DNA of 62,399 bases, counting the filler, from Candidatus Zhuqueibacterota bacterium (GTDB taxonomy: Bacteria; BS750m-G25), in the NCBI GenBank assembly GCA_016783505.1. It is 3 parts of 3 records of this genome, joined end to end, with 100 filler letters (N's around TTAATTAATTAA, not from the genome) between each part and the next. Parts side by side here need not be neighbours in the genome. Positions count along the whole stretch, not along the records: positions 28,658 to 56,733 come from JADHWK010000033.1; 2 more parts are not named here. One strand, written 5' to 3'. The position numbers were made by a program, and so were the translations under genes. Numbering within the stretch: the first letter of the stretch is position 1; the number at the start of each line of letters is the position of its first letter. This document shows, one piece after another, positions 1-62,399 of this stretch. The notes below the pieces were generated by a model. It saw only the letters and a list, made by a program, of their open reading frames with translations, made no database searches and had not been told where the DNA came from.

Positions 1-111
1 TTCCATCTCTATCTGAAAGAAATCGAGTGGAGATTCAATCACAGAGATGAAAACTTGCTAAAAATCTTAAGAAAATACTTGAATCAGCCAGTTATCAAAG
101 AACAATTTTAG
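1..111 (+). mobile_element. IS1595-family transposase, C-terminal fragment (5' end outside window)
   Basis: Frame 1 reads FHLYLKEIEWRFNHRDENLLKILRKYLNQPVIKEQF*. The YLxExxxRFNxR motif is typical of the C-terminus of IS1595-family DDE transposases. Not in the ORF track. Confidence 0.8.
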
Positions 112-134
112 TGCAACTTTAGTGGTCAATTACC
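110..134. repeat. Putative right terminal inverted repeat of the IS1595 element
   Basis: Reverse complement GGTAATTGACCACTAAAGTTGCACT starts with GG, lies directly after the transposase stop and is followed by AT-rich AAAAATAA. The left IR is outside the window, so it cannot be verified. Confidence 0.45.
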
Positions 135-144
135 AAAAATAATA

Positions 145-789
145 ATGCCTAAAGTCAGAAAGATTAAAAAAACTTTGCCAAATAAGCAGAAGAATTATTA
201 TGTAGTTGATGCGTCTTTTCTTGTCAATAAGTATATCCCGACGAAAATAATCAACGATATAAAACATAAAAGAAGAATTGAAGATTGTCAACAATGGTGG
301 AAAGAAATTGATAAACAATTAAGAAGAGGGCGTGCGAGGGTTTACATCCCTTCAGCATGCATTGCGGAATCTTTCAAAGTACTTGCCCAGCTTGCCTTTC
401 ATCCTCAACTTAAACGTTTTAAAAGTACACAGCAGTACAATTATTATAGAAATAAACTTCACAACCAAATATCTCTTCAACCCTTAAAGCTGCGCTCATT
501 TTCGCGCAATATTACATATCATGATATTCCAATGGATAGAGATATAATTCTTTCAATTGATCGCTTTTATGAACTATTTGCAAAATATAAAAAAAGAGTC
601 GGGGTTATAGATTTATCTATCGCTACAACTGCAAAATATTTAATGGATTTTTTTGATATTCCTAAGGATAACTTACATATAGTTACTTTAGATAAATCAT
701 TGAGAGGAGGTATACAAAAATCACAAGATTTACCAAATGCATATGATCCTACATTTGTTAGCCATAGTATTGAAAGGATATTTGAATAA
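145..789 (+). CDS. PIN-domain protein (integron gene cassette)
   Basis: PIN-like acidic motifs VVDASFL, IAES, IDLSIATTA and VTLDKSL. AT-rich and immediately followed by an attC site. Confidence 0.7.
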   Translation: MPKVRKIKKTLPNKQKNYYVVDASFLVNKYIPTKIINDIKHKRRIEDCQQWWKEIDKQLRRGRARVYIPSACIAESFKVLAQLAFHPQLKRFKSTQQYNYYRNKLHNQISLQPLKLRSFSRNITYHDIPMDRDIILSIDRFYELFAKYKKRVGVIDLSIATTAKYLMDFFDIPKDNLHIVTLDKSLRGGIQKSQDLPNAYDPTFVSHSIERIFE

Positions 790-794
790 AAAAT

Positions 795-862
795 ACCTAA
801 CAACGCACCACAGCGGACTTAAAAAGAGCAGCTTTTTAAGCGACTGAGTTTGAATGTTAGCC
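795..862 (+). other. Integron attC recombination site 1
   Basis: R'' ACCTAAC (795-801) and R' GTTAGCC (856-862) flank an imperfect palindrome with a central TTAAAAAG/CTTTTTAA stem. Starts 5 bp after the PIN gene stop. Confidence 0.75.
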
Positions 863-891
863 AGTTTCCAGATGGGATAGAATAGAGTCGA

Positions 892-1521
892 ATGTGGGAG
901 CAGATTCCTGAGATCTGGCAGGGGGTACTAGCAAGCATCACGGGCGCTGTCATCATTGCGATAGTAGTGAAGCTATGGAGCCTGAGCTCCGGCCGTGCCC
1001 GGGTGTCACGCGAGCGCCGGCAGTTCGAAATGGAACAACTGCGGGCTCGGCTCTCGTCACCGGACTCGGTTGCACGAGTCGAGGGGTACTTCATTGCTCT
1101 CTTCACGCTCCTCAAGTATCTTTTTTTCGGAAGTATCCTATGGGTCGTAGCTTGGACTCTCAGTGTACTCCCCTGGATTTGGTGCCTCCCCGTAGCAGCA
1201 GTTAGTATGGGTGCCTCCCTCGTAGCTTACTACCTCGGAGTGCGGTGGTTGTACTCCACTCTCCGGTCACCGAGTCCCTCTCATGCCGGCGGGGAGCTTG
1301 AGATACACAGCGCACAATACGGAGTCCCGGGCCACTATGTTGACGTGCTTGAGCAGGTGCTTGCTCAAGTACAGGGCGCACAAGTCGAGGTTTACGCCGG
1401 AAACCATCTCGCGGGAGATCCCTGTCCTAACACAGTGAAGGAGTTAGTCGTCGAATACACATACAGGGATGAGAGGCGAACGCGAAGAGTCACCGAAGGG
1501 CATATCTTGTCTCTGCCATGA
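892..1521 (+). CDS. Membrane protein with C-terminal SUEL-lectin/DUF3395-like domain (gene cassette)
   Basis: About three hydrophobic helices, then LEIHSAQYG...DV...GDPCPNTVKELVVEY. GC-rich relative to its neighbours and bounded by attC sites. Confidence 0.6.
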   Translation: MWEQIPEIWQGVLASITGAVIIAIVVKLWSLSSGRARVSRERRQFEMEQLRARLSSPDSVARVEGYFIALFTLLKYLFFGSILWVVAWTLSVLPWIWCLPVAAVSMGASLVAYYLGVRWLYSTLRSPSPSHAGGELEIHSAQYGVPGHYVDVLEQVLAQVQGAQVEVYAGNHLAGDPCPNTVKELVVEYTYRDERRTRRVTEGHILSLP

Positions 1522-1533
1522 GAATCCGGAACC

Positions 1534-1629
1534 GGGTAACACAATCATGTAGCCGACGGCGATTTCAAGGAAAGTCGACAGCGTGCCAACGCTAGCTCAG
1601 CGCCGCGGCTCAGGCTCTGGCCGTTAGCC
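1534..1629 (+). other. Integron attC recombination site 2
   Basis: GGGTAAC (1534-1540) to GTTAGCC (1623-1629). The inner stem AGCCG-A-CGGCG / CGCCGCGGCT has one unpaired base, as attC hairpins typically do. Confidence 0.75.
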
Positions 1630-1891
1630 CGTTAATAAAGAGGGTGAGGAAGATGATATTGTTGAAATGAGATTTTATCCCTTTCGTTTTAATGGCCCAT
1701 TCATTCATCTTGAGTAGGCCTTTTGTTTTTTTATTATCTTAATTTCCCCAAAAATTGGGATTATACAAATTCATGAATTACGATAATAAAGACTTGATTT
1801 TCTCAAATATAGTTGTTATTTTATATATAAATTACCAAAACATGCTGGAGTGCTGTCTGATAATATGTTAGCTGAAACAGGAGGAAAATAA

Positions 1892-2245
1892 ATGGCGACA
1901 ATAGACAAAGAAATTACTGGCTATGCTGGTGGTAAAGAAGGGCGTATGTCTGGTTTAGCCACCTTCTTTATCATCATTGGCATCATCGGCCTTATTGCTT
2001 GTTTTATTCTTGCTGGATTCGTTACAAAGACTTCAAAATCTTCGAGTTGGGGAGAAAATGGACTATCACCAATTTGGATCGCCCTTGGTATAGTTTGTCT
2101 TATTCAAGGAATAGCGCTTTCCATAGTTCTGAGCGCAGGAGCTGAAGTAATTAGACTCCTTAAAAAACAAAACGGTTTAGAATATGGAGGCAAAATTTCT
2201 AAACCATATCCCAAATTTGGACATAAACGTTACGAAGTGCGGTAA
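1892..2245 (+). CDS. Hypothetical two-TM membrane protein
   Basis: Strong SD AGGAGG upstream and two hydrophobic segments. Preceded by GTTAGCT, a cassette-like 5' boundary. Confidence 0.6.
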   Translation: MATIDKEITGYAGGKEGRMSGLATFFIIIGIIGLIACFILAGFVTKTSKSSSWGENGLSPIWIALGIVCLIQGIALSIVLSAGAEVIRLLKKQNGLEYGGKISKPYPKFGHKRYEVR

Positions 2246-2278
2246 TATAGTATACGACAGGGGAATAGCATTTTTCCC

Positions 2279-2307
2279 TTGACATTTGAGAAAAAACTTA
2301 TTAACTT
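2279..2307 (+). promoter_or_regulatory. Sigma70-type promoter upstream of tRNA-Phe
   Basis: TTGACA-N17-TAACTT. Confidence 0.5.
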
Positions 2308-2401
2308 AAATGGGTAAAATTCTTGCTATAAAGAAAACTTCTCATAAAGCCAGCAATTCAATTAACCAAACACTATTTCAAGACTTGGCGGATTATTTAG
2401 A

Positions 2402-2474
<73 letters not shown>

Positions 2475-2477
2475 CCC

Positions 2478-2506
2478 AGAAAGCCCCAAAACGGGGCTTT
2501 TCTTTT
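2478..2506 (+). terminator. Intrinsic terminator after tRNA-Phe
   Basis: AAAGCCCC-AAAAC-GGGGCTTT followed by a T tract. Confidence 0.75.
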
Positions 2507-2587
2507 AGGGACGGTCCTATGGACAGAAAATCCTTGACTTATAAAATAAAATTTGTATATTAAAGATAGTCCCAAAATGCTTGAATA

Positions 2588-3436
2588 ATGCCCTTAGTCA
2601 GCGTCATCATTCCTACCTATAATCGTGCCCCCCTTCTTTCCCAGGCGATGGAGTCGGTTCTCGAACAGAGCATCAAGGATTTTGAACTGATCGTTATTGA
2701 CGATGGTTCCACCGATGACACCCGGGAAATCCTGCGTCCCTTTCTGCCCCGGATTCAATATTTTTTTCAACAAAATCAGGGCATCAGTGTCTCCCGGAAT
2801 AAGGGCATCCAAATTTCCCGGGGGGAATATATTTGCTTTCTGGATTCCGATGATAGCTGGCATAGGCATAAACTCCGCCGGCAGCTTGGGTTCTTCCCCC
2901 GAAATCCCGATGCATGGGTCTGTTATACCGATGAGGTCTGGATTCGGGGGGGGAGGAGGGTCAATCCCAAGAGAAGACATCAAAAATATTCCGGGTGGAT
3001 TTTTGATAAGGTTTTACCCCTGTGCATAGTCAGCCTCTCATCGGCCATGATGAAACGGGAGCTGTTGGCCAGGGTGGGGCCCTTCGATGAAAGCCTCCCC
3101 GTCTGTGAGGACTACGATTTTTGGATCCGGGTAGCATCCTGCTATCCCATTCACTTCATCCCGGAGCCCCTCATCACTAAATGGGGGGGTCATGGGGATC
3201 AACTGTCTAAGAAATATCCAGCCATGGACAGATTTCGGGTGAGGGCTCTAGAAAAGGCACTGGCGGCCAACACCCTGTCCTCGGAACAGAAGAGACTGGT
3301 TCTAAAAGAACTGGTGAAGAAATGCTGCATCCTCCAGAAGGGTTATGCTAAGCGGGAAAAGACCCCCGAAAGCCAAATGTATTTGGAGAGAATCGGTCGC
3401 TATGAAGAAGAACTGGAAAACCCCGCAGGGGGTTAA
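2588..3436 (+). CDS. Glycosyltransferase family 2
   Basis: Motifs VSVIIPTYNR, IDDGSTD, FLDSDD and EDYDFW. Confidence 0.92.
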   Translation: MPLVSVIIPTYNRAPLLSQAMESVLEQSIKDFELIVIDDGSTDDTREILRPFLPRIQYFFQQNQGISVSRNKGIQISRGEYICFLDSDDSWHRHKLRRQLGFFPRNPDAWVCYTDEVWIRGGRRVNPKRRHQKYSGWIFDKVLPLCIVSLSSAMMKRELLARVGPFDESLPVCEDYDFWIRVASCYPIHFIPEPLITKWGGHGDQLSKKYPAMDRFRVRALEKALAANTLSSEQKRLVLKELVKKCCILQKGYAKREKTPESQMYLERIGRYEEELENPAGG

Positions 3437-4391
3437 AATCCGGCCTAATCAGATTGATCTGGAAGATGATTTCTATCGGATGACCTTCCTGCCTGATCTG
3501 GGTCCCCTGAACCAATCGGTGCAAAAGGTGGGAATTCTTCATCCCGTTTTTCTTGAGGAAACGGGAAGGGTAAAACCCTATCGGGTTATCAGCGGGTTTA
3601 GGCGGGTTTGGGTGTGCAGAAAACTGGGGCTTAAGGAAATCCCCGCGGTCGTTTATGGGAAGGAAGAAAGAACTGCCCTGGAGAGGTTTGAATTGAATCT
3701 GCTGGAAAATACTACGGTTCGTTCCTTCAACCTGATAGAGAAAGCCCTCGTGCTGGGTAAGCTGGTGGATACTTTTGGGGTGGAGCGAAAGGAAGTAGTT
3801 CAGTCTTACATGCCCTTGGTTGGTTTACAACCCAGTCCAAAATTGCTGGGGGATCATCTAAGCCTCCGACATATTACCTCCGGGATGAAAGAATACGTGG
3901 TGAAGAAAGGTGTGGTTCTGGCCAACGCCATTCTGCTTTCGGGGTTTTCCCCTGGGGACCAGGGGGTCCTGCTGCCTTTATTGTCTTCCCTTTATCTTTC
4001 CACGGGAATGCTCAGGGAACTGATTGAATGGATTGATGAAATCGCCCTGAGGGAAGATGTGGAAGTTGCCGGGGTGGTGAACGATCCAGGGATCACCCAG
4101 ATATTATTCCATCCCCAATGGTCTGTCCCCACCAAGACAGAGAAGATCAGGCAAGCCCTAAGGGCGCGGAAATATCCCCAGCTCACCGGGATGACAGAGG
4201 CCTTCGACCGCCGGAGAAAGAGGTTGAAGCTGCCCCCCCGGGTGGCTCTTAGTCCCCCACCCTTTTTTGAAGGGGACCACCTAAAATTGTCCTTCCAATT
4301 TAAAGGGGCGGATGAATTAAAAGAAATTTGTCGGGAATTGGTGAGGGTTTCTGAACAAAGGGAACTGGGGGAATTGTTGGAAATGCTGTAA
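3402..4391 (+). CDS. ParB/Sulfiredoxin N-terminal domain protein
   Basis: SVQKVGILHPV...YRVISGFRRV...LLEN, a ParB-N signature. Overlaps the GT2 gene. ATG 3402 was preferred over 3345. Confidence 0.8.
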   Translation: MKKNWKTPQGVKIRPNQIDLEDDFYRMTFLPDLGPLNQSVQKVGILHPVFLEETGRVKPYRVISGFRRVWVCRKLGLKEIPAVVYGKEERTALERFELNLLENTTVRSFNLIEKALVLGKLVDTFGVERKEVVQSYMPLVGLQPSPKLLGDHLSLRHITSGMKEYVVKKGVVLANAILLSGFSPGDQGVLLPLLSSLYLSTGMLRELIEWIDEIALREDVEVAGVVNDPGITQILFHPQWSVPTKTEKIRQALRARKYPQLTGMTEAFDRRRKRLKLPPRVALSPPPFFEGDHLKLSFQFKGADELKEICRELVRVSEQRELGELLEML

Positions 4392-4454
4392 TGTCCTGGT
4401 TTGAAATGGTGTAACAATTCAGCCACTAAGATATAACTAACGAATTGAAATAGG

Positions 4455-4628
4455 ACGCGGATGACATCCCGAAACTTCGGGACGGATTCATAAGAATTGA
4501 TAATAAAACTAAAGTTTAAATTATCAGTGGGAAATAATGTTAAATTCAAACATAACCGATGCATTTAACTTAATCTTCACAAATAAAAAAATCTGTGAAA
4601 ATCTGTGTTATCGGTGTCATCTGTGTGT
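4455..4628. repeat. Inverted 9-mer tandem-repeat mini-element with a nested palindrome
   Basis: Left arm ACGCGGATGAC[ATCCCGAAACTTCGGG]ACGGATT; right arm AATCTGTGAAAATCTGTGTTATCGGTGTCATCTGTG, in the complementary orientation. Confidence 0.6.
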
Positions 4629-4658
4629 TATTTTTCCTAGAAGATTAGAAAGGAATAG

Positions 4659-5747
4659 GTGAACTGTTACGAAATTGTTTATGTTGACAAGGCCGTACTG
4701 AATTGTGAAGTTACTTCTTCTGTTCTGGAAAGATTAGCCCAGGTCCCCATAGAATTTATTGATGATCCCCGTCAACTCCAGGATGAAGTTGCCTGGATGT
4801 CCAATCCCATTGGAGCCGGTAAGCGGGGATTGGTGATTACTAAGAGCAAGGGAAAGGCTCTGAAAACATGCCCGGGGGCGAGGGGAACGCTGTGCTGCAA
4901 CTATACCATTCTGGACATCGTCCAGAACTGCCCGCTGGATTGCAGCTACTGCATCCTTCAGGGCTACTTTACCAATCCGTTCATTGTCCTCTACGCCAAT
5001 GTGGATGAGGTTCTTGCCGAAGTGGATGGGATCTTAAACCGAAATCCTAGACGACTTTTCCGGATCGGCACCGGGGAATTTACGGACTCTTTAGCCCTTG
5101 AAGGCCCTATTCCATTGGCCGCCAAACTGGTCTCATTTTTCGCCGACAAGGAGAATGCCCTCTTTGAGCTTAAGACCAAGGCGGTTTATGTTGACTCCCT
5201 CTTGGGTCTGAATCACCGGGGGCGGATACTGGTGTCCTGGTCGTTAAACCCGCAGGCCGTGATTGACCGGGAAGAGGTGGGGGTGGCCCCGTTGGATGCA
5301 AGGCTGGAAGCGGCGCGAAGGTGTCAGGAGGCGGGTTACAAAATCGGGTTTCATTTCGATCCCATAATCTATTATCCCGACTGGGAGCGGGATTATCGGG
5401 GGGTAGTAGACCGGATATTTGAACTGATCGATCCCCGAAACATACCTTGGATCAGCCTGGGGACGCTCCGTCTTCCCCCGGGGCTCAAACCTGTTATTAA
5501 AAAAAGGTTTCCCTACAGTAAGATTATCTACGAGGAGATGATCCCCGGCGCTGGGGGAAAGCTCCGCTACCCCAAGCCGGTGCGGGTCCAGATGTATCGG
5601 AAGATGGTGGAGTGGATCCACGGTTACGATCCGGACGTCTTCGTCTACCTGTGCATGGAAGGCCAGGAGCTCTGGCCGAAGGTGTTTGATGAAAGACCCA
5701 AAGAAGGGAGTATGTATTTTAAGGTGTTTGATAGAAATTGGTGGTAA
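4659..5747 (+). CDS. Spore photoproduct lyase-family radical SAM protein
   Basis: CPLDCSYC (CxxxCxxC), GTGEFTDSL, ELKTK, GFHFDP and YLCME, all typical of SplB-like proteins. Confidence 0.88.
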   Translation: MNCYEIVYVDKAVLNCEVTSSVLERLAQVPIEFIDDPRQLQDEVAWMSNPIGAGKRGLVITKSKGKALKTCPGARGTLCCNYTILDIVQNCPLDCSYCILQGYFTNPFIVLYANVDEVLAEVDGILNRNPRRLFRIGTGEFTDSLALEGPIPLAAKLVSFFADKENALFELKTKAVYVDSLLGLNHRGRILVSWSLNPQAVIDREEVGVAPLDARLEAARRCQEAGYKIGFHFDPIIYYPDWERDYRGVVDRIFELIDPRNIPWISLGTLRLPPGLKPVIKKRFPYSKIIYEEMIPGAGGKLRYPKPVRVQMYRKMVEWIHGYDPDVFVYLCMEGQELWPKVFDERPKEGSMYFKVFDRNWW

Positions 5748-5761
5748 GGGAGGAGCACATC

Positions 5762-7720
5762 ATGCGGAACAATGATTCGAAACGGAAAGACAGTTTTCAC
5801 TTTCCGAAAAGGATCTTGTTGCTTATCCCAGTTGTTCTCTTTTTCCAGGTGAAAGCCGGGGATGATCCCCCCGCTGCTATTTCCTATTTCAAAGGGGAAG
5901 GGGTGGGGATGTCGGTTAAGGGGGCGGTGGTTTTGAATCGCTTCGGTTCCTTCGGTAATCCCTCGGATTCTGAAGCTGATTCCATCATCCGGATCATTTT
6001 GCCCGAAGGGACGGAAACATCGAGATTCAATTTTACGATTTACACCCCTATCGGTCAGGCGGTCTATCGTCAAAAGGTCGTTTTGGATGGGGGTTCATCC
6101 TATTTGGAATGGCGGGGGACGACAACCGCCGGTGAAAAACTGGCCAGTGGGGTCTACCTTTTTTCTTTTACTCCGGAAGGGCTTTTCCAAGATTCTCCGG
6201 AAGCTGTCCTTGAAGAGTTTTATTTTCTGGACATTACAGAAGGTCATTTTCCGCTTGATTCCACCTATGCCGGTGATGTTGAATTCGGGGATATGGATAA
6301 TGATGGGGATTTGGATATAGTTATTGGCTATAATGAAACTTCCTATAGTGCAGGCCCTCGTATTTTAATTAATGATGGAACTGGGATCTTTGTGGATGAA
6401 ACCAATGATAGATTTCCTCTTTTAAGTACATTTACCAATGATATTGATTTGGTGGATGTTGATGGTGATGACGATCTGGATATTTATATGGCAAATACGG
6501 GGGTTGTCTTGGAAGAATGTGCGGATATCCTTTTAATTAATGACAGTGGTGGTTATTTTCAGGACGAATCGGATATGAGGCTCCCCCAAATAATGGAAGC
6601 TACTCTGAATGTAGATTTTGCTGATATTGATGGTGATCTGGACCTGGATATAATGTGTGTATTTTTACCATATCCATATGGTAGGGTTCGTGTTTTTATC
6701 AACGAGGGCAATGGAACTTTTGTGGATAGCACCACTGGAAGAGTACCCCTTCTTGAATATTTTCTTTTTAACGTGAATTTCTGTGACATAGATGGAGATG
6801 AGGATTATGATGCGATATTGTCAAGCCTAGGAAATCTTATTTATTTTGATGGACTCGGTAATCCCATTGATACCTTAAGTGGGCAAAATGTTGCCTTAAT
6901 GAATAATAGATTTGGGTATTTTACGGATGAAACTTCGGAGCGCATGCCCTTTGCTGAAGATTGGACTCGGGATATAATTGTGACTGATGTTGATTCTGAT
7001 GGCGATCCGGACTTATATGAATTAAATATTAGTTTCCCTGGGGATTCAGTAGGCATAAATAAGATATTAATAAACGATGGCTCGGGCTATTTTTTTGATG
7101 AGACTGATGGTAGACTTCCCCAGGAATTATTCCTGTGGAACAACGATGCCGATTTTGCTGATTTTGACTTAGACGGGGACCCGGACATTTATATGGTAAA
7201 TGTTCTTCCAGGACAAGAGGCCTACGATGCTCTTTATCTGAACGACAGCAGTGGGTTTTTTGTTGACTCGTCCTCGCTTCTGCCCGGTATTCTGGACTTC
7301 AGTGTCTCGTGTGCGGTGGGGGATATTGACTCCGATACGGATATGGACATTGTCATTTGTAATTCGGGTGGGGTAGTGGGGATCGGCGGGCAGGACAGAC
7401 TATATGGGAATATGCTGTTTTCGTCAGTGATAAGGAACGCTGAAGCAACATATTCTAACAAATTCGAGCTGTTTCAGAACTATCCCAATCCTTTCAACCC
7501 ATCTACAACGATTAAATACTCCTTGCCTGAACCGGGGTGGGTAAGCTTGAAAGTTCATAATATCCTGGGGGAAGAAATAGCCGTTTTGGTTGACAAAAGG
7601 GTGGAAGCAGGGTTTCATAAGGTTGAGTGGGAGGCAACGCACCTCGCTTCCGGGATGTATTTTTACCGTATTCAGGCTGGTGATTTTGTCCAGACCCGGA
7701 AGATGCTTTATCTGAAGTAA
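5762..7720 (+). CDS. Secreted FG-GAP/VCBS repeat protein with N-terminal FlgD-like domain and C-terminal T9SS-type sorting domain
   Basis: Signal peptide, several DxDxDGDxDI repeats, and a C-terminal LFQNYPNPFNPSTTI...SGMYFYRI...KMLYLK. SD AGGAG precedes ATG 5762. Confidence 0.85.
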   Translation: MRNNDSKRKDSFHFPKRILLLIPVVLFFQVKAGDDPPAAISYFKGEGVGMSVKGAVVLNRFGSFGNPSDSEADSIIRIILPEGTETSRFNFTIYTPIGQAVYRQKVVLDGGSSYLEWRGTTTAGEKLASGVYLFSFTPEGLFQDSPEAVLEEFYFLDITEGHFPLDSTYAGDVEFGDMDNDGDLDIVIGYNETSYSAGPRILINDGTGIFVDETNDRFPLLSTFTNDIDLVDVDGDDDLDIYMANTGVVLEECADILLINDSGGYFQDESDMRLPQIMEATLNVDFADIDGDLDLDIMCVFLPYPYGRVRVFINEGNGTFVDSTTGRVPLLEYFLFNVNFCDIDGDEDYDAILSSLGNLIYFDGLGNPIDTLSGQNVALMNNRFGYFTDETSERMPFAEDWTRDIIVTDVDSDGDPDLYELNISFPGDSVGINKILINDGSGYFFDETDGRLPQELFLWNNDADFADFDLDGDPDIYMVNVLPGQEAYDALYLNDSSGFFVDSSSLLPGILDFSVSCAVGDIDSDTDMDIVICNSGGVVGIGGQDRLYGNMLFSSVIRNAEATYSNKFELFQNYPNPFNPSTTIKYSLPEPGWVSLKVHNILGEEIAVLVDKRVEAGFHKVEWEATHLASGMYFYRIQAGDFVQTRKMLYLK

Positions 7721-7868
7721 ACACTGCGCCCATTTTTGTGTTAAAAATTATGCAGTGCAATGGATCTGCCATTACCAGTGCAAAAGAAGAGCTTTTGCAC
7801 TCCGGAACAAACAAACCCTTATGACAAGTTGTTACCAAATTAAAATATATTATGGGTGGGGATAAAAG

Positions 7869-8390
7869 ATGAAGATTGGTTTAAAGATATTTGCCCTGAT
7901 CTTCCTTTCTGTTACCCTTACCTCCGGCCAGGAGCTGACTGTCCGGCAAACGACCGTCCTCTTGGAAAATCCCGGGGGCAGAAAGGTGGGGTTGGTTTTG
8001 AAGGGGGCCAAATGTAAGACGAAGGCCTCCCCGGAAGGGGATTGGGTAAAAGTCCAACTGGAAGGCTGGGTCCAACGGTCGGCGCAGGAGGGAGCCGATG
8101 CGAGATATCTGAAAGTTACTGAGGACCAACTGGAGACCGCGGCGATAAACTATCTGGGCAGGAACATTAAAATTGAAAGAATTCTATTGAAGACCCTGGA
8201 GAAGCGGGGCCACCGCCTTCGAATGAAGCTCTCCGATTGCGGGTTCGGGTACCTCCACGAGAGCCGCATTAATGAGGTGCGGGACATCCCCAGGCCCAGT
8301 TCGGTTACCGTCTGGGGGGAGCTGACAGAGGTCACCGCTTATGGATTTTTCTACCTTGACATTGATAGAATTGAGGGGACATCATGGTGA
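7869..8390 (+). CDS. Secreted hypothetical protein (SH3-like plus OB-fold-like)
   Basis: Signal peptide and SH3b-like GDWVKVQLEGWV motif. Confidence 0.55.
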   Translation: MKIGLKIFALIFLSVTLTSGQELTVRQTTVLLENPGGRKVGLVLKGAKCKTKASPEGDWVKVQLEGWVQRSAQEGADARYLKVTEDQLETAAINYLGRNIKIERILLKTLEKRGHRLRMKLSDCGFGYLHESRINEVRDIPRPSSVTVWGELTEVTAYGFFYLDIDRIEGTSW

Positions 8391-9499
8391 GAAAAACGTA
8401 TTCGTTTTGCTTCGTATGGTTATCCTGCTACCAAAAATTCCTATTGGTGGCATTGCTGCTCATTCTGATGGGATGCGCCGCAAGGAAACCCTTGTTGACC
8501 GAAGGATCCCTCACCCTGGCCGACGGCTTTTATGATAACCAACCCCCTGTTACCGAGGGGAAGAGGGATGCCTTGGGGAAGATCGCCCGCTCGGTGGTTA
8601 AGGTTCGGGTGGAGACCCGATATCGGGTAGAAATACCCCAATATGTCCTGAAGGATGATACCTTTATCAAAGACCCCTCCAGTCCCTACGGCTATCGGGT
8701 GAAGATGGAGAAAGGGAAACCCATGGTGGACCGGATACAGGAAACAGTCCAGGTGATCGGCTCTGCCCTGGTAATTACCGAAGAAGGGAACCTAATCGGC
8801 CTGGTTACCTGTAATCACCTGGTTAACCCCGAAGAGAAGATCGAGAACTACTTTCTTGACGAATACGGCAATCCTACCGATATTTTGGCCAGTGTAGCTA
8901 TCAAGCTGAGTTCCTCGGTGGCGGTGGAGATCGAAGGGGTGCCGGGGTTCCAGGGCGAAGTGCTGGCAACCGACAGGGGGCGGGATGTGGCGGTGTTGAA
9001 ATGTCGGCCCCGGTTCACACCGGTATTGATGAACCTTCTTCCGTTCAACTTTCGCTGGGGGAATTCGTCGGAATTGACCTACGGGGATTTTGTGTACGTT
9101 TTCGGCTATCCTAAAGAAGAGAAAAGGCTGGCCCATGGGCTGGTCAGTTCCCATGCCAGCGCTTATGTCTTCGGCGTTGATGCTGCTATCCGCTACGGGT
9201 TTAGCGGAGGGCCGGTGATCGCCATCCGGGATGGGGAACCAAACTACGAGCTGGTGGGCCTGTGCAAGGGGGTGGCGGCCAGCACCGTCAGGGTGATCGC
9301 CCCCCACGAGGGAAAGGCGACCCTGGTTCCCAAAACGCTCAGTTTAGAAGATATTTATATCAAGGAATTAAAAACTATTGACTATGGTCTGACCTACTGC
9401 GTAGGGGTGAACGGTATAAAAAAATTTCTGCTGCGCAATAAGGATTTACTGAGACAAAACGGCCTGGGTCTGCCGGACTTTGGGACTTCGACGGACTGA
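8384..9499 (+). CDS. Trypsin-like serine protease lipoprotein
   Basis: Lipobox LMGC and catalytic motifs VTCNH, DVAVL and GFSGGP. Confidence 0.8.
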   Translation: MVRKTYSFCFVWLSCYQKFLLVALLLILMGCAARKPLLTEGSLTLADGFYDNQPPVTEGKRDALGKIARSVVKVRVETRYRVEIPQYVLKDDTFIKDPSSPYGYRVKMEKGKPMVDRIQETVQVIGSALVITEEGNLIGLVTCNHLVNPEEKIENYFLDEYGNPTDILASVAIKLSSSVAVEIEGVPGFQGEVLATDRGRDVAVLKCRPRFTPVLMNLLPFNFRWGNSSELTYGDFVYVFGYPKEEKRLAHGLVSSHASAYVFGVDAAIRYGFSGGPVIAIRDGEPNYELVGLCKGVAASTVRVIAPHEGKATLVPKTLSLEDIYIKELKTIDYGLTYCVGVNGIKKFLLRNKDLLRQNGLGLPDFGTSTD

Positions 9500-9690
9500 G
9501 CCATCTTTGGATGATGGCTACAACTTGGTATTGGGCTGCGATCTGAACTTCCGGAAACCGGTTCTTGACCTGGTCATCTAACTTTAACAGATCCACCCAT
9601 TCACGTCTTTGTTTTAGAAAAGGCCGAATTTTTTGAAGTTCGGCCTTTTTATTGCTTGCACAATTCAATTTTATTTTTATATTATAGGCT

Positions 9691-10356
9691 ATGAAAACTT
9701 TCCTTATCGTCTTAGCGGTCATCGTCGTCGTCACTTCCGCCATCTTTCTCTATTTCTGGCACCGGGCCGGGCTTTTACCGGAATGGTATGACCGGGAAGG
9801 ATGGGAAGAAGCATGGCAACAGGCGGAAACCACTGCTGAACGGCTTCACCAACGGGTGGGCGCCGCACCGCCAGGGGAACTTACCCTGACCCTGACGGAT
9901 GAGGAAGTGGGAGCCATCCTGTGGCAGAACATTGCCTCGAGGATAAAAGGGGATGTACCAGGGGCCATCAAGGGGCTGCGGGTCCAGATACAAAGGGGGG
10001 TGCTGAAGGCTGAGGTGGTGATCAACCTGTCCCGACTTCCTGCGGGGGCCCTGCCCAAACGGGCCCGCCGGGTTCAAGCCAAGCTGCTTCAGACCTTTGA
10101 TTTTTTGGGGAGAGGAGAGGTCTATTTCCGTATAACGGGACATCATAAAATCGAGGATGGTCATCTTGCCTTAGATAGAAAAGCAACCGTCAGCATCGGG
10201 GACCTGGACTTTACTCTGGAAAGATTGGCCCACATCTTAGGTGTTGAAGACCTTTTGGATAAGAAAATAAAGGTGGGGTTTGACGACAGGCTGAGCATCG
10301 AGAAAATAATTTTGGAAGATGACGAAGCCGTTCTAATCGGCAAAATTCAATCTTAA
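9691..10356 (+). CDS. Membrane-anchored hypothetical protein
   Basis: Single N-terminal TM helix and a 221-aa ORF with host-like codon usage. Confidence 0.6.
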   Translation: MKTFLIVLAVIVVVTSAIFLYFWHRAGLLPEWYDREGWEEAWQQAETTAERLHQRVGAAPPGELTLTLTDEEVGAILWQNIASRIKGDVPGAIKGLRVQIQRGVLKAEVVINLSRLPAGALPKRARRVQAKLLQTFDFLGRGEVYFRITGHHKIEDGHLALDRKATVSIGDLDFTLERLAHILGVEDLLDKKIKVGFDDRLSIEKIILEDDEAVLIGKIQS

Positions 10357-10364
10357 CAATACAG

Positions 10365-10507
10365 CCACTCCCGAAATATCGGGATCACTTCGTGACAAGG
10401 CACTAAGGCACAAAGAAAAAATTTAAAAAACTTTAAATTAGCATAATAAATTGTTTTTTATGTTTCTTAGTGACTTCGCCTGCCCGGCCAGGGTGTCTTC
10501 GTGGCAA
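10365..10507. repeat. Inverted 9-mer repeat mini-element with nested palindromes
   Basis: Left arm GCCAC[...]ACAAGGCACTAAGGCACAAAG; right arm CTTAGTGACTTC[GCCTGCCCGGCCAGG]GTGTCTTCGTGGC. A related right arm occurs at 50960-50985. Confidence 0.6.
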
Positions 10508-10552
10508 ATGATTTAGTCCTGAACTGTAACATTAAATCTTAAGGAGAGAAAT

Positions 10553-10840
10553 ATGCCTAAAAAATGGAGCCGTGAAGAGGAGCTTTTCCTGTTTAAGAAT
10601 TATGAAAAGATGCCCAAGGAGGAGCTTTTGAAGAAGTTTGGGGTAACCCGCAAGTCCCTATCCCACAAAATAAAACGGTTGCGGGATAAAAACGAGAGGC
10701 AGCAATTGTTTCCTTTTCTCGAAAAGAAAGGGGAATCAAAAGCGAAACAGACCGAACTTGCCCCGTCAGGGTTCGAAATCATGACAGAAGAGGGATGGAA
10801 ACCGGTGATGTTCAGGAAGAAAAGGATTGAGGCTGAATGA
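10553..10840 (+). CDS. Small Myb/HTH-like DNA-binding protein
   Basis: KWSREEELFL...ELLKKFGVTRKSLSHKIKRL and SD AAGGAG. Confidence 0.6.
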   Translation: MPKKWSREEELFLFKNYEKMPKEELLKKFGVTRKSLSHKIKRLRDKNERQQLFPFLEKKGESKAKQTELAPSGFEIMTEEGWKPVMFRKKRIEAE

Positions 10841-10876
10841 TCGGTTTTGCCCTAAAGCGGAAATAAAATTCCAGCA

Positions 10877-11869
10877 TTGATGGAAGCCATAATCACAAAA
10901 AATCTGACCAAGAGGTTCAAGGACCTGGTTGCGGTTGACAACGTCTGTCTGGGGGTTGGGGAGGGGAAGATCTTCGGGCTTTTGGGGCCCAACGGGGCCG
11001 GGAAAACCACCCTTATCTCAATGCTAAGCACCCTGCTCAAGCCTACTTCCGGCGACGGCTGGGTGTGGGGCCAAAATATCCGTAAGGACCAGGACCGGGT
11101 CCGCCGGGCCATCGGCATTGTGTTTCAAGACCCTTCCTTAGACGATGAACTAACCACCTACGAGAATCTGGAGTTCCACGGCCGGCTGTATGGGGTTGCC
11201 AGGGAAGTTCGCCGGAAACGAATAAAAGATCTTTTGACGCTGATGGAGCTTGCCGACAGAGAGAGGGCCATGGTTAAGACCTTTTCCGGGGGGATGAAGC
11301 GGCGGCTTGAGATCGCCCGCGGGCTGTTGCATTACCCAAAGGTTTTATTCTTAGATGAGCCCACCCTGGGCCTGGACCCCCAGACCAGGCGCCGCATCTG
11401 GGAGTACATCAGGAACTTAAACGAAGTTGAAAAGGTTACCATCGTGTTGACTACCCATTACATGGAGGAGGCGGACTACCTCTGCGGTCGCATCGCCATT
11501 ATTGACCATGGCCGCATCATTGCCCTGGACCTCAGTCAGAATCTGAAGAATATCGTGGGGGGGGATGTGATCTCGCTACTGGTGCTCCATCCCCAGGAGG
11601 TGGCCAAACTCCTTTCTCCCTTCCCCTGGATTAAACAGGTCAAAATTCACGACGGAGTATTGGATTTGAGCGTAGAAAAGGGTGAGGAAAAAATTCCGAA
11701 GATCATGAAGATTATAGGGGGGAATGGGCTGGAAGTCAGATCAATCAGCTTACATAAGCCAACTCTGGAGGACGTGTTTCTCCATTTTACCGGTAAGACA
11801 ATCCGGGAAGAAGAGGGATCGTTTACCGAAACCATGAGGATGAGGATGCGGGCATGGAGAAAACGCTAG
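10877..11869 (+). CDS. ABC exporter ATP-binding subunit (DrrA family)
   Basis: Motifs GPNGAGKT, FSGGMKRRL, LFLDEPT and TTHYMEEA. Confidence 0.93.
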   Translation: MMEAIITKNLTKRFKDLVAVDNVCLGVGEGKIFGLLGPNGAGKTTLISMLSTLLKPTSGDGWVWGQNIRKDQDRVRRAIGIVFQDPSLDDELTTYENLEFHGRLYGVAREVRRKRIKDLLTLMELADRERAMVKTFSGGMKRRLEIARGLLHYPKVLFLDEPTLGLDPQTRRRIWEYIRNLNEVEKVTIVLTTHYMEEADYLCGRIAIIDHGRIIALDLSQNLKNIVGGDVISLLVLHPQEVAKLLSPFPWIKQVKIHDGVLDLSVEKGEEKIPKIMKIIGGNGLEVRSISLHKPTLEDVFLHFTGKTIREEEGSFTETMRMRMRAWRKR

Positions 11870-12053
11870 CCACCCGAACGGATTAGCCTCTTTTATTGGA
11901 CATACAGCTTTGGCAAAATGATCAAAATTTACAGATTACAAGCTCCAAATCCCAAATACAAACAAATCGGTCAGGCGCCGGACTGATGGTTATTTGAATT
12001 TGCTAAATTAAGTAATCAGCGTTTATTCTTAACAAAGTTTAGTTAGGCATAAA

Positions 12054-12803
12054 ATGGGAGCAGTGTATGTAATCTGGTTGCGGGAGTTAAAGCGCTTTCT
12101 CCGGGCAAAGAGCCGGGTAATCGGCAGCCTGGGGATGCCCTTTTTCTTTTTGGCCATCCTGGGTATCGGCCTGGACCGGAGCTTTCGCATCCCGGGGCTT
12201 CAGGATAACTACATTGCCTTTGTGGCCCCGGGAATCATTGGGATGGTGCTCCTTTTCTCATCGGTTATCTCCGGGATATCGGTGATCTGGGACCGGAAGT
12301 TCGGGTTTCTGAAGGAGATGTTAGTCGCCCCTATTTCCCGAACCTCCATAGTGGCCGGAAAAACCTTGGGGGGAACGACCACCGCTGTCATCCAGGCCCT
12401 GCTCATGCTGGGGGTAGCCCTGATCGTGGGGGCTAAAGTGCATTCCATCATTGGCCTATTTATCTCTGTGCTTTTCATGATCATCATCGCTGCCTCCTTC
12501 GTCGGGGTGGGGTTGGCCTTTGCCTCCCGGATGGAGGACCCCCACGGGTTTCAGCTCATCATAAACTTCATCATCATGCCCATCTTTTTTCTCTCCGGGG
12601 CCTTCTTTCCTCTGGATAACCTGCCCCAATGGCTAAAGGTCATCTCCCTTTTGAACCCCTTAACCTACGGAGTGGACGGCCTCCGGGGTTCGCTCATTGG
12701 CCTCTCCGCTTTCCCCCTGATCATGGATTTTGTCCTCCTTTTAGGGTTCTTCGCCCTGATGACCGGGGTGAGTACCTACCTGTTCGCCAGAAGTGAGGCG
12801 TAA
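12054..12803 (+). CDS. ABC-2 type permease (DrrB family)
   Basis: Six TM helices with DRKFGFLKEMLVAP, SGAFFP and NPLTYGVD. Confidence 0.92.
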   Translation: MGAVYVIWLRELKRFLRAKSRVIGSLGMPFFFLAILGIGLDRSFRIPGLQDNYIAFVAPGIIGMVLLFSSVISGISVIWDRKFGFLKEMLVAPISRTSIVAGKTLGGTTTAVIQALLMLGVALIVGAKVHSIIGLFISVLFMIIIAASFVGVGLAFASRMEDPHGFQLIINFIIMPIFFLSGAFFPLDNLPQWLKVISLLNPLTYGVDGLRGSLIGLSAFPLIMDFVLLLGFFALMTGVSTYLFARSEA

Positions 12804-12919
12804 ACTATTCTCCCCTGATGGACCAAAGAACTATCTTCCTTAAAAATCCAGCCCTCAAATTTCGGATATTAGACAAATATTTTCGTTGCTTTTAAAATGA
12901 TTACTTCTTATATTTCTAT

Positions 12920-13444
12920 ATGTCTTCCGAAAACTTTTTCTGGTACATCCTTTCCATCGCCATCGTCTTAGGGGGGCTGTTGGGGTGCAGCTGGCTGTTC
13001 TACGCGATGCGCTCCCGGCTGTTGGACTCCTGGAAGAAATACTACACCGCCCTCTTCTATCGGCTGCAGGAGGAAGCGGATATAGATATTCCGCTGGCGG
13101 AAAAACAGACTGAATGCGAAATTGATCAATTTTTGGCTCAACTTCAAGAACAGGTAAGACCTATCCTTTACGATCGGTTTGTCAAAGTAGCCGGGGGGCT
13201 AAAGCGGATCATCCGGATGAAACACGTTCTGGGACGCTACCTTTTCCTACCCCTCAAGGTGGCCGGACCGGTGATCGCCCTGGTTATGATTCTCTTGATC
13301 GTAATGCGTGCCCGCCTCACCAGTTCGTGGCCTATGAAAGCCGTTCTCTACTTTGGCGTAAGCGCCATTATTATTCAGTTTATCCTTCTGCTGTATGTGA
13401 CCATCCGGGACCAGATCAACTTCTCCCAACAGGCTAAGGTATAG
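12920..13444 (+). CDS. Hypothetical three-TM membrane protein
   Basis: Hydrophobic helices; ends 6 bp before the phosphatase gene. Confidence 0.6.
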   Translation: MSSENFFWYILSIAIVLGGLLGCSWLFYAMRSRLLDSWKKYYTALFYRLQEEADIDIPLAEKQTECEIDQFLAQLQEQVRPILYDRFVKVAGGLKRIIRMKHVLGRYLFLPLKVAGPVIALVMILLIVMRARLTSSWPMKAVLYFGVSAIIIQFILLLYVTIRDQINFSQQAKV

Positions 13445-13450
13445 GATAAA

Positions 13451-14782
13451 ATGAGCCCACGTAAACGTACTGATTTCCTGTCAATTAACGACATAGACCG
13501 GCTGAAAGAGGAGAACCGTAAGCTCCACGCCCTGATTGAGGCCACCCAGGCCATTAACTCTACCCTGGACTTGGATCGTCTGTTGGGGATAATCTTAGAA
13601 TCGGCCCGTAAGAACATCGGCGCCGAGCGGGGAACCCTTTATCTGGTGGATCAGGACAAAAAAGAGATCTGGTCCAAAATTCTGCAGGGGGAGGAGAAGA
13701 TCGAAGTAAGGCTTCCCTTTGGCGAGGGGATCGCCGGGGCGGTGGCCCAGACTGGAAAAACCGTCAACATTAAAGATGCCTACCTGGATGCCCGCTTCAA
13801 CCGGCGGGTTGACGAGGAAACGGGCTACCGCACCAAGACCGTCCTCTGCAGCCCCATTCGGAACAAGGACGGTTTGATCGTTGGGGTTTTCCAAATTCTG
13901 AACAAGGAATCCGGGATATTCAGCCCCTCCGATGAGGAGTTTTTAGACGCCCTGTCCGTGCACGCCGCCCTGGCCCTGGAAAACGCCCAGCTTTATCAGG
14001 AGGCGCTGGAGAAGAAACGGATTGAGGATGAGATCACCCTGGCCCGGGAGATCCAGCAGCGGCTGTTGCCGGGTTCGGTGCCTCGGGTTGACAGCTATCA
14101 GATCAGCGGGGTCAACCGCTCTTCCCGCCAGATCGGGGGGGATTATTACGACCTCATCCAACTGGATGAGGGAAAGCTCGGATTTGCCATCGGGGACGTG
14201 TCGGGCAAGGGGATTCCGGCGGCCCTCCTTATGGCCGCTGTTCAGGCCAGCCTCCACTCCCAGATCAGAACCGGATGTCCCATAGAAGAAGTAGTAAGCC
14301 GGATCAACGACCTTATCTACCAAAGCACCGATCCCTCCAAATTCATCACCTTTTTTTACGGTATTCTCCATCCCCAGACGGGGGAGGTGGAATATGTCAA
14401 CGCCGGCCATAACCCACCCCTGCTGGTCAGGCAGACAGGGGAGCCGGAATTTTTAGAAAAAGGGGGGGTCATACTGGGGGTAGCCCCCGGGTTGCCCTAT
14501 TATAAAGGAACCCTTAGCCTCAGTGAAGGGGACCTCCTCGTCCTGTTCACCGACGGGGTAACCGAAGCCAAGGACCCTGAAGACCGGGAATTTTCAGAAG
14601 AGAGGTTTTATGAACTGATCGGTAAGTGCAGGGATAGTTCTACCGAGGAAATTGTCTCCAGGACATTAAGCGAGATTGACGCTTTTACATCCGGGATGCC
14701 CCAGAGCGATGATATTACGTTGGTGGTTATAAAGAAAATTGGTAATAGTTCATCAAGTCGTAAGGAAAGGAGAGTCCTATGA
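13451..14782 (+). CDS. GAF domain plus PP2C/SpoIIE (RsbU-like) phosphatase
   Basis: GAF domain with NKxxG, followed by GGDYYD, GDVSGKG, NAGH, FTDGVTEA and DDIT. Confidence 0.92.
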   Translation: MSPRKRTDFLSINDIDRLKEENRKLHALIEATQAINSTLDLDRLLGIILESARKNIGAERGTLYLVDQDKKEIWSKILQGEEKIEVRLPFGEGIAGAVAQTGKTVNIKDAYLDARFNRRVDEETGYRTKTVLCSPIRNKDGLIVGVFQILNKESGIFSPSDEEFLDALSVHAALALENAQLYQEALEKKRIEDEITLAREIQQRLLPGSVPRVDSYQISGVNRSSRQIGGDYYDLIQLDEGKLGFAIGDVSGKGIPAALLMAAVQASLHSQIRTGCPIEEVVSRINDLIYQSTDPSKFITFFYGILHPQTGEVEYVNAGHNPPLLVRQTGEPEFLEKGGVILGVAPGLPYYKGTLSLSEGDLLVLFTDGVTEAKDPEDREFSEERFYELIGKCRDSSTEEIVSRTLSEIDAFTSGMPQSDDITLVVIKKIGNSSSSRKERRVL

Positions 14783-15849
14783 AGGTGGTTGGTTTGCTGT
14801 TGATCCTGATCGTGGTGGTGGGGGCGTTGGTATTCGCAGTAAGGGACGATACCTTGGTTATTGATTGGCGGGGGTTTTTGATCCTGGTGGGGGGGCTGAT
14901 TATGATTACACCTTTCACTTTTCCCATCTCGGAGATCGGAAAGGCCATCGGTGAGGGCATCCCCGCCTCGGCCGTTATTTCCCGCCGTCGGCAACTGCTG
15001 GCCCAGACTATCGTGGGCATGGTGGGGGATACGGCCCTGCTGTTCGGCGTTTCTTTGACCGCGCTGGCGGGGTTGGGATTGCTCACCAGCGTTTATACCA
15101 AACAGGCCATTGGTGCGGCCCAGTTTGCCGAGGTGCTTTCCATCCTGGTAATGGCCTTCCTGCTGAAACTTTTAGCACACTGGATCAAGGGCCGGCTGGC
15201 GATGAAAAAGACCAAAGAGGATGAGATCCCGGAGTGGCCGGAGCCCCTGGAGGTCTTTATCGCCTATGACAAGATCTCCTACATATTTTTGGCCTTCTTC
15301 ATCGGGGTGGTGGCGATCGCCTTCAGTAGGTTTCTGCCTGGTTCCATCTCGTGGAAGTCATCCCTGATCGCCCCGATCGTTGTGCTGGGCGGAGGGGTGC
15401 TGGCTACCTCAATCGAACATAGCTTCGGGGACATCACCCGGCTGGTGGGAAGCATTTTTAAAAAGGCTAAAGCCCTACCCAAGGAGGATTACCTCTCCCT
15501 AGCCCGGGTCCATCAATCCCTGCACCGGAATGTCCTCTACATAGGTCTTTTGGGATCGCTGGGGGCGGCGGTTTCCGTTTTTCTGTTTACCAAAGAATAC
15601 ATTATGGTGGGTCGGCCCTCTATGGAATTAGCCCTGGGATTTATCTTATGGGGAGGCCTGTTGGCCATCCCGATGAAGGCCTGGGAGGCCCGGGATGTGA
15701 GCAAACTGAACGTGTTAGGGGAGGCCTTTGCCCCCCAACCCCGCTCTCTGGATACAACGGTGGCTGTTATCTTCACCGGGCTTTTGCTCTATCTCTTCAA
15801 CGTACTGGTCACCATGAAGCTTCTGCAAAAGGTGTTCTTCGGGGGCTAA
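14779..15849 (+). CDS. Membrane protein with two tandem MotA/TolQ/ExbB-like repeats
   Basis: Two internal repeats (ILVGGLIMITPFTFP and IVVLGGGVLATSIEHS), each followed by two further TMs. ATGA overlap with the phosphatase gene. Confidence 0.55.
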   Translation: MKVVGLLLILIVVVGALVFAVRDDTLVIDWRGFLILVGGLIMITPFTFPISEIGKAIGEGIPASAVISRRRQLLAQTIVGMVGDTALLFGVSLTALAGLGLLTSVYTKQAIGAAQFAEVLSILVMAFLLKLLAHWIKGRLAMKKTKEDEIPEWPEPLEVFIAYDKISYIFLAFFIGVVAIAFSRFLPGSISWKSSLIAPIVVLGGGVLATSIEHSFGDITRLVGSIFKKAKALPKEDYLSLARVHQSLHRNVLYIGLLGSLGAAVSVFLFTKEYIMVGRPSMELALGFILWGGLLAIPMKAWEARDVSKLNVLGEAFAPQPRSLDTTVAVIFTGLLLYLFNVLVTMKLLQKVFFGG

Positions 15850-15914
15850 CAATCTGGTGTTCTATTAACTAAACGTCTCGGAATTTCTGATAGTTAACTT
15901 TAGGAAAATAGGTA

Positions 15915-16052
15915 GGTTGCGTAGAACGGCTTTCGGTTACGCAGCTCGTTACGGCAAACGGTTGCGTGCCAGCAGCCGAAGACCGATTGACGATAGGCGA
16001 AATCCCGAAACTTTCCCGAAATTTCGGGACAACCATTTGACGTAACCGAACG
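15915..16052. repeat. Degenerate inverted repeat cluster (CGGTTACG/CGTAACCG) with a nested CCCGA-N-TCGGG palindrome
   Basis: Recurrent GGTTGCG/CGGTTACG units and the complementary CGTAACCG. Confidence 0.45.
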
Positions 16053-16115
16053 TTTCAGAAATTGGCCAGTTGCCAGAAGGGGCTGAGTTCTTATATTTGA
16101 CAGAAAGGAGTAATC

Positions 16116-17375
16116 ATGGGATCGAAGACGGAAACGGTTCTGGATCGGTTTCTAAGGTATGTGAAGATTGATACCCAATCTCAAGAGGATAGCAAGGATT
16201 ACCCCAGCACCAAAAAGCAGTTTGATCTGGCCCGGCTTTTGAAGGCGGAATTAGAAGGGCTGAGTCTGAAGGACGTCCGGTTGGACAAATGGGGTTATGT
16301 CACCGCCACCCTACCCGCCAATCTTCCCCCGGATTGGGGGTCAAAAAAGGGGGTGCCGGTGGTGGGGCTTCTGGCCCATATGGACACCTCACCTGAAGTT
16401 TCGGGGACGGACATCAAACCCAGGATTCATAAAAATTATCAGGGGGGGGATATTCCCCTAAAGGATGGTCAAGTCATCAAGGTAGATGAAAACCCCGAGC
16501 TGAAGAACAATATCGGCAACGACGTCGTTACCTCGGATGGCACCACCCTTTTGGGGGCCGATGATAAGGCGGGGATCGCCGGGATCATGACGGCCCTGGA
16601 AGGGATGGTTAACGATCCTAAGATTTACCACGGGGAGATTCGGATAGGGTTTACCCCCGATGAGGAGGTGGGCCAGGGCACAGACCACTTCGACGTTCAC
16701 TCCTTCGGAGCCGAGGTGGCCTACACGGTGGACGGGAGCACGGTGGGCGAGGTTGAAAATGAGACCTTCAACGCCGCCACCGCCACCTTCAAGATTATGG
16801 GTATAAACGTCCACCCCGGCTATGCCAAAGGGAAGATGGTAAACGCCCTCCGAGCCGCCTCCGAGATCGTGTCCCGGCTGCCCCGGGACACCGCCCCGGA
16901 GACGACAGAGAAGAGGGAAGGGTACCTGCATCCCCATATGATGGAGGGACGGGTGGAGGAAGCCACCGTGAAGGTTCTGGTCCGGGATTTTGAGATGAAA
17001 GGGATGGAAGAGAAGGGGAAATTGCTGGAAAAGATCAGGGATGAAGTCACAGCATTATTCCCAAGGATAAAGATTGATCTTAATATTAAGGAATCCTACC
17101 GCAACATGCGGTTCAAACTGGATGAGGATCCCCGGGCGATGGAGTATGCCTTAGAGGCCGTCCGCATGGCGGGAATTGAGCCCAAGCCCGAGATCATCCG
17201 AGGGGGGACGGATGGCGCCCGGCTCTGCTACATGGGCCTTTTGACCCCTAACATCTTCACCGGCGGTCAGAACTTCCATTCCAAGCTGGAATGGATTCCG
17301 GTGCAGGGGATGGAAAAGGCGGTGGAGACGATCCTGAATCTGGTGCAGATTTGGGTGGAGAAGAGTAGGGTTTAG
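16116..17375 (+). CDS. pepT: Peptidase T (M20B)
   Basis: Motifs RFLRYVKIDTQS, AHMDTS, LGADDKAG, FTPDEEVG and IRGGTDG. Confidence 0.95.
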   Translation: MGSKTETVLDRFLRYVKIDTQSQEDSKDYPSTKKQFDLARLLKAELEGLSLKDVRLDKWGYVTATLPANLPPDWGSKKGVPVVGLLAHMDTSPEVSGTDIKPRIHKNYQGGDIPLKDGQVIKVDENPELKNNIGNDVVTSDGTTLLGADDKAGIAGIMTALEGMVNDPKIYHGEIRIGFTPDEEVGQGTDHFDVHSFGAEVAYTVDGSTVGEVENETFNAATATFKIMGINVHPGYAKGKMVNALRAASEIVSRLPRDTAPETTEKREGYLHPHMMEGRVEEATVKVLVRDFEMKGMEEKGKLLEKIRDEVTALFPRIKIDLNIKESYRNMRFKLDEDPRAMEYALEAVRMAGIEPKPEIIRGGTDGARLCYMGLLTPNIFTGGQNFHSKLEWIPVQGMEKAVETILNLVQIWVEKSRV

Positions 17376-17466
17376 ATTGAGCCCTCTTATTGGAATGTAG
17401 TTGCAGGCTGTCGGTCAAGCGCCCGATTGATTTGTTATATTCTGTTCTTTAAAATTGAGGTGCTTC

Positions 17467-17532
17467 GGAGTTACCCATTCACGGGTTTATTGTTTATGTT
17501 TATGATAAACCCCGAAGCTTCGGGGTAACTCC
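17467..17532. repeat. REP-like inverted doublet (GGAGTTACC-hairpin-GGTTTAT family)
   Basis: GGAGTTACCCATTCACGGGTTTAT and the inverse ATAAACCCCGAAGCTTCGGGGTAACTCC. The same family occurs at 24204-24305. Confidence 0.65.
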
Positions 17533-17559
17533 TTTTGTTTAAACTTAGCATTACTCGAT

Positions 17560-19176
17560 ATGTCTGCTACTTTATTGTTACTAATAGGGGTAGTTTTACT
17601 TCTGGGTGGTTACCTGTTATATGGGTCCTTTATCGCCCGAAGACTGGGGGTTGACCCGGCCCGGAAGACCCCAGCTCATTCATTGAACGATGGTGTGGAT
17701 TACGTCCCCGCCAGGGCTCCGGTGCTGTTAGGACATCACTTCGCTTCCATTGCCGGAGCCGCTCCCATCATAGGGCCGATCATTGCCGTAATGTTCGGCT
17801 GGCTGCCCGTCTTTCTGTGGATCGTGATCGGGGGGATCTTCATCGGCGCCGCGCACGATTTTTCCTCCCTGATCGCCTCGGTGCGCCATCAGGGCCGGTC
17901 CATCGGGGTGGTGATCGAGGAGCAGATCGGCCGGTCGGGGAAGCTTTTGTTTCTCATCTTTTCCTGGTCTACCCTCATTTTGATCATCGCCGTGTTCACT
18001 ATCATCGTGGCCGGTACCTTCGAGCGGGTGCCCTCGGCGGCCACCTCCTCAATGCTGTTTATCCTGCTGGCCCTGATCTTCGGCCAATCGGTCTACCGCT
18101 GGAGGTGGGGACTGGGCCTGAGCACCATCATTGGAGTTATTCTTCTGGGCGGTTGCGTGGTTTTGGGCCTTCGCTTTCCCATTCAATTCTCGGCAACTGG
18201 TTGGAAATTTGTCCTTTTTGTCTACATCTTTTGCGCTTCAGTGATCCCGGTGTGGGTTCTTCTCCAGCCCCGTGACTACCTGAATGCCTTTCTTCTGTAT
18301 GCATTAATGCTGGGGGGACTGATCGGGGTAGTCGCCTTCAATCCCACCATCCAGATGGCGGCGGTGACGGCATTTAAGGTGGAAAAATTGGGGTTCCTGT
18401 TTCCGGTGTTGTTTATAACGGTGGCCTGTGGGGCGGTGTCTGGGTTTCATTCTCTGGTGTCCTCGGGAACGACAGCCAAGCAGTTGAGCTCCGAGGCCGA
18501 CGCCCGCCCCATCGGATACGGGGCCATGCTGATCGAATCGGGGTTGGCCATCCTCGCCCTGATTACGGCGGCCATGTTGATTAAGGGGGATTATATTCAG
18601 ATTTTTCAGGAGAAGGGATCGGAGGCGCCGGTGGCCATCTTTTCCCAGGGCATGGGGACCCTACTCTCTAAATTGGGTGTTCCTACCCAAGCGGGAACCA
18701 GCTTCGCTGCCTTGGCCGTGTCTGCTTTTGCCCTAACCTCCTTGGACACGGGCACCCGGCTGGCTCGGTTCGCCTTTCAGGAATTTTTTAGCCGGGGTTC
18801 CGAGGAAGGTCCCAGTATATGGACCAACCGTTATTTTGGCAGCGGGGTTACGGTGGGGGCGGCCGGGGTGCTGGTGTTCAGCGGGGTGGGGTTGAAAATA
18901 TGGCCCCTGTTCGGGACCGCCAACCAACTGCTTGCTGCTCTAGCCCTTTTGGCGATCACCGTATGGATGACCCGACGGAAACGAAGCAATGGGTTTGCCC
19001 GTTATCCTATGTATTTTATGTTCATGGTGACCCTGTCAGCGCTGGGTGTCCTCGTCTGGCACAACTTCACCAAGGGGTCTTTACTAATAGGCTTCATAGC
19101 TGTGTTGCTCTTTGGGATGGCGGTCGTGCTGGTGGTGCAGGCGTTGAAGACTATTAGGGAGGCAAAAACGGCGTAG
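17560..19176 (+). CDS. cstA: Carbon starvation protein A family transporter
   Basis: Motifs DGVDYVP, GHHFASIAGAAPIIGP, ACGAVSGFHSL and TSLDTGTRL. Confidence 0.93.
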   Translation: MSATLLLLIGVVLLLGGYLLYGSFIARRLGVDPARKTPAHSLNDGVDYVPARAPVLLGHHFASIAGAAPIIGPIIAVMFGWLPVFLWIVIGGIFIGAAHDFSSLIASVRHQGRSIGVVIEEQIGRSGKLLFLIFSWSTLILIIAVFTIIVAGTFERVPSAATSSMLFILLALIFGQSVYRWRWGLGLSTIIGVILLGGCVVLGLRFPIQFSATGWKFVLFVYIFCASVIPVWVLLQPRDYLNAFLLYALMLGGLIGVVAFNPTIQMAAVTAFKVEKLGFLFPVLFITVACGAVSGFHSLVSSGTTAKQLSSEADARPIGYGAMLIESGLAILALITAAMLIKGDYIQIFQEKGSEAPVAIFSQGMGTLLSKLGVPTQAGTSFAALAVSAFALTSLDTGTRLARFAFQEFFSRGSEEGPSIWTNRYFGSGVTVGAAGVLVFSGVGLKIWPLFGTANQLLAALALLAITVWMTRRKRSNGFARYPMYFMFMVTLSALGVLVWHNFTKGSLLIGFIAVLLFGMAVVLVVQALKTIREAKTA

Positions 19177-19252
19177 AGAACTAAACTTTTGTATTTTTCA
19201 ATATGTGGGTGTTTTTAAGTACCCTGTTAGTCTTATGATTGAATATCTTTTG

Positions 19253-19496
19253 TCCCGAAGCTTCGGTAGGCCCATATCGAAGTCCGGTATTAATCATTCG
19301 TATCAGTCGGGAGCATGACTAATGATCGTATATCGTTTAACGTTAACGAGGCCCGTATCGAAGCCCGGCATTGGGCTTTCGTAGCCCGTTTTTACCGAAT
19401 AACGAAGGATGTAACCGAAAACCGATACGGGCCCCGTGGAGTAAGTTTTACTACTCAACGGGGCGGGCATCCTCACCGATAAACCGGTTACGATTA
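19253..19496. repeat. Degenerate inverted tandem-repeat cluster with nested palindromes
   Basis: TCGTAT-type units on the left and CCGATA/ACGAT-type units on the right, with nested CCCCGTGGAGTAAGTTTTACTACTCAACGGGG. Confidence 0.45.
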
Positions 19497-19547
19497 TTTT
19501 CTAATTGATTTTTACAATAGTTAAAGCGCAAAAAATGAGATAAGACC

Positions 19548-19763
19548 ATGAAAATCACATATGATCCTGAGGTAGACGTTCTATACATACGTTTCCGTGA
19601 GACGATAGTCACAACCCAACATCTTGCCGAGGGGTTGGCGGCGGATTACGATGCCGATGGGCATCTGGCAGGCATTGAGATATTAGATGCGATTAAGCGT
19701 TTTGGTAACAAAGATGTTTTCAAGCAGGTGATATTGGAAGATGTTGCCTTGGGTCATCCCTGA
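19548..19763 (+). CDS. DUF2283 family protein
   Basis: MKITYDPEVDVLYIRF...DYDADGHLAGIEILDA. Confidence 0.85.
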   Translation: MKITYDPEVDVLYIRFRETIVTTQHLAEGLAADYDADGHLAGIEILDAIKRFGNKDVFKQVILEDVALGHP

Positions 19764-19814
19764 CCATTCCAATTATCCCGTGGAGGAACTGTCGAATTAG
19801 AGGAGAAAATACAG

Positions 19815-21500
19815 GTGGCCCGGGGGGAGATCGAGGCGGATCTGGTGTTGAAGAACGGGCAGATCGTCAACGTCTTTTCCGGAGAGGTCTATACCGGGGA
19901 CGTGGCCATCTACCACACCCGGATCGTGGGAATAGGGGGCTATCGGGCCAAGAAGGTGATTGACGTAGAGGGAGAGTTCATCGCCCCGGGTTTCATTGAC
20001 GGCCACGTCCACATCGAATCGGCTATGGTGCGGCTGTCCGAATTCGCCCGGGCGGTGGTTCCCCTGGGAACGACCACGGTGGTTATTGACCCCCATGAGA
20101 TCGCCAACGTGCTGGGAATGGACGGCATCCGCTACATGCTGGAATCGGCCAAATACCTGCCCCTCTCCGTCTACATCATGCTCTCCTCTTGCGTTCCCAC
20201 TACCCACATGGAGACCACCGGTGCTCATCTCTCCGGGGAGGACCTCTCCCCCTTCCTTAATCTAAAGTGGGTACTGGGGTTGGGGGAGGTGATGAACTTC
20301 CCCGGGGTCATCGGTAGGGATCAAGGGGTTCTGGATAAGATCAGGATGGCCGGGGAGAGGCGGATTGACGGCCACGCCCCTGGCCTGTCAGGGAAGGACC
20401 TGGTGGCCTACGTGGCCGCCGGTGTGCGGTCAGACCATGAATCTACCACCGCCCAAGAGGCCAGGGAAAAGCTGAGGGCCGGGATGTATGTGATGCTCCG
20501 GGAAGGAACCACCGCCCGCAATTTAGACGCCCTTTTGCCCTTGGTGAACTCCGATAACGTCTCCCGCCTTATCTTCTGCACCGACGACCGCCATCCCCTG
20601 GACCTGTTGACCGAAGGCCACATCAACTCGATGATTAAGCGGGCTATCGAGAAGGGGATTGACCCCATCACCGCCATCAAGATGGCCACCATTAATCCGA
20701 CCGAATACTTTGGTATTAACGACATTGGGGCCATCATTCCCGGCTACCGGGCCGATCTGGTGACCTTCGATAATTTTGAGAATCTCCGCATCAACCGGGT
20801 GATAAAGGGGGGGAAAGTGGTGGCTGAGGGAGGACAACTCCTGCCCCTTGAAAAATCCCCCCCCCAGGTTCACATCCGCAGTTCCATTAACGTACACTGG
20901 ATGGAGCTTAAGGACTTTTCCATCCTCGCCGAAGATGAAAGGGTTAAGATCATCAACATTATACCCAATCAATTAACCTCACAGAAGTTAATAGAGAGGC
21001 CTAAAGTGGTAGCCGGTCAGGTGGTCTCGGATACCGACCGGGATATTTTAAAGGCGGCGGTGGTCGAGAGGCATCTAGCTTCGGGGAACGTGGGCAAGGG
21101 GTTTGTGAAGGGATTCGGTCTGAAGAGGGGGGCGATCGCCTCATCGGTGGCCCACGATTCCCATAACATCGTGGTCGTCGGAGTGACCGATGACGATATG
21201 CTGAGGGCCGTTATCGAGATCATTAAGCTGCGGGGGGGAATGGTGACGGTGGTTGATGGAAAGGTTAAAGCCTCGTTGGCCTTGCCCATTGCCGGGCTGA
21301 TGTCCGAGGAGCCCCTCGAGGAAGTCAGTAGTAAGCTGGAGGAGCTGAGAAAGGCGGCGGGGGAGTTGGGTTGCACCCTGAAAGACCCCTTCATGCAGCT
21401 CAGTTTCTTGGCCCTCACCGTCATTCCCGAACTGCGGCTGACGGATAAGGGACTGGTAGATGTGAAGCAATTCAAGCTCGTCCCCCTGTTTGGGGAGTAA
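19815..21500 (+). CDS. ade: Adenine deaminase
   Basis: Motifs PGFIDGHVHIES, DPHEIAN, DGHAP, SDHE, CTDD and VAHDSHN. The true start may lie about 24 nt upstream. Confidence 0.95.
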   Translation: MARGEIEADLVLKNGQIVNVFSGEVYTGDVAIYHTRIVGIGGYRAKKVIDVEGEFIAPGFIDGHVHIESAMVRLSEFARAVVPLGTTTVVIDPHEIANVLGMDGIRYMLESAKYLPLSVYIMLSSCVPTTHMETTGAHLSGEDLSPFLNLKWVLGLGEVMNFPGVIGRDQGVLDKIRMAGERRIDGHAPGLSGKDLVAYVAAGVRSDHESTTAQEAREKLRAGMYVMLREGTTARNLDALLPLVNSDNVSRLIFCTDDRHPLDLLTEGHINSMIKRAIEKGIDPITAIKMATINPTEYFGINDIGAIIPGYRADLVTFDNFENLRINRVIKGGKVVAEGGQLLPLEKSPPQVHIRSSINVHWMELKDFSILAEDERVKIINIIPNQLTSQKLIERPKVVAGQVVSDTDRDILKAAVVERHLASGNVGKGFVKGFGLKRGAIASSVAHDSHNIVVVGVTDDDMLRAVIEIIKLRGGMVTVVDGKVKASLALPIAGLMSEEPLEEVSSKLEELRKAAGELGCTLKDPFMQLSFLALTVIPELRLTDKGLVDVKQFKLVPLFGE

Positions 21501-21577
21501 ATAATTGGTAAACAAAAACTTCTAAATGAAAGAAATTTTCGATTATATGTGGCGCCCGTAGGGCGTTTTCCGAACAG

Positions 21578-21937
21578 ATGGAGATTGTGAATCGTGGTAA
21601 GGTGGGGGTTTTTAAAACTAAAGATACGGCGGAGATCCGGGAGATACTGGCCCCACGGAATTCAGCTATCAAAAACCAGAGCTTAGCAGAGGCTACCCTC
21701 ATCCCTGGTCAGTGTACCGTAGAACACCTTCATCTGGGGACCGAAGAGATCTATTACATCCTCAAGGGCAGGGGTAGGATTTTTATTGACGGGGAAGAGG
21801 CCTTGGTGGGGAAGGGGGATGGGATCGCCATTCCGTCAAGGAAAAAGCACCTGATTGCCAATATTGGCAAGGGGAATCTGGTCTTCCTGTGCTGTTGTAG
21901 CCCGGCCTATACCCACGAAGATACAGTACTTATATAA
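21578..21937 (+). CDS. Cupin domain protein
   Basis: Two-motif cupin: HLH..TEEIYYILKG and IPSRKKH. Confidence 0.88.
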   Translation: MEIVNRGKVGVFKTKDTAEIREILAPRNSAIKNQSLAEATLIPGQCTVEHLHLGTEEIYYILKGRGRIFIDGEEALVGKGDGIAIPSRKKHLIANIGKGNLVFLCCCSPAYTHEDTVLI

Positions 21938-22082
21938 AAATGGTGGTGAAAAAAGTATATGCGTTGTTTTTGTCCAGGGAAATGATACTTATCGCGTTTG
22001 ATTCTTCCCGGATTTTTAGGGGGGTAATCAAATATTCGATAGCTGTACTTAAAGGTCTTAAAAGTTGTTTCTTCATTAATGA

Positions 22083-22188
22083 AACAAGGTTTTATGATTC
22101 TGATATAAAAAACAATATGGAAGGTGTGGTAGCAGTTATTAGGGAATGGATTGAGGGGGAGGAAAAAGAAAGAGGTATAATGCCTTAA
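22083..22188 (+). pseudogene. DUF559 (Vsr-like endonuclease) C-terminal remnant
   Basis: RFYDSDIKNNMEGVVAVIREWIE resembles DUF559 C-termini. The N-terminal catalytic part is not recognisable. Confidence 0.5.
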
Positions 22189-22210
22189 TAGCATCCAGTA
22201 TGTTTTAAAA

Positions 22211-22242
22211 CCCCCCTAAATCCCCCCTTAATATGGGGGACT
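22211..22242. repeat. C-rich REP-like palindrome (CCCCCTAAATCCCCCTT-N-GGGGGACT family)
   Basis: Near-identical copy at 58754-58786; related copies at 58679-58715 and 47571-47595. Confidence 0.65.
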
Positions 22243-22422
22243 TGTAAAGAGGATGAAGTATAAACTTTGTGGTAATCATCCCTTCATAGGGGAAAAGGAA
22301 TTATTTTAGATTTAGACAAGCGAAAAAAAATGATCGGCATAGAAGTTCTTTATGTTGGGGAGAGAATCTCGCCAAAGGAGCTATCCCAGATCAGCCTGAA
22401 AAACTTAGCGTTTGGGTAAAGC

Positions 22423-23559
22423 ATGTCTTGCAACAGACTTTTTCTACTGAAAATCATTTTCTTGTATTTTGTATTTGCCTGTCTTAGCTTTGCCGGTGTG
22501 CCGGAGGGAAGCACCCCCGAGGAGATCGAACTGGGTCGGCAGGCCCAGGCGGAGATCGAGCGGATGGTTAGGCTGGTGGATGATCCCCAGACCCTGGCCA
22601 AGTTAAGTAAGATGTGCGCCGATATTGCGGCGGTTACCGAGCGCCCTAAAGTTCAATATACCCCTAAGATCATCGGCAGCGCCGAGATGAACGCCTTCAT
22701 CATTCCCGGGGGGACCATTTATGTGACTACCAGATTTCTCCAGGAATTGCAGTCAGACGATGAGCTGGCCGGGGTGCTATGCCATGAGATCGCCCACAAT
22801 ACCTGCCAGCATGCCATCAAGCGGATGAAAAAGGGATCGGGGCTGGTGACGGCGGTTAACTTACTTTCCCTGGCGGCCATTATTCTTGGTAAGGGAAGCG
22901 AAGTCAGTCAATTTGCTACCCTTACCGCCAGTGCTATCACCACCGCCGTTATCAACGGCTACACCATTGAGGATGAAAAGGAGGCCGATGAGGTGGGATT
23001 GGGCTATATGTTGAAAACCCAGTACAATCCAGCCGGTTTTATGACATTTATGGAAAGGCTGGCCAGTGGTTCTTCCAAATACATCGAGGAGGAAATAGGC
23101 TATTACCGGACTCATCCCTTCAGCAAGGACCGGGTGAGGGCGACCCTGAAGCGACTGGAATCTGCGGGGGTTCCCATCCATCGCCGGCTGGTGACCAAAG
23201 CCCCTGAGCCCCAAGTGAAGAGAAAGCTCATCTCTGGTAACTGGTATTCAGCCGTCGTCTACGAAAAGAGGGAGATCGTCGTTCTCGCCGATGATCATAA
23301 TAAACGGGCCCAACAGATCGCCGATGCCCTCGACTGGATATTGGATTACGACATCCCCGAGGACAGCATCAGGGTAGAATCAGGGAGGGACAGGGTAAAA
23401 CTCTATGTGAAAGATGGTGCTGAGTTCTGGTTGACCGCAATGGATGCCCAGATTAATGGATTGTCCCTGAACGATTTAGCCAAGCAGGTGAAAGCCAGGA
23501 TTGGCGAGACCGTTAGGGCGGAGCAACTGCGGATTAAATTGATATATCTCCTTTTTTAG
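22423..23559 (+). CDS. M48 family metalloprotease, exported
   Basis: Motifs NAFIIPGG, LCHEIAH, EKEADEVG and THP, plus a signal peptide. Confidence 0.88.
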   Translation: MSCNRLFLLKIIFLYFVFACLSFAGVPEGSTPEEIELGRQAQAEIERMVRLVDDPQTLAKLSKMCADIAAVTERPKVQYTPKIIGSAEMNAFIIPGGTIYVTTRFLQELQSDDELAGVLCHEIAHNTCQHAIKRMKKGSGLVTAVNLLSLAAIILGKGSEVSQFATLTASAITTAVINGYTIEDEKEADEVGLGYMLKTQYNPAGFMTFMERLASGSSKYIEEEIGYYRTHPFSKDRVRATLKRLESAGVPIHRRLVTKAPEPQVKRKLISGNWYSAVVYEKREIVVLADDHNKRAQQIADALDWILDYDIPEDSIRVESGRDRVKLYVKDGAEFWLTAMDAQINGLSLNDLAKQVKARIGETVRAEQLRIKLIYLLF

Positions 23560-23655
23560 TAGAAGGAGTGAACCCATATCTTAATAATCAGGTAGCAGAA
23601 ATTAAATTCGTAATTTGGTGCTTTTAGTAAGTTAGTTTAACCAAAGGGAGGGAAC

Positions 23656-24078
23656 ATGAACGTGAAGAAATTCTGGCTGGTTTGTCTGGTGGTATACCTA
23701 TGGAATGTAGTAGCTAATATTATCGTGCACATAGGTATTCTGGGAAAGGCCTACGATAACATCCCCGATTTGGTGAGGGCATCCGGGGGTCCTATATGGC
23801 TCAACTTCATTGCCCCCATCTTCTTCGCGATTTTGTTCTGCTACATCTTCACCAAAGGCTATGAGAACCGGGGCGTGGGCGAAGGATTCCGGTACGGGCT
23901 GTTGATGGGGCTCATCCTGTGTCTGCCCAAGCTGTGCTATGATATGGCCAATCATTTCTATCCAGCTGGTGTGGTATGGTCCTGGTTCTTCTTCAATCTG
24001 GTGATTGCTATCATCGCCGGGATTTTGGTGGCAGCTTTGTATAAACCAGCAACTGCCGAAGCTCCTACGACGGAGTAG
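23656..24078 (+). CDS. Four-TM membrane protein (DUF1761-like)
   Basis: Four hydrophobic helices, GFRYGLLMG and SD GGGAGG. Confidence 0.65.
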   Translation: MNVKKFWLVCLVVYLWNVVANIIVHIGILGKAYDNIPDLVRASGGPIWLNFIAPIFFAILFCYIFTKGYENRGVGEGFRYGLLMGLILCLPKLCYDMANHFYPAGVVWSWFFFNLVIAIIAGILVAALYKPATAEAPTTE

Positions 24079-24120
24079 GATTTAAGTTAATAGCACTGAT
24101 CTGAAAACGCTTTGTTATAG

Positions 24121-24149
24121 ACCCCTCATCCCCAGGGGTGAGGGGTTTT
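24121..24149 (+). terminator. Intrinsic terminator
   Basis: ACCCCTCATCCC-CAG-GGGTGAGGGGT followed by TTT. Confidence 0.65.
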
Positions 24150-24203
24150 GCGTCTCTCATTTAAACAAAATTAGTAAAAGTGTAATATTAACCTTAGGGG
24201 TTT

Positions 24204-24305
24204 ATAAACCCGTCCATACGGATCCGTCTGGATAAACGGGTAACTCCGCTTCAATAAAACGGAGTTACCGCTTCAGCGGTTTATAAACCTGTAAACAGGT
24301 AACTC
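24204..24305. repeat. REP-like cluster (GGAGTTACC-hairpin-GGTTTAT family), three copies in alternating orientation
   Basis: 24204-24247 (-), 24261-24284 (+) and 24283-24305 (-). Confidence 0.65.
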
Positions 24306-24419
24306 TGGTAGGAATCTATTCTGGGTTAACCCTTCAAAAGAGAATGTAATTAGGAAAGAGATTCGGGTGGGAAGAATTATTGGGGGGGGATCTATTAATC
24401 TACAATTCCACTGCAAATA

Positions 24420-25670
24420 TCAGAGTGCTGGTATCTCTTCTAAGAATTCAGAAATGTCCAGGGTTTTTGATTCTGACTCCAATGTCTCCAGAACTTCGTT
24501 TAAATTGAAATGTGAAAGTCTTTCTCTAATATCTTCTCCAACTGTCTTGGATAACAAACTAATGTAATCCTCATTGGTGGCGTTTTCAATTTTCACCGCC
24601 TCTGTGAAAAACTCTGCAATCTTTTTCTTCCCGTATTTATTTGATAAATCTATCCAGAAATATTGGGATAAAGGATATCCAAATAAATCAGCATCTGAAT
24701 ACACCTTTCTCAAAGAGGGAAGCCCCCATTGGGTTAAATCGAAGACTATTTCCTCGTCTCCTTTCTTTAATTTCTTTCGGATGTATTGGGAATATCCTGA
24801 AAAATTGTTTTTGAGCCGGCTTCGTATGGAAAGGCTGTCTCTTTGGGCGGGGGAAAGACTTTTGGCAAACTCCAGTTTACTTAGTTCGGAGAGACCATCT
24901 TGAAACCATCGAATATTTTTGTCTTTGGTGCTCAGGGATAGAAAGATGAGATGCTCTGTCCATTCATGGATGTTGACTAATAAAATGTCTGAGAGTTCTG
25001 TATCTGAAACGGAGAAGGCCCACAAATGATATTCGTCTCCATTCTCAAAAAAAACGGGTTCGTAAAAGTGTATTGGTTCATTAAGATTGCTGAGAACAAC
25101 GCCCCACAACGGGGGGTCTGATCCGGTCAATTCCCTGATGACGGTGTGCTGTCTTAATAGACAATCCAAAACTAAGGATGCAAGTTCTGCATATTCTTCA
25201 TCGTAAAAAACCAGTGCTTCTTTATTCCGCAGGAGCTTTTTGAACTGTAGCTCAACGATGTTGGGCGGCTTTTTGCTGCTTCTATCACCGCTGCCTGTAA
25301 ACCAGAAATATATTTTATTGTCTGGATTAACCGACTTAAAAAAAGATTTTTTGTTGAGAATGTTCCGATTCAGGACTATTCTAACCTTTCCTTGTTCATT
25401 GGAATTTAAAGAAGTAATCTTTGATGGGGTGAAGAGCATTACCTCAGCGTCAGGAACAGGCGATTTTGTGGAATCTAAAACATAGAAAACGAAGGGTGAG
25501 TTTTCTAATTGCTTAACATTTCTAAAGAATCCGAATTTTGTAAGCCCTTGGGCGATTTCATGCCCATATAATCTGTCTCTCTTTACTTTTTCATGCCTTA
25601 AATGAAACGGAACACAGTGTAGGATGAGAAGCAGAATGATGATGGGAGGAAATAAATTTCTGATTTTCAT
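24420..25670 (-). CDS. Exported/lipoprotein gluzincin-like metallopeptidase
   Basis: Signal peptide ending ILHC. IHEWTEH followed by WFQDGLSEL resembles a HExxH...WxxEG variant. Confidence 0.6.
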   Translation of the reverse strand: MKIRNLFPPIIILLLILHCVPFHLRHEKVKRDRLYGHEIAQGLTKFGFFRNVKQLENSPFVFYVLDSTKSPVPDAEVMLFTPSKITSLNSNEQGKVRIVLNRNILNKKSFFKSVNPDNKIYFWFTGSGDRSSKKPPNIVELQFKKLLRNKEALVFYDEEYAELASLVLDCLLRQHTVIRELTGSDPPLWGVVLSNLNEPIHFYEPVFFENGDEYHLWAFSVSDTELSDILLVNIHEWTEHLIFLSLSTKDKNIRWFQDGLSELSKLEFAKSLSPAQRDSLSIRSRLKNNFSGYSQYIRKKLKKGDEEIVFDLTQWGLPSLRKVYSDADLFGYPLSQYFWIDLSNKYGKKKIAEFFTEAVKIENATNEDYISLLSKTVGEDIRERLSHFNLNEVLETLESESKTLDISEFLEEIPAL

Positions 25671-25702
25671 TTTAAATTTTTTTTCACATAGACAGAGGAT
25701 AA

Positions 25703-25749
25703 TAAGCCGCTAAGCCCCGCAGGCTGATGCCCCAGAGACTTAGCGGCTT
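25703..25749 (-). promoter_or_regulatory. Intergenic stem-loop between the small ORF and the peptidase
   Basis: Perfect 11-bp stem AAGCCGCTAAG / CTTAGCGGCTT. Confidence 0.6.
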
Positions 25750-25770
25750 GACATGAATCCCCGATACTCC

Positions 25771-26139
25771 TTACCCCGCTGGAAAAGTAATGGTTACCGT
25801 TTTCTTAGTGTAATAACCAGTTTGTTCGGTCCATCCAGTTTCAAATTGTTGACTGGTCCAACAACTTTTTTCAACACCTCCATCCTCAATATAGGAAATT
25901 TTCAATTCCCAATCGTTCTCAAGCGCTAAGTAAATACCCGTACCCAGTTCTTTCAACACTGCATCTTTCATCTCATCCAGACCCTTCTCTTGATCGGATG
26001 TAAAAGAAAAATGATTTTTTACATAATTTCTAAGATCTGATTTACATCCATCAATTGCTTCTTGCTTTTTCTGCGGGTCGGCTTTGATTTCGGAAAGATG
26101 TTGTTGGATATTTTCATTGTTTAATTTTGGTAAAGCCAT
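25771..26139 (-). CDS. 122-aa hypothetical protein, candidate peptide precursor
   Basis: SD AAGGAG. Helical acidic N-terminal region followed by a Thr/aromatic-rich beta-hairpin-like C-terminus. Confidence 0.65.
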   Translation of the reverse strand: MALPKLNNENIQQHLSEIKADPQKKQEAIDGCKSDLRNYVKNHFSFTSDQEKGLDEMKDAVLKELGTGIYLALENDWELKISYIEDGGVEKSCWTSQQFETGWTEQTGYYTKKTVTITFPAG

Positions 26140-26407
26140 TTTTGCTCCTTTCTATTCTATTTATTGTTATATTTTGTAGTTATTTTACAGATACATCTTT
26201 ATTTTATTGATACAATAGTTTATGTAAAACCGGAGAACAAATCATTAAGCTCATAGGCTGATAATCGACTATTTTTTTCAATTATAAGGTGTTTTAGCAC
26301 TTTTTTCCTATTATTCCTTTATTAATTAATATACAAAACAAAAATGGAAATATCAAGTATTTTTCTGAATAATTTCCATTTTCATAATTTTTTAATAGGG
26401 AGATATC

Positions 26408-28429
26408 ATGAAACGCCTAATTTTTATTCTAACATTGTTTTCAACCTTTCTTGCGTTCTCCGCCGAAAAACACGCTATTACCTTTGATGACCTGTTTGGG
26501 ATGAAGCGGGTTTCTGACCCACAGCTTTCCCCGGATGGCAAATGGGCGGCCTTTGTGGTGACTGAGTATGACATCGAGGAGAACAAGGGGAACTCAGACA
26601 TCTGGCTGGTTTCCCTCCGGGGCAGGACCCCGAGGAAGCTCACTAATTCTGCCGAGGCAGATAAAGGCCCGGTCTGGTCGCCGGATTCTAAAAAGATAGC
26701 CTTCACCTCCTCCCGGTCCGGAGAATCCCAGATATGGGTCATCCCGGTGGACGGGGGGGAGGCCAAACCCCTGACTGCACTGTCAACCGGCGCCCGGGAC
26801 CCGATCTGGTCCCCGGACGGGAAATGGATCGCCTTTACCTCCGATGTTTATCCCGATCTAAAGAACGATGAGGAGAATAAAATACGGGACGAGGAGAAAG
26901 AAAACTCCAAGGTCAAGGCCAAGGTCATTGACCGGCTGCTTTTCCGCCACTGGAACCGGTGGACAGATGAGAAGCGGAGCCATCTATTCATCATCCCAGC
27001 GAAAGGTGGAGGGGCCCGGGATTTAACCCCCGGTGACTACGACACCCCGCCTCTCTCGTTGGGCTCGGGACATGATTACGTTTTCTCACCTGATAGTAAA
27101 GAGATATGCTATGTCAAGAACACCGACCCCATGGTGGCCATTTCTACCAATAATGATCTGTTCATTCAATCGGTTGAAGTAGGGGAATCTAAACGGATTA
27201 CCATATCTCAGGCGAATGACAATTACCCCCGGTATTCTCCCGATAGTCGCTATATCGCCTACCGGGGGATGAAGAGGCCGGGGTTTGAGGCTGACCGCTA
27301 CCGGCTGATACTGTACGATCGGAAAACGGGGAAGCAGAAATCCTTAACTGAAGATTTTGACTACACCATTCGGGATTTCGTCTGGTCGCCCAATTCACGG
27401 TGGCTGTACTTCACTGTGCCCGACCGGGGCTTTTATTCTGTCTGCAGGATAGCGGTGAAGGGCGGAAAGGTGTCCAAATTGATCACCAGAAGTTACAACC
27501 GCGATCTCCAGGTAACACCGGACGGGAAGACATTTCTCTTCCTTCATCAGGCCGTCAATCACCCCTTTGATCTTTATACCTCTCGGTCGGACGGGAAAAA
27601 AGTTAAACAATTGACCGATATGAACGGGGAAATGCTGACCCAGTTAGAAATGAATCCTCTGGATGAATTCTGGTTCATCGGTGCCGGTAGGGATTCCGTC
27701 CACGGATTGATGTTGAAACCCCCCTTCTTTGACCCGAAGGAAAAATATCCGCTGGTCTATTTAATCCACGGGGGTCCCCAGGGGGCGTGGGAGGACGAGT
27801 TCCACTATCGCTGGAACGCCCAGATGTTTGCCTCCCCGGGATACGTGGTGGCTATGGTGAACTTCCACGCCAGTCCGGGCTACGGCCAGGCCTTCACCGA
27901 CGCCGTCTCCGGTGACTGGGGTGGGTCGCCCTACATAGACCTGATGAAGGGTTTGGATTACATTACTACTCATTACGATTTTATTGATACAACCCGGCTG
28001 GCGGCCGCCGGGGCCTCCTACGGGGGGTATATGATCAACTGGATCGCCGGGCACAGCTATAGGTTCCGCTGCCTCATCAGTCACGACGGGGTCTACGATC
28101 TGACCAGCAAGTACGGGGCCACCGAGGAGCTGTGGTTTCCCGAATGGGAGTTTCGGGGCACCCCGTGGACTAACCCGGAGATGTACCGGAAATGGTCGCC
28201 ATCTACTTATGCAGCCAACTTCAAAACCCCTATGTTGGTGATCCATGGACAGAACGACTTTCGGGTTCCGGTGACCCAGGGGTTTCAATGTTTCACCGCC
28301 TTGCAGCGTCAAGGAGTGCAGGCCAAATTGCTTTATTTTCCCGATGAGGACCACTTCGTCAGTAAGCCCCAGAACGCCCGGCTGTGGTGGCAGACGGTAC
28401 ACGGGTGGCTGGCTGAATGGTTGAAATGA
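26408..28429 (+). CDS. S9 family (prolyl oligopeptidase/acylaminoacyl) peptidase
   Basis: PD40-like WSPDG repeats, IHGGPQ, GASYGG, DFRV and EDH, plus a signal peptide. Confidence 0.93.
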   Translation: MKRLIFILTLFSTFLAFSAEKHAITFDDLFGMKRVSDPQLSPDGKWAAFVVTEYDIEENKGNSDIWLVSLRGRTPRKLTNSAEADKGPVWSPDSKKIAFTSSRSGESQIWVIPVDGGEAKPLTALSTGARDPIWSPDGKWIAFTSDVYPDLKNDEENKIRDEEKENSKVKAKVIDRLLFRHWNRWTDEKRSHLFIIPAKGGGARDLTPGDYDTPPLSLGSGHDYVFSPDSKEICYVKNTDPMVAISTNNDLFIQSVEVGESKRITISQANDNYPRYSPDSRYIAYRGMKRPGFEADRYRLILYDRKTGKQKSLTEDFDYTIRDFVWSPNSRWLYFTVPDRGFYSVCRIAVKGGKVSKLITRSYNRDLQVTPDGKTFLFLHQAVNHPFDLYTSRSDGKKVKQLTDMNGEMLTQLEMNPLDEFWFIGAGRDSVHGLMLKPPFFDPKEKYPLVYLIHGGPQGAWEDEFHYRWNAQMFASPGYVVAMVNFHASPGYGQAFTDAVSGDWGGSPYIDLMKGLDYITTHYDFIDTTRLAAAGASYGGYMINWIAGHSYRFRCLISHDGVYDLTSKYGATEELWFPEWEFRGTPWTNPEMYRKWSPSTYAANFKTPMLVIHGQNDFRVPVTQGFQCFTALQRQGVQAKLLYFPDEDHFVSKPQNARLWWQTVHGWLAEWLK

Positions 28430-28489
28430 AATTGTAGGTCCGAAATGTCCCGAACCTTCGGAACTTACGGACAATTCGAAGTGTTGTCT

Positions 28490-28557
28490 ATGAAAAAAAA
28501 AGTTGGCAAATCGGTCCTTGAGCTGGTGAAGGGTGACATCACCGAGATGGATACGGA
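28490..28557 (+). CDS. Macro domain protein, N-terminal fragment (truncated by gap)
   Basis: MKKKVGKSVLELVKGDITEMDT carries the GDIT macro-domain motif. Confidence 0.7.
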
Positions 28558-28657
28558 NNNNNNNNNNNNNNNNNNNNNNNNNNNNNNNNNNNNNNNNNNN
28601 NTTAATTAATTAANNNNNNNNNNNNNNNNNNNNNNNNNNNNNNNNNNNNNNNNNNNN
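28558..28657. other. Assembly gap with artificial linker
   Basis: N-run containing TTAATTAATTAA, which places stops in all six frames. Confidence 0.95.
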
Positions 28658-28658
28658 G

Positions 28659-28820
28659 GATGTCTCCTTGCTCCCCTATAATCCTATGGGGATGGAGATG
28701 GCTGTGAGCCTCGGAAAGCCAAAGTCACCTCTTCCGGAGGGCTTCATGAAACATGTGGAAGAAAAAGAGATCCATGCCATGTTCAAAACTTTAATTGATT
28801 ATAAGGAGAGACTAGCATGA
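28659..28820 (+). CDS. Glycyl-radical enzyme activase-like radical SAM protein, C-terminal fragment
   Basis: DVSLLPYNPMG...* resembles the LLPYHxxG motif. ATGA overlap with the next gene. Confidence 0.6.
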   Translation, partial: DVSLLPYNPMGMEMAVSLGKPKSPLPEGFMKHVEEKEIHAMFKTLIDYKERLA

Positions 28821-30667
28821 ATCGTGAATTTGTTGTAATAGAGTCAGGAAAAAGCCGCAGTAAATTTGATTTGTTAAATGCTGCCATTGAGAAGGCTCAA
28901 TTTAGAGAATTACTTGAAAAAGTTACGGCCAAAAGTGGAAAAACGAAAGCGGAATTCCTTGTAGTCATCAAGCCCAATTTAGCCATGTTCTTCAAAGAGG
29001 AAGTAACTGGTACCGATCCGGAATTAGTGGAACATCTGGTGGATCTACTCCATGATCTTAGTTACACTAATGTTGTGATAGGGGAAGCACAAAATACGTT
29101 CTATAAATGGCTTCACAATCGAGAAATTCCCAACATTGCACGGGCAATTGGATATAAGTTTACAACTCCAAAAGGCAGGAAATATCAAGTGCATGATCTA
29201 GCCAGTGATTTAATTCCATGCAATTTCCCACCAGAGTATTCACTTTTTGGCACCCCTGTTTCCAAGATCTGGCAGGAGGCAGATTTTCGAATTAATTTTG
29301 CAAAAAACAAGACCCATGAAGAGTATTTTTATACTCTTTGCCTTAAAAATCTGTTGGGAGCTCTCCCTTTGGACGATAAACATCTTCATTATCATAGTCG
29401 GTTAAAGGTTTGGGATGTTTGCCTTGAAGTATATCAGCAATTTCCAGTACATTTCAATATAATTGACGCATATGTTAGCAATCACGGCAATGTCGGTTCC
29501 CAAGTGCTCAATGCCATCGAAACATGGACTGTCATCGCCGGGTATAATGGTATACTTGTGGACTGGATAGGGGCAATTAAGATGGGAATTGACCCTTACT
29601 TATCCCCACTGAATAGGAAGGCATTAAAGCAAATCGGATTGCCTGAAAATTATCAAGTAATAGGAAGTTTGACCCCCTATGAGGGTTGGAAAAATGTCCA
29701 CCCATTGATCTCTGATTCATTTTTACGTCTCGATGAGGCCGAGGCAATTACCCGTATCTTTTGGCCTGCTTCTTTTATTGTTGATAGGCAGGTTTTCCCT
29801 TGGAAAAAGAAGCTGGACAAATGGATTAACGCAATCATCTCTCCGTTTTGGACAAGGGTAGACCGAAACCGGCTTTTTCTATGGTTAATCATTTATATGA
29901 ATTACTTCTTTGTTTGGGTCTTTTTCATGAAGAGGGTATGGCGAACACTTATCAACCAGAAGCAATTGAGACGTAAGGAGCTTCCGATCAATGTGGTTCG
30001 AGACCAATTTAAGGAACAGGATTACGAAGGATTACCTGCGTTTATGAGGCCCCTGGAGGAAATCATCAACTCAATTCCCACAAAAAATGGATCATGTCAC
30101 ACTTTTGTGGATGGAGCCATCTTGCATTATCTGGAGCGAGATGTGGATTTTCCTTTTGAAGAATTTGTAAGCAAAGTGGAGATTCGCAAAACAGTATCCT
30201 ACATGCATGATTACATCGGTGGACGAACGGTCCAGATAAAGTCCGACTCTGAAGGACGATGTATTCATCAGCTTGAGCGAACCGTTTTCTTGTCTCAGCC
30301 AAACAGCTTCATCCTCTTCAATGGAAGCAATATCGACGTTACCAAAATCGAATGGATTAAGTACAGCGAAGGCTTTCAGAAAATAATCTGGAGAACAGTT
30401 TTTAGCGACAATAACTCTGCAATTTATGATGACGGTACGGTGACCTTTGAGCAGCTGGATAACCGGATCCGAATACGGATTATCGTTCACCAAAATTTTG
30501 TCAAACCCCCTGCTCTAAACTGGATAAAGCTGAATAACTTTCCAAGCTTACGACGTTTCTTCATGGTACCTGGCTACCACCATTTCTTTAAAAAGACCAT
30601 TGACAATTATTGTTCTGTTGCAGAAGGAAAATACGAGGCAATTGGAAGACCTTGGATAACAGATTAG
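28817..30667 (+). CDS. DUF362 domain protein with a TM segment and a C-terminal START/SRPBCC-like domain
   Basis: Motifs VVIKPN, TDPELV, AKNKTH, LKNLLG, IIDA and MGIDP. The C-terminal 200 aa are beta-rich and end in a long helix. Confidence 0.7.
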   Translation: MNREFVVIESGKSRSKFDLLNAAIEKAQFRELLEKVTAKSGKTKAEFLVVIKPNLAMFFKEEVTGTDPELVEHLVDLLHDLSYTNVVIGEAQNTFYKWLHNREIPNIARAIGYKFTTPKGRKYQVHDLASDLIPCNFPPEYSLFGTPVSKIWQEADFRINFAKNKTHEEYFYTLCLKNLLGALPLDDKHLHYHSRLKVWDVCLEVYQQFPVHFNIIDAYVSNHGNVGSQVLNAIETWTVIAGYNGILVDWIGAIKMGIDPYLSPLNRKALKQIGLPENYQVIGSLTPYEGWKNVHPLISDSFLRLDEAEAITRIFWPASFIVDRQVFPWKKKLDKWINAIISPFWTRVDRNRLFLWLIIYMNYFFVWVFFMKRVWRTLINQKQLRRKELPINVVRDQFKEQDYEGLPAFMRPLEEIINSIPTKNGSCHTFVDGAILHYLERDVDFPFEEFVSKVEIRKTVSYMHDYIGGRTVQIKSDSEGRCIHQLERTVFLSQPNSFILFNGSNIDVTKIEWIKYSEGFQKIIWRTVFSDNNSAIYDDGTVTFEQLDNRIRIRIIVHQNFVKPPALNWIKLNNFPSLRRFFMVPGYHHFFKKTIDNYCSVAEGKYEAIGRPWITD

Positions 30668-30948
30668 AGTAACATCTTAAATTATCAAACGAAACATGAA
30701 ACTGTGGATGAGTTTCTTAAGGGCAATAAACTGAAAATATCAGATTAATAGTAACTATTGTGATATTTTTGATATATTGGCCGGTTCCAAATTCCCTTGG
30801 GAGGTTTGAACAGTTTAGAGCTGACCCATACGCATTATTCTTTTGGATAGAGGAACGATAGTCATTTTCTTCTATAATAGGCTCAGGGAAGAAGTTATCA
30901 TCCGCACCCCGAAGGCTCGGGGTGCAGTTAGATTATTAACTTACTAAG

Positions 30949-30980
30949 AAAAAAGGCTCCATCTGAAGATGGGGCTTTTT
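30949..30980. terminator. Intrinsic terminator-like hairpin
   Basis: AAAAAGGCTCCATC-TGAA-GATGGGGCTTTTT. Confidence 0.6.
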
Positions 30981-30987
30981 ATTTCTC

Positions 30988-31016
30988 TTGACAATATAAA
31001 ATTTTATATTTATCTT
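30988..31016 (+). promoter_or_regulatory. Sigma70-type promoter of the DASS transporter
   Basis: TTGACA-N17-TATCTT. Confidence 0.6.
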
Positions 31017-31062
31017 GTTTCGTAAGAATTATGGGATGCAAATAGTTGGGTGTTGGCAAGTG

Positions 31063-32598
31063 ATGAGGGAGGTTGTAGAAAAATATAGCCTGCGTCAAAA
31101 GATTGGTCTCGGGTTGGGGGTCACTATCTTTCTGTTGATCCTCATCTGGCCCCGTCCCGAAGGGCTGTCGGCCCCGGCCCAGCGGACGGCGGCGGTTGCC
31201 GGGCTGATGTCCGTCTGGTGGATGTCCGAGGCGCTGCCCTTAGCCGCCACTTCGCTGGTTCCCATCATCCTTTTTCCTTTTTTAAGCGTGCAGCCCGTGG
31301 GAGGGGTGGCCGCTTCCTATGCGGATAAGAACATCTTCCTCTTCCTGGGGGGGTTTTTCATCGCCATGGCTATGCAGCGCTGGGATCTGCACCGGCGGAT
31401 GGCCCTCTGGATCATCCGGCTGGTGGGGACCAATCCCCGACGGATCATCCTCGGGTTCATGCTGGCCACCGCTTTCCTCTCCATGTGGATTTCCAACACG
31501 GCCACCACCATGATGATGATGCCCATCGGATTGGCGGTTATCCTTCATGTCAGAAGAGAAATCCATAGGGGTCAGGGGGAAGGGCTCAAGGGTTTTGATG
31601 CCGCTTTGATGCTGGGGATCGCTTACGCCGCCTCCATCGGGGGAATCGGCACCCTGATCGGCACCCCCCCTAATATCATCTTCGCCTCGGCGGTAAGAAA
31701 CCTCTTCCCCAGCGCCCCGGAGGTGGGGTTTTTCCAATGGATGAAGGTGGGCTTTCCCCTGGTGGTTCTGTTTTTACCCCTTACCTGGGTCTTTTTGACC
31801 CGGGTTATTTTTCCCATCCGATTAAAGCAGATTCCCGGGGGTAGGGGGGTGATCGAAGGGGAGTACCGAAAATTGGGGCCTATGAATAGGGGCGAAAAGA
31901 TGGTGTTAACCGTTTTTTTGACCACTGCTCTGGCCTGGATCTTCCGCCGCCCCATTGATATTGGGGGGTTTACCCTGCCGGGATGGACAACCCTTTTGGG
32001 GGTGGAGAATTTTGTGGATGACGCCACCGTAGCCGTGGCCGCTGCCGTATTGCTGTTCATCCTTCCCGTTGACCTGCCCCGGGGCGAATTTGCCCTGAAT
32101 TGGGAATGGGCCAAGCGCATCCCCTGGGACATTCTGATCCTCTTCGGCGGCGGGCTCGCCTTAGCGAAGGGCTTTCAGATTACCGGTCTGGCCCAGTGGA
32201 TAGGGGGAAGTCTCCACGCGTTGGCCAGTGTGTCCACCCTGCTGATCATCGTCACCGTGGCCTTCATGCTGACCTTTTTAACTGAGATCACTTCTAACAC
32301 GGCTACTGCAAACATCTTTATGCCGATCCTGGGGGCACTCTCCCTCGCCCTAAAAGCCCATCCTTTTCTACTGATGGTACCAGCGACCATTTCAGCATCC
32401 TGTGCTTTCATGCTTCCCGTAGCCACTCCGCCCAACGCTATCGTCTTCGGCAGTGGGGTCATCACCATACCCCAGATGGCCCGGGCGGGGTTCGGTTTAA
32501 ACCTGATTGGCATTGTAATGGTAACTACCTTAACTTACTTGATTGCCATTCCGGTCTTTGGCATCGTCCTCGGGCAGATACCCCTGTGGGTTAAATAA
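31063..32598 (+). CDS. DASS/SLC13 sodium:dicarboxylate (or sulfate) symporter
   Basis: Motifs SMWISNTAT, GTPPN, TEITSNTAT and FMLPVATPPNAI. Start moved downstream of the promoter. Confidence 0.92.
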   Translation: MREVVEKYSLRQKIGLGLGVTIFLLILIWPRPEGLSAPAQRTAAVAGLMSVWWMSEALPLAATSLVPIILFPFLSVQPVGGVAASYADKNIFLFLGGFFIAMAMQRWDLHRRMALWIIRLVGTNPRRIILGFMLATAFLSMWISNTATTMMMMPIGLAVILHVRREIHRGQGEGLKGFDAALMLGIAYAASIGGIGTLIGTPPNIIFASAVRNLFPSAPEVGFFQWMKVGFPLVVLFLPLTWVFLTRVIFPIRLKQIPGGRGVIEGEYRKLGPMNRGEKMVLTVFLTTALAWIFRRPIDIGGFTLPGWTTLLGVENFVDDATVAVAAAVLLFILPVDLPRGEFALNWEWAKRIPWDILILFGGGLALAKGFQITGLAQWIGGSLHALASVSTLLIIVTVAFMLTFLTEITSNTATANIFMPILGALSLALKAHPFLLMVPATISASCAFMLPVATPPNAIVFGSGVITIPQMARAGFGLNLIGIVMVTTLTYLIAIPVFGIVLGQIPLWVK

Positions 32599-32653
32599 TA
32601 CCTATGCTGTTTCCACCTATTATGGGCAGGGTTTTATCCCCACAAATGTTTTT

Positions 32654-32797
32654 GAGTGCGAAGTATGAAGTTCGAAGTTCGAAATGTAAAAGGGTATAGT
32701 AATTACAATGAATAGCTTGGAAATTGCAAATTGGGAGAGGCGACAAAAAATAACTTCACACTTTAGCTCACTTCACACTTCGCATTTTAGATCACTT
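32654..32797. repeat. Inverted 7-mer tandem array pair, with no gene inside
   Basis: Left units (AAGTTCG)-like x5; right units (CACACTT/CGCATTT)-like. Confidence 0.6.
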
Positions 32798-32951
32798 TAC
32801 CCTTGCGTTGAAGCGACACATTTGCTACCCCCATTTATCGTGCCCATATGGCAGGGAATGGCAGGTATCAGTTGGATTAGCGGGACAATTGAATTGATTA
32901 ATATATGGTTTAAACTTTTAATAAACAAATAGTAATTTGATTTTTGATAAG

Positions 32952-32966
32952 TGGCACAAAGTTTGC
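32952..32966 (+). promoter_or_regulatory. Sigma54 (-24/-12) promoter of dnaK
   Basis: TGGCAC-AAAGT-TTGC matches the consensus with correct GG/GC spacing, 58 bp upstream of the ATG. Confidence 0.75.
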
Positions 32967-33024
32967 CTTATTTTTTACGAATAGCAATGTAATGTAAAAA
33001 TTAAACTTAGGAAAGGAAGAAGAA

Positions 33025-34950
33025 ATGTCGAAGATTATAGGAATTGACTTGGGGACAACCTATAGTGTGGTGTCCATTATGGAGGGAGGGGAACCGGTGG
33101 TTATTCCCAACGCCGAAGGAAATCGGACGACCCCTTCAGTAGTGGCGTTTACCAAAACGGATGAACGACTTGTGGGTGGTCCTGCCAAAAGGCAAGCGGT
33201 GACCAATTCTGAGAAAACCATATACAGCATTAAACGGTTCATGGGCCGGAAGCATGACGAAGTGGGTATGGAGATCAAAGAGGTTCCTTTTAAGGTCATC
33301 AAAGGGAAGGGCGGACTGGCCCGGGTTGGCGTTGATGGCAAGGAATACTCTCCCCCGGAGATTTCCGCCATGGTACTCCAGAAGATGAAACAGGCGGCCG
33401 AGGATTATCTTGGGGAGAAGGTTACCAAAGCGGTTATTACTGTTCCCGCCTATTTTAATGACTCTCAGCGGCAGGCCACCAAGGACGCCGGTGAGATCGC
33501 CGGGCTGGAGGTGGTGAGGATTATCAATGAGCCTACCGCTGCCAGCCTCGCCTACGGGTTGGATAAGAAGAAGAATGAGAAGATCGCCGTTTATGACCTG
33601 GGTGGGGGGACATTCGACATCTCCATTCTGGAGCTGGGGGAGGGGGTTTTTGAGGTGAAGTCCACCAACGGGAACACCCATCTGGGTGGGGATGATTTTG
33701 ACCATCGGTTGATTGATTACGTGGCTGATGAGTTTAAGAAAAAGGAGGGGATTGACCTGCGGAAGGACCCCATGGCCCTGCAGCGGTTGAAGGAAGCGAT
33801 GGAAAAGGCAAAATGTGAGCTGTCCACCACCACCCAAACCCAGATCAATCTCCCCTTTATTACAGCCACCGACACCGGGCCCAAGCATCTGGATATGACC
33901 CTTAGTCGGGCCAAGCTTGAGGAGCTGATTGATGACCTCATTCAGGGGTCGTTGGGACCCTGCCGGCAGGCGTGCAAGGACGCCAAAATGAAGCCTGAGG
34001 ATGTTGATGAAGTTATTCTGGTGGGGGGATCCACCCGCATCCCTCTGGTTCAGGAGACCGTAAAAAAATTCTTCAAAAAAGAACCCCATAAAGGGGTTAA
34101 TCCCGATGAAGTGGTAGCGGTGGGTGCCGCCATCCAGGGGGGCATTCTCTCCGGTGACGCCGGGGTCAAGGACATCTTGCTGCTGGACGTAACCCCGCTT
34201 TCCCTGGGCATCGAGACCTTGGGTGGGGTCCTGACCCGGCTCATTGACGCCAACACTACCATTCCAACGGCCAAGACGGAGATCTTCTCCACCGCGGCCG
34301 ATAGTCAGATGGCGGTGGACATCCACGTCCTGCAGGGGGAACGACAAATGGCTATAGACAACAAGACCATCGGCCGCTTTCAGCTGGACGGCATTCCCCC
34401 GGCCCCTAGGGGTATACCCCAGATCGAAGTGAGCTTTGATATTGACGCCAATGGCATCTTAAGCGTCTCCGCCAAGGACAAAGCCACCGGGAAGGAACAA
34501 CACATCAAGATCGAGGCCTCTTCTGGTCTGTCCAAGGAAGAGATCGGACGCATGAAGACCGACGCCAAGTCCCACGAAGCAGAGGATAAAAAGAGGAGGG
34601 AGGAGGTAGATGCCAGGAATGCCGCCGACCAGCAGATTTACCAGACAGAAAAGCAGATTCGGGAGTTGGGGGATAAACTGGACGCTGATGGTAAAAACAA
34701 ATTAGAGGCCGGAGTGGAGCGGATTCGGACGGCTTTGAAGGGCACGGATGTGGGCGAAATTAAAAAGGCCACTGAAGACCTTACCCATATCTGGAGCGAG
34801 GTTTCCTCCAAAATGTATGCCCAGGCCCAGCAGCAGGCAGGCCCGGGCGCTAAAGCCGAAGAGGCCCCCAAGGAGGAACCCAAAAAGGGCAAGGATAAGG
34901 ATAAGGAAGTGGAAGAGGCCGATTTTGAGGTGGTAGACGATGATAAATGA
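33025..34950 (+). CDS. dnaK: Chaperone DnaK (Hsp70)
   Basis: Motifs [31 protein letters not shown] and DVTPLSLG. Confidence 0.98.
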
Positions 34951-34987
34951 GATGAGGACATGATGTTAACTCGATGACCAGTAAGAT

Positions 34988-35015
34988 AAAGGCGAGAAGC
35001 GTTTCTCGCCTTTTT
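34988..35015 (+). terminator. Intrinsic terminator after dnaK
   Basis: AAAGGCGAGAA-GCGT-TTCTCGCCTTTTT. Confidence 0.8.
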
Positions 35016-35060
35016 GATAGCGGTCATAATCTCCACTTCTGAATTGACTTACGATTAAAA

Positions 35061-35172
35061 CTACAGATTTCACTGATTCCGCAAAGGTTTGACTGTGGAT
35101 TTTTATGCCAAAACGATGCATTATTTAAAGACAATAGTATTTATAATCTGTGAAAATCTGTGTAATCTGCAG
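35061..35172. repeat. Inverted 9-mer repeat mini-element
   Basis: CTACAGATTTCACTGATT ... AATCTGTGAAAATCTGTGTAATCTGCAG, the same family as 4590-4628. Confidence 0.6.
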
Positions 35173-35216
35173 TTAAAAATTTTGATAAATAAATTATCTA
35201 TGCATAGAGGAAAAAT

Positions 35217-37829
35217 AGGAACTTAGAGAAATATACCCTAAAATCCCAGGAAGCCCTGGCCCAGGCCCAACAGATCGCCCGGGATCATAATCACCAACAA
35301 TTGGAAGTGGAACATCTGTTGTTGGCCATGGTCGGGGACCCTAATAATGTGGTGGGCTCGATCCTGAAAAAGTTGGGGGTCCAGCCCGAACCCATAAAAA
35401 AGGATCTGGGGGAGGCCCTGCAACAGTTTCCCAAGGTTATCGGGGGAGCGGGGAATATTTATTTATCACCCGCCTTGAACAACGTTCTGAATGAGGCCCT
35501 GAAGGAAGCCAACAGCCTGAAGGATGAGTACATTAGCTTGGAACACCTATTGTTGGCCATTCTCAGCGCCGGGGGGGCTGCTACTGCCAGGTTGGCCCAC
35601 CAGGGGGTAGATCGGGATGGGGTGCTTAGGGTCCTGAAGGACATTCGAGGGGGGCAGCGGGTTACCGACCCCAATCCGGAGGACAAGTATCAGGCCCTTT
35701 CACGCTACGGACGCGATCTTAACGAACTGGGTCGCCAGGGGAAGCTGGATCCGGTGATCGGCCGGGACGAGGAGATCCGCCGGGTGCTTCAGGTGCTCTC
35801 GCGGAGGACGAAGAACAACCCAGTGTTGATCGGGGAGCCGGGGGTGGGTAAGACGGCCATCGCCGAGGGACTGGCCCAGCGGATGGTGAACGGGGACGTT
35901 CCCGAGAACCTGAAGACCAAGCGCATCGTGGCCCTGGACCTGGGGTCTCTCATCGCCGGGGCCAAATATCGGGGGGAATTTGAAGACCGGCTGAAGGCGG
36001 TGTTGAAAGAGATCGCCAGCGCTGACGGTCAGGTGGTGCTGTTCATTGACGAGCTCCACACCCTGGTGGGGGCCGGGGCTGCCGAGGGGGCCATGGACGC
36101 TTCCAACATGTTAAAGCCGGCCCTGGCCAAAGGGGAGCTGCGGGCCATCGGGGCCACCACCATAAATGAATATCGCAAACACATTGAAAAGGATGCCGCC
36201 CTGGAACGGAGGTTCCAACCCATCCTCATAGACGAGCCCACGGTGGAAGATACCATTTCCATCCTAAGGGGTCTCCGGGAGAAATACGAAGTGCATCACG
36301 GGGTTCGGATCACCGATTCCGCCCTGGTATCGGCGGCGGTGCTTTCCCACCGCTACATCTCCGACCGCTTTCTTCCCGACAAGGCCATTGACCTGATGGA
36401 CGAAGCAGCGTCACGACTGAGGATTGAAATTGACTCCCTGCCCGAGGAGCTGGATGAGGTGGAGCGAAGGATAAGACAACTGGAGATTGAACGGGAGGGG
36501 GTGAAATGGGAAAAGACCAAGGCTTCCAAGGAACGGCTGCAGAAATTGGAAGAAGAAATTGCTAATCTAAAGGATGAAGAGAAGGAACTCCGGGCCCACT
36601 GGCGGCTTGAGAAAGAGGCGATAACCAAAATCCGTGCTCTCAAGGAAGAAATAGAGAAAAATAAAACCGAAGAGGTACGGGCGGAACGAAATGGTGACCT
36701 CAAGCGTACCTCGGAGATCCGTTATGGTGTCCTGCCTGAGTTGGAAAAGAAACTTCAGGCCGAGAAGGGGCACCTCGCAGAATTGCAGAGAGATAAAAAA
36801 ATGCTCAAGGAAGAGGTGGACGAAGAGGACATCGCTGAGATCGTCTCCCGATGGACCCACATCCCGGTCAGCCGAATGTTGGAGGGCGAGCGAGAGAAGC
36901 TCTTGAGGATGGAGGAGCGGATTGCCCAACGGGTGCTGGGTCAGAAGGAGGCTATCACGGCAGTGGCTAACGCCGTCCGCCGGGGGAGGGCCGGGCTTCA
37001 GGATGAGAAAAGACCCATCGGATCCTTTATCTTTATGGGTTCCACCGGGGTGGGAAAGACGGAGCTGGCCCGGGCATTGGCAGAATTCTTGTTTGACGAT
37101 GAGAATGCCCTCATTCGCATTGATATGTCCGAATACATGGAGAAGCACTCGGTGTCCCGATTAATAGGTGCTCCTCCGGGTTACGTAGGTTACGAAGAAG
37201 GGGGCCAGCTCACCGAGGCCGTCCGCCGGAAGCCCTATTCGGTGATCCTGTTGGACGAGTTCGAGAAGGCCTATCCCGAAGTATTCAACATTCTACTCCA
37301 GATCTTAGATGAGGGGAGGCTGACGGATAATAAGGGCCGAACAGTAAATTTTAAGAACACGATCATCATTATGACATCAAACCTGGGTGCCCAGTTGATT
37401 ATGGAGAAGACCCAACAGCTCACTGATGCAAACCGGGAGGAAATCTATCAGGAGATTAAGGATGAGATCATGAGAATGCTCAGGGGAACGCTGAGGCCCG
37501 AATTCCTGAACCGTATTGATGAGGTGGTACTATTTCATTCCCTGACCATGGATGAAATTAAAAAGATCATTAAGCTGCAGTTTAACATCCTTAAGAGAAT
37601 GGTCGAAAAACAGGGGGTTACCTTGCAGCTTGCCCCAGAAGCCCTGGATTTTCTGGCTGGGGTGGGATATGACCCCGCCTTCGGGGCCCGGCCCCTGAAG
37701 CGGGCTATGGAAAGGTTTATCACCAACCCCCTGGCTGAGAAGATACTGACCGGGGAGTTCGCCGACGGGGATCAGGTTTTGATTAAAAAAGATGAAAATT
37801 TGCTTGCTTTTTCTAAATTAAATCATTAA
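35217..37829 (+). CDS. clpB: ATP-dependent chaperone ClpB
   Basis: Two AAA+ modules ([16 protein letters not shown]) and a coiled-coil M domain. The homologous N-terminus [13 protein letters not shown] extends to 35220, with AGG at the expected start position. Confidence 0.95.
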
Positions 37830-37878
37830 ATTTTCACCCGTAGGAAAAATGCTGTGTTATTATCGGAGGATGTCCCAG

Positions 37879-38280
37879 ATGATTCCCAGATGGTTGCTTC
37901 CAGTTGTTGTTATTGTCCCCCTGTTATTTTTATGGACGGGGTGCGGCAAGAAAATGACGGCCGATGAGATGTTCGCCAAGGCCAACAAGTTTCAGGAGGA
38001 AAGAAACTTTAAAGAGGCGGTACACACCTATGAGGATATCACTATCAAATACCCTAAGAGCGAATTTGCCGCCAAGGCTCAGTTTATGATCGGGTTTGTC
38101 TACGCCAATGAAATCAAGGATCTTGAAAAGGCTCGCAAGGCCTATAATAGGTTCCTGGAAAAATACTCCGATCTCAGCGATAGCGGGATGGTGTCCTCGG
38201 CCCGGTGGGAACTGGCCAACCTGGGGAAGGACATCAATGAGATTGACATTCTTAACCCTGGAGTTGAACTGCAGGAATAA
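37879..38280 (+). CDS. TPR lipoprotein (BamD/YfiO/CpoB-like)
   Basis: Lipobox WTGC, YPKSEFAAKAQFMIG TPR motif and SD GGAGG. Confidence 0.75.
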   Translation: MIPRWLLPVVVIVPLLFLWTGCGKKMTADEMFAKANKFQEERNFKEAVHTYEDITIKYPKSEFAAKAQFMIGFVYANEIKDLEKARKAYNRFLEKYSDLSDSGMVSSARWELANLGKDINEIDILNPGVELQE

Positions 38281-38425
38281 TCCCAACTTTTAGATAAAGA
38301 AAAACCGATCTGTTTCATTCCCTTTTTTTAGAATGGTGACATTTCGGTTTTTTTTGCATTGATCCCTAACAAGAAATTACATTCTGGATGATTACAGGTT
38401 CATTAAAACCTTTGATAATTTTTAT

Positions 38426-38615
38426 CCCAGATTCGGAATTTTACCCCTCAGTCGGACGTCTGGCTGAAAACCGATAAATCTGTCAGGCGCCAGACTAATC
38501 GGTTGAATGTATTCTTTTGTATTTAATACCCACCCCGAGTATTCGCGGTGGGTTTCTTTTCTTTAGGATTTGAACACCTTGTGCCAACATAATAAGTAAA
38601 TTATCCAAATCTGGG
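38426..38615. mobile_element. Putative MITE
   Basis: Imperfect terminal IRs CCCAGATTCGGAATTTTAC / GTAAATTATCCAAATCTGGG, no ORF, internal nested palindromes. Confidence 0.45.
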
Positions 38616-38715
38616 CTTAGAAGATGATACTTTTACATTAGAAACAATCCTCGAAAGTTCTTAGGCCGTTTAAAAAAAGCTAGCTTGCAATAAACTGGCT
38701 TTTTTGTTTAATGGC

Positions 38716-38744
38716 TTGACAATTAAATTTTTTAATGTTAAATT
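38716..38744 (+). promoter_or_regulatory. Sigma70 promoter upstream of the moxR-bat operon
   Basis: TTGACA-N17-TAAATT with an extended -10 TG. Confidence 0.55.
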
Positions 38745-38860
38745 AAAATATAATTTATTTACATTGACATTTCCGTTGGAACTTTTAGACTAAATAAAAG
38801 TTGTAAGATTTAGAAGACATTATTGGCAATCCCGTAAAAAGGTCTATCCTGAAGAATAGA

Positions 38861-38922
38861 AACCGTTAAAACGGTTATGAGCCTTTTTTTATTTGTCTTA
38901 AGCCCCCGACTCAAGTCGGGGG
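38861..38922. repeat. Solo REP-like doublet matching the ends of the tnpA element
   Basis: AACCGTTAAAACGGTT plus AGCCCCCGACTCAAGTCGGGGG; compare 48983-49045. Confidence 0.65.
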
Positions 38923-38973
38923 TTAACTTGGTTTTTCCAGTGGGATTATTATTTCTTTTTGTAGAGGAGAATC

Positions 38974-39963
38974 ATGAATAAGGACATTCAGGTTATCAAT
39001 GAGACGATTAAAGAACAGAGTGCCTTTGTGGACAAATTGGTTTCCGAGGTGGGCAAGGTCATCGTGGGTCAAAAATATATGGTGGAAAGACTTCTGATCG
39101 GGCTTCTGTCCAACGGACACATTCTTCTGGAAGGGGTGCCCGGGCTGGCCAAAACCATGGCGGTCAAAACCCTATCGGCGGCCATCAAGACCAAATTTCA
39201 AAGGCTGCAATTTACCCCGGACCTGCTGCCCGCCGACTTGATCGGAACGTTGGTTTATAACCAGCATGACGGAAAATTTACGGTCAAGAAGGGACCCATC
39301 TTTGCCAACCTGATCCTGGCCGATGAGATCAACCGCTCCCCGGCCAAGGTGCAGTCGGCCCTCCTGGAGGCCATGCAGGAGAGGCAGGTAACGATTGGTG
39401 AGAATACCTTTAAGCTCGACGAGCCCTTTCTGGTCTTAGCAACCCAGAACCCCATCGAGCAGGAGGGGACCTATCCCCTCCCGGAGGCCCAGATAGACCG
39501 CTTCATGCTGAAACTGAAAATTACCTATCCCAACCAGGGCGAGGAGCTGGAGATTATGCGTCGAATGGCGCGGATGGACGGGATAAAAGTGAACGCCGTC
39601 GTTTCCCCAAAGGATATCCTCAAGGCCCGGAAGGCGGTGGATAGCATCTATTTGGATGAAAAGATCGAAAAGTATATTCTGGATATCGTCTTTGCCACCC
39701 GAAATCCGGAGGATTATGGGCTGGAAGATCTGAAGAGCCTGATTGCTTATGGTGCCTCACCCCGGGCCTCTATTTATCTGGTGATAACATCCAAGGCGCA
39801 CGCTTTCTTAAAGAAACGGGGGTATGTGATCCCAGAAGACATCCGGGCCATTGGGATGGACATCCTCCGCCATCGAATCATCGTCACCTATGAGGCGGAG
39901 GCCGAGGAGGTGACTTCGGAAGACATTGTTCAGAAAATATTCGATACGATTGAGGTGCCTTAG
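38974..39963 (+). CDS. moxR: MoxR family AAA+ ATPase
   Basis: Motifs EGVPGLAKT, QFTPDLLPAD, DEINR and ATQNPIEQEGTYPLPEAQ. Confidence 0.95.
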   Translation: MNKDIQVINETIKEQSAFVDKLVSEVGKVIVGQKYMVERLLIGLLSNGHILLEGVPGLAKTMAVKTLSAAIKTKFQRLQFTPDLLPADLIGTLVYNQHDGKFTVKKGPIFANLILADEINRSPAKVQSALLEAMQERQVTIGENTFKLDEPFLVLATQNPIEQEGTYPLPEAQIDRFMLKLKITYPNQGEELEIMRRMARMDGIKVNAVVSPKDILKARKAVDSIYLDEKIEKYILDIVFATRNPEDYGLEDLKSLIAYGASPRASIYLVITSKAHAFLKKRGYVIPEDIRAIGMDILRHRIIVTYEAEAEEVTSEDIVQKIFDTIEVP

Positions 39964-40019
39964 TCCGCTGTCAGCGATCCGCTGTCGGCAGTCCGCTGTC
40001 AGCTATCCGTTTTCAGATG
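39964..40019. repeat. Left arm: eight tandem heptamers (TCCGCTG/TCAGCTA type)
   Basis: TCCGCTG TCAGCGA TCCGCTG TCGGCAG TCCGCTG TCAGCTA TCCGTTT TCAGATG, starting at the first base after the moxR stop. Confidence 0.85.
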
Positions 40020-40085
40020 TAATCATTTAACTTTTTGGGGAAGAACCCGTAGGTTATAAAAAACCTATCCAAGAAAGGATAAGCT

Positions 40086-40436
40086 ATGAGAGACTATCGT
40101 AAGTTGAAGATTTGGAATGAGTCCATGGATTATGTTGTAGCCGTCTATAAATTCTCCAAGATTTTACCCAAAAGTGAGGAATACAATCTGATTTCACAGA
40201 TAAAAAGGGCGGCAACATCCATTCCTTTGAACATTTCAGAAGGTGCAGGGTGTGGAACAAACAAGGAATTTCAACAGTTTTTATGGTATGCCTATCGTTC
40301 CACAAATGAAGTATTGACATGCCTGGAATTGTCATTACGATTAAATTTCTGTCAGCGCAAACAGGTTGAAGCCTTGAGTGATTGGGGTGACAAAATCTGT
40401 GGCATGATTTATTCTTTTGTCAAAAAATTAGATTGA
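40086..40436 (+). CDS. Four-helix bundle protein (23S rRNA IVP/Avd-like family)
   Basis: YRKLKIW...LPKSEEYNLISQIKRAATSIPLNISEG...FL..AYRS..E. Confidence 0.9.
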   Translation: MRDYRKLKIWNESMDYVVAVYKFSKILPKSEEYNLISQIKRAATSIPLNISEGAGCGTNKEFQQFLWYAYRSTNEVLTCLELSLRLNFCQRKQVEALSDWGDKICGMIYSFVKKLD

Positions 40437-40478
40437 CGTAAAGTTTTTAGAGGAAATCCCTTGTTGTGAAAGGTATGA

Positions 40479-40541
40479 TTGCTGACTGCGAATGACGGAT
40501 ATCTGATTGCGGATAGCGGATAACGGATTGCGGGTGGCGGG
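40479..40541. repeat. Right arm: nine tandem heptamers, reverse complement of the left-arm consensus
   Basis: TTGCTGA CTGCGAA TGACGGA TATCTGA TTGCGGA TAGCGGA TAACGGA TTGCGGG TGGCGGG, ending 6 nt before the DUF58 ATG. Confidence 0.85.
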
Positions 40542-40547
40542 AATATC

Positions 40548-41426
40548 ATGATCCCGAAGGAAATCTTAAAGAAAGTCCGATTGGTCGAGATAAAGACACG
40601 GGGGTTAGTAAACGAGGTCTTTTCCGGGGAATACCATTCGGTGTTCAAGGGGAGGGGGATCGAATTTGCAGAGGTGAGGGAATATCAGGTCGGGGACGAC
40701 ATCCGCACCATTGATTGGAACGTTACCGCCCGGACGGGACATCCCCATATAAAGATCTTTGATGAGGAAAGGGAGCTGGTGGTTATGTTCCTGGTGGACC
40801 TCTCCGGTTCGGGGGAGTTTGGAACCCACCGCCAGTTTAAAAGGGAGATCGGCGCTGAGGTCTGCGCCCTGCTCGCCTTTTCAGCCGCCAAAAACAACGA
40901 CAAGGTGGGTCTGATCGCCTTTAGCGATCGCATCGAAAAGTTCGTCCCCCCCAAGAAGGGACGGGGCCACGTCTTCCGGATCATCAGGGAACTCTTGTAT
41001 TTCACCCCAGAAAGCCGACGAACCCATATCGGCCAGGCACTAGAATACCTGAATCGGGTGATCAGGAAAAGATGTATTGTCTTTTTGGTCTCCGATTTCT
41101 GGGATGAGGGGTACGAAAGACCCCTGCAGATTCTGGCCAGAAAGCACGACCTTATCGCCATTACCCTCTATGACCCCCGGGAGGCGGAACTGCCCCGGGC
41201 CGGCTTTGTGGAGCTGAAAGATGCCGAGAGCGACGAGGTCTTCGTCGTTGATACCAGCAATGAGCGATTAAGACAGCGATACCGGGAGGAATTTATTAGA
41301 AAAAAACTGGAACGGGAAAGGTTGTTTAAGTCATTGAAAGTGGATTTAATTACCTTACGCACCGATCAATCATACGTTCAGCCAATTGTTCAGTTTTTTA
41401 AGATGAGGGAACGGCGCTTCCGATGA
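40548..41426 (+). CDS. DUF58 domain protein (MoxR-associated)
   Basis: GIEFAEVREYQVGDDIRTIDWNVTAR, DLSGS and VSDF. Confidence 0.93.
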   Translation: MIPKEILKKVRLVEIKTRGLVNEVFSGEYHSVFKGRGIEFAEVREYQVGDDIRTIDWNVTARTGHPHIKIFDEERELVVMFLVDLSGSGEFGTHRQFKREIGAEVCALLAFSAAKNNDKVGLIAFSDRIEKFVPPKKGRGHVFRIIRELLYFTPESRRTHIGQALEYLNRVIRKRCIVFLVSDFWDEGYERPLQILARKHDLIAITLYDPREAELPRAGFVELKDAESDEVFVVDTSNERLRQRYREEFIRKKLERERLFKSLKVDLITLRTDQSYVQPIVQFFKMRERRFR

Positions 41427-41498
41427 ACTCAGAGGACGCAGAAACGCAGAATCCCTCAGAGGACATAGAAGAACTCAGCCCCGTCCCAAGATCGTTTT

Positions 41499-41554
41499 CC
41501 CCTGGGAGCGTAGCCTCCTACCCTAGCCGGGCACGGCGGACCGGGCAGGCAAGA
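41499..41554. repeat. 56-bp GC-rich element, copy 1
   Basis: Identical to 47448-47503. Confidence 0.85.
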
Positions 41555-41581
41555 TTCTTGGGCCGAAAGGATCTTGGCAAC

Positions 41582-41763
41582 TGGAATAATGGTCTACAGC
41601 CCGTAGGGAATGATGGATAAATGGAAGGATAGAAAAATTGAAGGATGGACGAATGCCCCCCTGGCCGGGCAGGCAAGGCCCGTATGGGGAGGAATGGGTA
41701 CACCCAACCTTCCAGCATTCCAACATTCCCCTACAGGTCTTCGGACAATCTTCCATCATTCCA
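41582..41763. repeat. Inverted 8-mer tandem arrays (TGGAAGGA / TCCAACAT type)
   Basis: TGGAATAA, TGGATAAA, TGGAAGGA, TTGAAGGA opposite TCCAGCAT, TCCAACAT, TCCATCAT. Confidence 0.65.
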
Positions 41764-41805
41764 GAAATGACAGATTTGGAAAATATTTTCACTAAGTTTT
41801 AGATC

Positions 41806-42777
41806 ATGGGGATCAGGAATATCCTTTTGACAGGGTTGTTATTGTGGGTATCGCTGTCATTTGCCGATGATGTTCGGATAAAGGCCGAGCTAGAACCGGA
41901 TACCGCGTTGGTGGGGGACTGGATTAGTTTCTCCCTTTTCATCGAACACGACCAAGGGATAAAGGTTGACCTGCCCCAGCTTCAGGGGCGGGTAGGGGAT
42001 CTGGAGGTGATTAAGCCGGGGGAGTGGAAATCTAAAAAGTCAAAAGGGAGGATCATTGACCAAATGGCGACTACCTGTGCGGTATATGATACGGGCCATT
42101 TTGTCATTCCGGAAATACCTATCTTCTACCAAAAGGTCGGGGATACCACCCGGTACCAGATTAACAGTCAACCCCTTGGGGTTTTTATTGCCAGTGTGCT
42201 GGACTCCTCCGTCACCGATATTCTGGACATTAAGGGGCCGGTGGCCTTTCCCCGACCCTTGCGGGAGAAGCTGTTCTGGGCCATGATTTTTATGATCCCC
42301 CTGGCTCTGGGAGCGTTGGCTTACATCTATGTTAAAAGAAAGAAAGGGGGACCGAAAAAAATCCTGGCGGCGTCCCCCCCTTTAGTTCCCCCCCATGAGT
42401 GGGCTTATCAGGAATTGGAGAAATTAAAAGGGTCTTCCCTTCTCCTGCAGGGAAAGTTCAAAGCCTATTATTCCAGGGCTTCCGAAATCGTCTGCACCTA
42501 TCTTGAAAGGCGTTATCCCATTCGGGCAGTGGAGATGACGTCAACCGAGCTTATTGAATGGTTTTCACAATCCAAATTGTCCGACGGTATTTTAGAGATG
42601 GTGAGGAGCTTTCTGGAAAAGTGCGATCTGGTGAAATTTGCCAAGCATCGGCCCCTATCCCAGGAAAACGAAGAGGTTCTCCTTCAGGCCTACCAGATTG
42701 TGGATAGAACCAAACTCGGGGTTGAAAAGTGCTGGGGAAATGAAACTCCCAAAAGAAAAAAACAATCTGAGCTTTAG
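41806..42777 (+). CDS. Bat-operon membrane protein (BatD-like/DUF4381-like)
   Basis: Signal peptide, Ig-like domain, DILDIKGP, TM helix, EMTSTE and DLVKFAK; position within the operon. Confidence 0.8.
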   Translation: MGIRNILLTGLLLWVSLSFADDVRIKAELEPDTALVGDWISFSLFIEHDQGIKVDLPQLQGRVGDLEVIKPGEWKSKKSKGRIIDQMATTCAVYDTGHFVIPEIPIFYQKVGDTTRYQINSQPLGVFIASVLDSSVTDILDIKGPVAFPRPLREKLFWAMIFMIPLALGALAYIYVKRKKGGPKKILAASPPLVPPHEWAYQELEKLKGSSLLLQGKFKAYYSRASEIVCTYLERRYPIRAVEMTSTELIEWFSQSKLSDGILEMVRSFLEKCDLVKFAKHRPLSQENEEVLLQAYQIVDRTKLGVEKCWGNETPKRKKQSEL

Positions 42778-42894
42778 AGGAGAGAAGCACAGATAGTAAA
42801 AAATATTCCGATAGTCCAACATTGCTCATATCAAGACATATTAACTAAATAATTAATAGTAAATAACTTTTAATAATTTTTGAGGTATCAGAAA

Positions 42895-43998
42895 ATGGAA
42901 AATGTGGTGTATCTGTTGGGTGCCGGATTTTCTGCTCCTTTAGGGTTGCCCGTTATGGATAATTTCCTAGAAAAATCAAAAGATATGTATTTTGAAACAC
43001 CTGATAAATTTAAACATTTCTTAAAGGTTTTTGATACGATAAAAGAAATGTCTATTAGTAAGAATTATTTTTCGACAGATTTGTTTAATATTGAAGAAAT
43101 ATTATCAATTCTTGAAATGAAAACTAGTCTTGGGGAAAATGGTTCAAGTCGCTTTTTTATTAAATATATCATTGATGTTATTAATCATTTTACTCCATCG
43201 ATTGTACCACATAAAAATCCTTTAATTGGGAATTGGAATGAGCATATTTTTGGGGATAAACCAATAGCAAACTACTATGGATATTTTGTATCCTCTTTAT
43301 TAAATGCTCAAACTACTCGGAGAATAGTAGAAGATAATTATGGTAACAAATCCCCCATTTATAAGTTATCAAAAGATAGCAATCACCAAGCAAAATATTC
43401 TGTTATTACTTTAAATTATGATTTAGTTATTGAAAATTATTGCAATTTTTTAAATCAAAATTTAGAATTTTGCAATGACATCAAATTTATAAAACCATAC
43501 AATAATTTTAATGTCGAATCTTCTAAATTCCCAGTTATTGCAAAATTACATGGTAGTATTGATACAGGGAAAATTATCCCCCCTACTTGGAACAAATTAT
43601 TAAATAAGCGCGAGATAAAGGATGCTTGGAAAGCTGCACATAAGCTTTTAATTAAAGCAAACCATATTAGAATCATTGGTTATTCTCTTCCAACCACAGA
43701 TTCTTATGTAAGATATCTTTTTAAATCTGCCATTATCTATTCACTTCATTTAAAAAATATTGACGTGATTTGTTTGGATCACAATGGTGAAATAAAAAAA
43801 CGATATGATGAATTCATCCAATTTAAAAATTATCGTTTTATTCCTGAAGACACCCTTAATTATCTAAAACAGAATTTTGAGCTAAACGAATCGTTTGAAA
43901 GACCCGACTCAAAAACGATGAAAGGATCTTTTAACAGATTGGAACAAGCTCATAATAGTTTTATGACCAGTTATATTTTATTACATCAATCTAATTAA
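42895..43998 (+). CDS. SIR2-like domain protein (putative anti-phage NADase)
   Basis: Motifs VYLLGAGFS, ITLNYD, KLHGS, IIPPTWNK and IIGYS. AT-rich. Confidence 0.8.
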   Translation: MENVVYLLGAGFSAPLGLPVMDNFLEKSKDMYFETPDKFKHFLKVFDTIKEMSISKNYFSTDLFNIEEILSILEMKTSLGENGSSRFFIKYIIDVINHFTPSIVPHKNPLIGNWNEHIFGDKPIANYYGYFVSSLLNAQTTRRIVEDNYGNKSPIYKLSKDSNHQAKYSVITLNYDLVIENYCNFLNQNLEFCNDIKFIKPYNNFNVESSKFPVIAKLHGSIDTGKIIPPTWNKLLNKREIKDAWKAAHKLLIKANHIRIIGYSLPTTDSYVRYLFKSAIIYSLHLKNIDVICLDHNGEIKKRYDEFIQFKNYRFIPEDTLNYLKQNFELNESFERPDSKTMKGSFNRLEQAHNSFMTSYILLHQSN

Positions 43999-44147
43999 CA
44001 CTTTGGAAATTATGAAAAAATAATAACCTGCACATGCACCGAACGCAACGTAGCACTATTACTTAACAATTTTATTTCTCGTTTAACGATCACGCTGTTG
44101 ATTGCCAAACGCTAATTAAACTGAATAACCATAAAAATCTATCAAAC

Positions 44148-45125
44148 ATGTTTGCCCATCCCCAATTTTTTCTGCTGCTGTTGCTTGTTCCATTGATGGT
44201 CTTCTGGTACGTTAAGAAGCAGAAGAGAGCCCAGATTCAGTTTTCCACCATCAGCCTGCTGAAAGAGGTGGACAAAACCTCGTTGAAGAAATTCCGGCAC
44301 ATGCCGTTCATTTTCCGGTGTCTGGCGGTTGTTTTGATGGTCGTGGCCCTGGCCCGGCCCCAATCTACCAGTGAGACTAAGGAGGTGTTGACAGAAGGGA
44401 TTGACATCATGCTGGCACTGGACATCTCCAGCTCCATGCTGGCCGAGGATTTTCAACCGAAGAACCGGATCCAAGCGGCTAAGGAAGTAGCAGCAGAATT
44501 TATTGACGGCCGTATGAGCGATCGCATCGGGTTGGTGGCCTTTTCCGGGATGAGCTTTACCCAGTGCCCGTTAACCTTAGACTACGGGCTGTTGAAAAAA
44601 CTCCTGAGCGAGATCGGGGTGGGCATGATCGAGGACGGCACCGCCATCGGGATGGCCATCGCCAACGGGGTGAACCGGCTGCGGGATTTAAAGGCCAAGA
44701 GCAAGGTAATGATTCTGCTCACCGACGGCCAGAATAATCGGGGGGAACTGGATCCGGTCACCGCCGCTCAGACCGCTGCTGCCCTGGGCATTAAGGTCTA
44801 TACCATTGGGGTGGGCAGTCGGGGGCAGGCGCCCTATCCGGTGGATACTCCATTTGGAAAACGCTATCAGATGGTCCCGGTGGACGTTGATGAGGACATG
44901 CTTAAGGAGGTAGCCAGGCTTACCGATGGCCGATACTTTCGGGCCACGAACGAAGATAAACTAAGGGAGATTTATGGGGAGATTGATGAGCTGGAGAAGA
45001 CTAAAATTAAGGTGAAGGAATATAGAAGATATGAAGAGCTTTTTTACGGCTATCTATGGCTGGCACTGGCCTTTTTAACCACAGGGGTCGTTCTGGGGAA
45101 CACCCGGTTCAGGAAGATTCCTTGA
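44148..45125 (+). CDS. batA: BatA, vWA domain protein
   Basis: Motifs ALARPQ, DISSSM (MIDAS), GTAIG and LLTDG. Confidence 0.9.
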   Translation: MFAHPQFFLLLLLVPLMVFWYVKKQKRAQIQFSTISLLKEVDKTSLKKFRHMPFIFRCLAVVLMVVALARPQSTSETKEVLTEGIDIMLALDISSSMLAEDFQPKNRIQAAKEVAAEFIDGRMSDRIGLVAFSGMSFTQCPLTLDYGLLKKLLSEIGVGMIEDGTAIGMAIANGVNRLRDLKAKSKVMILLTDGQNNRGELDPVTAAQTAAALGIKVYTIGVGSRGQAPYPVDTPFGKRYQMVPVDVDEDMLKEVARLTDGRYFRATNEDKLREIYGEIDELEKTKIKVKEYRRYEELFYGYLWLALAFLTTGVVLGNTRFRKIP

Positions 45126-45152
45126 GTTAAATTCTTTAGTTTTTTCGGCTCT

Positions 45153-45305
45153 ATGTCGTTAAGTGTGGTATATTATGAGATATTTGAGGATATTTACCAT
45201 GCAAAATCAAGAGAGAAACAAATTAAAGGCGGCTTAAGACAGAAAAAGATCAATCTGATTAACAGTATGAACGGGAAATGGAAAGATATATACGACGAAT
45301 TATGA
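45153..45305 (+). pseudogene. GIY-YIG nuclease C-terminal remnant
   Basis: VYYEIFEDIYHAKSREKQIKGG..QKKINLINSMNGKWKDIY; the N-terminal GIY/YIG motifs are missing. Confidence 0.7.
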
Positions 45306-45327
45306 TCTATGTTTTAAACTAAAAAAA

Positions 45328-45419
45328 GATTGCTTCGGCCAAAAAACGGGCCTCGCAAAGACAAGCAAAAGAAACTGTCATTGCGAGGAATCCCGAGTAT
45401 TCGGGATGACGAAGTAATC
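45328..45419. repeat. REP-like inverted doublet (GTCATTGCGAGG...CGAAGYAATC family)
   Basis: GATTGCTTCG...CCTCGCAAAGAC and GTCATTGCGAGG...CGAAGTAATC, next to the GIY-YIG remnant. Confidence 0.7.
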
Positions 45420-45537
45420 CTTAAAAGATAGTAGATGAACAAAAAAACATTGTGATGTATCATGAACGGAACTTTTTTCTTCTGCTTCATCCTTTTTGAC
45501 AATTACCCATAGAAAACGACATAGACTCCTTCGTTCT

Positions 45538-45963
45538 TTATCGAGGGAATATCTCAAACCCTAAAACGGAAAAATGATGATCAAAAGTGAAGGCTTTCCT
45601 GATCCTTAAATTTTGCATGAGGGCGAAGGAAGTTGCATCAGTGAACGAAAAATTGATAGCCGAATATTGGCAAAAAATCTTCCAGGCAGAATCCCTCAAT
45701 GCGGAATCAATAGCGTGTATTAGAATTACCGGGCTGGAAAAGAGGCTATCCCACAATTTGATGGATGCCTCCAGTCCGACAGTATATCTCAGATGGGTGA
45801 TGCTTTCGTCTATGATATAGTCGCTAGTATGATAGGTGACGGGTCTACCTTTGTAGGTTTTTAAAAACTGTGAAGCCCGCTGATGGTATTGATCATCCCT
45901 ATCATAAAGTGCGATCCAGGCGGAGGAATCGACAAAGAAGCCTTCTTTTGCAAAGACTTTCAT
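45538..45963 (-). CDS. vapC: VapC-family PIN toxin
   Basis: Motifs VDSSAWIAL, IIDE, SFTDATS and TFDHHF. Confidence 0.88.
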   Translation of the reverse strand: MKVFAKEGFFVDSSAWIALYDRDDQYHQRASQFLKTYKGRPVTYHTSDYIIDESITHLRYTVGLEASIKLWDSLFSSPVILIHAIDSALRDSAWKIFCQYSAINFSFTDATSFALMQNLRIRKAFTFDHHFSVLGFEIFPR

Positions 45964-46229
45964 TTCTTTTTGGGAGCACCGTAGAGATAATGATCATGAT
46001 TGATGGAACCGTCGGTGATCCCGGAGTTTGCCATTCCCACAATATTCCAGATGGGATCGTCTTCAGCCAGGATGTGTTGCCCCTCTTTAGCGGAAATACC
46101 CAGGTATTCAGAAATGGCTTCACGGACGAGCTCAGCCATCTTTTTGTTAGTTTCCTTTGCTTTTTCTCTGAGCAGTCGGTGCTGAAGATGACCGAGGTAA
46201 ATTTGGGTTCTTATAGGATACTCAGCCAT
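45960..46229 (-). CDS. Ribbon-helix-helix antitoxin (VapB/CopG-like)
   Basis: RTQIYL...MAELVREAI..YL and S.NHDHYLYG; ATGA-type overlap with vapC. Confidence 0.82.
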   Translation of the reverse strand: MAEYPIRTQIYLGHLQHRLLREKAKETNKKMAELVREAISEYLGISAKEGQHILAEDDPIWNIVGMANSGITDGSINHDHYLYGAPKKK

Positions 46230-46303
46230 TTTACCCCTTTTTTAATGTATATACATTATAATATAATAAATAAATTTAATTTTGTCAAGTAAAAATTCGT
46301 TCT

Positions 46304-47335
46304 ATGATCCGTTTTGCCCATATTGAATATCTCCATCTTTTATGGGGAATCCCGATATTATTCTTTTTCTTTCTGTATGTATTTAAAAGGAAGAAAAAGG
46401 ATGTGAATGTCTTTGGAAACCCGGAATTAGTGGCCAAACTGGCCCCCAACGCCAGCCGGAGGCGATTCGTATTGAAGGCAATGCTAATATTAGCCGGACT
46501 GTTTTTTATCATCATCGCCCTGGCCAATCCCCAGGTGGGGACCAAACTGGAGGAGGTGAAGCGGGAAGGGATTGATGTTGTAGCGGCCTTAGATGTTTCC
46601 CTGTCCATGATGGCAGAGGACATCGCTCCTAACCGGCTGATGAAGGCCAGGCACCAAATTGCTCACTTAATCAGCCTACTGGAAGGGGATCGCATTGGAC
46701 TTATCGCCTTTGCCGGGGCCGGGTTTGTCCAGAGCCCATTGACACTGGATTATGGGGCGGCCCTCATGTTTCTGGACGCTATGGATGTTCAGACCGTTCC
46801 CCGCAAGGGAACAGCCATCGCCGAGGCCATCGGGGCGGCGGCTAAGTCCTTTATTCAGAGGGAAAAAAAACACAAGGTGCTGGTGCTGTTTACCGATGGG
46901 GAGGATCACGGGGAGGATGTTTTGAAGGCCGCCGAAAGGGCGGGGGAGGAAGGAATCGTCATCTATACCCTTGGGGTGGGCTCACCCCAAGGGGTTCCCA
47001 TCCCCCTGTTTGGCAAAGCCGGAAATCGGGTGGGATTCAAAAAGGACAAAAACGGTGAAGTGGTGCTGACAAGGTTAAATGAGTGGGGCCTTCAGCAAAT
47101 TGCTCTCCAAACGGGGGGAAAATATTTTCGTGCCAGCCCAGGCGAAGGTGAGATCGAAGAGATCTATCGGGAGATTGGCGGTATGGGAAAGAAAGAACTG
47201 GGGGCCAAGCAGTATACCCAATTTGAGGACCGTTTCCAGATTTTTCTGGTCATAGGATTAGCACTTCTCGTCACGGAATTCTTTATCAGCGAGGGGAGAC
47301 GGACGAAAATAAATAAACCATCTGCAATTATTTAG
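46304..47335 (+). CDS. batB: BatB, vWA domain protein
   Basis: Motifs ALANPQ, DVSLSM, PLTLDY, TDGEDH and G.PIP. Confidence 0.9.
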   Translation: MIRFAHIEYLHLLWGIPILFFFFLYVFKRKKKDVNVFGNPELVAKLAPNASRRRFVLKAMLILAGLFFIIIALANPQVGTKLEEVKREGIDVVAALDVSLSMMAEDIAPNRLMKARHQIAHLISLLEGDRIGLIAFAGAGFVQSPLTLDYGAALMFLDAMDVQTVPRKGTAIAEAIGAAAKSFIQREKKHKVLVLFTDGEDHGEDVLKAAERAGEEGIVIYTLGVGSPQGVPIPLFGKAGNRVGFKKDKNGEVVLTRLNEWGLQQIALQTGGKYFRASPGEGEIEEIYREIGGMGKKELGAKQYTQFEDRFQIFLVIGLALLVTEFFISEGRRTKINKPSAII

Positions 47336-47369
47336 CCTTATCGAGTTGATAAAGAAGTGAAATGTGCCA

Positions 47370-47441
47370 GCAGGGAAGAGCAGGAGTGCAGGGGAGCAGG
47401 GGAGCAGAGGGGCAGAGGGGAGGGGGAGGGAGTAATGGAAT
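47370..47441. repeat. 8-mer tandem repeats (GCAGGGGA type)
   Basis: GCAGGAGT GCAGGGGA GCAGGGGA GCAGAGGG GCAGAGGG. Confidence 0.6.
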
Positions 47442-47447
47442 GTTGTC

Positions 47448-47503
47448 CCCCTGGGAGCGTAGCCTCCTACCCTAGCCGGGCACGGCGGACCGGGCAGGCA
47501 AGA
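47448..47503. repeat. 56-bp GC-rich element, copy 2
   Basis: Identical to 41499-41554. Confidence 0.85.
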
Positions 47504-47692
47504 CCTGTAGGGGAATTTTGGTAACAGTTCACCACTAAATCCTATTTCTGAATCCTTTTGCCTTTCTCAAAGTCCCCCTTTTAAATAAGGGAGGAATCGA
47601 AATAGAGCCAAATCTAAAGATTATCATATTCGTTTTTCTTTTTGACTTGTCACGAAGTGACCACTCACCCTGAAAGTAGGGAAGGTTATTAA

Positions 47693-48436
47693 ATGGTTAT
47701 AAATCATTACCATAAGTTTCTTTTCCTGTTAATTACAGGGTCCCTATTAATTCTATCGTTCCCTTCAGAGTTATGTGGAGAATCGGGCACTGCTAAGGTT
47801 AAAAAGGGGAACAAATTCTATAATGAAGGTAAATACGATCGGGCCCAGGTGAAGTATATGGAAGCCCTACAAGAACATCCGGAGGCCCCGGAGATTCATT
47901 TCAATCTGGGGGATAACTACTATAAAAAGGAAAATTTTGAAAAATCCCAACAGGAATTTCAAAGTTCCCTTTCGACTCAAAAGGATGAATTAAAGACCCG
48001 TTCGTATTATAACCTGGGGAACGTCTTATTCAAAGGGCGGAAGATCCCCGAGAGCATCGAAGCCTATAAGAATGCCCTGAGGATAAGACCGGATTTCAGG
48101 GAGGCGAAGACTAATCTGGAGCTGGCCAAACTGATGCTTAAGCAACAGCAGCAGCCACAGGAGCAAAGGGGTCAGGAAGAGCAGTCTAAAGAGCAGAAGC
48201 AGGATCAGGAACAACAGCAGGAAGGGAAACAGGAGCAGCAACCGCCAGGACCCAAAGAAAAGGAATTTGATGAGCGGCAGGAACCGACCCAGCAACGTCG
48301 GCTAAAGCCCAAAGAAGGGATGACAGAGGAGGATGCCAAGAAAATTCTGGATGCGTTGAAGCATGACGAAAAGGAGCTTCTGAGACAGATACGTCGGATG
48401 AAGATTAAGGAGGGGATGGTGGATAAGGACTGGTGA
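47693..48436 (+). CDS. batC: BatC, TPR protein
   Basis: TPR repeats (YNLGN), a Q/E-rich linker and C-terminal KDW. Confidence 0.85.
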   Translation: MVINHYHKFLFLLITGSLLILSFPSELCGESGTAKVKKGNKFYNEGKYDRAQVKYMEALQEHPEAPEIHFNLGDNYYKKENFEKSQQEFQSSLSTQKDELKTRSYYNLGNVLFKGRKIPESIEAYKNALRIRPDFREAKTNLELAKLMLKQQQQPQEQRGQEEQSKEQKQDQEQQQEGKQEQQPPGPKEKEFDERQEPTQQRRLKPKEGMTEEDAKKILDALKHDEKELLRQIRRMKIKEGMVDKDW

Positions 48437-48470
48437 TGGGTTTTTATTCCAATTCAAAAATTCTTTTATT

Positions 48471-49045
48471 AGCCCACGAATTTATTCGTGGGTATTAAAA
48501 GCATATTAAAACATTTAACCGTTTTAACGGTTTAATGTGGGAGGGTTTTTTGATGTCCCATTCTTTAACCAAATTGTGGGTTCATGCCATCTGGGGCACG
48601 AAGGATCGAATACCATTGCTTAAAGACCCATTTAGATCCAAGATCATACATCATATTCAAGACAAGTTAGAGGAACTTGATTGTGGTGTTCGTATAATTA
48701 ACGGGACGGCGGATCATTTTCATGCACTATTTCTATTATGTAATGATAAATCCCTTGCTGAAGTGATGAAAATGATTAAAGGCGAATCTTCACATTGGAT
48801 CAATCAGCAAGACATTATCAGTCGTAAATTTGCTTGGCAGGTAGGTTATGGTGGTTTTTCAGTAAGCGAATCTATGGTAAAGCAAGTTGAGGATTATATT
48901 CGTAAGCAAGAAGAGCATCATCGGAAGATGACATTTCAAGAAGAATATGATCGTTTTCTTAAACAATATGGGTTATCAGAAAAACCGATGAATCGGTTAA
49001 ATGAATTCTTTTGAGCTATTTTTACCCACGATTAAAATCGTGGGT
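48471..49045. mobile_element. IS200/IS605-type (RAYT-like) element with mirrored hairpin doublets
   Basis: Left hairpins at 48471-48493 and 48517-48532; right hairpins at 48983-48998 and 49024-49045. Confidence 0.75.
48553..49014 (+). CDS. tnpA: Y1 HUH transposase TnpA
   Basis: HAIWGTKDR, DHFH (HUH), FAWQVGYGGFSVS and YIRKQEEHH. Confidence 0.9.
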   Translation: MSHSLTKLWVHAIWGTKDRIPLLKDPFRSKIIHHIQDKLEELDCGVRIINGTADHFHALFLLCNDKSLAEVMKMIKGESSHWINQQDIISRKFAWQVGYGGFSVSESMVKQVEDYIRKQEEHHRKMTFQEEYDRFLKQYGLSEKPMNRLNEFF

Positions 49046-49103
49046 TACTTATGGCTTTCAGCACCTTGCAACAATGTCATAAATATATTTTTGGAATATT
49101 AGT

Positions 49104-50987
49104 TTGATGATAAAAAAATATGTGCTGATCTTTCTTCTTTTGTCTATTCCATTAAGCCTTGGGGCTCAGGAGCTGCAATTTACCGCCCGGGTCAATCCCC
49201 AGGCCCTGGCGGAAGACCAGATCCTGGAGGTGATCTTTGAACTGTCCGGAAGTGGAATTTCGTCGCTGCCGCGGCCCAGGCTTCCTGACTTCCCTGACTT
49301 TATCATCATTTCTGGCCCCAATCAGTCAACCAGTTATGAATTCATCAACGGGAGCATGTCCCTTTCCAAGACCTACGGCTATACCCTGATGCCCAAACGG
49401 GCCGGTTCGTTCAAAATAGGGTCGGCGGAAGTTCGGTATAAAGGCAAGGATTATCGCACCGATCCTGTTCTCATTTTAGTATCTAAAGGCGGGATGGCCG
49501 CCCGGAAGGTCCGTCCTTCGGATCGGGAGAAGAAAAAAATTCAACCCGGGCTCGATATTTTTCTCAGGGCGGCGTTGGATAAGGTGAAAGCCTATCAAAA
49601 TGAGATGATAGTTTTGACATATAAGATTTATACCGGCGTGAGAATATCCAGTTATGGTGTTCAGGAATTGCCCAGGACCACCGGTTTTTGGGTTGAGGAG
49701 TTTGAATTGCCCAAGCAGCCCCCCTTGAAGGATGAGGTGGTGAACGGTCAGCACTACCGAGCCGCGGTCATCAAGAAACTAGCCCTTTTCCCCACCAGTC
49801 CCGGCAAATTAACCATTGACCCTATGGTAGTGGAGTGCGAAGTTCAGGCGCAGAGAAGACGCCGGGCCTACGATCCCTTCGACCTTGACTCTTTCTTCGA
49901 TGATTCTTTTTTATTCGGCCGCACCGTCAAAAAGGTCCTTAAATCCAATCCCCTCACCCTGGAAGTAATCCCATTGCCCCCAGAAAATCAGCCGCCGGGA
50001 TTTGGCGGGACGGTGGGGGAGTTTAATCTATCGGTCAGGGTGGATAAAGAAAAAGTCAAAACCAATGAGGCGATCACCTTGACCGTCACCTTAGCCGGCA
50101 GGGGGAATATCAAGACCCTTCCCGAGCCCGTCCTTTCGCTCTCGCCCGATTTTGAACGGTATGAGCCCAAAATTTCCGAGGTGATCAACCGCAAAGGGTC
50201 CCAGATTTCCGGGAAAAAGACCTTTGAATATGTTTTAATCCCCCGGCACCCGGGGGAACAGGTCATTCAACCGATTTCCTTTTCCTTCTTCAACCCAGCA
50301 AAAAAACGGTATGTTACCCAGCAAAGCGGCCGGTTCATCATCCAGGTTGAAAAGGGCCCCGAAGCCCCGGGTCCGTTAGTAGCCGGTCTGACCAAGGAGG
50401 AGGTTAAACTGGTGGGACAGGACATCCGGTTCATCAAGAAGCGGGTCAAGGGTTTTAAAAAACAGGGAAGTTTTCCCTATCAGGGATTTGTCTTCACCTT
50501 TTTAATCATTTTTCCCCTGTTCGTCTTGGGGGGGACAGTATTTTACCGGAGTAGGCAGGACCGGCTGGGACAAAACGCAGCCTTAGCCCGTTTTGAAAGG
50601 GCTTATCCTACCGTTCAAAAGGCGCTGAAGCGGGTTGCCAGGTTGCAGTCTGCGGACCGGGCTAAAGAATTCTATGGGGACCTGTCCGGTGCCCTGATGG
50701 GTTATTTTGGGGATAAATTGAATAAATCAGCGGTCGGATTTTCGGTCGAAGAGCTGGAAAAAATCCTGACTGAGAAGGGGATTGATGATAATCTGGTCCA
50801 ACGGACGAAGAAGATTTTGACCCACTGCGACTACGCCCGCTTTGCCCCCGGTGAAGTTCAGCTTGAGCAACTTGAATCAGTTCTAAAAAAAAGCCAGGGA
50901 ATCATTAAATCTTTAGAAAAAACCTTGGTATTTAGCTTATTAACTAATAATCTTATAATCTTGGTGTCTTCGTGTCTTTGTGGCTGA
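49104..50987 (+). CDS. batD: BatD family protein
   Basis: Signal peptide, Ig-like domains, FGGTVGEF, GNIK, a TM helix and CDYARFAP. The C-terminal tail runs into a repeat. Confidence 0.88.
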   Translation: MMIKKYVLIFLLLSIPLSLGAQELQFTARVNPQALAEDQILEVIFELSGSGISSLPRPRLPDFPDFIIISGPNQSTSYEFINGSMSLSKTYGYTLMPKRAGSFKIGSAEVRYKGKDYRTDPVLILVSKGGMAARKVRPSDREKKKIQPGLDIFLRAALDKVKAYQNEMIVLTYKIYTGVRISSYGVQELPRTTGFWVEEFELPKQPPLKDEVVNGQHYRAAVIKKLALFPTSPGKLTIDPMVVECEVQAQRRRRAYDPFDLDSFFDDSFLFGRTVKKVLKSNPLTLEVIPLPPENQPPGFGGTVGEFNLSVRVDKEKVKTNEAITLTVTLAGRGNIKTLPEPVLSLSPDFERYEPKISEVINRKGSQISGKKTFEYVLIPRHPGEQVIQPISFSFFNPAKKRYVTQQSGRFIIQVEKGPEAPGPLVAGLTKEEVKLVGQDIRFIKKRVKGFKKQGSFPYQGFVFTFLIIFPLFVLGGTVFYRSRQDRLGQNAALARFERAYPTVQKALKRVARLQSADRAKEFYGDLSGALMGYFGDKLNKSAVGFSVEELEKILTEKGIDDNLVQRTKKILTHCDYARFAPGEVQLEQLESVLKKSQGIIKSLEKTLVFSLLTNNLIILVSSCLCG

Positions 50988-51766
50988 ACCGTTACAGTTT
51001 TTTTTACGTATCAACGATTATTCTTTTGGGACCGATCTGTTGGATGGGAGGACATCGTGCCTTTGGGGATCCATTCGCTAGCCTGTTCGAAGAGGGAAAC
51101 CACCTCTATGAAGCGGGGGAGTATGAGGAAGCCATTTCAAAATATGAATTGATATTAGAGGGAGGCTATGAAAACGGGACGCTGTACTATAATCTGGGTA
51201 ATGCCCATTATAAGCTGAATCACATCGCACCGGCCATCTTTTACTATGAGAAGGCAGCCCGGCTGATGCCCAGGGAGCCCGACGTGAAGATTAATCTGAA
51301 GTTGGCTAATTTGAGGGTCATTGACAAAATTACCCCGAGGCCGCGGCTGGTGATCTGGGATTGGTTCGACTCCTTTCGGGGGCTGTTTTCCTTGGGTCTG
51401 CTGACCGGGCTGGTACTGGGTTTATATCTAATTCTGATAATTGGGCTCATAGTCTACGTCTGGTTTCGGAAGGTAAGGTTAAGAAGGATGATCCTCTATG
51501 GAATGGGACCGACCGCTTTTTTGCTTCTACTCTTTTTGGGCCTGTTCCTCCTTCGGATTCATGAAATTAAAAAGCTACGGGAGGGGATTATTTTTTCGCC
51601 AATGGTTGAGGTGCGTAGCGCCCCGGGTGAGGGAGAAACAGAACTTTTCCTCCTCCATGAGGGGGTAAAGGCCAAGATTAGAAATAGGGTGGGGGATTGG
51701 GTTGAGATTGAACTGGCGGACGGCAAGGTGGGATGGGTGGGCTGTGAATCCCTGCGGGAGATTTAG
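50972..51766 (+). CDS. batE: BatE, TPR plus TM plus SH3 protein
   Basis: YYNLGNAHYKL, LHEG and DGKVGWV. Start uncertain. Confidence 0.85.
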   Translation: MSLWLNRYSFFYVSTIILLGPICWMGGHRAFGDPFASLFEEGNHLYEAGEYEEAISKYELILEGGYENGTLYYNLGNAHYKLNHIAPAIFYYEKAARLMPREPDVKINLKLANLRVIDKITPRPRLVIWDWFDSFRGLFSLGLLTGLVLGLYLILIIGLIVYVWFRKVRLRRMILYGMGPTAFLLLLFLGLFLLRIHEIKKLREGIIFSPMVEVRSAPGEGETELFLLHEGVKAKIRNRVGDWVEIELADGKVGWVGCESLREI

Positions 51767-51773
51767 GTCGGCC

Positions 51774-51920
51774 TTAAATCCATTTTTGCATTAATTCATT
51801 AATACATCGACCCCTTTTTAAGAGGGCCTTTTTTTCTTCGAGTTCCTCCCGTGTGGCCTGTGTATAGATCCCTGTAGAGGCAAGAGAGGCGTGCCCTAAA
51901 AGTTTTTGAATAAGATGCGA
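51774..51920 (-). pseudogene. Tyrosine recombinase C-terminal remnant 1
   Basis: LIQKLLGHASLASTGIYT (box II, LGH...Y); the upstream part is not homologous. Confidence 0.7.
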
Positions 51921-52053
51921 TAAATGTTGCTGTTTGGGCATGCGATTAAATATATTAAAGAAATTGCCCATAATAATAAATGTTAAAAAAAGCTTGACTT
52001 TTTCCGAATGAAAGTTTAAATTATAGAAAACTATTTTGAGGTAGAGTATACAG

Positions 52054-52920
52054 ATGAGTTTAGTAATTTCCATGATAGTCCCTGACGGGATAGTAGTAGC
52101 TACGGATAGCCTTTCTCTATCACAAAATATTCTTGAGTTTGTTGCTCAGAATGTTGAAACGGAATGTCCTCATTGTAGGAAGAAGATCGGAGCACAGGAA
52201 CTTAGATTGCCTCCTATTCCTATTCCGTTTTCAGCATCGTCTTACACCCAGAAACTCTTTTCCTTAAAAAATAAATTTGCCCTGGGTTCCTTTGGTCTAG
52301 GCATTTTAAACAACCAGAGCATACATTATCATGTTAGGCAGTTTGAACGCATATATAATAAGTCTGAGGATTTGTTATCAATCAGGAATGCATTTATCAA
52401 ATATATAGAGAAAGAGTTGCTTGTCCAATTTCCTGAATACAGGGAAAAGGCACCCGAAGATTGGCATCCAATTGGGTTTCATCTAAATGGGTACGAAAGA
52501 TCAGATGGAAAACCAGCTGCGAAGCTGACCGGAGTAACCCATGAAGTTTATATTGGACGCAAGAATATTGTTCGTAAAAGGGATAATATAGGCTGCACGA
52601 TTGGCGGTGATATGAGAGTTGTCCGAAAATTGTGGGAAATTGGAAAAGAGGATCCAAGACTAAAATTTAAATATAGATTGTTCTCGCTTCAAGATGCAAT
52701 AGATTTGAGTGAATCTTTAATCGGTATCACAAGCACTATTCAAAGATTTGCTAACGAGGTTCCATCGGTGGGCGGAGAAATAGATATCGCACTCGTAACT
52801 CCGTTTAATGATTTTCAGTGGATAAAGCGAAAGAAACTTATGGAAATACTGGAGGAACTAAAAGGTTTTCAGTCGATGAAGCAAAAGAATTTTTTAGAAA
52901 CAGGGAAGGAATCAAAATGA
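52054..52920 (+). CDS. Ntn-hydrolase / proteasome beta-subunit-like protein
   Basis: N-terminal (M)SLVISMIVPDGIVVATDS and C-terminal SVGGEIDIALVT..FQWIKRK, with a CPHC insertion. Confidence 0.6.
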   Translation: MSLVISMIVPDGIVVATDSLSLSQNILEFVAQNVETECPHCRKKIGAQELRLPPIPIPFSASSYTQKLFSLKNKFALGSFGLGILNNQSIHYHVRQFERIYNKSEDLLSIRNAFIKYIEKELLVQFPEYREKAPEDWHPIGFHLNGYERSDGKPAAKLTGVTHEVYIGRKNIVRKRDNIGCTIGGDMRVVRKLWEIGKEDPRLKFKYRLFSLQDAIDLSESLIGITSTIQRFANEVPSVGGEIDIALVTPFNDFQWIKRKKLMEILEELKGFQSMKQKNFLETGKESK

Positions 52921-53114
52921 ATACAAGAATGTATACCGAAGAAGAAGTAGCTTCTGGTTACCCACCAGTTATTGTTTTAGTTAATCCCGACCCGGGAACC
53001 TATTATCCAGGAGTAGATTGTAGAACCGACACCAATGACACAACTCCTGAAATCATTTTCGACGATATTATGCGAAAATATCATAGTGCATGGGAAAAAC
53101 TGGCCAAATTGTAA
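52917..53114 (+). CDS. Putative antitoxin for Doc
   Basis: C-terminal IMRKYHSAWEKLAK resembles Doc-neutralising helices. ATGA overlap upstream and overlap with doc downstream. Confidence 0.55.
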   Translation: MNTRMYTEEEVASGYPPVIVLVNPDPGTYYPGVDCRTDTNDTTPEIIFDDIMRKYHSAWEKLAKL

Positions 53115-53506
53115 AATATTTGAGTTTTCAGGAAATTGTAGAAAGGAATCGAAGAATTGTTCTAGAAACTGGTGGCTTCGTAGAAGGTGCCGGTAAATTG
53201 AGCAATCCCAACAGCCTTGAGTATCTTGTTAATATAGTACAGGAGAAAATTAACGATAAAGAACTTTATCCCTCCTTGGTCGAGAAAGCAGCGGTATATG
53301 TATTTAATATAATTACAAGACATATTTTTATCGATGGCAATAAACGCACAGGGATGATTTGTGCATTTTGGTTCTTACGACTTAATGGATGTATCGTTTC
53401 TGAATCGATTTCTGAAAACGAGATTGTCAAAATTGCGCTTGATATTGCTAATAGAACAATAGATCTTCCCGAAATAATTATTTGGCTTCAAGAAAGGTTG
53501 GAATAA
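53090..53506 (+). CDS. doc: Fic/Doc family toxin
   Basis: HIFIDGNKRTG motif. Confidence 0.88.
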   Translation: MGKTGQIVKYLSFQEIVERNRRIVLETGGFVEGAGKLSNPNSLEYLVNIVQEKINDKELYPSLVEKAAVYVFNIITRHIFIDGNKRTGMICAFWFLRLNGCIVSESISENEIVKIALDIANRTIDLPEIIIWLQERLE

Positions 53507-53522
53507 AAATACTTAATGAATC

Positions 53523-53549
53523 AAACCCCCGCTTTGGCGGGGTTTTTTG
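53523..53549 (+). terminator. Intrinsic terminator
   Basis: CCCCGC-TTTG-GCGGGG followed by a T tract. Confidence 0.7.
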
Positions 53550-53626
53550 TTTAACAGTCAATATTATCTAAAAAAACCTTGACACTAAAACCTTAATTTT
53601 GTATCTTATAAACAATTCATTTAGAG

Positions 53627-53692
53627 GCAAGAACGACTGAAATTTACACCCACGTGGGCCGTAAGCAGATTCGCATATCGCCAGAACAATAA
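53627..53692 (+). pseudogene. Tyrosine recombinase (IntI/XerD-like) C-terminal remnant 2
   Basis: ARTTEIYTHVGRKQIRISPEQ* carries the TTxIYTHV...SP motif. Confidence 0.6.
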
Positions 53693-53873
53693 CCGCACTT
53701 TTTCATAATTCAGTGAGAAAAGGTGCGTCTACTTGCTAGTAAAATGAAATCGATTAATAACATAAAGAAATAATATCAAATTACTTAAGATATGGAGTAT
53801 ATCTAAAAGGTTCCGAAACTTTGGAGACGGCCAGTAGCTTATTATAATATATATAAGAATTGGAGATTAACTA

Positions 53874-54215
53874 ATGGTGTCTTCGAACAGTAAGGATGCT
53901 AATTTGGGTAATAGTAAAGAAGGCGAAAGAATAAGTACAAGCAAAGTTGCATACAGTGACCCACAAATGGTCGAAATATCTTTATATGAAATAAAAAATT
54001 TCTTAATAACTGAGACCATCGCGAAGGTAATAATACTTGTTGGTTCTCTTTTTATTGGAGGCATCTTATCTGCGGTTTTTTCGAAGATTCCTGTCCATCG
54101 AATTATAATTATAGCTTCCTGTGCAATATTATTTTTCGGAATTATCCTTGATGTATATTTGATAAAAACTAAACTTAGTGAATTGGAACGAAAAGGGGCT
54201 AGAAAATGGAAATAA
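53874..54215 (+). CDS. Two-TM membrane protein
   Basis: Two C-terminal hydrophobic helices; overlaps the next gene. Confidence 0.55.
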   Translation: MVSSNSKDANLGNSKEGERISTSKVAYSDPQMVEISLYEIKNFLITETIAKVIILVGSLFIGGILSAVFSKIPVHRIIIIASCAILFFGIILDVYLIKTKLSELERKGARKWK

Positions 54216-55774
54216 CGGGGACGTTAGCAGTACTCATTGGCGCTATTCTTGGTTTCATAATTTCAATTTTTGTGCTTCGTTATTTTGAGAAGAATAGAAA
54301 GCAAAAAACCATAATTGATAATTTAATTAATGAAGGTATGGATTATTATTCTTCATCATTGGAAGTTCTAGATAAAGAGGAAAATCTCAACAAAGCAATC
54401 CAAACCTATGAAGAGGCTTTAAAAATCAGAACTATTGAGAAATACCCTCTTGACTATGCGATGACACAAAATAATCTTGGAAATGCCTGCGCTACTCTTT
54501 CAGAGGTTCGTAATAAAGAGAAGAACCTGCTCAAAGCAATCCGAGCTTATGAAGAGGCTCTGAAAATATACACTGTTGAGAAATACTCTGTTGATTATGC
54601 AATGACACAGAATAATCTTGGAAATGCCTACAGGGCTCTTTCAGTAGTTCGAGATAAGGGGGAGAACTTAGCCAAAGCAATCCGAGCATTTGAAGAGGCT
54701 TTAAAAATCAGAACTGTTGAGAAATACCCTCTTGACTATGCGATGACACAAAATAATCTTGGAACTGCCTACGGCACTTTTTCAGAGGTTCGAGATAAGG
54801 AAGGGAACTTAACCAAAGCAATCCGAACATTTGAAGAAGCCCTGAAAATATACACTGTTGAGAAATACCCTGTTGATTATGCAATGATACAGAATAATCT
54901 TGGAAATGCATATAGGACTCTAGCAGAAGTACGAGACAAGGCGAAGATCATGACCAAAGCAATCCGAGCCTATGAAGAGGCTTTGAAAATATACACTATC
55001 GAGAGATACCCTCTTGACTATGCGATGACACAAAATAACCTTGGAAATGCCTATGGTACTCTTTCAGAGGTCTTAGATAAAGAGGGAAACCTGATCAAAT
55101 CAATACGAGCTTACAAAGAAGCTTTAAATATTAAAACTGTTGAGAAATATCCTGTCGACTATGCAATGATACAAAATAACCTTGGGATTGCCTACGGCGC
55201 TCTTTCGGGGATTCGAGACAAGGAGGAGAACTTGGCCAAAGCAATCCGAGCATTTGAAGAGGCTCTGAAAATATGTACTATTGAGAGATACCCTGTTTAC
55301 TATGCGATGACCCAGAATAATCTTGGAAATGCCTACAGGATTTTTTTAGAGGTTCGAGATAAGGAGGAGAACTTGACCAAAGCAATCCGAGCATTTAAAG
55401 AGGCTTTAAAAATCAGAACTATTGAGAAATACCCTCTTGACTATGCGATGACCCAGAATAATCTTGGAAATGCCTACAGGATTTTTTCAGAGGTTCGAGA
55501 TAAGGAGGGGAACTTGGCCAAAGCAATCCATGCATTTAAAGAGGCTTTAAAAATCAGAACTATTGAGAAATACCCTCTTGACTATGCGATGACACAGACT
55601 AATCTTGGAAGTGCTTATAGTACTTTTTCAGAGATTAGCGATAAGGTGGAGAACCTCACCAAGGCAATCCGAGCATTTGAAGAGGCTCTAAAAATATACT
55701 CTATTGATAAATATCCCCAATATTATAAAATAATATTGTCCAATCTGGAGAGATCAAAACAGAGTATGGGTTAA
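54206..55774 (+). CDS. Membrane-anchored TPR protein with nine 47-aa tandem repeats
   Basis: N-terminal TM helix and repeat YAMTQNNLGNAY...AIRAFEEALKI.T.EKYP.D with a 141-bp DNA period. Confidence 0.9.
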   Translation: MEITGTLAVLIGAILGFIISIFVLRYFEKNRKQKTIIDNLINEGMDYYSSSLEVLDKEENLNKAIQTYEEALKIRTIEKYPLDYAMTQNNLGNACATLSEVRNKEKNLLKAIRAYEEALKIYTVEKYSVDYAMTQNNLGNAYRALSVVRDKGENLAKAIRAFEEALKIRTVEKYPLDYAMTQNNLGTAYGTFSEVRDKEGNLTKAIRTFEEALKIYTVEKYPVDYAMIQNNLGNAYRTLAEVRDKAKIMTKAIRAYEEALKIYTIERYPLDYAMTQNNLGNAYGTLSEVLDKEGNLIKSIRAYKEALNIKTVEKYPVDYAMIQNNLGIAYGALSGIRDKEENLAKAIRAFEEALKICTIERYPVYYAMTQNNLGNAYRIFLEVRDKEENLTKAIRAFKEALKIRTIEKYPLDYAMTQNNLGNAYRIFSEVRDKEGNLAKAIHAFKEALKIRTIEKYPLDYAMTQTNLGSAYSTFSEISDKVENLTKAIRAFEEALKIYSIDKYPQYYKIILSNLERSKQSMG

Positions 55775-55983
55775 CGAATTTTGTGTACTCTGTTTTCGCT
55801 TCCAGTGGATGTTCTAATCCGCCGGAATTCCTAGGGTGTCGATATAATAGTCGAGGATGAAAACATCCTTGACGAACAGGGTAAAAATATTTACTATTAC
55901 GGCCTCCGGCAATTATGTCAGGGGCTTTTTTTATCATAAAATCACCTTGCATTTTTAGTTAAAATTTAGTAATTTTACTATTG

Positions 55984-56733
55984 ATGAAAAAACATCTCAA
56001 AATACGTCTTTCCGGGGTGGTGCAGGGGGTGGGCTTCCGACCCTTCGTGTATAATCTTGCCCACCGGTATCATCTCCCCGGCTTCGTATTCAACGACGAC
56101 CACGGGGTGCAGGTTGAGGTGGAGGGGGAGGTTAATACCTTAGATCAATTTTTCAGGGTCCTGATTGAAGAACCCCCGCCGCAGTCCAAGATTGAAAGGG
56201 TAGAAAAGAATTATCTGCCCTTAGCCTATTTCAAAGAATTCCGCATTGAGGACAGCCGCACTCAGGGGATAAAGTTCGTCCAGATATCCCGGGATCTGGC
56301 TACCTGCGATGACTGCCTGAAGGAACTGTTTGACCCCAACGACCGCCGCTACCGCTATCCCTTCATCAATTGCACCAACTGTGGGCCCCGCTTTACCATC
56401 GTTAAAGACATTCCTTATGACCGTCCGCTCACCACCATGACCCCCTTTAAAATGTGCCCAGAATGTCAGGCCGAATACGATGACCCGGGGAACCGGCGCT
56501 TCCACGCCCAGCCCAACGCCTGTCCGGTCTGTGGTCCTAAGCTTGAACTGCTGATTGCGGAATGCGGAATGCGCCCAGACGGGCGGGCGTCTGCCCGGAT
56601 TCCGGATTCCGGGGGGGATGTTATCTCGGCGGCCTGTGAATTGCTGAAGCAGGGGAGAATCCTCGCCGTCAAGGGGTTGGGGGGTTTTCATCTGGCCTGT
56701 GATGCATTGAACGAAGATGCGGTTCAGAGGTTG
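55984..56733 (+). CDS. hypF: Carbamoyltransferase HypF, N-terminal part (truncated by gap)
   Basis: GVVQGVGFRP, CDDC...CTNCGPR, CPEC...CPVCGP and KGLGGFHL. Confidence 0.95.
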
Positions 56734-56833
56734 NNNNNNNNNNNNNNNNNNNNNNNNNNNNNNNNNNNNNNNNNNNNTTAATTAATTAANNNNNNNNNNN
56801 NNNNNNNNNNNNNNNNNNNNNNNNNNNNNNNNN
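56734..56833. other. Assembly gap with artificial linker
   Basis: N-run containing TTAATTAATTAA. Confidence 0.95.
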
Positions 56834-56835
56834 TG

Positions 56836-57627
56836 GTTCGTTCCACCCAGGGCATTCTGGAGAACAGCCTTCGGGCCCTGTATGAGGAGGAAGACATTCC
56901 GCTTGCTGAGATAGCCGCCGCCTCAGACTTAAAACTATTGGAAGGGTTGATCAAGGCCGATCCGGAAAACGCGGATTTGCTTGTGTTGGCCGCCCAGGGG
57001 TTCACCGGTTATGCCCTGGCGTTTGTGGAAGATTCTGATCCTGAACGGGCGAAGAGGTTCTATCACCGGGGCCGGGACTACGGATTGCGGGCGCTACAGC
57101 TTCGTGGGCATTTTTCCACGGGGACCGAGCAGGGGATAGAGGGCTTTCAAAAATCCGTTCAGGCATTGACCGATAAGGATTTACCCGCCCTGTTCTGGGC
57201 CGCCAACGGCTGGGCGGGCTGGATCTTCCTCAATCTCCAGTCGCCCCGGGCCCTGGCCGATCTTCCCAGGGTGGAAATCATGATGCGGAAGGTGCTCGAG
57301 CTGGATGAGACATATTATTACGGCGGTGGACATCTGTTTTTTGGCACCTACTACGCTGGCAGGCCCCGCATGTTAGGGGGCGACCCCGAGAAGGCTCAGT
57401 TCCACTTTGAAAAAAATCTTGAGATCAGCGGGGGAAGGTTTTTGATGAGCTATGTATATTACGCCAGATTCTATGCGGTGCAAATCCAGGATCGGAGTCT
57501 TTTTGAACGTCTGTTGAATACCGTGCTCGATACCCCCGGGGATGTCCTGCCGGAGCAGCGGTTGGTGAACGAAGTAGCCAAGATCAAGGCTAAAAATCTA
57601 ATACAAAATATCAATGAATATTTTTAA
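56836..57627 (+). CDS. tatT: TRAP transporter T component (TatT), 5'-truncated by gap
   Basis: The frame is open from the gap (VRSTQGILEN...). Contains LDETYYYGG, GGDPEKAQFHFE and N..AK.KA, and lies upstream of dctPQM. Confidence 0.8.
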   Translation, partial: VRSTQGILENSLRALYEEEDIPLAEIAAASDLKLLEGLIKADPENADLLVLAAQGFTGYALAFVEDSDPERAKRFYHRGRDYGLRALQLRGHFSTGTEQGIEGFQKSVQALTDKDLPALFWAANGWAGWIFLNLQSPRALADLPRVEIMMRKVLELDETYYYGGGHLFFGTYYAGRPRMLGGDPEKAQFHFEKNLEISGGRFLMSYVYYARFYAVQIQDRSLFERLLNTVLDTPGDVLPEQRLVNEVAKIKAKNLIQNINEYF

Positions 57628-58501
57628 AAGGCCTTATTTAGAAGAATACATTGTAACCGGTGAGCCCCCGAGACAGAAATACACCATCCACATCGTTCTG
57701 TTTCTAATCACCGTGTTAACAACCTTAATGGCCGGGGCGATTTATGAAGGGGTTAATCCTATTACTCACATCTATCGGGGAATTCCTTTCTCATTCACGT
57801 TGTTGTTAATTTTGGGCATCCACGAGATGGGGCACTACCTGACGGCCCGCCGGTTCGGCATGCTGGTAACCCTGCCCTATTTTATTCCGGCGCCCACAAT
57901 TTTGGGCACGATTGGGGCCATCATCCGGATGAAATCCCCTATGTGGAACCGAAAGGTTCTGGTTTACGTGGGGGCGGCTGGTCCTATCGTCGGCTTCCTC
58001 ATTGCCCTACCGGTGACCATCTATGGGTTTGTCACTTCGCCCATACGCGAAATGGTCCCCGGTCAGGGGGGTATTCTGTTGGGGGACTCCATTCTCCTCA
58101 AGATTATATCGGCTGGAGTGATTGGCGAGCTCCCCGAGGGGCACGACGTGTTTTTAAATTCGGTGGCCTGGGCTGGCTGGATTGGACTTTTTGTCACCTC
58201 CTTTAACCTGTTTCCCTTTGGCCAACTGGATGGGGGACACATTGTTTACGCCCTGTTCGGTGAACGGGTTCATTGGTTGTTAAGTCGCTATGTCTTTATC
58301 GGGCTATTGCTTTTGGGCATTCTTTGGATTGGTTGGTGGTTCATCGCTATTTTTTTATTTTTCTTAGGATTCCGCCATCCCCGCCCAGTGGACGACCTAA
58401 CCCCGTTGGAATACAGGGAACGGCTCATAGGCTGGTTCGCCTTAGCCATGTTTATACTCTGTTTTATCCCGGTGCCGTTTTCCAGCCTTATTCCTCAATA
58501 A
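57614..58501 (+). CDS. Site-2 protease (M50)
   Basis: Motifs HEMGH, GAAGP and NLFPFGQLDGG. Confidence 0.9.
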   Translation: MNIFKRPYLEEYIVTGEPPRQKYTIHIVLFLITVLTTLMAGAIYEGVNPITHIYRGIPFSFTLLLILGIHEMGHYLTARRFGMLVTLPYFIPAPTILGTIGAIIRMKSPMWNRKVLVYVGAAGPIVGFLIALPVTIYGFVTSPIREMVPGQGGILLGDSILLKIISAGVIGELPEGHDVFLNSVAWAGWIGLFVTSFNLFPFGQLDGGHIVYALFGERVHWLLSRYVFIGLLLLGILWIGWWFIAIFLFFLGFRHPRPVDDLTPLEYRERLIGWFALAMFILCFIPVPFSSLIPQ

Positions 58502-58592
58502 CTAACAGGATTTCTTATTGCAGGATACATCAATAAGGGGTGCGCTTATTACAGGATTCGGCCATATCCTGCAATAAGAGTGTTTGTTATTG
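58496..58592. repeat. Long inverted repeat
   Basis: TCTTATTGCAGGATA / TATCCTGCAATAAGA with outer CAATAAC/GTTATTG. Confidence 0.6.
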
Positions 58593-58678
58593 CATGATAA
58601 ATCAAAAGAGGTGGACATTATTAATGAATCCCAGGGGCTTTAAAAATTCTGTGTCTGGGAACGGTAATCTTACAATAA

Positions 58679-58786
58679 CCTCCCCCCTTTTTAAAGGGGG
58701 GGTAGGGGGGGATTTCAAGAGATGCTTCCATTGAACAAGAAACCCATATATAATCCCCCTAAATCCCCCTTTAGAAAAGGGGGACT
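58679..58786. repeat. C/G-rich REP-like doublet
   Basis: CCCCCCTTTTTAAAGGGGGGTAGGGGGGATTT and the inverse CCCCCTAAATCCCCCTTTAGAAAAGGGGGACT. Confidence 0.65.
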
Positions 58787-58820
58787 AATTTATTCCAAAA
58801 AAGCCAAAGGAGCCAACCCA

Positions 58821-59858
58821 ATGAAAATATTGACGATAAGTTTGGCGGTAGGTTTTCTTTTCATTTTTAGTCCTGCTGTGTCAGGAAAAGAATACGTAAT
58901 CAAATTCGCCACCATCGCCCCCGAGGGGTCCACCTGGATGAAGGTGCTTAAAGAGTTCGGCCAGGAGATCCAGGAGAAGAGTGGGGGACAGATGCGATTC
59001 CGAATCTACCCCGGGGGGGTATCGGGGGATGAGAAGGATGTCTTAAGAAAAATGCGAATAGGACAGATCCACTGTGCCGGGTTCACCGGGGTGGGGTTTG
59101 GAGAAATTCTTCCAGAAGTGAGAGTCATAGATCTCCCCTTCATCTTCCAAAACTATGGTGAGGTAGATTATATTCAGGAAAAAATGCACGAGCGATTCGC
59201 CGCTGCCTTTGAGGAGAAGGGGTTCGTTCTCTTGGGATGGGCCGAGGTGGGGTTCGTTCATTTCTTCTCTAACAAGCCCATTTATTCCATGGAGGATGTG
59301 AAACACCTGAAGATTTGGATGTGGGAAGGGGATCCGCTGGCGGTAGCCTTATTCAAGACCCTTGGGGTTAGCCCCATCTCTCTCTCGGTGATTGATGTGC
59401 TTTCCTCCCTGCAGACCGGACTGATCAATACTGTATACATCTCGCCCTATGGGGCCATCGCCCTGCAGTGGTTCACCAAGGTGAAATACATGACCGAATT
59501 CCCCATTTCCGATGCTGCCGGCGCAGTGTTAATCACCAAACGTTACTTTGATCGGTTACCTGAAGATCTTCAACTCATACTAAAAGAAAGCGCTCGTAAC
59601 CATCTGACCCGCTTGATTCAACTCACTCGCATGGATAACGTCGAGTCGGTGGAGATTCTCAAAGAAAACGGCATCCAGATCACCCCGACGCCACCGGACA
59701 GCGTTATGGCCGAATTTTACGGGGTAGGGGAGAGGGCTCGGGAAAACCTGGTGGGGAAGATGTATTCCCGGGAACTGCTGGATGAGCTGCTGTTTTACAT
59801 TGAGGAATTCCGTTCAAAGCAGACCCCCATACCAAATACTCGGGGTCACGAAGAATGA
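58821..59858 (+). CDS. dctP: TRAP substrate-binding protein (TatP/DctP)
   Basis: IKFATIAPEGSTW, YPGGVSGDE and SLQTGLI. Start placed at ATG 58821 after SD AAGGAG. Confidence 0.88.
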   Translation: MKILTISLAVGFLFIFSPAVSGKEYVIKFATIAPEGSTWMKVLKEFGQEIQEKSGGQMRFRIYPGGVSGDEKDVLRKMRIGQIHCAGFTGVGFGEILPEVRVIDLPFIFQNYGEVDYIQEKMHERFAAAFEEKGFVLLGWAEVGFVHFFSNKPIYSMEDVKHLKIWMWEGDPLAVALFKTLGVSPISLSVIDVLSSLQTGLINTVYISPYGAIALQWFTKVKYMTEFPISDAAGAVLITKRYFDRLPEDLQLILKESARNHLTRLIQLTRMDNVESVEILKENGIQITPTPPDSVMAEFYGVGERARENLVGKMYSRELLDELLFYIEEFRSKQTPIPNTRGHEE

Positions 59859-59895
59859 AACCCTTATCCCCCCGATGCCTCGGGGGCACAACGAA

Positions 59896-59968
59896 GAGAG
59901 GCGAGCGTAAGAGAGTGGAGCGTAAATTTTGACCTTTCGCTTTTACGCTCTACGCTTCACGCTTTGCG
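59896..59968. repeat. Inverted 7-mer tandem array pair
   Basis: GAGCGTA units opposite TTTACGC/TCTACGC/TTCACGC units, ending 6 nt before dctQ. Confidence 0.6.
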
Positions 59969-59974
59969 AAAAAG

Positions 59975-60466
59975 ATGAAAGTCCTGAAAACGATTGACAG
60001 ATATTTAGCGTTAACCGAAGGGGTCATCATCGTCCTCTTTTTAACCACCATGATCGGGCTGGCCTTTCTGCAGGTGGTATTGCGAAATTTTTTCTCCACT
60101 GGTATCCCCTGGGCGGATATCTTTCTTCGACATTTAGTCCTATGGGTAGCTTTTTTAGGGGCCTCCTTGTCCACCCGGGAGAATAAACACATCAACATTG
60201 ACGTGCTGACCAAACTGCTCCGCCCCAGGGGAAAGCTCTGGTCAAAATGCGTGGTTGAGGTCCTCTCCTTGGCCGTCTGCCTCTTTTTGGGTTTGGCGGC
60301 CTGGTCCTTCCTCGCTATGGAGCGCCAGGGCCAGGGCATCCTTTTTAATAATTTACCCATCTGGATCTTTCAAATCATCCTTCCGTTGGGCTTTTTTGTG
60401 ATCGCCTTCCGTTTTTTCCTCCGGGTGCTTGATAGCCTTCTTATCTTAAGCCAGAAACCCCGCTAA
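59975..60466 (+). CDS. dctQ: TRAP small permease
   Basis: QVVLRN, FLGASL and HINID; four TM helices. Confidence 0.88.
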   Translation: MKVLKTIDRYLALTEGVIIVLFLTTMIGLAFLQVVLRNFFSTGIPWADIFLRHLVLWVAFLGASLSTRENKHINIDVLTKLLRPRGKLWSKCVVEVLSLAVCLFLGLAAWSFLAMERQGQGILFNNLPIWIFQIILPLGFFVIAFRFFLRVLDSLLILSQKPR

Positions 60467-61743
60467 TGATGATTCTTTTTGGAATAGTCATCCTCCTGTG
60501 TGCCCTTTTAGGAACCCCTTTGTTTGTCATCATCGGGGCTTTGGCTTTGTTTTTCTTTTACTCGGTGGGCATTGACACCTCTGCGGTCGTGGTGGAAATG
60601 TACCGCATGGCCTCTTCACCCACCCTGCTGGCCATCCCCTTGTTTACCTTTACCGGATTTGTTCTGGCTAAAAGCAACACCTCTAAACGGCTGATCAACC
60701 TCTCCGGGGCCCTTTTCGGCTGGCTACCCGGCGGGTTGGCTGTAGTGGCCCTGGTTACCTGTGCTTTTTTCACCGCCTTTACCGGCGCCTCAGGGGTGAC
60801 CATCATCGCATTGGGGGGACTTCTTTACCCCATGCTGGTCTCGGAGAAATATCCCAAGAAATTTTCCCTGGGTCTGATGACCGCCTCTGGAAGCCTGGGG
60901 CTCCTGTTTCCCCCCAGTCTCCCTTTGATCCTGTACGGCATGGTCTCCCAGACCAGCGTTGACCAGCTCTTTTTAGCTGGGATCATTCCCGGAATCATCC
61001 TTATCCTAATCCTGTCGGGATATAGCATACGCTGGGGCTTCGCCGCCCAGGTCAAAAAGACCCCTTTTTCCTTCAAGGAAATCTCTAAAGCCTTGAAGGA
61101 AATGGCCTGGGAGATTCCCCTGCCCATGATAATCCTGGGGGGGATCTACGGTGGAATCTTCACTGCCACCGAGGCCGCTGCTGTTACTGCCGTCTATGTA
61201 GTAGTTATAGAATGCTTTATCTATCGGGAGATCCGCTTTGCCCGGGATGTCCCCCGAATTATGAAGGAGAGCATGGTGCTGGTAGGGGGGATTCTGATCA
61301 TCCTGGGCGCTGCATTGGGCCTGACCAGCTATCTCATTGATCAACAGGTCCCCATGAAAATATTGGCTTTGATGAAAACCTACATTAGCAGCAAATATAC
61401 TTTCTTAATCCTGCTTAACATTCTACTGCTTATTGTCGGCTGCATGATGGACATTTTTTCTGCCATCATGGTCGTCGTCCCCCTGATTACCCCTATAGCG
61501 ACAAGCTTTGGGGTGGATCCAATACACTTAGGCATTATTTTCCTCACCAACCTAGAGATTGGATATTCTACTCCCCCGGTCGGACTAAACCTGTTCATCG
61601 CCAGCTCCCGGTTCAAGGAGCCGGTAGTAAAACTATACGGAGCGGCACTGCCGTTTCTGGGCTTGAGGCTGATCGCCCTGATCCTGATCACCTATGTTCC
61701 ATTTATCAGTCTGTGGCTGGTGGAATTACTCCAGGTACGATAA
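60466..61743 (+). CDS. dctM: TRAP large permease
   Basis: LAIPLF, GLLFPPS, FTATEAA and TPPVGLNLF. Confidence 0.92.
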   Translation: MMILFGIVILLCALLGTPLFVIIGALALFFFYSVGIDTSAVVVEMYRMASSPTLLAIPLFTFTGFVLAKSNTSKRLINLSGALFGWLPGGLAVVALVTCAFFTAFTGASGVTIIALGGLLYPMLVSEKYPKKFSLGLMTASGSLGLLFPPSLPLILYGMVSQTSVDQLFLAGIIPGIILILILSGYSIRWGFAAQVKKTPFSFKEISKALKEMAWEIPLPMIILGGIYGGIFTATEAAAVTAVYVVVIECFIYREIRFARDVPRIMKESMVLVGGILIILGAALGLTSYLIDQQVPMKILALMKTYISSKYTFLILLNILLLIVGCMMDIFSAIMVVVPLITPIATSFGVDPIHLGIIFLTNLEIGYSTPPVGLNLFIASSRFKEPVVKLYGAALPFLGLRLIALILITYVPFISLWLVELLQVR

Positions 61744-61785
61744 AATATCTTGATGCTAATATAATAATCAATTAGCATAATAATT

Positions 61786-62399
61786 ATGAGATTTTACAGT
61801 AAACGAAACCTTAATTCTCATAAATGGTTGATAGTTACGTTGTTTTGCTTATCATTTTTTAGTTTCGGCTCAAGATCGGCAGAGGCGCATTTTTGGAGAA
61901 TAGGGGAAAGTTTGAATTACCGGGTGATGTGGGGGATTATTCCACTGGGGACTATGCGGATTGATGTGGTTGAAAAAATAAGGTTGGATGGATTTCCGGT
62001 CTATCAGGTGACCTGGCGGGTTGATTCTAACCCGCTTTTGTTTTTTATAAATATCCATGAAAGCTTCGAATCATTCATAGACTCTGCAGGGGTATTTTCC
62101 CGAAAATTTCTGGCACACAGTGCCGATAGGGAAAGGACGTATCATTTTGATTATATTGAAAACAGGCTGACGATGGACACTTTTCTGCCCGATGGGTCCC
62201 GGGTCAGGGATACAATTAATATCCAGGATAAGATTCAAGATGGAACATCACTTTTATTTTATATCAGAAGCCAGGTGCATAAAAGCAAAAAAGAGGAAAT
62301 AACCACCGTTATAGAGCAGGAGTTAATGAGAACGGATGTATATTTTGCCAATAAGCTTGTGAGAATAAAGGGAGCAGGGGGGGATGTAGATGCCATAGA
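61786..62399 (+). CDS. DUF3108-like secreted protein (3' end outside window)
   Basis: Open frame MRFYSKRN...GESLNYRVMWGIIPLG...QDGTSLLFYIR. Not in the ORF track. Confidence 0.65.
   Translation, partial: MRFYSKRNLNSHKWLIVTLFCLSFFSFGSRSAEAHFWRIGESLNYRVMWGIIPLGTMRIDVVEKIRLDGFPVYQVTWRVDSNPLLFFINIHESFESFIDSAGVFSRKFLAHSADRERTYHFDYIENRLTMDTFLPDGSRVRDTINIQDKIQDGTSLLFYIRSQVHKSKKEEITTVIEQELMRTDVYFANKLVRIKGAGGDVDAI

Follow-up and report, generated by a model that had tools for sequence, protein, structure and literature searches.

The window analyzed here, a 62,399-nt stretch of DNA joined from contigs of a Candidatus Zhuqueibacterota bacterium, carries on its plus strand a moxR gene encoding an AAA_3 ATPase (38974-39963; Pfam AAA_3, 6e-66) and, downstream, a DUF58/vWA gene (40548-41426; Pfam DUF58, 6e-83), the ancestral overlap partner of moxR. 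The two are separated by an inserted cassette of 588 nt, all features of which are given on the same strand and which is placed at 39960-40547 because filled and empty alleles of the junction define its borders (see below); 39959-40546 fits equally well, owing to a 1-nt C ambiguity. The last sense codon of moxR is CCT (39958-39960), and comparison of the filled with the empty allele assigns the following TAG (39961-39963), the present end of moxR, to the cassette. Immediately behind this stop codon lies a left arm of 8 heptamers (39964-40019; 4 x 14 nt, TCCGCTGTCAGCNA), identified by sequence inspection, TRF, a repeat search, and folding. Its heptamers read TCCGCTG, TCAGCGA, TCCGCTG, TCGGCAG, TCCGCTG, TCAGCTA, TCCGTTT, and TCAGATG, so that the arm represents a 14-nt unit of two alternating heptamers (TRF: period 14, 3.3 copies, 81% matches). 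A 5′ spacer (40020-40085) with a mini-hairpin of 6 bp (40050-40067) and, at 40076-40079, a Shine-Dalgarno-like AGGA leads to a 116-aa four-helix-bundle gene (40086-40436), recognized by profile matches as a member of PF05635/TIGR02436, and a 3′ spacer (40437-40478) extends from the stop of this gene to the right arm. The latter (40479-40541; sequence, TRF, and folding) consists of 9 heptamers of the NNNCGGA type, is reverse-complementary to the left arm, and in its 3′ part reads TTGCGGA, TAGCGGA, TAACGGA, TTGCGGG, and TGGCGGG (TRF: period 7, 21 rows). The last six bases of the insert, AATATC (40542-40547), stand directly 5′ of the DUF58 ATG. The layout given in a preliminary description of this DNA, with eight heptamers starting at the first base after the moxR TAG and nine complementary ones ending 6 nt 5′ of the DUF58 ATG, was seen at exactly these positions.

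The same description had placed a 116-aa four-helix-bundle gene and no transposase between the arrays, which was borne out by profile scores and the domain search: analysis of the ORFs of the insert against Pfam revealed no transposase domain, and the insert contains no recombinase. The sole other ORF of at least 50 aa lying wholly within the insert is antisense (40084-40335), and a minus-strand ORF of 79 aa (40409-40648) overlaps the right end of the insert only and extends into DUF58. No sigma-70-like promoter match was found between the left arm and the four-helix-bundle ATG (39964-40085), which fits expression by read-through. The region 39800-40700 had no Rfam match at E up to 1, and in PADLOC the four-helix-bundle protein, MoxR, and DUF58 were all without a match.

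The 116-aa protein scores 110 bits against PF05635 (cut-off 33.8) and 107.3 bits against TIGR02436 (cut-off 24), and its nearest solved structure is XCC0516 (2gsc; phmmer to 2gsc_A, 1.7e-15). Of 121 genomes sampled, 49 contained PF05635/TIGR02436, one of them with as many as 15 matches, and Bacteroides thetaiotaomicron, a harmless carrier that can be cultivated, was positive as a control; to our knowledge, this very large family, for which structures have been solved, has no function assigned. The cassette protein lacks any known catalytic motif. Its residues 41-52 fit RxxxSxxxNxxE (R41-AAT-S45-IPL-N49-IS-E52), thereby keeping 4 of the 5 named residues of GxxRxxxSxxxNxxE, which is given as a conserved motif of the PF05635-type family in PMC3936711; the leading G is replaced by Q. 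Among metagenome contigs, one encodes a 100%-identical protein (contig L069) and represents the same moxR-DUF58 locus. The next 10 metagenomic relatives, at 40-59% identity, reside in other contexts, with neither moxR nor DUF58 within 2.5 kb of any of them, and 5 of the 10 are surrounded by significant arms as defined in the family survey below.

The borders of the cassette follow from a comparison of 38974-41426 with the assembled contigs of four public metagenome runs. In contigs from two separate studies (X5 and X7), 39956 is followed by TC and then directly by 40547. The 559-nt X7 contig covers 39696-39956 (5 differences in 261 nt) and 40547-40842 (16 in 296), with TC at the joint, and a 180-nt X5 contig covers 39832-39956 with 0 differences in 125 nt and continues for 53 nt past the joint; a further X5 contig of 685 nt runs from 40547 to 41231 with 1 difference, and depth in X5 over 40040-40449 is zero. 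The filled form is carried by contigs of the other two runs, X2 and X9, and by metagenome contig L069, which is 99.45% identical to the window over 1636 nt, all 9 differences falling within DUF58. The empty allele reads GAG GTT CCA TGA, its TGA overlapping the DUF58 ATG (ATGA). The insert starts with TTAG, which puts an in-frame moxR stop right behind the last codon, and because the insert supplies this TAG, MoxR still ends in EVP in the filled as in the empty allele; its C-terminus (IEVP) agrees with that of relatives, which also end in EVP. Target duplication at the insert amounts to at most 1 nt. Both arrays lie inside the insert, and therefore the arms came with the gene and the gene did not enter an older hairpin. 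Since moxR and DUF58 overlap in sister strains without the insert, the cassette has been recently mobile. Copying of the array unit from the target was considered and rejected for this locus, where the unit and the empty site share only GATCC, judged to be a chance match.

The phylum is represented in our collection by this genome alone, and all relatives compared are therefore distant. As an outgroup sample, we took the best MoxR match in each of 29 other genomes (52-75% identity). DUF58 is located downstream of moxR in 24 of these 29 loci, six loci without a nearby DUF58 having been checked by reading ORFs, and the four-helix-bundle gene occurs at the moxR junction in none of the 29 (tblastn). 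The DUF58 alignment begins within 40 nt of where moxR ends in 13 of the 23 outgroup junctions listed, and the two closest loci show a TAATG overlap and a 6-nt spacer, respectively. The search for an empty moxR-DUF58 junction in relatives, a check proposed along with the preliminary description, was thus positive, and the same insert is not conserved across distant relatives; its suggestion of a host-neutral element is supported, the empty junction in both near-identical strains and the 29 distant relatives marking the segment as a discrete insert distinct from an ordinary spacer. Given the outgroups, insertion is the parsimonious polarity; the alleles alone would fit seamless excision equally well. 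In either direction, the seamless filled/empty pair implies a precise mechanism.

The two arms are complementary beyond what chance would produce. An inverted-repeat search paired 39965-40010 with 40495-40540 (46 nt, 72% complementary) and returned four shifted registers besides. Folded on their own, the arms form a hairpin of -71 kcal/mol, as compared to -52.3 ± 3.8 kcal/mol for 200 shuffles of the right arm, none of which was as low; within the insert, this fold joins the arms by 52 base pairs, including 11 G.U, and the stem base is at 39964:40541. When the whole 611-nt RNA was folded, the arms were paired in both the MFE and the centroid structures (-182 kcal/mol, z -3.4; none of 20 shuffles reached this energy). 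The sense RNA of the cassette folds 12 kcal/mol more stably than its antisense RNA (-59.3 versus -47.4). The arms are predicted to close a stem of ~50 bp, the base of which adjoins the moxR stop on one side and lies 6 nt short of the DUF58 start on the other. Stable pairing between the arms, which the preliminary description proposed to check by folding the stretch, is present in the predicted structure and exceeds that of shuffled controls.

To place the cassette within its family, we surveyed 103 PF05635 members from 52 genomes or metagenome contigs. The 106 loci picked comprised 30 best-per-genome loci, 60 further loci (full-length, without internal stop, and spread over genomes), 10 metagenome loci, and 6 of the 8 matches in the genome under study, its partial, disrupted matches L005 and L008 being excluded; 3 loci with flanks that were too short were dropped. 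For each locus, the 260 nt upstream were aligned to the reverse complement of the 260 nt downstream, and flanks scoring above 100 of 100 shuffles were considered significant. Significant inverted flanks accompany 66 of the 103 PF05635 genes, compared to 2 of 201 controls (pseudo-genes displaced by 1 kb at the same loci), and 37 family members have no significant arms; among best-per-genome loci, the fraction is 23 of 29 (21 of 30 in an earlier run of the same test). The best arm period is 7 in 51 of the 66 cases, 8 in 11, and another in 4, with a median arm of 40 nt and a median cassette length across the survey of 503 nt (range, 420-792). In 54 of 64 cases, the nearest upstream ORF (at least 90 aa) runs in the same direction as the four-helix-bundle gene (p 2e-8; 32 of 37 when one per genome is counted), as compared to just 37 of 64 for the downstream ORF. 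The left arm begins -25 to +12 nt from the co-oriented upstream stop in 38 of 54 cases (median, 3.5 nt). Measured from the end of the right arm, the median distance is 25 nt to a following co-oriented start and 2 nt to a convergent stop. On the sense strand, 49 of 66 cassettes have a purine-rich left arm (p 2e-6), the left arm of this window being an exception (39% purine). Both family-level expectations raised for this locus, enrichment of inverted 7-mer arrays around homologues and abutment of the arrays on codons, were confirmed by these figures. The stop-to-start span is typical of the PF05635 family rather than peculiar to this window, the four-helix-bundle gene is appended to the 3′ end of a host gene, and the usual packaging combines a co-oriented upstream gene, a left arm starting from its stop, and an arm period of 7 or, less often, 8 or 9.

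We also considered whether the arms, by virtue of a period indivisible by 3, stop all three reading frames that enter the cassette and rejected this idea, with 1.74 frames closed as compared to 1.67 in composition-preserving shuffles (p 0.57). Stop triplets are more frequent when the arms are read from outside in (0.072 versus 0.053 per nt; 40 versus 18 cassettes; p 0.016), and the arms of this window contain none in that direction.

These results leave next to no probability for the view that there is no unit at all and that a small gene came by chance to lie between two independent, slippage-born arrays. The richness of the genome in gene-less 7-9-mer arrays (see below) would favor such a coincidence; against it stand the complementarity of the arms, well beyond chance, the excess of inverted flanks in the survey over the controls, and the joint absence of arms and gene from the empty allele, by which it is refuted as far as the contigs show.

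The best explanation of the whole, to which we assign a probability of roughly 0.68, is that 39960-40547 is a mobile cassette of the rRNA intervening sequence (IVS) type that entered the stop/start overlap of moxR and DUF58 (ATGA, 4 nt). The cassette would be transcribed by read-through from the host gene, and in the transcript the arms would zip into an imperfect stem of ~50 bp that loops out the four-helix-bundle gene and brings the end of moxR, with the ancestral GAGG ribosome-binding site, beside the DUF58 start. Hairpins can reunite a split ribosome-binding site, and RNase III sites placed between cistrons can have a stabilising effect on the products, as in examples from phages T4 and T7. 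By analogy with rRNA IVSs cut in vitro, the stem is also a likely RNase III substrate, which, together with the looping out, would explain why the insertion is tolerated inside an operon. Judging from its sequence, the filled allele has no good Shine-Dalgarno site directly before the DUF58 ATG, and the insert may thus carry a cost. The arrays are probably the target of the four-helix-bundle protein, which would act on them in trans through binding or through promoting their spread or persistence; a role in trans is suggested because the protein is the only cargo and because 7-8-mer arrays are common only in genomes with such genes. The term "intervening element" used in the preliminary description does not denote splicing, and nothing points to re-ligation; rRNA IVSs are likewise reported not to be re-ligated (PMC4990558).

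The reading of the arms as RNA rests on the gene-orientation rule of the survey, on the present locus, on the presence of an RNase III gene in the genome, and on the precedent of Coxiella burnetii, in which, according to PMC4990558, the IVS has a 28-bp terminal stem, is cut within that stem by RNase III in vitro, and contains tandem heptamers (GACAGAT) upstream of the ORF in strain-variable number. Family-wide sense-versus-antisense tests of folding energy and of G.U versus A.C pairs yielded no clear RNA signature. Among mismatch pairs pooled over the family arms, G.U outnumbers A.C (161 versus 118, p 0.012), an excess that is also seen by cassette (32 versus 17) and that is not significant by genome (19 versus 11); it could stem from a transcription-linked C-to-T bias. 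The sense stem is the more stable one in 37 cassettes and the antisense stem in 24 (Wilcoxon p 0.10), with 17 versus 17 when one per genome is counted.

The source assembly (2.5 Mb, 60%-complete) provides further material on both arrays and gene. It contains 8 PF05635 matches, and most of the copies that are intact have inverted arrays on either side, with a unit that changes from locus to locus and arm periods of 7, 8 (AGCAGAGG), or 9 (AAAAGGCTT); other copies are decayed, internally deleted, or broken by REP hairpins. Several very divergent PF05635 copies per genome is a pattern encountered in the family. Counted with TRF at 3 or more copies, arrays of periods 7, 8, and 9 number 122, 113, and 37, respectively, as compared to 20 of period 6 and 6 each of periods 10 and 11, and many of the arrays are short-loop hairpins. 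One hairpin family without a gene, present in at least 14 copies, consists of AATTGTT x4, a conserved 18-nt loop, CAATCAG x4, and outer inverted flanks, and its heptamer is common to an intact cassette on contig C50; C33:20234-20471 and C59:5609-5757 are internally deleted cassettes of this C50 type. Single-linkage clustering of units (up to 1 mismatch, all rotations and strands) collapses 223 arrays together, as it does random units. The genome also has three IS200/RAYT-like Y1 transposase genes, one in the window (48568-48909) and one each on C89 and C80, and no RVT_1 reverse transcriptase match was found in the 60%-complete genome.

Several of these observations bear on the rather unlikely alternative that the arms act mainly as DNA, being cut and pasted scarlessly as a hairpin or cruciform by some recombinase, with the RNA stem as a by-product. 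The enzyme could be one of the host, or the four-helix-bundle protein with a partner, by comparison with REP/RAYT and IS200/IS605 systems, and this possibility is compatible with the main explanation. It draws on the seamlessness of the insertion, with a duplication of at most 1 nt, on the lack of a family-wide sense-over-antisense advantage of the stems, on the three Y1 transposase genes, and on the proliferation of the hairpin family with at least 14 gene-less copies. The Y1 genes, however, are flanked by REP hairpins of their own, which are of the CCCGA..TCGGG type and not heptamer arrays; a pure DNA palindrome would need neither upstream co-orientation (54/64) nor a purine-rich 5′ arm (49/66); and the 11 G.U pairs of this cassette would be C.A mismatches on the other strand.

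To find out how arrays are distributed beyond the cassettes, we sampled 100 kb, taken away from PF05635 matches, from each of 12 genomes with and 12 without PF05635, representing 24 different families and selected for having contigs of known length; tblastn with family proteins detected no four-helix-bundle gene in the sampled DNA. Arrays of 7- and 8-mers with at least 3.5 copies number 105 in genomes with PF05635 versus 8 in those without (Mann-Whitney p 0.0085), and period-7 arrays alone 64 versus 2, as compared to 23 versus 15 for periods 5, 6, 10, 11, and 12. The count of 7- and 8-mer arrays correlates with the number of PF05635 matches (Spearman rho 0.65, p 0.0006, with kinship uncontrolled), and 5 of the 12 PF05635-positive genomes are nearly array-free. 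An inverted partner within 300 nt is present for 31 of 117 sampled 7-8-mer arrays, and in one genome (G025) gene-less array hairpins occupy successive stop-to-start junctions of one operon. The association of arrays with PF05635 is compatible alike with debris of past cassettes and with dependence on the protein.

The operon of G025 and the 13-fold higher frequency of arrays in genomes with the gene could also be read in favor of a host regulatory module that is not selfish, in which the protein binds array RNA at operon junctions and tunes processing or translational coupling, and the position of the gene inside its own candidate binding site would make autoregulation possible. Such a module would hardly be expected to be present or absent among near-identical strains, to exist in the genome as decayed, internally deleted, or REP-disrupted copies, to occur in several very divergent copies per genome, or to have its 10 closest relatives in unrelated contexts, and we consider this reading improbable. 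Extending the mobile-cassette explanation, we put forward, as a tentative generalization with less than even odds, that PF05635 proteins are trans partners of bacteria-wide hairpins of 7-8-nt arrays, the gene-bearing cassette being the autonomous form and the gene-less array hairpins and lone arrays non-autonomous or decayed; rRNA IVSs would then be cassettes residing in rRNA helices, and movement would be seamless, free of duplication, and involve no known transposase. If true, this trans-partner reading would account for the surplus of heptanucleotide repeats that has long been noted in prokaryotic genomes.

Comparison with known systems sets the cassette apart from the main classes of small mobile elements. 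MITEs and REP/REPIN-RAYT elements are small, intergenic, and hairpin-forming, their gene-less copies proliferate, and the REP type has no target duplication. The cassette is likewise small, intergenic, and hairpin-forming, with proliferated gene-less copies, but it contains no transposase of a known kind and the unit of its end arrays varies by locus. It possesses neither the transposase of an IS nor the combination of inverted repeats and target-site duplication of a MITE, and the earlier placement outside the standard IS/MITE categories holds for an insert that lacks both transposase and target duplication. A Y1 HUH transposase adjoining cognate hairpins, as in IS200/IS605 or REP-RAYT systems, is absent from the locus, the Y1 genes of the genome lying elsewhere. 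The protein is related in fold and family to Avd of diversity-generating retroelements (DGRs), PF05635 being reported to resemble Avd, with 2GSC aligning with 4DWL (PMC10053308). Unlike in a DGR, the neighbors are moxR and DUF58, no reverse transcriptase adjoins the Avd-like gene, and there is no template/variable repeat layout.

Genome-wide heptamer repeats have been described as GGGAATC in Xanthomonas and GGGGAYT in Nostoc (PMC4692102) and as TAACTGA in Beggiatoaceae and cyanobacteria (PMC4679880), and Xanthomonas is reported to have 70-75 convergent (inverted) heptamer pairs (PMC4692102). As in the present genome, these are intergenic 7-nt arrays, and theirs vary in length among close relatives (PMC4692102, PMC4679880). 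Their excess in bacteria has been noted since 2007 with no cause given, and the accessible parts of the two papers name no protein partner and make no mention of 23S, S23, or four-helix proteins (PMC4679880, PMC4692102). The arrays described here differ in bracketing a PF05635 gene and in a genomic abundance that tracks the PF05635 family.

The closest counterpart is the ORF-bearing 23S rRNA IVS, as known from Leptospira and from helix 45 of Coxiella burnetii, in which a PF05635-family protein is encoded in the loop, the element measures 400-600 nt, a long stem closed by terminal inverted repeats surrounds the ORF, and tandem heptamers of strain-variable number lie beside it (PMC4990558). According to the same source, the sporadic distribution of rRNA IVSs suggests horizontal spread, the ORF has no assigned function, and RNase III cutting has been demonstrated for the rRNA elements only and in vitro only (PMC4990558). 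In the predicted fold, the cassette shares with them complementary termini forming a stable stem that encloses an S23p-type ORF. It is not situated inside a 23S or 16S rRNA helix, as its moxR and DUF58 neighbors and the lack of an Rfam match indicate, but separates two protein-coding genes within an operon; each of its arms is a complete array of 8-9 heptamers, and it provides the host gene with a stop codon. A full-text search, with subscription journals outside its reach, found no description of such a cassette outside rRNA. We know of no account of the origin of rRNA IVSs put forward since their description in 1990-93, and the locus ties these elements together with the PF05635 family and the heptamer-repeat excess. 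Such cassettes would also account for "odd" small genes in operons, including the 18 genes of the PF05635 family reported within cas loci (PMC3936711). Filled and empty alleles in near-identical strains offer a clean natural experiment on movement, operon insulation, and array binding. The cassette belongs to a barely described and widespread relative of an already known kind, the ORF-bearing rRNA IVS; new here are the filled and empty alleles at strain level, which give exact borders, and the association between PF05635 and 7-8-mer arrays.

The cassettes, in which inverted tandem arrays, mostly of 7-mers, enclose a four-helix-bundle (PF05635) gene, show a polarity of their arms: on the sense strand of that gene, the 5' arm is purine-rich in 49 of the 66 surveyed cassettes (median 59%), the window cassette being an exception to this trend with 39% purine. 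The cargo of such arms may not be limited to four-helix-bundle genes, because an RNase H gene of 142 aa (RVT_3, 1e-17; RNase_H, 1e-11) at L260:391-819, a locus on contig C71 of the source genome (G000), likewise lies between inverted arrays of 7-8-mers. A layout resembling a cassette array was found at L261 (G000:C1:35300-38000), where a run of small genes comprises a weak MazE-like match and an unknown gene, a PF05635 gene, and then another unknown gene and a weak ParE-like match, with AGAAACT-type arrays and a module of about 60 nt (including GCGCAGCGGAAACCCGTAAGGGAAA), present three times, between them.

Heptamer arrays also occur in G000 as a gene-less nested hairpin element of at least 14 copies (among them C5:23169, C5:35856, C5:52223, C5:76399, C36:25405, C85:37623, C3:1714, C20:3425, C23:29484, and C36:18404). 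Between its outer inverted flanks, a conserved loop (AAAACCTAGGCTCCAGCA) is preceded by 3-6 heptamers of the form AATTGNT and followed by 3-6 of the form NCAATCA, the heptamer number differing from copy to copy. Tiny CCCGA-loop-TCGGG hairpins of about 18-30 nt are nested within, and disrupt, two four-helix-bundle ORFs of this genome (L007, C85:8072-8239; L005, C38:5863-6027), and they also sit within heptamer arrays that belong to the MITE-like family of hairpins (C75:2032, C13:5008, and C84:80415); one terminator-like hairpin of this type lies upstream of moxR in the window (38901-38924).

In other lineages, the moxR-DUF58 junction carries different inserts, namely heptamer arrays without a gene (AGAAGTG x4 and GGTTGAG x4; L026, G056:C79) and a near-perfect palindrome of 190 nt (L014, G047:C70). 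Directly 3' of DUF58 in the window (41806-43998) lie an ORF of 323 aa that matches no Pfam family and a gene for a 372-aa SIR2_2 protein matching PADLOC Aga_SIR2 (5e-13), possibly a defence gene pair within the moxR operon neighbourhood.

Three IS200/RAYT-like Y1 transposase genes (PF01797, 75-90 bits) are present in G000, at window 48568-48909 (C32:19911-20252), C89:1320-1664, and C80:2255-2593. Each is flanked on either side by its own set of small REP hairpins (for example, CCCACGA..TCGTGGG and GATCCCGAAACTTCGGGAT), and AACCGTTAAAACGGTT-type palindromes also flank these genes; together, the Y1 genes and their flanking hairpins and palindromes look like a REP/RAYT system.
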